DNA from: Alphaproteobacteria bacterium 16-39-46
GTDB lineage: Bacteria; Pseudomonadota; Alphaproteobacteria; 16-39-46
Direction: 5' to 3'
Length of the DNA stretch: 64,000 nucleotides
Assembly: GCA_002257235.1 (NCBI GenBank)
Contig: NCGZ01000002.1
Location: 56-64,055 of the forward strand
The translations under genes and the position numbers were made by a program. Shown here piece after piece: positions 1 through 64,000 of the stretch. The first letter of the stretch is position 1; each line of letters opens with the position of its first letter. Below the pieces are notes generated by a model that was not told where the DNA came from, did no database searches, and was given only the letters and a program-made list of their open reading frames with translations.

Positions 1-18396: not shown

Positions 18397-19935
18397 TTAT
18401 AGTATTCCTGCTTTCATTTTTTCCAAGGTAATGGAGGCTTGATTACGAATTGCTTGCTGCTTTTCTATGCCGAATTTATCCCATGTAGAAAATACATATG
18501 ACATGCGCTGGTTGTGTCGAAATTTTACCTCATGACGCACCAGAAAATCCCAGTAAAGTCCGTTAAAAGGGCACGCATTCTTCTCAGTCACCACTTCTGG
18601 ATTATATTGGCAATGCTTACAATAGTCGCTCATTCGATGAATATATTTCCCGCTGGCAGCATAAGGCTTGCTCCCCACGATGCCACCATCCCCATAAAGA
18701 GCCATACCCAGTGTGTTAGGCATTTCTACCCATTCATAAGCATCAGAGTAGACAGCCAAATACCATTCTTGCACAGCTTTGACGTTAATTCCTGCCAGCA
18801 TTGCAAAGTTGCCTGTTATCATAAGCCTTTGAATATGGTGTGAATATGCGTGGTCACGGGTGTGGCGTACGGCTTCAGCAACACAGAACATATTTGTTTT
18901 CGCCCCCCAGTAAAAATCTGGAAGCGGGTTTGTTGCTGCAAGATCGTTCTTTTCTCCATATTCAGGCATATACATCCAATATATGCCACGTACAAATTCA
19001 CGCCACCCCAGAATCTGTCGAATAAAGCCTTCAACAGAATTGAGTGGCGCCTTACCTGAAAGGTATGCGTTTTCCGCGGCCTTACATATCTCCAAAGGGA
19101 GAAGCAAACCTGCATTTAGATACGAAGAAATCAGAGAGTGATACAGATAAGGCTCTCCTGATAGCATGGCATCCTGATAGTGTCCAAAGTCATGTAATAA
19201 TTCATTTATAAAATGATTTAATTCTAGCAATGCCTGGTCGCGAGTGACAGCATAGTGGAACGGCTCTAGGGTCCCAAAATGATCCGTAAATTTGTCTTGG
19301 ACCAATTCCAATACTTCTTCAATTATGGAAGATTTCTTGTGACTGATACGCTTTGGTATCTTCATTCCAGCCTTTGGTGGTTTTCGATTTTCCTTATCAT
19401 AACTCCACTTATCACCGATTGGTTTACTCTCTGATTCCATGAGAATTTTGTATTTCTGACGCATTCTGCGGTAAAAGAATTCCAGGCGCAATTGCACCTT
19501 GTTCTTTGCCCATGAAGCAAATTCTGCCTGTGTGGTCAAGAAACGTGTATCACCTAGAATTTCGACGGGAATACCAAATTCACTTTGCCAGTGCTTCATT
19601 TTTTGCAATATACGGTATTCTCCAGGTTCTGTGACGATAAGATGGGTCGCTTTAACTTGAGCTATGGCGCGTTTTACCTCACCAGCAAAACTGCCGGTAT
19701 TGAGAGGGTCATCTAACTTAACATAACGAATGGAATAGCCTTTACACCTTAATTCATCAGCAAAGTGACGCATAGCTGAGAACAAAAATGCAATTTTCTT
19801 TTTGTGGTGTTTAACGTATGTGAATTCCTCCATAAGTTCGCACAGCATCACAACATCTTCTTCAGCTTTGATTCCTTCAAGTGAAGTAATTGTGTGGGAA
19901 ATTTGGTCGGTTAAAATAAGACGAAGCGCAGACAT
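18397..19935 (-). CDS. phrB: FeS-BCP-type cryptochrome/photolyase (PhrB / CryB-like bacterial (6-4) photolyase)
   Basis: The 512-aa N-terminus (MSALRLILTDQIS) resembles PhrB. A C-terminal four-cysteine cluster (C..C...C....C) matches the [4Fe-4S] site of this family. Confidence 0.75.
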   Translation of the reverse strand: MSALRLILTDQISHTITSLEGIKAEEDVVMLCELMEEFTYVKHHKKKIAFLFSAMRHFADELRCKGYSIRYVKLDDPLNTGSFAGEVKRAIAQVKATHLIVTEPGEYRILQKMKHWQSEFGIPVEILGDTRFLTTQAEFASWAKNKVQLRLEFFYRRMRQKYKILMESESKPIGDKWSYDKENRKPPKAGMKIPKRISHKKSSIIEEVLELVQDKFTDHFGTLEPFHYAVTRDQALLELNHFINELLHDFGHYQDAMLSGEPYLYHSLISSYLNAGLLLPLEICKAAENAYLSGKAPLNSVEGFIRQILGWREFVRGIYWMYMPEYGEKNDLAATNPLPDFYWGAKTNMFCVAEAVRHTRDHAYSHHIQRLMITGNFAMLAGINVKAVQEWYLAVYSDAYEWVEMPNTLGMALYGDGGIVGSKPYAASGKYIHRMSDYCKHCQYNPEVVTEKNACPFNGLYWDFLVRHEVKFRHNQRMSYVFSTWDKFGIEKQQAIRNQASITLEKMKAGIL

Positions 19936-20169
19936 TTACTCTGCCTCAAGTATAATGAGTTTTATTTTTTTGTCGTGTTTTGAGTTTCGGCCAGAAACTC
20001 TTTTGCGCCAAAGTTTGAAACTTCCAGGCTTTAAATTGCTGCGCATAATTTTAATTACTTTGCTTTCGCTGAGGTCACTATCATTTTTGATTTTATCAAA
20101 CGAAATGTCGTCAGCCCACGCCATACTGATAATTTCGCTGATGAACGATGCTCTATGTTCTTTCTTCAC
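19936..20169 (-). CDS. DUF2805 / TIGR03643-family small protein, commonly photolyase-associated
   Basis: 77 aa, immediately downstream of the photolyase with no gap. The sequence resembles the TIGR03643 family that typically neighbours photolyase/cryptochrome genes. Confidence 0.55.
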   Translation of the reverse strand: MKKEHRASFISEIISMAWADDISFDKIKNDSDLSESKVIKIMRSNLKPGSFKLWRKRVSGRNSKHDKKIKLIILEAE

Positions 20170-20428
20170 GGTTTCATCCCATTGTTATCTAGATAATAAG
20201 CCATTACCAACAGTTCATTCCCTTCCAAAAATTTTTCTATTTTTAATCCTGCTACCAGACAATTTTAAAGGTTAATTTTATGGAGCTCAACACCCTTCTT
20301 AAAAAATATGAAATCTACTTTCAGGTAATCTTGCAAGAATTAAATGCTTTTCGCAAATGATTTTAGGGTTAATAATTTCGGGAAATGTCCAGAAACATAA
20401 TTGTAGTCTTGTTTTTCAATCTGGATTT

Positions 20429-20686
20429 TCATAAATTAAGAGTCGCCTTAACTTCTTCTAAGTCATAGAGTTCTCTCCGTTTATTTGCTTTTAAGATTTT
20501 TTCAGTTGTTTCAAGAGAGCCGAGCAGATGCATTGTTTCAACTAAGCTTGCGTAATCATCTCCAGAGAGAAGAATGCAATCATCTCCTGAATTTCTTTCA
20601 ATCTTTACGGGAAAGTGATTTTCACAAACCATATCCAGGTAGCTTTTTAGATGGTTTCGTAGGTGGGTATAGCTTACTGTTTCCAT
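20429..20686 (-). CDS. yefM: Type II antitoxin, Phd/YefM family
   Basis: 85 aa. METVSYTHLRNHLKSYLDMV...PVKIERNSGDDCILLS is a characteristic YefM fold sequence. Confidence 0.7.
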   Translation of the reverse strand: METVSYTHLRNHLKSYLDMVCENHFPVKIERNSGDDCILLSGDDYASLVETMHLLGSLETTEKILKANKRRELYDLEEVKATLNL

Positions 20687-20910
20687 TTTTATTTACTCCT
20701 TCGGGTATATAATATGTACAGAGTGTATGTACATATCTGTGACGTCAAGAAAAATGGTGTGATCAAAAGAGCATTCAACCTTCCTATTTCTAATCGAACT
20801 CTTTTAAATTGAGAAAATTTAGAAATAATTCATTTTTCGATGCGTTCTCAATCTCTAAAAAAAGTAACATTTAAAAGGGTCTTGGGTATTTTTTTAAAAG
20901 GGCGTCTTTT

Positions 20911-22035
20911 CTAAGCCCAAAGACGCTTCATCTTTTCAAGAAAGCTTTGTGATTGGGGGCTCACTTTCTTCGTCTTACTTTGCGCGTCAAAGTCCCGGAG
21001 GATATCTTTTTGTTTTTTTGTGAGGTTTTGAGGGGTTTCCACAATAATCTCCACAATCAAGTCTCCGCGAGAAGATCTTTGTAAAATGGGCATCCCTTTT
21101 CCTTTAAGGCGCAATTGCTGGCCAGACTGAGTTCCTTCTGGAACGGTGATGGTGGCTTTTCCTCCTTCAATCGTGGGTACGTCAATTTTGTCTCCCAAGG
21201 CAGCCTTTGTCATGGGAAGAGGAACTGTACAGAAGAGGTTAGCCCCCTCGCGTTCAAAGAAAGGATGAGGAAGAATAGAAATAAAAACGTAAAGATCTCC
21301 CGCAGGTCCACCACGAAGTCCGGCTTCTCCCTCTCCTCGGACACGCAGACGTGTTCCTTCTTCAATTCCGGCTGGAATGTTGATAGAGATTTTCTTTGTT
21401 TTGGTGAGGCGTCCTTGTCCTTTGCAGGAGGTACAAGGATTTTGGATGAGAGCTCCTGTTCCTTGACAGGAAGAACAAGTTCTTTCCATCATGAAAAATC
21501 CCTGTTGAAATCTCTGGCGTCCTGATCCATAGCAGTGATGACACGTTTCAGCAGCACTTTTATCCGTTTGACCAGATCCGTCACAGGTGTCACACGTCAC
21601 AAGGGTGCGGAGTGAGATTTCAGGACGTGATTCTTTAAAAATGTGCTCAAGAGGAATTTCAAGATCATGTTTAATGTCGGACCCTCGAGAGTTTTGAGAT
21701 TGAGGGCCTTGAGAACTTCCCCCTGTCATGTCTCTAAACATCTCTTCGAAAATAGAAGAAAAATCAGTTCCCTGACCAAATCCTTGGGACTGGTGACCTC
21801 TTCCCCCATTCTCAAAAGCGCTCATGCCATGCCGATCATAGGCAGCGCGCTTATCTGCATCGCTTAAGATTTCATAGGCTGACGTTGCTTCTCGAAACTT
21901 TGCTTCTGCCCCTTTGTTCCCAGGATTGCGGTCAGGGTGATGCTCTAAAGCAAGCTTACGAAAGGCTTTTTTGATGGTTTCCTGGTCTGCTGTACGAGAG
22001 ACATTTAAAACTTCATAAAGATCGCGTTTGGACAT
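20911..22035 (-). CDS. dnaJ: Molecular chaperone DnaJ
   Basis: J domain with HPD, a G/F-rich region and four CxxCxGxG zinc-finger repeats. Confidence 0.95.
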   Translation of the reverse strand: MSKRDLYEVLNVSRTADQETIKKAFRKLALEHHPDRNPGNKGAEAKFREATSAYEILSDADKRAAYDRHGMSAFENGGRGHQSQGFGQGTDFSSIFEEMFRDMTGGSSQGPQSQNSRGSDIKHDLEIPLEHIFKESRPEISLRTLVTCDTCDGSGQTDKSAAETCHHCYGSGRQRFQQGFFMMERTCSSCQGTGALIQNPCTSCKGQGRLTKTKKISINIPAGIEEGTRLRVRGEGEAGLRGGPAGDLYVFISILPHPFFEREGANLFCTVPLPMTKAALGDKIDVPTIEGGKATITVPEGTQSGQQLRLKGKGMPILQRSSRGDLIVEIIVETPQNLTKKQKDILRDFDAQSKTKKVSPQSQSFLEKMKRLWA

Positions 22036-22154
22036 GGTTTATCATAAAAAAAAAGGGTTAAAAAAAATTTAAAAGCAAGATTAAGAAAAAGTAAAAATGA
22101 GAATTTTTAGAAGGGCTTCTGAAAGATAAATTTCAAAAGCCCTTCTGATATTCT

Positions 22155-24062
22155 TTATTTAGCGTCTGGGGTATCGTCTGAAATTTCTTCAAACTGAGCA
22201 TCCACAACGGGACCCTCTTCAGGCGAAGTGGCTTCAGAGGAAGGTGTTTCTTGAGATGCCTGATGGAGAATTTCTCCAAGACGCATGGAAGACTGGCTTA
22301 AAGCCTCCATTTTAGTCTTGATATCATCAAGATCTTCTCCTTCAAGAGCTTTTTTCAAAGCCTCTTGATCAACTTCGATTTTTGCTTTGTCATCTGCACC
22401 TACTTTATCGCCTGCATCAGAAAGCGATTTTGTGACGGTGTTTAGAAGACCTTCCGCGTGGTTTTTCATCTCAATAATTTCACGACGCTTTTTGTCTTCC
22501 GTCTCGTTTTCTTGGGCTTCTTTGATCATTTTTTCAATTTCAGCTTCAGAAAGTCCGCCGGACGCTTGAATCTTAATTTGTTGTTGTTTCCCCGTAGCTT
22601 TGTCTTGTGCGGAGACTTGAACAATACCATTGGCATCAATATCGAACGTTACTTCAATCTGAGGAACGCCGCGCGGAGCCCCGGGAATACCCACGAGATC
22701 AAATTGACCCAAGAGCTTGTTATGGGTTGCAATTTCACGCTCTCCCTGGAAAACCCTAATTGTCACCGCAGTTTGATTATCTTCTGCCGTTGAGAAGGTT
22801 TGACTTTTGCGTGTTGGAATTGTGGTATTGCGTTCAATAAGAGCTGTGAAAATGCCACCGAGAGTTTCAATTCCAAGAGAGAGTGGGGTGACGTCGAGAA
22901 GAAGGACATCTTTCACGTCTCCTTTTAAGACAGCCCCTTGAATTCCAGCCCCAATAGCAACAACTTCATCAGGGTTGACGCCTCTATGAGGATCTTTCCC
23001 AAAAAATGCTTTTACTTTCTCAATCACGTTTGGCATACGTGTCATCCCCCCTACGAGAATGACTTCATCAATTTGAGAAGCTTTGAGTCCTGCATCTTTT
23101 AAGGCATCTTTACAGGGTGTAATTGTTCGATCAATAAGATCTTCAACAAGCGATTCAAGTTTGGAACGTGTGAGCTTTATGGTCAGATGTTTAGGGCCAG
23201 ACGCATCGGCTGTAATGAAGGGTAAATTGACTTCTGTTTGAAGGGAGCTTGAAAGTTCAATTTTAGCCTTTTCTGCAGCTTCTTTGAGGCGTTGAAGGGC
23301 AAGACGATCTTTTCTGAGATCAATTCCTTGCTCTTTTTTAAACTCATCTGCAAGATAATCCATGATGCGCTGATCAAAGTCCTCGCCCCCAAGGAAAGTA
23401 TCTCCGTTGGTGGCTTTCACTTCAAAAACACCATCCCCAATTTCTAAAACAGAGACGTCAAATGTTCCCCCGCCAAGGTCATAAACAGCGATAAGTCCAG
23501 ACCCTTTTTTCTCAAGACCATAAGCAAGTGCTGCGGCTGTAGGTTCATTGATAATACGAAGAACATCAAGCCCCGCAATGCGTCCAGCATCCTTTGTTGC
23601 TTGACGCTGAGCATCATCAAAGTAGGCTGGGACTGTAATAACGGCTTCCGTTACTTTTTCTCCGAGATAGCTTTCAGCCGTTTCCTTCATCTTTTGAAGA
23701 ATGAACGCGCTGATTTGGCTGGGGCTATATTTTTCGGAACGGGCCTCAACCCACGCATCTTTATTATCTCCAGAGACAATTTTATAAGGAACGAGTTTCT
23801 TATCTTTTTGAGTGAGAGGATCATCATACCTACGTCCAATAAGGCGTTTTACAGCAAAAATGGTATTTTCATAGTTGGTAACGGCTTGCCGTTTTGCAGA
23901 TTGTCCAACCAAGCGCTCACCATTTTCCGTAAAGGCAACCATCGAAGGCGTTGTTCTAAACCCTTCGCTGTTTTCAATTACTTTGGGTTTTCCACCTTCC
24001 ATGACAGAAACGCAGGAGTTGGTTGTTCCAAGGTCAATACCTATAACTTTATTCGATGACAT
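22155..24062 (-). CDS. dnaK: Molecular chaperone DnaK (Hsp70)
   Basis: 635 aa with canonical Hsp70 signatures ([27 protein letters not shown]). Confidence 0.97.
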
Positions 24063-24143
24063 CGTTCATTCTCCTTAGTGTTGCGATGATGATACGTTAA
24101 GAATTTAAAATAAGGGGGAGAGTTTTTAGGCGCTCCTCCTTAA

Positions 24144-24173
24144 ACATGTAGGTATTCATTTTTAAATTTCAAG
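24144..24173 (-). promoter_or_regulatory. Candidate sigma-32 (RpoH)-type heat-shock promoter for dnaK-dnaJ
   Basis: On the minus strand, CTTGAAA (complement of 24167..24173) is followed after about 16 to 18 nt by CCTACATGT (complement of 24144..24152). This loosely matches CTTGAAA-N-CCCCATNT and lies about 80 nt upstream of the dnaK start. Confidence 0.3.
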
Positions 24174-24597
24174 GGGCAAGATATCTTTTTTTAAAGAAAA
24201 CCATTTTTTTGTGAATTTTGTTCATGAAAGGCCACGATTTCAAGATGTTTTAAAACAGAGCGAGTTTATAGAGTTTCCTCAAAGTTGATCTTAAATTCTT
24301 AACAGAGAGGCGGTGGAGGAGTTAATTTGATGCTTTTGTTTAGCACAAGTAGGTCTCAGGAGACAAGAAAATCTTCCAAAATTGTTTCTCTAAAGTTTAA
24401 AGAATATGAAAAAAGATTAAAAAGAAAAGTTTTTAAGCACGACAATGCCTTTTGTGAGTTTTAAGGGGTATGACTGTGCCGATTAAGCAAGAAGTCAATT
24501 AATAGGTTAATTTGGGTTACATTAACAAAACTTAAATAAATTTTTCTTTTGACTTCGGTGTGTGATGTTGTTAGGAAAAAGATATCAGAACTTAAAT

Positions 24598-24672
24598 GCG
24601 GGCGTAGCTCAGGGGTAGAGCACAACCTTGCCAAGGTTGGGGTCGAGGGTTCAAATCCCTTCGCCCGCTCCA
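24598..24672 (+). tRNA. tRNA-Gly (anticodon GCC)
   Basis: GCGGGCGTAGCTCAGGGGTAGAGCACAACCTTGCCAAGGTTGGGGTCGAGGGTTCAAATCCCTTCGCCCGCTCCA. It has a 7-bp acceptor stem, D- and T-arms, a CTTGCCAAG anticodon loop and an encoded CCA. Confidence 0.9.
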
Positions 24673-25285
24673 AAATCAATATTATTTGAAGATGATTTTG
24701 GAAAACGTTTAAAACTCTCCATGGTCTAACAAAAGTATTCATTAAGAAACTCAGATTTTAAGGGTTCATTTCAAAAAGTTCTCAGAAATAAACTCTTTCA
24801 GAAAATAATGATTTAAAAACCAGAATACAATAAGAATCGAAGATTTTGTAAGAGAAGAAATCAAGAAATATTTCGAAAGAGGCTATGATGCTCTTAACTG
24901 CCGAAAAATCGCTTTTTCTTCTTGTTAACTCCAAAAAAGTCTTTTAGATGGGTTTTTTTCTTCCCTTAAATCCCATTTTGGAACCTTTTTGAATCCAAGC
25001 GTTTTAAAATTCAGAATAAATTTATTGAAAAAAAAGAGTTTTTTTCAGATTTTTAAGGGATCCTTATGTCGCAACTTTAATTTCTTCCGAACGTTCCGGA
25101 TGTTTGTTTGATTTTACAAAAATTTAAAGGAGAGCGAAAGGGCCTTCTTTTGCTTAAAATGTTGCATTTTAAACGCTTTTTCGAATGAAATAAGCATCCT
25201 TGAAGATATTCATTTCTCAAACATAAGAAAACGTTATAAATTCAAAAAGTAGGCTCAGCCTCTGAGTTTAAAGATAGGGTTTTAA

Positions 25286-26638
25286 ATGCAGCGTTTTCTT
25301 TTTGTGTGTGCGTCTCTTTATTTTATGAGTGGACTTGTATCTGTTGATGCCAGCACCCTCGAGATATATCGTCTTTTGAATCTCTTTGGAGACGTGTTTT
25401 CTAGAGTGCGTACAGATTATGTTGAATCTGTTGAGGATCAAAAACTCATTGAAAATGCCCTAAACGGCATGTTAACAGCCCTTGATCCCCATTCCAGTTA
25501 TATGAATGAGAAAGAATTTCAAGAACTCAAAGACATGACCAAAGGCGAATTCGGTGGAATTGGCGTTGAGATCATTGGAGAACATGGGGTCATTAAGGTT
25601 ATTACGCCGATTGATGATACGCCAGCATTTCAAGCAGGAATTGAACCTGGCGACTATATCGTGGAGGTCGATGAACAACCCATCCTTGGGATGACGTCGA
25701 CGGAAGCCGTTGAAAAAATGCGTGGAAAGCCCGGAACGTCTCTTAAGCTTAAGATTGTGAGAGAGGGAAAGGACCCCTTTGTTGTAGAGATGAAGCGTGA
25801 GCAAATTATTGTAAAACCGGTTCGCTGGAAAATTGAAAAAGATATTGCAATCATTCGAATTACAACTTTTATTGATGAGAAAACGGGAGAGAAACTTCTT
25901 ATAGCCCTCAAAGAAATCCGAGAGAAATTGGGTCATGATCCTCGGGGGATCATTTTAGATCTTCGGAATAATGCCGGTGGACTCTTAGAGCAAGCGGTTG
26001 CTGTGTCTGACGTCTTTTTAGATGCAAAAGAAATTGTTTCCATAAAAGGAAGAGATGAGAAGGAGCTTCAGCGTGCTTATTCAAATCCTGGAGAAGAGGT
26101 CAAAGGGATTCCGATTATTGTTCTCATTAATAATTGGACAGCGTCTTGCCCTGAAATTGTAGCAGGCGCTCTCCAAGATCATAAACGTGCGACGATTCTT
26201 GGAACCCGTTCTTATGGCAAAGGGTCTGTTCAGACGGTGATGCCTCTTTCTGGCTATGGCGGTCTCCGTTTGACAACACATCTTTATTACACCCCGAACG
26301 GAAGATCAATTCAAGCGAAAGGAATTGAGCCAGATATTGAAGTCACGCAAGCAAAAGTGCAAATCGTTGAAGACGCGAAAGAGACTTTTAGAGAAGAAAA
26401 TATTCCAGGAGCCTTAAAGGTAGAGCTTAACCGGGTTAAACAGGAAAAAATAGAAAAGGAAAAGGATAAAGATAAAAATACAGAAGATAAATCTCTCCCT
26501 GCTCAAAAAGAAGTTTCAGAAAGTGGGAATAAAAAAGAAAAATCCATGCTAGACCCCTCTGAAGATTATCAGCTTCGTCGTGCCATCGATCTGATGGAAG
26601 GACTCAGCATTGTGCGGTCCATTGAAAAAGACATATAG
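25286..26638 (+). CDS. ctpA: Carboxy-terminal processing protease (S41 family)
   Basis: Signal peptide, PDZ domain and S41 catalytic region (GSVQTV...K). 450 aa. Confidence 0.9.
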   Translation: MQRFLFVCASLYFMSGLVSVDASTLEIYRLLNLFGDVFSRVRTDYVESVEDQKLIENALNGMLTALDPHSSYMNEKEFQELKDMTKGEFGGIGVEIIGEHGVIKVITPIDDTPAFQAGIEPGDYIVEVDEQPILGMTSTEAVEKMRGKPGTSLKLKIVREGKDPFVVEMKREQIIVKPVRWKIEKDIAIIRITTFIDEKTGEKLLIALKEIREKLGHDPRGIILDLRNNAGGLLEQAVAVSDVFLDAKEIVSIKGRDEKELQRAYSNPGEEVKGIPIIVLINNWTASCPEIVAGALQDHKRATILGTRSYGKGSVQTVMPLSGYGGLRLTTHLYYTPNGRSIQAKGIEPDIEVTQAKVQIVEDAKETFREENIPGALKVELNRVKQEKIEKEKDKDKNTEDKSLPAQKEVSESGNKKEKSMLDPSEDYQLRRAIDLMEGLSIVRSIEKDI

Positions 26639-26653
26639 ATTGTTACGCGGAAA

Positions 26654-27610
26654 ATGGATCAGAAAACGTCCCCTCAAAATAAATCAAAAAAATTATCTTT
26701 TTTTTTAGGGATTGTTTTGGGAAGTATCCTTGCGATCGGAAGTGTTTTTTTTCTTGTTTCCTCTTTCTTGCATCATTATTCAGTTACACCCACTTCCATT
26801 CCAACTTTAATAGCCCTGCATAAGCAAGATTTTAAAAGAGAGATGAAAGACGATAAGAAGAAGGATATTTCTGTTATTGAGACACCTTCTACTTCTCCTC
26901 TCAGAAGTGTTTCTTCTCCACAAAAGCCAAATAAGGCTTCCCTAGCGCTTGTTTTTGTGGGCGTTGGACCCGACACAAAAACGCTTTTACGCGCCCTTAA
27001 AGTCTTTCCTAAACAGGTTTCTTTCTCTTTTGCGCCCTTTACGCCAGAGGTTTCAGAGTGGATCCTAAAAGTTCACCAAAGAGGGTTTGAGGTTCTTTTG
27101 GATCTTCCCTTAGAGTCGGCTGAGTTTCCTCAATTAAACAAGGGGCCTTATACATTATTGAAGGATGCGCCTGAATCCGAAAATCTTTCAAAACTCGCGT
27201 TGATCCTTGAAAAAGGACATGGTGAGATTGTAGGTCTTTATGGATTTATGGGATCTCGGATTTGTAATTCTAAAAAGGACATGTATCCCATTTTGAAAAC
27301 GCTTAAGAAAAAGGGGTATATGTTCTTAGGACATAAAACGCCTCATTCTTGTATAAAACCTTTGTCTCAGCTTTTAAACCTTCCTTATGTCCCAACCACT
27401 CAATTTTTAGAAGGCGACGAATCTGAAGAAAATTTAAAAGAAAACCTTCAAAACCTTGAAAATAAAGCACGTAAACAGGGAGTTGTGGTGGGTGTTGCAT
27501 ACCTGCAAGAGGCGTCGTTTGAGACTCTGAAAATGTGGCTCGAAACGCTTCACGAACGTGACATCACCCTCATTCCTGTGTCAAAAACTTCTCAAGGAGG
27601 GGCCTCATGA
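26654..27610 (+). CDS. Divergent polysaccharide deacetylase family protein (YibQ-like)
   Basis: N-terminal TM segment and a conserved ctpA-yibQ-rppH neighbourhood. 318 aa. Confidence 0.65.
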   Translation: MDQKTSPQNKSKKLSFFLGIVLGSILAIGSVFFLVSSFLHHYSVTPTSIPTLIALHKQDFKREMKDDKKKDISVIETPSTSPLRSVSSPQKPNKASLALVFVGVGPDTKTLLRALKVFPKQVSFSFAPFTPEVSEWILKVHQRGFEVLLDLPLESAEFPQLNKGPYTLLKDAPESENLSKLALILEKGHGEIVGLYGFMGSRICNSKKDMYPILKTLKKKGYMFLGHKTPHSCIKPLSQLLNLPYVPTTQFLEGDESEENLKENLQNLENKARKQGVVVGVAYLQEASFETLKMWLETLHERDITLIPVSKTSQGGAS

Positions 27611-28182
27611 GTCTTATTGATCTTTCTTATCGTTTTGGTGTTGGAATTATTGTTTTAAACAAAGACAAAGAAGTTTTTGTTGCCCATCGGTATAACAATG
27701 GCCCTGGGACCGAAACACTCCAGGCTCCCATTTTAGAAGAAGACCAAAAAAAGATAAAAGAAAACAAAACTCTGGATCAATTCGAGCATAAAAATCTTCC
27801 CGATTTAAGGGATTATTTATGGCAAATGCCTCAAGGCGGTATGGACGCAGGAGAGTCGGTTGAAGAAACAGCACTCAGAGAGCTTTTTGAGGAAACAGGA
27901 ATTAAATCTGTTAAGATTCTTAAGGTTGGCAAAAAAGACTATTTTTATGATCTTCCAGAGGCGCTTTCTCTAAAAGTTTGGGAGGGGAAATATAAGGGAC
28001 AGTGTCAAAGATGGGTTTTAATGACCTTTTTAGGAGAGGACTCTGAGATTAATTTAGAGGCCCACGACATTCAAGAATTTGATGCTTGGCGGTGGATTTC
28101 ACCGAACGTTTTACCGGACATTGTGACGCCGTTTAAACGAGATCTCTATAAAAACCTTCTCATTGATTTTGAGCTGGTGTAG
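27607..28182 (+). CDS. rppH: RNA pyrophosphohydrolase (NUDIX)
   Basis: NUDIX box GGMDAGESVEETALRELFEETGI. There is a 4-bp overlap with the upstream gene. Confidence 0.8.
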   Translation: MSLIDLSYRFGVGIIVLNKDKEVFVAHRYNNGPGTETLQAPILEEDQKKIKENKTLDQFEHKNLPDLRDYLWQMPQGGMDAGESVEETALRELFEETGIKSVKILKVGKKDYFYDLPEALSLKVWEGKYKGQCQRWVLMTFLGEDSEINLEAHDIQEFDAWRWISPNVLPDIVTPFKRDLYKNLLIDFELV

Positions 28183-28215
28183 AATTAAAAAAAGGAAGTC
28201 CTCTTAGAAAAAAAC

Positions 28216-37381: not shown

Positions 37382-39163
37382 TTAAGTGACGGACGCAAGG
37401 TCCTCAATGGTCATCTGAATTTTCTCTTGACCGTTCCACGTGTCCAGTCGAAACGTTCCCACAAAATGAAAAGGACGATCTTTTGCATCCATCAAGGCCT
37501 CCCCGAGCGGTGTATTGAAGGCTCGGAATGCAATCGCATTGAGTCTTTTTCCAGTTTCTGATCTCAGGGTGCACCGGATATGGGTGTTTTGAATGAGAGA
37601 GGTGTTCATAATTCTTAAATAGGGAATCATAAAACGGGGAGTTGGATTTCCCATTCCAAACGGGGCCATTTGTTCTAAGATTTTTAAAAAATCTACTGTA
37701 ATGGCGTCGAGAGAAAGTTTTCCATCCACATTTAAGGTTGGCTTATAATTTGACTCTTCAAGTAGTTTAGAAATTTTTTCTGTTAAAAAAATTTCAAACT
37801 CTTTTATTTTGGTCGCTTCAATTGTAAATCCTGCTGCCATTGCATGTCCGCCTCCATTCACGAGGAGGTTTAAGCCTTTTGCTTGATGAATTAATTGTCC
37901 TAAGTTAACAATGGAGAGAGATCGTGCGGAGGCTTTGCCAATGCCATTTTCAAGGGCAATCACGCAGGTGGGGCGATCGTACCGATCTTTGAGACGTCCT
38001 GCAATAATTCCAATAATACCAGGATGCCATGTTTCGTCTGCCACGATAAGAGCGGCGGGAAGAGGATTTGTTTGAAGCAATGTTTCAACTTTGGAAATTG
38101 CTTGCTGGAGCATAACGCTTTCCATTTCTTGACGGGTCTGATTGAGAGCATGCAGTTTCTCAGAAATCGTGCGCGCTTCTTCAGAGTTTTCTGTTGAAAG
38201 AAGGTGCGCCCCGAGAGATGATTCACCAACCCGTCCTCCTGCGTTAATGCGGGGCCCTAAAATGAATCCAGCATGATAAGCTTCGGGCGTTTCATTCAAT
38301 TTTGCAATGTCTGAAAGTGCTTTAAGGCCGAGGTTGGTCCTTTTCTTCATAATTTTAAGGCCTTGCGCGACAAATGTTCGATTAAGTCCTGTTAAAGGAA
38401 CGACATCGGCAACAGTCCCGAGGGCAACAAGGTCTAAAAAAAGGCGCAAATCAGGTTCTTTTGGAAACTTTTGGCCATAGAGATTTTTTTCCCGGAGGTG
38501 TCGATTGAGGGCCACCAGGGTCAAAAAACTGACCCCCACGGCAGCAAGATTCCCGTAGCCTTTTTTTATCAAGGGGTCTTCGTCATAGCGATTGGGATTG
38601 ACGAGCGCAAAAGCAGGCGGGAGATGGGACTCTGAAATATGATGGTCGATGACAATGACGTCCATCCCTTTTTCAGCGGCATACGCCAGAGGCTCAAAGG
38701 CGGTGGTTCCCGAATCAAGGGTAAGAATCAGTTTGATCCCTGCTTCGGAAAAAGCGTCGAATGCAGGGATATTAGGACCATATCCTTCTTTTAGGCGATC
38801 TGGAATATAAAGACGGGAGGGTGTTCCGAGGGCATCAAAGAACTTTTTAAAAAGGGCTGAAGATGTTGCGCCGTCAACATCATAATCTCCATAAAGAACA
38901 ATGGGTTCATTTGCGAGAAGTGCTTTTTCAAGGCGTAAAACAGCCCGTTTCATATCTTTAAAAATAAAAGGATCTGGAAGAGACGCCTTAAGCGTTGGAT
39001 TTAAGAATTCTTGAGCTTCTTCAGGAGTTGAAAACCCTCTGTTTGAGAGAAGTCTTGCGATTTGCTCTGGAACATTAAGGCGTTGCTCTAAAAAAAGCGT
39101 GCGCTTTTCATCCGATTCTTTTATGTGCCAGCGTTTGTTTAGAATAGAGAAAATATCATCCAT
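37382..39163 (-). CDS. recJ: Single-stranded-DNA-specific exonuclease RecJ
   Basis: DHH and DHHA1 motifs (DHH...GGGH). 593 aa. Confidence 0.9.
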   Translation of the reverse strand: MDDIFSILNKRWHIKESDEKRTLFLEQRLNVPEQIARLLSNRGFSTPEEAQEFLNPTLKASLPDPFIFKDMKRAVLRLEKALLANEPIVLYGDYDVDGATSSALFKKFFDALGTPSRLYIPDRLKEGYGPNIPAFDAFSEAGIKLILTLDSGTTAFEPLAYAAEKGMDVIVIDHHISESHLPPAFALVNPNRYDEDPLIKKGYGNLAAVGVSFLTLVALNRHLREKNLYGQKFPKEPDLRLFLDLVALGTVADVVPLTGLNRTFVAQGLKIMKKRTNLGLKALSDIAKLNETPEAYHAGFILGPRINAGGRVGESSLGAHLLSTENSEEARTISEKLHALNQTRQEMESVMLQQAISKVETLLQTNPLPAALIVADETWHPGIIGIIAGRLKDRYDRPTCVIALENGIGKASARSLSIVNLGQLIHQAKGLNLLVNGGGHAMAAGFTIEATKIKEFEIFLTEKISKLLEESNYKPTLNVDGKLSLDAITVDFLKILEQMAPFGMGNPTPRFMIPYLRIMNTSLIQNTHIRCTLRSETGKRLNAIAFRAFNTPLGEALMDAKDRPFHFVGTFRLDTWNGQEKIQMTIEDLASVT

Positions 39164-39611
39164 AAGTGTGAGCCCGTTTCTTAAAGGCTTTAATCATTGT
39201 GTGGCCTGCTTTATCAAAAACACTTTCCATCATTTTATTAAGGATCCATGACGACAAAGAAAAGTCGACATAAAAATCGACACGGGTTTCATGGGAAGAG
39301 AGTTCTTCAAGAGACCAACGGGTATAGAGATGTTTAAAGGAAATATTATGGGAGGGCGTATTTTTAGAGGTGTCCCCATAATTAACCTCAACTTTAGAAC
39401 ACGGGGTTAAGGAGATAGAAGAGCGAAAGGTTCCTTTAAAGGAGGAGGCTCCAATACAGAGATCTGCAATCATACGTGTGTCTGTCTTTTCAAGGAGAAC
39501 TGCGGAGAGGCACCAGGGAAGAAATTCAGGATATTTTTCAACATCTGTTATGATCTCATAAAGTTTGAGAGAGGGAAGAGAGATGATTTCAGTATGATGA
39601 AGGGTGGGCAT
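39156..39611 (-). CDS. ratA: SRPBCC-family protein (RatA / Coq10-like polyketide cyclase fold)
   Basis: 151 aa in the conserved position downstream of lipA in alphaproteobacteria. Confidence 0.65.
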
Positions 39612-40530
39612 TTGATTTTAAGCAGTCTCTATTTTTAAGGGCTGTGAGAGAAGACTCTTTTAGTTTTTGAAAGTCTTCATCTGCATGATAAGAAGATCGT
39701 GTTAGAGGGGATGCTGAGACCATACGAAACCCCTTTCCGCGTGCCATTTGAGCATAGGACTCAAATTCTTCGGGTTCTACAAAGCGCATCACAGGATGAT
39801 GAGTTGGTGTGGGTTGTAAATACTGTCCGAGCGTTATAAAGTCGACGGAGGCCGACCTTAAATCGTCCATGACTTGATAGAGCTCTTCACGTGTTTCTCC
39901 AAGGCCGACCATCAAGCCTGACTTTGTAAAAATAGTCGGATCTTGTTCTTTGACCCGTGCGAGGAGATGGAGGGAATGAAAATACCGTGCTCCGGGACGT
40001 ATGGTGGCATAAAGACGGGGAACGGTTTCAAGATTATGATTATAAACGTCAGGTTTGGCCTTGACGACAATTTCAAGGGCGCCTTCTTTTCTTAAAAAAT
40101 CAGGCGTGAGAACCTCAATGGTTGTTAGAGGAGACGCAGTGCGAATCGATTCAATCACACGGGCGAAGTGATACGCCCCGCCGTCTTCAAGGTCGTCTCT
40201 GTCAACGGAAGTTACCACCACATGGGAAAGACCGAGTGTCTGAACAGCTTTCGCCACGTGTTCTGGTTCATGAGGATCTAGCTGGTCAGGACGACCTGTT
40301 TTAACATTGCAAAAGGCACACGCACGTGTACACGTGCTTCCAAGAATCATCACGGTTGCATGTTTTTTGCTCCAGCACTCTCCAATGTTGGGGCAGGCTG
40401 CCTCTTCACACACGGTGTTTAGGTTAAGATCCCGCATGAGCTCTCTGGTGCGATGATACTCAGGAGATTGAGGCGCTTTTACGCGAATCCAAGAAGGCTT
40501 GCTCTGAAGAGACGGTGATGGTGTGATCAT
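39589..40530 (-). CDS. lipA: Lipoyl synthase
   Basis: Radical-SAM CxxxCxxC (CTRACAFC) plus the N-terminal auxiliary cluster cysteines ([12 protein letters not shown]). Confidence 0.95.
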
Positions 40531-41927
40531 ATATGAATGGCTTGGTTAAAAGCTTGTAAGGTCGATTCATGCATCATTTCAGAAAGTGTGGGATGGGGAA
40601 AGACGGTTTCCATGATCTCTGCCTCTGTGGCCTCTAACGTTCTTGCTAACGTGAACCCTTGGATGAGTTCTGTCACCTCGGCCCCAATCATATGAGCCCC
40701 TAACAGCTCTCCTGTTTTTGAATCAAAGATCGTTTTAATCATTCCCTCGGGCGCGCCTAGGGCAAGGGCTTTTCCATTAGCAGAAAAAGGAAAGCGGCCA
40801 ACGTTTATCGTGAATCCCAGTGATTTTGCTTTTTCTTCCGTAAGTCCAACGCTCGCAATTTGAGGAGTGGTGTAGATACATCCTGGAATTTTTGTAGGAT
40901 CGAGAGGATGTACAGTCTCTCCTTTGATATGACGCACGGCTAAAATTCCTTCGTGACTGCCCTTATGAGCAAGCCAAGGAGGGCCCGCAACGTCTCCAAT
41001 GGCATAAACACCTTTTTCATGGGTTTCGCAGAAATCATCTGTGAGGATGTGACCTTTTTCAAGTTTTATGGCTGTTGTCTCAAGACCAATGTTTTGAGTG
41101 TTGGCCTCAATTCCGATCGCAAGAAGAACCTTTTCAACAGAAAGAGTTTGAGAGATGCCTTTTGTCTCAATTGATACAGAGATGAGATCTTTTTGGGGGG
41201 TAAAAGAGGTTGACCTTGTCTCCGTTAGAATTTTGATTCCCTGCTCTTGAAATAACTTATGAGCAAGTTCAGAAATCTCACGATCTTCTTGGGGAAGGAT
41301 ACGCGCCATCATTTCAACAACTGTAACGTCAACGCCTAAAGAACGATAAAAACTTGCAAACTCCATACCAATGGCCCCTGATCCTAAAATGAGAAGGGAC
41401 TTTGGGAGTTTTTCAGGTGTCATGGCTTCTTTGGATGTCCAAAAGAATTTTGAATCTTTTTCCATATTGATCATGGGGAGAAGACGTGCACGTGCACCCG
41501 TTGCAAGAATAATGTGAGGGGCCGTGAGGGAAGTTTGTGTCCTATCGGAAGATTCCACAAGGATTTCGCGTGGTCCCTTAAGTTGTCCGTGCCCTTTGAT
41601 GTGCGTGACTTTATTTTTCTTTAAGAGGAAAGCGATTCCTTGCGTCAACTGAAGAGAAATTTGACGCGATCTTTCAACGGCCTTCGGAAGATTAAGAACG
41701 GGTTTTTCTTTAATTTCAATCCCAAAATCGGAGGCTTTTTTGATCGTCTCAAGAACTTCGGCTGTTTTTAAGAGAGCCTTTGTTGGAATGCATCCCCAGT
41801 TAAGACACACCCCCCCTAATGTTTCTTTTTCAACCAGCGCTGTCTTTAAGCCAAGTTGTGCGGCTTTAATAGCGGCAACGTAGCCGCCAGGACCACCTCC
41901 AAGAATAATAAGATCAAAATGAGACAT
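40527..41927 (-). CDS. lpdA: Dihydrolipoyl dehydrogenase (E3)
   Basis: FAD-binding GGGPGGY, redox-active [10 protein letters not shown] and a C-terminal dimerisation HPT motif. Confidence 0.95.
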
Positions 41928-41952
41928 GTGTCTTTCCTAAAATTATAAAGAA

Positions 41953-43170
41953 TTACGCTAAAATCAAAACAGGATTCTCAATATAGTTTTTAAGGGTTTT
42001 CAAAAACTGTGCGGCGATGGCGCCATCAATGACACGATGGTCTACAGAAAGCGTGAGGGTCATCATGGTTGCAACAGTGAGAACTCCTGACCGAACAACG
42101 GCTGTTTCAGAACCTGCTCCAACAGCTAAAATGCATCCTTGAGGAGGATTAAGAATGGCTGAAAATGAGCTCACACCATACATTCCCATATTTGAAAGAC
42201 TAAAACTTCCACCTTGAAATTCAGAAGGTATCAGCTTGCCCGTTTGGGCTTTCTCACGAAGGGACTTCATTTCGGCAGAGATTTCAAGAATTGATTTTGA
42301 CTGAGCATTCCGAACAATTGGGGTAATGAGACCTTCATCAAGAGAAACAGCGACGGAGACATCGGCGGTTTTATAGAGGCGGATAAAGGTCTCCATCCAA
42401 GAGGCATTCGCCTCAGGAACGTCCATTAAAGTCCGAGCGCAGGCTTTGATAAGAAAGTCGTTTACCGATACTTTGATGTCCCCAAGACCTTTATTGAGGT
42501 CCTTCCGAAGATTTAAAAGGGCGTCTATTTCAACATCCATACTGACGTAAAAATGAGGGACGGTTTGTTTTGATTCCGTAAGACGTTTGGCCACGACTTT
42601 GCGCATTGTCGTTAAGGCAACATCCTCAAAGGCTGAATCGGAAGAGGAAGAGACCGAAACGGGTTTTTTAGAAGTCTCTTCAACATCTTTTTTAACAATA
42701 CGACCGCGGGGACCCGAGCCTTGGATCGTTGAAAGATCAAGGTTCTTTTCAAGGGCCAGGCGACGGGCCAAAGGACTTGAGAAAATGCGGTCTTGAGAAA
42801 TTCCCGAAAGAGATGTTTTTTCTTGAGATTTAGAAGGAGAGGGCGGAGAAATAGGGAGGGATTTTTCGGAGGGAGTTGGTTCTGAATTTTGAGGAGTTCC
42901 TTGAATTTTGAGATCGGCTGTCGTCTCTCCTTCTTCAAGGATAAGCGCGATGAGTGTATTGACTTTGACGTTTTCTGTTCCTCCCAAAACCAAAATTTTA
43001 CCAAGAACGCCTTCATCCACCGCTTCAACTTCCATGGTGGCTTTGTCGGTCTCGATTTCGGCGAGGACATCTCCAGACTTAAGGGAATCGCCTTCTTTTT
43101 TGAGCCATTTGATAAGATTTCCTTCTGTCATGGTGGGAGACAGGGCGGGCATGAGGATTTCAATGGTCAT
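41953..43170 (-). CDS. pdhC: Pyruvate dehydrogenase E2 (dihydrolipoamide acetyltransferase)
   Basis: Lipoyl domain (EIETDKATMEVEA), a Pro/Ser linker and a catalytic DHRVIDG. Confidence 0.9.
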   Translation of the reverse strand: MTIEILMPALSPTMTEGNLIKWLKKEGDSLKSGDVLAEIETDKATMEVEAVDEGVLGKILVLGGTENVKVNTLIALILEEGETTADLKIQGTPQNSEPTPSEKSLPISPPSPSKSQEKTSLSGISQDRIFSSPLARRLALEKNLDLSTIQGSGPRGRIVKKDVEETSKKPVSVSSSSDSAFEDVALTTMRKVVAKRLTESKQTVPHFYVSMDVEIDALLNLRKDLNKGLGDIKVSVNDFLIKACARTLMDVPEANASWMETFIRLYKTADVSVAVSLDEGLITPIVRNAQSKSILEISAEMKSLREKAQTGKLIPSEFQGGSFSLSNMGMYGVSSFSAILNPPQGCILAVGAGSETAVVRSGVLTVATMMTLTLSVDHRVIDGAIAAQFLKTLKNYIENPVLILA

Positions 43171-43182
43171 TTTTGGGTACCT

Positions 43183-44187
43183 CTAAGCGTTATAAAGAAC
43201 ATTTTTGACAGCTTGAACAATTTCTGGGCTCCGTGGAATCGCAAGACGTTCAAGGTTTGCCGCATAGGGTAGAGGAACATCTTTGGCAGTGACTCTTAAG
43301 ACGGGAGCATCCAAAAAATCAAACATGTGTTCCATAATTTGAGCCGAGAGTTCTGAACCAATTCCAGCATACGGAAATCCTTCTTCAAGGGTAACACAAT
43401 GATTTGTTTTGCGAACAGACTCAAAAATTGTCTCAAGGTCTAAGGGACGCAATGATCTTAAGTTTATCACTTCCACATCAATGCCTTCTTTTGCAAGTTC
43501 TTCAGCCGCTTCCAGGGCATATCCTACCATAATGGAAAAGCCAATCAAAGTCACATCTTTTCCAGGGCGTTCAATATGCGCTTTTCCAATCGGGAGAATA
43601 AAATCGGATCCAGAGGGGGGGGCTTCAAACCGTTGACCATAAAGAAGTTCGTTTTCTAAAAAAACAACAGGGTTGGGGTCTCTGATGGCCGCCTTAAGAA
43701 GGCCTTTGGCATCAATGGCATTATAAGGAGAGACCACTTTAAGTCCTGGGCAGTGGGCATACCAGCTTGCGAAACATTGAGAGTGTTGTGCTCCGACACG
43801 TGCAGCCGATCCATTAGGTCCTCGAAAGACAATGGGGCATCCCATTTGTCCCCCCGACATATAGAGCGTCTTTGCCGCGGAGTTAATAATTTGATCGATG
43901 GCCTGCATGGAAAAGTTAAAGGTCATAAATTCTACAATGGGAGAAAGTCCGCCAAAGGCTGCCCCAACGCCAACGCCTGCAAAGCCAGCTTCCGTAATCG
44001 GGGTGTCGATGACGCGTTTAGATCCAAACTCTTCTAAAAGACCTTGGCTGACCTTGTAGGCCCCTTGATATTCTGCGACCTCTTCTCCCATGAGAAATAC
44101 ATTGGGGTTTTGGCGCATTTCTTCAGCCATTGCATCCCGAAGAGCTTCTCGAACAGTAATGGTTTCTGGCATTGTTTCTGATGTCAT
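43183..44187 (-). CDS. pdhB: Pyruvate dehydrogenase E1 beta subunit
   Basis: Transketolase-like pyrimidine-binding and C-terminal domains. 334 aa. Confidence 0.92.
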
Positions 44188-44194
44188 ATTGGCC

Positions 44195-45238
44195 TCACAC
44201 TAAAATATCGGTAAAAAGTTCGCCCTCAGAAGGCTCAGGACTTTCCTTTGCAAATTCAACGGCCTCGTCAATTTTCTTTTTAACGTCTTTTGTTATGGAT
44301 TCAAGGTGATCTTTATCGCCTCCTTGACGCAGGATTTCGGCTTCAAGAATAGAGAGAGGGTCATGGTGGGACTTAACATCTTCGACTTCCTCCTTGGAGC
44401 GGTATTTTGCCGGGTCCGACATGGAGTGACCGCGATAGCGGTAAGTTTTTGCCTCAAGAATAAAGGGGCCTTTTCCAGAGCGAACATAGGAGGCAGCCTC
44501 CAAGGCTGCTTCGCGCATGGCCAGGTAATCCATCCCATCGACACTTTTTCCAGGGATCCCTTGGGCACTTCCGCGTGTTGAAAGGTCTGTGACAGCGGCA
44601 TGACGATCGAGGGACGTTCCCATCGCATAAAGATTGTTTTCAATGATGTAAAGAACAGGAAGTTTCCAAAGAGCCGCCATGTTAAAGGCTTCAAACATTT
44701 GACCTTGGTTCGATCCCCCATCTCCCATATAGGTAAAGCAAATCCCATTATCATTCTTATACTGATGGGCAAGGGCAAGACCTGTTCCAATGGGAACTTG
44801 AGCTCCCACGATGCCATGTCCACCATAAAATTTCTTTTCCCGAGAGAACATATGCATGGACCCTCCTTTTCCTTTAGAGTATCCACCGCTTCGACCTGTT
44901 AATTCTGCCATAACCCCTCCTGGAGACATGTCACAGGCCAACATATGACCGTGGTCTCGGTAAGAGGTGATAATACTATCGCTCTCAGTCACAGCTTGTT
45001 GAAGTCCAACAACAACAGCTTCCTGGCCAATGTAAAGATGGCAAAACCCGGCAATAAGGCCCATTCCATAAAGCTGACCCGCTTTCTCTTCAAATCGTCG
45101 GATGAGGTACATGCTTTCATAGGCTTTATAGAGATTCTCCAAGGAAGGTGAGTGGGGAGAATTTTTAAGGTTCTTTGGGGACACGCGTGATCTCCATTTT
45201 AAAAAAATAAAAAGATATTTGTCAGGAGAACAGATCAT
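44195..45238 (-). CDS. pdhA: Pyruvate dehydrogenase E1 alpha subunit (the annotated start is probably too far upstream)
   Basis: TPP-binding GDGG...N motif and the [11 protein letters not shown] phosphorylation-loop region. The first ~25 aa ([18 protein letters not shown]...) look non-native. Confidence 0.9.
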
Positions 45239-45632
45239 AGATTTAAAGTTCTCTGTCCTCTCCTCTACCTTGAAAATCTTTTTTTGGCAAGATCAGAAGA
45301 GATTTCTCTCTTTTCTTTAAGAAGTCTCCTTTTGAGGGAAAGATCAAGAAAAAGGGGGCAAAATGAGCCGGAAAGCTCATTGCGAAGAGGGAGAGGTCTT
45401 CTATCAAAAAGAGATTTTGTGAGAATTATTAATATTTTTTGAATATTGATGATCTTCATCTTGCAAAGGTAAAAAATTAGATGTATGAAAGAGTCGCATG
45501 AGACAGATTTGAGGGTCTTAGCTTTGTATTTTGCCTGATTTTTAGGAAAAATAAAAAGAGAGGGCTTCCCAATCTCGCTCTGCGTATGTTAATAATTATA
45601 TGTTTTTATTTTTTAACCATGAGGAATGTGAA

Positions 45633-45806
45633 ATGAACTTCGTAAAATTTGCTGCTTTGGCTTTGGTTCTCGGTGCTTTTGTTGCTCCAGTAATGGCTGA
45701 TGAGGCTAAAATTGATGCTGCACACGCGGTTTTGGATGCTGATGCTGCTAAGCTCGGTGATGATTCGAAAGCACTTGATGCTGCTAAAGAAGATGCTGCT
45801 AAGTAA
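45633..45806 (+). CDS. Small secreted Ala/Asp-rich protein (about 57 aa from the Met at 45633)
   Basis: RBS GAGGAA lies 7 nt upstream of ATG 45633. Signal peptide (MNFVKFAALALVLGAFVAPVMA) followed by a low-complexity A/D/K-rich tail. A strong terminator follows immediately. Confidence 0.5.
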   Translation: MNFVKFAALALVLGAFVAPVMADEAKIDAAHAVLDADAAKLGDDSKALDAAKEDAAK

Positions 45807-45832
45807 TCTAAGCTTTTTCAAGCTTTAAGAAA

Positions 45833-45859
45833 AAAGAAGGCTTTGGCCTTCTTTTTTTT
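45833..45859 (+). terminator. Rho-independent terminator
   Basis: AAGAAGGC-TTTG-GCCTTCTT hairpin followed by a T8 run. Confidence 0.6.
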
Positions 45860-45983
45860 GTCCTTTTTTCTTGTTTGAGGAATCATTTGAGGGTAACCTA
45901 CCGATAAGAAACTAAAATAAATATCAAATAATGAACAATAAAAATAATGAATAATCAATTAACAAAAATAGGGAGAAATCAGT

Positions 45984-46271
45984 ATGACGCGTGAAACTGT
46001 TCGGAAAATTTGGGTTATTGTTTTAGCTATCGTTGCTGTGGTGGCAGGTATTTTGTCATATAAGATATTCCATCTCCCTCAATTTGTTATGAGTTTTATT
46101 TCTTTTTTGTCAGCCCTTTTTTTTGTGAGATATAAAAATCCGAGATTTACAAAAAGGAAACAAGATATTTTGAAATATGGTTTCATTGTTCTGAGTGTTG
46201 TTTTCTTCTTATTAACGATCGGAAATTTTTTAGTATGGATGGGGATTATACAAGACATCCCACTCTTCTAA
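45984..46271 (+). CDS. Small integral membrane protein (95 aa, 3 predicted TM helices)
   Basis: Hydrophobic ORF with a plausible start and no overlap with other genes. No family assigned. Confidence 0.4.
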   Translation: MTRETVRKIWVIVLAIVAVVAGILSYKIFHLPQFVMSFISFLSALFFVRYKNPRFTKRKQDILKYGFIVLSVVFFLLTIGNFLVWMGIIQDIPLF

Positions 46272-46321
46272 AGTCAAAAGCTTTTTTGTCATTCTCAAAA
46301 AATGAGATTTTCCAGTATCTT

Positions 46322-47794
46322 CTAAAAAAGATCTTTCAACTCAACGGTGTGGTGAATAAGGTCTTCTGACCATGCGTTTTTTTTAAGTCCAGATGCAGAT
46401 ATTAAGGTCAGAAACAGTTGCTTTGGCTGGTTTAGGTTTTTTTCAAAAGCATCTATTTTATGGAGAAGGTTTCTTGCATAGGTTTTGTCTATGACAAAAG
46501 GGTGCGTCGTATACTTGATCTCACATAGAGAAATGGCGTTATCATCTCTGTCCAGAATTAAATCAATTTGAGCTCCATCTTCCTTTTGTTTGGGGTCACC
46601 TTTGTAGGACCAGTGGCTTACAAAACACCCAATACCATTAAGGCCAAGAGCTGTGATGATCTTATCCACATGCTTATAGCAAATTGTTTCAAAAGAATAC
46701 CCGGCCCAAGGATACCACTGGGGCGTTTTTAGAATTCGAGCCCAGTAATCAGCTCCTTTGGGAAGTTCTTTTCCTTGGACAAGGTCAGCAATCCATTTGA
46801 GATAAAAAAGAGAATATTCATCAATAACCTGATAGTAGTGGTCTCTTTTTTTGCGACCAAAGGGCAGAAAACGTTGAATGAACCCGGCGGCTTCAAGTTC
46901 ATAGAGACGATCTTTAAAGCGTCCTCCCGCATGTTTCCCAACCTTCTTAGAAAGTTCTGAAAAAGAGATACCATAATGTTTTTGAGCAATGATTTTAACG
47001 ATCTGTTGATTGAGTTCAGCCGATTCGAAGAGAGATCGAAAGAGTCGATTAAATTCGCCATAAAGGAGACCTTCTTTTTTAAAACAGAGGTCATTCACAT
47101 TTTGTGCGATGGACTTCGTAGAATCAAGCTGATTTAAGTAAAAGGGGATTCCCCCCATAACCATATAGAGTTCAAGAATTTGTTTTTCTGTGAGCTTTAT
47201 TTTTTTCTGGGCAAGGAAGTCCTTTGTCTCTGAGAGTGTGAAAGGTTCTAAAAGAAGAGGGCGCGTTACCCGATTATAAAGCCCCCCTTTTGCGTTAATA
47301 AGATGAGAGAGCATCCAAGAGGCGGCTGATCCACAGACAATTAATTTTACGTGGGGACATTTGCTCCACGCTGTATTCCAAAAGTAATCGAGACTTTGAA
47401 TGAGACCTGATTTACGGGTAGCAAGCCAGGGGAGTTCATCAAAAAAAAGGACTATTTTTTGACGGGGATACTTTTTGATTTCAAGAGTGAGAAGCTCAAA
47501 AGCCTCTCTCCAGCTTTTAGGAGTTTTTAAAGAAAGCTTGGGATAAAAAGTAGATTCAAAACTTTTGATAAAGTTAAGCAGTTGATCGTGAAGATTTCCA
47601 TCTTTGGTCCCTGTGCATTCAAAATAAACCCCTGCATGGGAAAGACACTGCTGAATGGTATAGGTTTTTCCAACACGTCTACGTCCATAAACAGCAACAA
47701 ACTCTGCTTGCTCTGAAGCCATAACTTTTTCAAGGAGACGTTGTTCTTTTTTTCGTCCAATAAGATTCATCTGAAAATCTCTCAATATTGCCAT
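46322..47794 (-). CDS. AAA-family ATPase of the Arch_ATPase + DUF234 type
   Basis: Walker A (GRRRVGKT) and Walker B (LFFDELPW). The C-terminal DUF234-like region is 490 aa. Confidence 0.75.
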   Translation of the reverse strand: MAILRDFQMNLIGRKKEQRLLEKVMASEQAEFVAVYGRRRVGKTYTIQQCLSHAGVYFECTGTKDGNLHDQLLNFIKSFESTFYPKLSLKTPKSWREAFELLTLEIKKYPRQKIVLFFDELPWLATRKSGLIQSLDYFWNTAWSKCPHVKLIVCGSAASWMLSHLINAKGGLYNRVTRPLLLEPFTLSETKDFLAQKKIKLTEKQILELYMVMGGIPFYLNQLDSTKSIAQNVNDLCFKKEGLLYGEFNRLFRSLFESAELNQQIVKIIAQKHYGISFSELSKKVGKHAGGRFKDRLYELEAAGFIQRFLPFGRKKRDHYYQVIDEYSLFYLKWIADLVQGKELPKGADYWARILKTPQWYPWAGYSFETICYKHVDKIITALGLNGIGCFVSHWSYKGDPKQKEDGAQIDLILDRDDNAISLCEIKYTTHPFVIDKTYARNLLHKIDAFEKNLNQPKQLFLTLISASGLKKNAWSEDLIHHTVELKDLF

Positions 47795-47803
47795 TCATGA
47801 GAT

Positions 47804-47935
47804 CATTATAAGCGGCAATAACTTTTCTGTAAAGGAGTTATTGCCGCTTATAAAGTGTGTATAAACGGCAATAACTTTAAAATGGAATATTTATTGCCGC
47901 TTATAGAAGGTCTATATACGGCAATAACTTTTGTT
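47804..47935. repeat. Five alternating-orientation copies of a 17-bp motif (TATAAGCGGCAATAACTT / AAGTTATTGCCGCTTATA) with 10- to 15-bp spacers
   Basis: Forward copies at about 47806, 47861 and 47916; reverse copies at about 47836 and 47890. The array lies between the pdxH 3' end and the ATPase 5' end. Confidence 0.7.
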
Positions 47936-47956
47936 TAGGTTGAACTGTATAGACTT

Positions 47957-48655
47957 TTAAGGTTGTAACCTTGTCAATTTCCAGGCACCATTGACAAGGT
48001 CATAACGAAGTCTTTGATGAATACGGGTCTTAACACCCACCCAAAACTCAACCCAGTCAAAAAGGAGATGATATCCATGCCATCCTCTTGGACGCGTCAT
48101 CTCAACATTCTCGTTTTCGATGAATTGGTATATTTGACGCGTGAGCTCTTCCTCATCTCTTAAAATGGCGCTTTGCTGAGAAATGATTGCGACGGCTTTA
48201 GCCTCTCGCGTTCTATCCTTAAAGTTTAAATCTGATTCAGAAGAGGATAACTTTTCAACCCGCCCTCCAAAACTAATTTGTTGAAGGGTTTCTCTCCAAT
48301 AGAGATTTCCCGCGGCAACGGGATGCGTTTTAATATTCTGACCTTTCTGACTGGTTTCACTTGTTCCAAACGTAATGCCGACTGGGGTTAATCCTTTCAA
48401 TAAAATAAAGCGACTTGAAGGGGTAAATCCATTCTGCGCATCGACAGTTGTCAGTGACATTGCATTTGGTTCTCGTATGTTCATTCTGTGGGCTTCTTTG
48501 AGCCAATGATCTAATAAAATAAGAGGATTATCAGGCGGCGACTCAAACAGTGTCATTACAAGAGTTGAATTACCTGTTAAGGTTTCTGGGTCACGCGTAC
48601 GACACGAAGTTGTGTTTTGAGATGCAAGTCGTTTTTTTTCGAGGGATGTCTCCAT
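47957..48655 (-). CDS. pdxH: Pyridoxamine 5'-phosphate oxidase
   Basis: FMN-binding fold with the C-terminal signature RMHDRLRYDL...W...RLQP. 232 aa. Confidence 0.85.
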   Translation of the reverse strand: METSLEKKRLASQNTTSCRTRDPETLTGNSTLVMTLFESPPDNPLILLDHWLKEAHRMNIREPNAMSLTTVDAQNGFTPSSRFILLKGLTPVGITFGTSETSQKGQNIKTHPVAAGNLYWRETLQQISFGGRVEKLSSSESDLNFKDRTREAKAVAIISQQSAILRDEEELTRQIYQFIENENVEMTRPRGWHGYHLLFDWVEFWVGVKTRIHQRLRYDLVNGAWKLTRLQP

Positions 48656-48672
48656 CGTATCAGACCCTTCTT

Positions 48673-51600
48673 TTAATCATATTCCCATTGCCAATTAATA
48701 CCTGCGCCGCCTGCAGTTTGGGTGTTTATATCGCTTTGAATGCTGACATTGGAGAGGATTTTTATTTCAATGGAGGCTTGAGCTGTGTTGGTTGTCAGAT
48801 CAGGAGAGACGCTTAAAGAGACATTATCGGAAAGAAATTGTCCAAGGTTAAGTCCTGCATTTCCGTTTTCACCTGCTGTGAACGAAAGTCCTCCAAGGCC
48901 GATGGCATTTCGGATATCATCGACAAACCCTAAAGGGCTACCTGTGCCTGTGAGATCTCCTAAAGCAGATGCAATTTGGAGGGATTGTAAAGGCGTTAGG
49001 GATCCAATGCCTTTTCCAAAAAGAACGCGAGACGCAATTTCACCCGGGGGGAGGGTGGGTTGAGATTTTAAGGTGAAGTGCGGTGTCATGAGACGTCCAT
49101 CAATGATGACTTGGGCGACAATACCGCCTGTTGTGATTTGGGCTGTCACATTAACATTGGGATCAAAGGTGGTATCGTCTGTAAAAAAGAGAGCGCCTTG
49201 TGTGAGGGAAAAGGTTTTACCAAAAAGGACATAATTTCCGCGATCGAGAGAGAGTTTTCCATTGAGTTTAGGCAGATTGAGCGTTCCTCCAACATTAATA
49301 TTTCCCGTCCAAAGAGATGTGAGACCCCATCCCTCTACGGAAAATTGTGACGGAATGGTAAGATTTATATTCAAAGAGATGTCGGGCGCCTGGGAGGAGG
49401 CTTCCTGCATATTTGTGGGGGGTGTGAGCTGAAGAATACTCATATTTTGAAGGAGTTCTTTTTTGGCATGAAGAAGAAAAAGAGCGGATTTTTGGAGCGC
49501 CTCTTTTTGTTCCTGCTCTGTATTTCCTTCTCGTGTAAAGGGCAGAACAATAATAGAATTTGGAAGTTTTTTAGGGATGTGAACCGCCAGTGGCGATACA
49601 GTCAAATTTCCAGTGATCGCGGGAGGATGTGAAACTTTATTTTTAATAAGATTTAAGTTTCCAGTTGCCTCAGCTGTTACAAGATCTAAAGAGACGAGAT
49701 GAAAGTTTGTGAGAATGGCCTCTAAGGTATAAGTTTCAGGTCCTGACTCTGAAAAAACTTGGGGACACGATCCCTTCATCTCAAGGACTCCGGCGTGTTT
49801 ATCATGAGCCCGTGCTTGAAGAATTTGGAAGCGATCGCCCGTTCCTTGAATTTTTAAGGAAATGTCTTGAAGAACAGTTCCTAAACTGAAATTTTCATAC
49901 TGGCCTTTTTGAAGGGAGAGAAAACCAGAAAGTTTTTTCTTATGGAGGGATCCCTCAATTATGATTTCGAGAGAAATATCTCCTTTTATGGTGTCGCCCT
50001 CAGAAACGAGAAAAGGAAGAAGAAATGGGGAAAGGGTCTCAAGGTGTCCCGTTCCGGATAGAGTGCATTTAAGGGGAGATGTCGGGTTTATAAAAAGATG
50101 ATTTCCATTTTCGAGAAGAAGGGGGAAGTCTCCTTTTACATGAAGATGGTTGACGTTTTTCTTGTCCTGACAGTCTAATTTAAAAGTCAAATTTCTTCCA
50201 TTCCAAGCCCCTGCTAAAATCCCTTCAAAATCTTCAATCTTCTCCTCGAAAAGAGACACTTGTTTTAGGGGTTTGAATGAAGCGTTTAAAGTAAGAAGGG
50301 GATGAAAGATGCTTCCCTTAAGATGGGCATCTCCTTCTAAAGAAAGCGGAAGGTTTAAAAAAGAGCTAAAAGAAGAGAGAAGAGGAAGGGGGAATTTTTT
50401 TAAAGAAGCATGTCCGTTCAGAGCCGTGTCTTTTTTTTCAAAGGAAAATAAAAAACAAGCTTTATCAATGTTAAGGCTTGTTTCTTGGATTTTTAATCCG
50501 GTTTTTGAAAACGTGAGGACCAAAGGGTGGTTTAAAGAGATTTTTTGTGGTCCAAAATGGCCGTCTAATTTTGTAAAACTTAAGGAAGAGAGGGCTTCTT
50601 TTTGAAGAAAAGTGACATCCGTTTTAATTTTAAGGTTTGTGTTGGGATTGCTCAAGGTGAGCAGTCCCTTTAAAGGAAGTTCTTTTTCGAAAAGCGATCC
50701 CTTAAGTGTTAACTCTAACTTCTCCAAAAGAAGCTCAGCCTCTTTTTTAAGATTTTGAAGTTTGAGGGAAATTTTCGTATTTTTTCCAAGGAAATCTTGT
50801 GATGTGGCTTTTAGATCTAAATGAACTAACGTTAATCCTTCGTGCTGAACGTCCTTTCCGTCAAGCTCTAGGGAGAGACCTTTTTCTTTTTGAGAGCTTA
50901 AACTCCCAACGAAATGTCCCTTTGGAAGATCCGAATTCAAAAGGGAGAGATCAAGCAGGGAGAACGCGAGATGTCCAAGGGGGAAAGGGGCGTTTTCCCA
51001 CGCTAAGTTTCCATGAATATTGAGGGAAGGACCTTCTATCTTTAAATTGTTAAGACGAAGAGTCCCTTGTTCCCATATGAAATCGAGATGTCCATCGAGG
51101 CTCGTTTGATCGAAAGGAAGCGTCATTTCGAGAACCCCATCAGCTGTTTTAGTTTCTTGGTTGAGGTGCCCCTTTATGTTCAAATAAGCTTTCTCTGATG
51201 TTTTTTCAGAGAAACAGGTGATCTCTAAGGCATTTTTAAAAATTCCTGAAACGTTAAAAAAAAGCTCTCTGGGCAAAGGTCTTTCAAGTAGTTCTAGAGG
51301 CACAGAATTTTGATCTTTCAGAAAGAGCCTGTTTATAATATTAAGCTTTCCCTTAAAATCAACAGAAGCAGCATCGAGTGGAAAATGACCTTCTCCTGAC
51401 AGAAGAAAATCCTCATTTGTGATTTCTCCATAGCGAAGCCTAAGAGACTCTTTCTCAAGATTCAGATCAAGGTTGAAGTCAAATTGTGTCGAAAGGGACA
51501 AAGCTCTCTCTTTAAAGAGATCAGGACAGGTAAGGTGACCTTCAAGAGTTAGGTTTGGAATTAAGTCGTAAGTTAAAACATAATTACTCTCAAGAGAAAG

Positions 51601-52428
51601 GAAGGAAGGACTCTCAAGCGTGAAGGTTCCAAAGAACTTTTGATCTAAACTGTCCTTTTGAAAATCTCCTTTTAAGATAAAGGGAACAGAGGACTTCAAG
51701 AATCCCTCTTTATCTTCTTTAAATTCAAAAATACCTTTTAAATGATGCGACGTATCATCGTAATCAATGTCTAAAAGAAGAAGAGAGGAGATGTTGAGTC
51801 CCTTAATTTTTAGAAACAGGGTACTTTCTGAGTCTTTTGAAAAGTGAGGAAGAAAAAAATGTCCTTCACTCGCGAGGTGGATCTCTTTGCCGCCATTTGA
51901 AAAAGAAAAATCCATGATTTCAAGATGGTCTAATTTTAAAGAAAGAGGGAGAAGAGGAACAGAAATCGTCTTGAGGGAAGAATAAATGTCTTCCCAAGAG
52001 ACAGAAGAGGGGTTCGTTTCAGAGGAAGACGAAAAGGTAATGGTTTCAGCTTTTAATAGATTTAATGTCAGCATGCCTTTTAAGAGGTCTTGCCATTTGA
52101 AACTGATTTCAAGGTTGTGAATGCTTAAGACAGAAGAGGATTGATCCTTGAGAGAGAGCGTTATTGTTTGAAGGCTAAAATTTTTGGGAAAATCTCCTTG
52201 AAAGCCACGTGCTGAAAAGTCAATGCCCTGTTTTTTGAGATAAGACGCGCCGGTGGAGAGGAGAAAGGTTTGTCCTTTTTTTGTTTCGAAAAGAACAAAA
52301 AGTCCGCAGCTTAAGGCCCCAAATAGACTTAAGAGGATTAAAAAAGTAAGAATAAATCCATGAAAGAGGCGCTTGTTCAAGAGGTGTACCCTTTTAGGTA
52401 TGAGTTTCATTTCTTTAAAGTGAAGCAT
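48673..52428 (-). CDS. tamB: Translocation and assembly module subunit TamB (DUF490/AsmA-like)
   Basis: 1251 aa with an N-terminal signal anchor and a long beta-rich body. The C-terminal DUF490-like region (GRLMTPHFTLKSQP...) lies directly downstream of tamA. Confidence 0.8.
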   Translation of the reverse strand: MLHFKEMKLIPKRVHLLNKRLFHGFILTFLILLSLFGALSCGLFVLFETKKGQTFLLSTGASYLKKQGIDFSARGFQGDFPKNFSLQTITLSLKDQSSSVLSIHNLEISFKWQDLLKGMLTLNLLKAETITFSSSSETNPSSVSWEDIYSSLKTISVPLLPLSLKLDHLEIMDFSFSNGGKEIHLASEGHFFLPHFSKDSESTLFLKIKGLNISSLLLLDIDYDDTSHHLKGIFEFKEDKEGFLKSSVPFILKGDFQKDSLDQKFFGTFTLESPSFLSLESNYVLTYDLIPNLTLEGHLTCPDLFKERALSLSTQFDFNLDLNLEKESLRLRYGEITNEDFLLSGEGHFPLDAASVDFKGKLNIINRLFLKDQNSVPLELLERPLPRELFFNVSGIFKNALEITCFSEKTSEKAYLNIKGHLNQETKTADGVLEMTLPFDQTSLDGHLDFIWEQGTLRLNNLKIEGPSLNIHGNLAWENAPFPLGHLAFSLLDLSLLNSDLPKGHFVGSLSSQKEKGLSLELDGKDVQHEGLTLVHLDLKATSQDFLGKNTKISLKLQNLKKEAELLLEKLELTLKGSLFEKELPLKGLLTLSNPNTNLKIKTDVTFLQKEALSSLSFTKLDGHFGPQKISLNHPLVLTFSKTGLKIQETSLNIDKACFLFSFEKKDTALNGHASLKKFPLPLLSSFSSFLNLPLSLEGDAHLKGSIFHPLLTLNASFKPLKQVSLFEEKIEDFEGILAGAWNGRNLTFKLDCQDKKNVNHLHVKGDFPLLLENGNHLFINPTSPLKCTLSGTGHLETLSPFLLPFLVSEGDTIKGDISLEIIIEGSLHKKKLSGFLSLQKGQYENFSLGTVLQDISLKIQGTGDRFQILQARAHDKHAGVLEMKGSCPQVFSESGPETYTLEAILTNFHLVSLDLVTAEATGNLNLIKNKVSHPPAITGNLTVSPLAVHIPKKLPNSIIVLPFTREGNTEQEQKEALQKSALFLLHAKKELLQNMSILQLTPPTNMQEASSQAPDISLNINLTIPSQFSVEGWGLTSLWTGNINVGGTLNLPKLNGKLSLDRGNYVLFGKTFSLTQGALFFTDDTTFDPNVNVTAQITTGGIVAQVIIDGRLMTPHFTLKSQPTLPPGEIASRVLFGKGIGSLTPLQSLQIASALGDLTGTGSPLGFVDDIRNAIGLGGLSFTAGENGNAGLNLGQFLSDNVSLSVSPDLTTNTAQASIEIKILSNVSIQSDINTQTAGGAGINWQWEYD

Positions 52429-52461
52429 TTTAGAAAAGAAAACAAGAATTTCTCGTTCTTT

Positions 52462-54444
52462 TTAAAAAGATTGTCCAATTCCGGCATAAATTTGGAAAGG
52501 AGAATCAACGCCGGCTCGACGACGGAGTGGAAAAGCGACATCGAATCGAATGGGGCCGATAGGGGTGTAATATCTTATACCACCTCCGACCCCCCAAAAA
52601 AGGGGATTTGAAAATGTTGGTGTTGGCCTATTAAAAACCGTTCCAGCATCAACAAAGGAAACAATTCCAATGTCTGTGGTGATTTTGGCAAGGAGTTCAA
52701 CGCCGGATTCAAAGGCGGAGGCGCCTCCGAGGGGGTTTTTTTGGGCATCTAGGGGGCCTGCCAATTGATATCCATAACCTCGAACAGATCCTCCTCCTCC
52801 GGCATAAAATAATTTGTCAGGAGGAACAGAATTTCGACTCCCATTAGGCATGAGACCGATGTTGACATAAGTTGAAAAAATGAGAGATTCTTCAGGATCC
52901 AGGGGTTGATGGAGCAATTGACGCAGGAAAATACGTGCAAAATTAGAAGTTCCTCCTAAAACTTTTGGAAAAGGAATGAAGGACCAGTCTGCTTTTAAAC
53001 CTGTTGTTGGGTTGAGAAGGCTATTGATACTTGAATAGTTAATATTAAGAGGAATGCTGGGAAGATGATAATCATTGGCTTTTCCTTCTCGTTTGATGCG
53101 ACTTGTAGAATACTCTCCGCCAAGAGAAGCTTGCCATGCTTCATTTATTTTGCGCTTGAGCTGGAGGAGTCCGCTGAGGCCGCGTTTATGATAAGCCTCG
53201 GGACGCTCAGACCCTCCCATGACAGACGCAACAAGTGTTTGGTCTGGTCTTAAAAAATGAGGGAGGGTATAGGTCGGCTCAATAATAGATTTGATTTTTC
53301 CGAGTTGTCCCGTGACATCAAGATTATCTCCGTCTCCAAAAAGATTTCGATTGCCCCAAAAAGCTTTGAGAGAGGCGCCTTCACTGGAAGCGTAATGGAG
53401 CCCTGCTCCAATGTAGAGTCGTTTGTTTTCAATAACACGCACCAAAATAGGAAGTTCTCCTTGGGCATTAAGTTCTTTTGCAGGAATGACATCTACAGAT
53501 GTAAATAGGTTGGACTGCAAAAGATTTGTTCTGAGCAGGTCTATTTTTTGAGCATCAAAAATGTCTCCTTTTTTCCAAAGGATCTCATCTTGAATATACG
53601 ACGCCTTAAGCAATTGCAATCCTTCAATGGAAACAGATCCAAATCGTGCCAACGAGCCGAAGTCCACCTGAATTAAAGCGTCCATTGTATGTGATTGTTC
53701 ATGAATGACAATGGACTGGTCGACAACTTTCGCAAAAGGATATCCCCGTGTCGCAAGTTTGCTGATAAGCGTGGTGACGGCTTCGGAAATCTCTTGCGCA
53801 CGCGCGGGATGATGGAGTTTGATACCAAGACTTTCAATATTACTTAAGAGGGATTCGAGTGCTCGAGGCGTAGGGTGAGATTTAAATTTAAAAGAATTGA
53901 GCGTATATCTTGGTCCGAGAACAATTTCTAAAATAACTTGGAATGATCCCGAGAGAGTAACATGAAGACCTCCTTCCAGAAATGGGACGACGCTACCATC
54001 ATAATATCCTTCAGACTCGAGGATTTTTTTGAAATGAGGAATATCTTCAAAAATGCGTCGTCTGAGTCCTTCAAGTGAGGGTGGGGGCCTGCTTTCAAGG
54101 GCAATAAGCTGTGACACTTCCTGAAAAAGAAGCAGAAGCTCTGGATCTGAAATCCCTTTAAATGAAACTGTATAATTTATTCCAGAGGTAAGGGCTGGAT
54201 GATCAAGAGGATTTTTCAAAAGCCTTGCAGGATGAATTAAGGAGGGCAAATGGGCGACGTGGGGAATCTCTTGGGCCTGTGTTTTATGGAAAAAAAAACA
54301 AAAGAAGCAACTTAAGAGAAAGACAGAGAGCGGTCTTTTTAAGCAGATGTTCTTAGATAGTTTATTACTTTGTTCCAAAAATTCGATCTCCTGCATCTCC
54401 GAGTCCTGGTGTAATATAGGCTTTTTCAGTGAGTCCTTTGTCAA
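52462..54444 (-). CDS. tamA: Omp85-family outer-membrane protein TamA (the true start is probably internal)
   Basis: POTRA repeats and a C-terminal 16-strand barrel ending in a terminal F (AGIGQSF). The annotated 5' end overlaps upp by 80 nt, so a downstream start is likely. Confidence 0.78.
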
Positions 54445-55015
54445 GGGCAGCTGTATAGAGCGTTATATCTGGAAAATATTGATGAAAAACGGCAAGACCT
54501 TCAGGAGCAGCAACAAGAGAAACAAACCTTATTTTAGATCTTTCAATGCCACGCTTTAAAAGAATGTTTACAGCATGGACAGCGGAATTTCCGGTGGCAA
54601 GGAGAGGATCAACAAGGATAAAAAGTCTTTGCTCTGGATCGGGAAGTTTTACGAGATATTCCACGGGCATTTTTGTGATGGGATCCCGGTAAAGACCAAT
54701 ATGTCCCACAAGGGCCCTTGGCATGAGATCAAGGAATCCCTCAGCCATGCCAAGGCCTGCTCTTAAAATAGGGACAATGGCAATTTTACTTTCTGCCACA
54801 AAGAAGGCTTCCATGTGGGTGATGGGCGTTTCAATCATCCGTGGTGCAAGGGGCAGATCACGCGTGACTTCATACCCCATCAAAAGGGCAATTTCATTTA
54901 AAAGACGCCGAAAAAGAATACTATCGGTCTCTTTCATACGCATGAGGTTTAATTTGTGCTGGATTAAGGGATGATCGACGATGTGTAAATTAGGAAAATG
55001 GGTCGCGTCAGACAT
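54365..55015 (-). CDS. upp: Uracil phosphoribosyltransferase
   Basis: 216 aa with a PRPP-binding motif and a C-terminal [17 protein letters not shown]. Confidence 0.95.
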
Positions 55016-55280
55016 AAGGTAACCTTTCTAAGAGAGTGCTGTATTTGTTTTACAAAGGATTGAGAATTTCCTCAAGAATGTTCTTTTAAAAAAGAGATCT
55101 TTTTTGAGAGTGTGTCAAAATTTTAAGAATTTTCGAAAAGTTTTTAGAGATAATTTTTTAAATGAAAATATTTGCATGTCTTTCTATTTTAGGCTTTTTT
55201 TTGACGGGTAATTATTATAGGTTGGATCTGTCTTTTGAAAGACATAATTTTAAGAAACAAACTGTTCCGAGAGGTTTTTA

Positions 55281-57383
55281 GTGAGAGCTATTTTTAAAAT
55301 ACTGACACAAGCGTTCCAAAAGGAACGCCTTGGCGTTACCATTCTTGTGGCATTTTTATTAACGCCTCTGTTGGGTCTTCCTCCGACACGGTTTGGATTT
55401 TATCCTCAGTTAGGAATGATTATCCCGAGTGTTTGGTTTTTGGGGGGATGTGCCGGTCTTTGGAGTTGTTTTATTCTTCGAAAAAATCCTTACTTGGCAT
55501 TCAGGGTTTTTAAAATGCCCGTTGTTTGGGGGCCTCTGGCACTTGTAATCTTGACGTTGACTTTGAGCATTTTTCATCCCCTTCCTCTTCGAGATTGGGT
55601 GGGAGGGTGTCAAGTTCCCGAAGGTATTTTGACCTTATTAACCATTGGTTTCATGTCGTTTACGGCCGTTGTTGTTTATTATATGAATCGGTATAATAAA
55701 TTTATTTTAAGTGTGGCTGTTGGTGTTCTGATAATTCTATCCGTTTTAACAATCATAGGCGCTCCAAATTCCTTTATTGAAGATTTAAAGGGATGGGAAT
55801 GGGCCCCTCTTTATTTTGATGATTATCTTATTTTTGTTATGATCGGGACCCTTGGGATTTATTTGGCCCTGCGTTCAAAATTTCGTCACGTTCTTGTCTG
55901 GGATACTATTTCTATTTTGGTTTTGGGGGTTCTTTTCGGATTTATCCAGAATTCAACCCTAAAAGGCGCTGCTATTATTTCTGTGGGTGTGTGCTTGGGG
56001 ATGTTTGTCATTTCAAAATCATGGCCAAAACACTGGAGGAGAATCTGTCTCGCTTTAATTCCCATAGGATTGATGATTGGCATTACAGCGGGCCTTATTT
56101 TTTATGATGAACTTCAATCGTATCTGTCCATTCCTTTTTATTCAACATTAGAAAGTCGTACAAACCTTATTCGCGCGGTGTATGTCAATTTTACAAATCT
56201 TCCGTTTGATATAAATAGTCTGAAAGAGCTTTTTGTTGGAAAAGGGTGGGGGAGCTTTGGAGATGCCGTGACGTCTAATTTATTTCTCATCGAAAAAGTA
56301 GCTCTTTATAAAACGGGGACGTTTGATCCAAGCTGGGAATTTATTTCCCGTGATTTGATGCACAGTCATAATAGCCTCGCTGAAATTTTTAATGCGTTGG
56401 GGCTCTTTGGTGTTTTTGCTCTTTTTGGGATTAATGTTGCCCTCTTTCAGTCTATTCGGCAGGATTCTTTTATCGGGGGACTTTTTTATCTCGTCATGAT
56501 CCTTGTCTTAGGTCTTTTATGGTTTCAACTCCCGAATACAATTCCGTTTACTGTTTTGGGAGGAGCATTTCTGCTAAGACGGTCTGTATTTCCCTTTAAG
56601 GGAGGAGACCAATTAATTCTTGGGAAGAAAGGAAATCGATATATTTCTTTTGGTATGCAGATTGTTTCTATTTTGATGATCTGTTGGTCCATTTTCTATG
56701 GAATACTTGATTCCCAAATGCATGAAAAACTTGCTCTTAGGCCAGAGAGAAGTTTATTTTTAACGATGCAAAACTATTTAGAGTCTCCTTTTATCCCCTA
56801 TGAAGCTATTATTGGCGGGTCGCGGCAGGTGGGTTATGCGCGTTCTGTCACGTATGAATTTGTGCGTGCCATGCGTTTGTCTCCAAAAGAAGATTATAAG
56901 CCTGCTATGGAGGCGAGCCTTTCCATCGCGCGCGATCTTATCAAGAAGTTTCCAAGGGGCGGGAATGCAAATGCTTTTACAGTTGCGAATAATATCTATG
57001 GTGAAATGGCGGTTTCCCCAGAAACCAAGACCTATTTCTTTCAGTCTTTAGAGCCGTTTCAGAACTGGAAATTAGCGGCTCAGGCTCTTATAAAATTTGT
57101 GCCCAACCGTGTGGATATCCTTATTCCTCATCTCAGCATGCTGATGGAAAGAGGTCAAGAAAATGAAGTCTTGGATTTGACTGATAAAATCTTGAGGAAG
57201 GACCCTGTAAATTCTCTTGCTCTTTGGTATAAGGGCGGTGTCTTGCTGGGGCGCGAGCGGACTTTCCAGGCAGGCGTTTGCGCACTGCAAGAGAGCCTTC
57301 ATCTGGGTGTTGAGCGATTTATGCCCGTTCCCAGATCTGAGAAAGAAAAAATTATGAGCCTTAATGTGCTTTGTGGTTTTTGA
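55281..57383 (+). CDS. O-antigen ligase (Wzy_C)-like polytopic membrane protein with a C-terminal TPR domain
   Basis: About 12 TM helices over the first ~450 aa with a large periplasmic loop, followed by a helical TPR-like region at about 480 to 700 aa. Confidence 0.55.
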   Translation: MRAIFKILTQAFQKERLGVTILVAFLLTPLLGLPPTRFGFYPQLGMIIPSVWFLGGCAGLWSCFILRKNPYLAFRVFKMPVVWGPLALVILTLTLSIFHPLPLRDWVGGCQVPEGILTLLTIGFMSFTAVVVYYMNRYNKFILSVAVGVLIILSVLTIIGAPNSFIEDLKGWEWAPLYFDDYLIFVMIGTLGIYLALRSKFRHVLVWDTISILVLGVLFGFIQNSTLKGAAIISVGVCLGMFVISKSWPKHWRRICLALIPIGLMIGITAGLIFYDELQSYLSIPFYSTLESRTNLIRAVYVNFTNLPFDINSLKELFVGKGWGSFGDAVTSNLFLIEKVALYKTGTFDPSWEFISRDLMHSHNSLAEIFNALGLFGVFALFGINVALFQSIRQDSFIGGLFYLVMILVLGLLWFQLPNTIPFTVLGGAFLLRRSVFPFKGGDQLILGKKGNRYISFGMQIVSILMICWSIFYGILDSQMHEKLALRPERSLFLTMQNYLESPFIPYEAIIGGSRQVGYARSVTYEFVRAMRLSPKEDYKPAMEASLSIARDLIKKFPRGGNANAFTVANNIYGEMAVSPETKTYFFQSLEPFQNWKLAAQALIKFVPNRVDILIPHLSMLMERGQENEVLDLTDKILRKDPVNSLALWYKGGVLLGRERTFQAGVCALQESLHLGVERFMPVPRSEKEKIMSLNVLCGF

Positions 57384-57614
57384 GGAGAAGAACCAAGATA
57401 GATCAAGATAGATAGTGTGGCAAAATAGTCCTTCGTGCTCTTTTTTTTTTGCCCAAAGTATGGTTAAGGCCTTGCTGAATTAAAAAAAGGTTGTTAAGTC
57501 TTGTAGGGTAATTCTCTTCAGGAAGAGGTTCCTTCTGAAAGGGTAAGAACAATATTAGAGAAAAACCCTTAGGAAATTTAGGGTTTTGTTGGTTCATTTT
57601 AGAGAGGTTTTATA

Positions 57615-58913
57615 ATGTTTCAAAAGAAAATAATGAAAGCACTTCTTTTAACAGCATCTGTTGGGGGAATTGTATGTGGTTTAGGAGCTGATTACGCTGA
57701 AGCTAAAAAGACAGGTAGAGTTGGCGTGTCTAATTCAACCGTTTATGGTGTTAGTGATGGTCGTACGGTTTATGGCGGTGCAAATGGTCGCACAGGATAT
57801 CAACAACTTGCAGTTGGAAGCTGGGTAAACGTTGGTGGACAGACCATTGCTGGAGCTGCTCACTATATTTATGTTCAGGCAGGTACTTACCTTGACGGTG
57901 ATTCCGCATTAAACCAAGACAGCACTATTATTACCGAAGTTCAAACAACGAGAGTTGCAACCGGTGCTCAGATGAGCATGGTTTCCCGTCGTATTGACAA
58001 CGTGATGGGAGCGCAATCTCAAGCTTCTGCCGGATCTGTGTCTCTTACAGGTGGAAATTCTGGTCCAGAAAGCAAGAATCGCAATGTTTGGGCCGATGTT
58101 GGATATAACAACATTAACATGAGTCAAAGCGATCTTAAATGGGATGCGAATTTATTAACAGCCGCCATTGGAACAGACCGTAAATTTAATGATAAAATCA
58201 TCGGTGGTGTTGCGTTAACATTCAGTTATCTCGGTGGTAAGACGAAATATAACCAGGGTAACATTGGCGACTATGCATATGGTCTTGTTCCCTATGCTTC
58301 TTTCAAGGTTACGAATAAGTTTAGCATTGATGCGATGGCTGGATATAACTATGTTCAAAAACATCGTGATCGTATCTCTCCTGACGAAGTTACCCTTACA
58401 ACAAACTTTAACGGTCCAAAGCTGAAGAGCTCACCGACCTCCAATCGTTATTTTGCCGGTGTATTTGGTAACTTAAGACACAGTATGAATAAGACAAATC
58501 TTCTTGGAACCCTTGGATTTACTTATGCCAACGATTCCCAGAAATCTTTCTCTGAGTCTGGTGGACCACAAGCAGGGATATATTCATCACAATCGACAAG
58601 CCTTTCACAGGTTCAAACAAGATTGCAAGCTGGTCAACGTATGGCAGCTTGGGTAGAGCCTTATGTTTTTGGTGTGTATAATTATGATATTTCTGCGACA
58701 AAGACTTCAGCATCTACAGGCTCTTTTGTTCCAGGTAATTCCATTAATTACTCAAATCCAAATAATGCCGTTGGAAAGAGCACTTATGGTGGTGGTCTTG
58801 GTCTAAAACTCTTCGGAACTCAGAACTTCTCCGGTGGTTTGGAAGGATCTTACACTGTTAACAAAGATCTTACGAACATTGGTGTTATGGGTAACGTTAA
58901 ATACAACTTCTAA
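57615..58913 (+). CDS. Outer-membrane beta-barrel protein (autotransporter-type beta domain with a short passenger)
   Basis: Signal peptide, alternating amphipathic beta strands and a C-terminal aromatic residue (NVKYNF). Confidence 0.5.
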   Translation: MFQKKIMKALLLTASVGGIVCGLGADYAEAKKTGRVGVSNSTVYGVSDGRTVYGGANGRTGYQQLAVGSWVNVGGQTIAGAAHYIYVQAGTYLDGDSALNQDSTIITEVQTTRVATGAQMSMVSRRIDNVMGAQSQASAGSVSLTGGNSGPESKNRNVWADVGYNNINMSQSDLKWDANLLTAAIGTDRKFNDKIIGGVALTFSYLGGKTKYNQGNIGDYAYGLVPYASFKVTNKFSIDAMAGYNYVQKHRDRISPDEVTLTTNFNGPKLKSSPTSNRYFAGVFGNLRHSMNKTNLLGTLGFTYANDSQKSFSESGGPQAGIYSSQSTSLSQVQTRLQAGQRMAAWVEPYVFGVYNYDISATKTSASTGSFVPGNSINYSNPNNAVGKSTYGGGLGLKLFGTQNFSGGLEGSYTVNKDLTNIGVMGNVKYNF

Positions 58914-58929
58914 TTCTAGAGACTTCTCT

Positions 58930-64000: not shown

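Follow-up and report, generated by a model that had tools for sequence, protein, structure and literature searches.

The window, by which we mean the whole stretch of 64,000 nucleotides analysed here, carries directly upstream of an AAA+ ATPase gene an array of alternating half-sites that is very probably a gene-specific protein-binding DNA element. On balance we favour, with rather less assurance, the reading of this array as a portable promoter-operator, bound by the ATPase itself for cooperative autorepression. Beyond what an earlier note on this DNA had proposed, the ATPase is most likely the regulator, with a promoter inside the array and an architecture found family-wide.

The 18-nt motif TATAWRCGGCAATAAMTT was found in five good copies (zero to two mismatches) of alternating orientation between positions 47807 and 47930. 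The earlier note had thus rightly described five alternating repeats, with a length of 17 bp that has to be corrected to 18. With a sixth, decayed copy the array counts six half-sites, listed below from the gene outwards with their centres counted from the ATG at 47770.

47782 to 47799, - strand: half-site 0, decayed, CATGAATGGCAATATTGA on the - strand; gene-side arm of the proximal palindrome P1, read from the sequence
47807 to 47824, + strand: half-site 1, TATAAGCGGCAATAACTT; no mismatch; promoter-side arm of P1, centre at -45
47835 to 47852, - strand: half-site 2, TATAAGCGGCAATAACTC on the - strand; one mismatch; arm of P2, centre at -73
47860 to 47877, + strand: half-site 3, TATAAACGGCAATAACTT; one mismatch; arm of the middle palindrome P2, centre at -98
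47888 to 47905, - strand: half-site 4, TATAAGCGGCAATAAATA on the - strand; two mismatches; inner arm of P3, centre at -126
47913 to 47930, + strand: half-site 5, TATATACGGCAATAACTT; two mismatches; outer arm of the distal palindrome P3, centre at -151

Half-site 0 retains 10/18 matches and the GGCAAT core, with its centre at about -20, within the predicted 5′ leader. Read on the strand of the gene (-), the array consists of three palindromes of the form AAGTTATTGCCGYTTATA-N7-TATAAGCGGCAATAACTT, each of 43 bp, in which two TATA-N3-GGCAATAA half-sites flank a 7-bp spacer. The TATA boxes stand 11 bp apart across the dyad and the GGCAATAA boxes about 14.5 bp to either side of it. Centre-to-centre spacing follows a 28/25/28/25 bp rhythm and copies of the same orientation recur every 53 bp, about five helical turns; being 53 bp apart, the palindromes would therefore present themselves on the same helix face. 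By analogy with Orc1/Cdc6, which uses a winged helix and an initiator-specific motif, the bipartite half-site suggests two contacts per protomer.

No further copy of the motif was detected in the 64-kb window at up to three mismatches. Chance would supply 0.03 matches over the same length, and five copies were reached in 0/100 shuffles. The array occupies the 186 bp that separate the ORF 46322-47794 (-) from a pdxH-like gene (47957-48655, -), filling the space before the ATPase gene as the earlier description had placed it, and the region is base-for-base identical in two assemblies of 16-39-46 (including GCA_002282095.1). A separate 17-nt inverted repeat, GTTGTAACCTTGTCAAT / ATTGACAAGGTCATAAC, lies at 47962-48006 in the last codons of the pdxH-like gene (88% complementary, 11-nt loop); since it is not followed by a T-run, it is not a canonical terminator.

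The gene and the signals in front of it are placed as follows.

46322 to 47770, - strand: ATPase gene, 482 aa; AAA+ module (Pfam ATPase_2), winged helix and PD-(D/E)XK-like C-terminal domain
47779 to 47783, - strand: Shine-Dalgarno-like GAGAG, 8 nt before the ATG at 47770, read from the sequence
47805 to 47810, - strand: predicted -10 hexamer TATAAT, overlapping the TATA end of half-site 1
47828 to 47833, - strand: predicted -35 hexamer TTTACA, within the 10 nt that separate half-sites 2 and 1; 11/12 consensus matches for the two hexamers together

The GenBank gene call, 490 aa from a start at 47794, probably begins 8 codons too early. The real start is most likely the ATG at 47770 (M9 of the ORF), because P0001, with 100% identity, is 482 aa long and the listed homologues mostly have about 480-490 aa, and because the alignment to the PDC-S27 profile begins at residue 10 and GAGAG precedes this ATG.

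The protein matches Pfam ATPase_2 (PF01637, E = 7.5e-17) and, over its full length, the PADLOC profile PDC-S27 (PDLC04984, E = 1.5e-175, residues 10-490 of the ORF), a likeness that concerns the gene and not the array. PDC-S27 is reported to combine an ATPase with a fused PD-(D/E)XK domain, a prediction still unvalidated, and to rank among the ten most prevalent prokaryotic defence systems, its copies in bacteria and archaea numbering thousands (PMC12988326). In an AlphaFold2 model built on a 22-sequence alignment (pLDDT 91.2, pTM 0.89), the AAA+ module is joined to a winged helix (about residues 251-315), with an alpha/beta domain at the C-terminus. In a Foldseek search of the PDB, P. abyssi PAB2304 (2qen) came first, then archaeal Orc1/Cdc6 on origin DNA (2qby; E = 2e-9), followed by eukaryotic ORC/Cdc6 and STAND proteins; by sequence, 2qen was the only match among PDB structures. 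The C-terminus contains IDLILDRDD...CEIKY, a D...E-x-K motif, and gives a weak, sub-threshold match to DUF234, a family that is also matched by homologues and has been placed in the PD-(D/E)XK superfamily (PMC3424549).

We observed that the array encloses a predicted promoter. Its 17-bp spacer is filled by half-site 1, and from its position transcription is predicted to start near 47796-47799. Taken alone, the window promoter is not significant (one sigma70-like site found against 1.7 expected) and owes its weight only to positional conservation. A search of the 200 nt upstream of the gene placed the best -35/17 bp/-10 match at the homologous position in 9/11 loci, Wolbachia phage WO included, and the remaining 2/11 carried there, as judged by eye, weaker versions of the promoter. 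The common layout has the -35 box in the spacer between palindromes and one half-site as the 17-bp promoter spacer, with its TATA end serving as the -10 box. The partner half-site covers the stretch from about +3 to about +20 past the predicted start, which is a classic repressor position, and the gene-proximal palindrome as a whole covers the -10 box and the predicted start. With the predicted promoter, sites thus overlap the core promoter and start as a self-operator should have them. Among the options first raised for the array, that of a multi-site operator gained support, since a conserved sigma70-type promoter is enclosed among the sites, whose conservation goes specifically with the ATPase gene.

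The association between array and gene was examined from both sides. Over all distinct loci with an ATPase 56-80% identical, the array was present in 13/13, as four to six alternating half-sites whose centres keep to about -19, -44, -72 and -97 relative to the ATG. The relatives' sites at about -72 and -97 match half-site 2, directly upstream of the -35 box, and half-site 3 of the window. At the position homologous to the decayed half-site 0 (about -19), an intact site was found in L003, L004, L010, L011, L012, L024, L025, L122 and L124. Seven of the loci had been found via the protein alone (the window, L003, L004, L010, L122, L123 and L124), and in 7/7 the array lay directly upstream of the gene. 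Genomic contexts of the 13 loci were unrelated (pdxH/PDH, UvrB/PriA, a transposase with TraG, a Paracaedimonas plasmid, a ROS/MucR gene, an integrase, a pyrophosphatase, Mg-chelatase, acetyl-CoA carboxylase and others), and no neighbouring gene was conserved across these 13 contexts. In the window the neighbours other than the pdxH-like gene, TamB and PDH E1, are housekeeping genes, and GC content is 0.377 over the ATPase gene against 0.42-0.43 on the flanks. In a search for an empty site that would define the cassette borders, the closest pdxH homologue was only 52% identical and not syntenic. In a distant relative of the source lineage, an ATPase-nuclease gene of a different family (AAA_14 + DUF4143) lies about 2 kb downstream of pdxH (L117:4460-5680).

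Starting from the DNA, we scanned 185,579 representative genomes, a set to which the source genome does not belong, with the pattern TTGCC-N3-TATA-N7-TATA-N3-GGCAA. Of 20 loci returned, 12 were unrelated palindromes without flanking TTA...TAA. The full motif was present at eight loci in eight different genomes, in 7/8 directly upstream of an ATPase homologue; the hosts of these seven were Paracaedimonas acanthamoebae (on a plasmid), a member of Midichloriaceae, one of Hyphomicrobiales, Berkiella, a gammaproteobacterium, a Myxococcales-labelled bin and an alphaproteobacterium. An array kept without the ATPase gene, a case the earlier note had considered, was represented among the scanned genomes only by a solo palindrome, GAGTTATTGCCGCTTATA-N7-TATAAGTGGCAATAACG, at L022:757-798 (Gammaproteobacteria MAG CBFGYM010000002.1). 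Its neighbours are a SnoaL-like ORF and a GNAT acetyltransferase gene, with no ATPase within 7 kb, and it may have been left behind by a cassette since lost. No second array or target site was detected elsewhere in the full-motif or fetched loci. Viral contigs scanned with the palindrome pattern gave two matches, both chance palindromes without an ATPase.

We then aligned 42 sites from ten loci. Positions 1-4 and 8-15 of the half-site carried 1.35-2.0 bits (T1 A2 T3 A4, G8 G9 C10 A11 A12 T13 A14 A15, plus T17), positions 5-7 and 16 between 0.7 and 1.0 bits, and spacers and flanks less than 0.45 bits; selection acts on the half-sites and leaves the spacers free to vary. The single motif was retained across Alphaproteobacteria, Gammaproteobacteria and the Myxococcales-labelled bin.

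More distant copies of the gene kept the arrangement with other half-sites. None of 80 metagenomic relatives (35-49% identity) carried the GGCAA core, and many had 4-6 alternating repeats of a motif of their own at the same location. At least four alternating copies were found in 31/82 non-redundant upstream regions (38%), so that the array may not be universal in the family; the same count was reached in 0/82 shuffled controls, in 2/66 regions downstream of the gene and in 0/62 regions far upstream. With a relaxed criterion of at least three copies, 54% of the distant relatives were included. The period between copies of the same orientation was 52-54 bp in 57/70 measurements, and the half-sites of the different clades share the theme TATA-N3-4-(G/C)GCC-AAWA (for example CAGCCATAAC, CGCCAAAA, TGGCCAAAT and CTGCGCTAA). 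A Legionellales copy, 56% identical, already uses AGCGATAA, the half-site of the L123 array, and L031 uses CAGCCATAA. That the half-site changes with the ATPase clade holds even among hosts of the same groups. The recognition region of the winged helix (recognition helix at about residues 283-294, wing at 298-315) differs in parallel with the motif, similar helices going with similar motifs, a correspondence that is confounded by phylogeny and suggestive only. In Wolbachia phage WO (MN180249.1, L111:2380-2488), where a 45%-identical ATPase lies between head-tail connector genes of the WO prophage, the gene is preceded by an array of four sites of its own, TATA..CCGCGGTAA, and by a promoter arranged in the same way (TTGATC-17-TATAAT). 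A homologue from the haloarchaeon Natronomonas (26% identical) had no comparable array upstream.

A simple model would thus make the ATPase cassette a self-contained, horizontally mobile single gene that brings its own promoter and operator array. The ATPase would bind the half-sites and oligomerise cooperatively along the array, and the bound proximal palindrome would occlude RNA polymerase. Such repression would keep a potentially toxic ATPase-nuclease low in any recipient host. The case for the ATPase as binder is built on the gene linkage, the change of motif with clade, the finding of no other conserved gene and the modelled winged helix: the trans-acting factor would have to travel and co-evolve with the cassette, and the ATPase is the only candidate. 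Cooperative or ATP-dependent binding is our proposal. Two features of the window weigh on the other side. Its gene-proximal half-site is decayed, weakening the very site that would be expected to repress, and the 25-28 bp between neighbouring half-site centres is unusual for simple dimeric repressors and could mean another mode of action.

Several known systems offer partial parallels. C proteins of restriction-modification systems are small dedicated HTH dimers acting on two adjacent sites that span about 35 bp. Their C-boxes share with the present array, as we read it, the tandem palindromic operators on the regulator's own promoter and the character of an autoregulatory module that is portable, does not depend on the host and serves a horizontally transferred defence gene of potential toxicity; they differ in that the presumed binder here is a 482-aa ATPase-nuclease effector, with 4-6 bipartite half-sites of 17-18 bp and a 53-bp period. 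DnaA, too, is an AAA+ ATPase that represses its own promoter via repeated DnaA boxes. The likeness is that of an AAA+ DNA-binding ATPase on repeats at its own promoter, as proposed here, whereas motif and DNA-binding domain are different (domain IV in DnaA, a putative winged helix here), the geometry of our array is strictly palindromic and a link to replication was not found. What would be new is a self-operator with a large AAA+-nuclease effector as the presumed repressor and an unusually conserved geometry. Our search of the literature on PDC-S27, PF01637, DUF234, Arch_ATPase and PAB2304, which was incomplete, returned no description of such repeats, and in what it covered on PDC-S27 we found no mention of an upstream repeat array or of DNA-sequence-specific binding.

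The same protein-DNA interaction could serve another end. As an assembly or loading platform, by analogy with Orc1/Cdc6 on origin recognition boxes or DnaA on DnaA boxes, the array would seed the growth of an ATP-dependent ATPase-nuclease oligomer, with regulation as a side effect; the oligomer could be stored inactive and released on infection, or used to remodel DNA. We consider this unlikely, if worth keeping in mind. Stated in full, and with the same low expectation on our part, PDC-S27 proteins would be bacterial Orc1/Cdc6-like sequence-specific DNA binders that assemble ATP-dependently at their own gene, on an array resembling ORBs. This array would act as the resting platform or sensor of a nuclease-armed AAA+ oligomer, whose release or remodelling on infection triggers defence, and array and protein would co-evolve in specificity within each clade. 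The fold speaks for it, as do the bipartite 17-18 bp half-sites alternating every 25-28 bp with a strict 52-54-bp period, the expansion to six sites in the window, L029 and L081, and the nuclease-like domain fused to the ATPase (PMC12988326).

The parallel with Orc1/Cdc6 on origin recognition boxes (2qby) extends from the AAA+ and winged-helix architecture to a gene adjoining its presumed sites and to long sites in opposite orientations. It ends where the ATPase is not an orthologue, having Pfam ATPase_2 and an extra nuclease-like domain, where the sites flank a promoter instead of an AT-rich unwinding element and show no shift of GC skew, and where the cassette is a single gene in bacterial chromosomes, plasmids and a phage. 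These differences count against a platform as well: the array lacks an unwinding element and a skew change, the loci contain no second array or target site, and the promoter lies inside the array with the proximal palindrome over the -10 box and start, a placement that regulation alone explains. A replication origin was rejected, the spacers measuring 7 and 10-16 nt, the cumulative GC skew rising steadily and the likeness to Orc1/Cdc6 being one of fold only.

A separate trans-acting regulator, for instance a transcription factor of the host or the product of a mobile-element gene located elsewhere, appears still less probable. Most operators are bound by dedicated small regulators, and defence systems often come with repressors of their own, as is reported for RptR. 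However, no gene is conserved beside the cassette in the 13 contexts, and the motif follows the ATPase clade even in hosts of the same groups, while a host factor would not predict the same motif across Alphaproteobacteria, Gammaproteobacteria and a Myxococcales-labelled bin. The earlier suggestion of an IHF site or partition-like centromere found no support: the half-site sequence changes with the ATPase clade, as it should not with a universal host factor, and no partition genes were found nearby. ParR/parC does share with the present array the repeats around the promoter of the adjacent operon and, as proposed here, autorepression, but parC consists of short direct repeats read by a ribbon-helix-helix adaptor together with a partition NTPase, whereas our repeats alternate and stand without partition genes. 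As a parS/parC centromere, the array was likewise rejected on its neighbours (pdxH, TamB, PDH E1) and on the ATPase, which is an AAA+ ATPase_2 and not ParA.

That the region acts as structured RNA, through hairpins of the 5′ leader (for attenuation or stability) or by terminating the upstream gene, is very improbable. Strong folding, for which the earlier note had suggested looking, was indeed obtained (-61.4 kcal/mol, z = -9.8 against shuffles), but any inverted repeat folds strongly and the RNA reading itself failed. The two palindrome arms agreed at the variable positions 5-7 in 27/57 cases, against 29.0 ± 2.9 with shuffled partners, giving no sign of arm compensation. The best Rfam match reached 31 bits against a gathering score of 55.8, with weak matches symmetric on both strands. 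Moreover, with the conserved promoter internal to the array, most copies would go untranscribed, and since the upstream genes are divergent in several loci, termination cannot be a general role.

Repetitive or mobile DNA (REP/BIME, a MITE-like element, a recombination site or a cassette end) is just as hard to credit. REPs do alternate in orientation within BIMEs, the ATPase gene is clearly mobile, and orphan arrays exist in the L022 palindrome and the downstream arrays of L086 and L034; against this, the array occurs at one locus per genome with no extra copy in 64 kb, it stands on one side of the gene only in 64/66 loci, and the downstream array of L086 is a duplication remnant. The REP or MITE option, including a generic 17-mer present hundreds of times, is not borne out by one locus per genome among the 185,579 representative genomes and by the want of extra copies in the window or the fetched loci, the source genome itself being covered by the 64-kb window alone.

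Individual element classes failed on structure. A REP/BIME unit does not fit, TATAAGCGGCAATAACTT being not self-complementary and only pairs of units being complementary; ends of a MITE or insertion sequence do not fit repeats on one side of the gene without copies elsewhere. A CRISPR array, already discounted at first sight and rightly so, would have direct repeats of 21-48 bp with spacers of similar length, in contrast to alternating repeats with spacers of 7 and 10 nt.

The conserved, co-varying array predicts that AAA+-nuclease proteins of this family read DNA sequence. An operator bound by the ATPase would explain the safe expression of a single-gene cassette once it has been transferred to very different hosts, here mostly lineages associated with amoebae or insects. 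The arrays of the different clades offer natural specificity variants for binding, reporter and swap work, and the array provides a simple DNA signature for annotating the family, which also aids the correction of start codons.

Some observations concern the history of the arrays. Six sites are found not only in the window but also in L029 and L081. Upstream of the L081 gene (about 200 nt before it) we noted three nearly perfect 52-bp units, which suggests that arrays grow by tandem duplication of a palindrome-plus-spacer unit; L024 and L029, where left and right arms differ systematically, point in the same direction. A second array of the locus's own motif was present downstream of the ATPase gene at L086:2964-3050 and L034:1810-1940. 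In L086 it is a remnant of a tandem duplication of the cassette, because it includes ATGGAAAAA, the first codons of a truncated gene copy, and then an early stop; in L034 no gene follows the array. On the 3′ side of the ATPase gene in the window, a convergent 95-aa ORF (45984-46271, +) may not be a real gene. It was rejected as a conserved partner, with no Pfam or NCBIfam match and no relation to the small ORF downstream of the Paracaedimonas copy. Culturable carriers include Emticicia oligotrophica DSM 17448 (pEMTOL01), Butyrivibrio fibrisolvens and Segatella hominis. Finally, the hosts of the closest homologues are mostly intracellular or protist- or insect-associated (Paracaedimonas, Berkiella, Midichloriaceae, Chlamydiota, Legionellales and Wolbachia phage), a host range consistent with gene exchange inside shared eukaryotic hosts.
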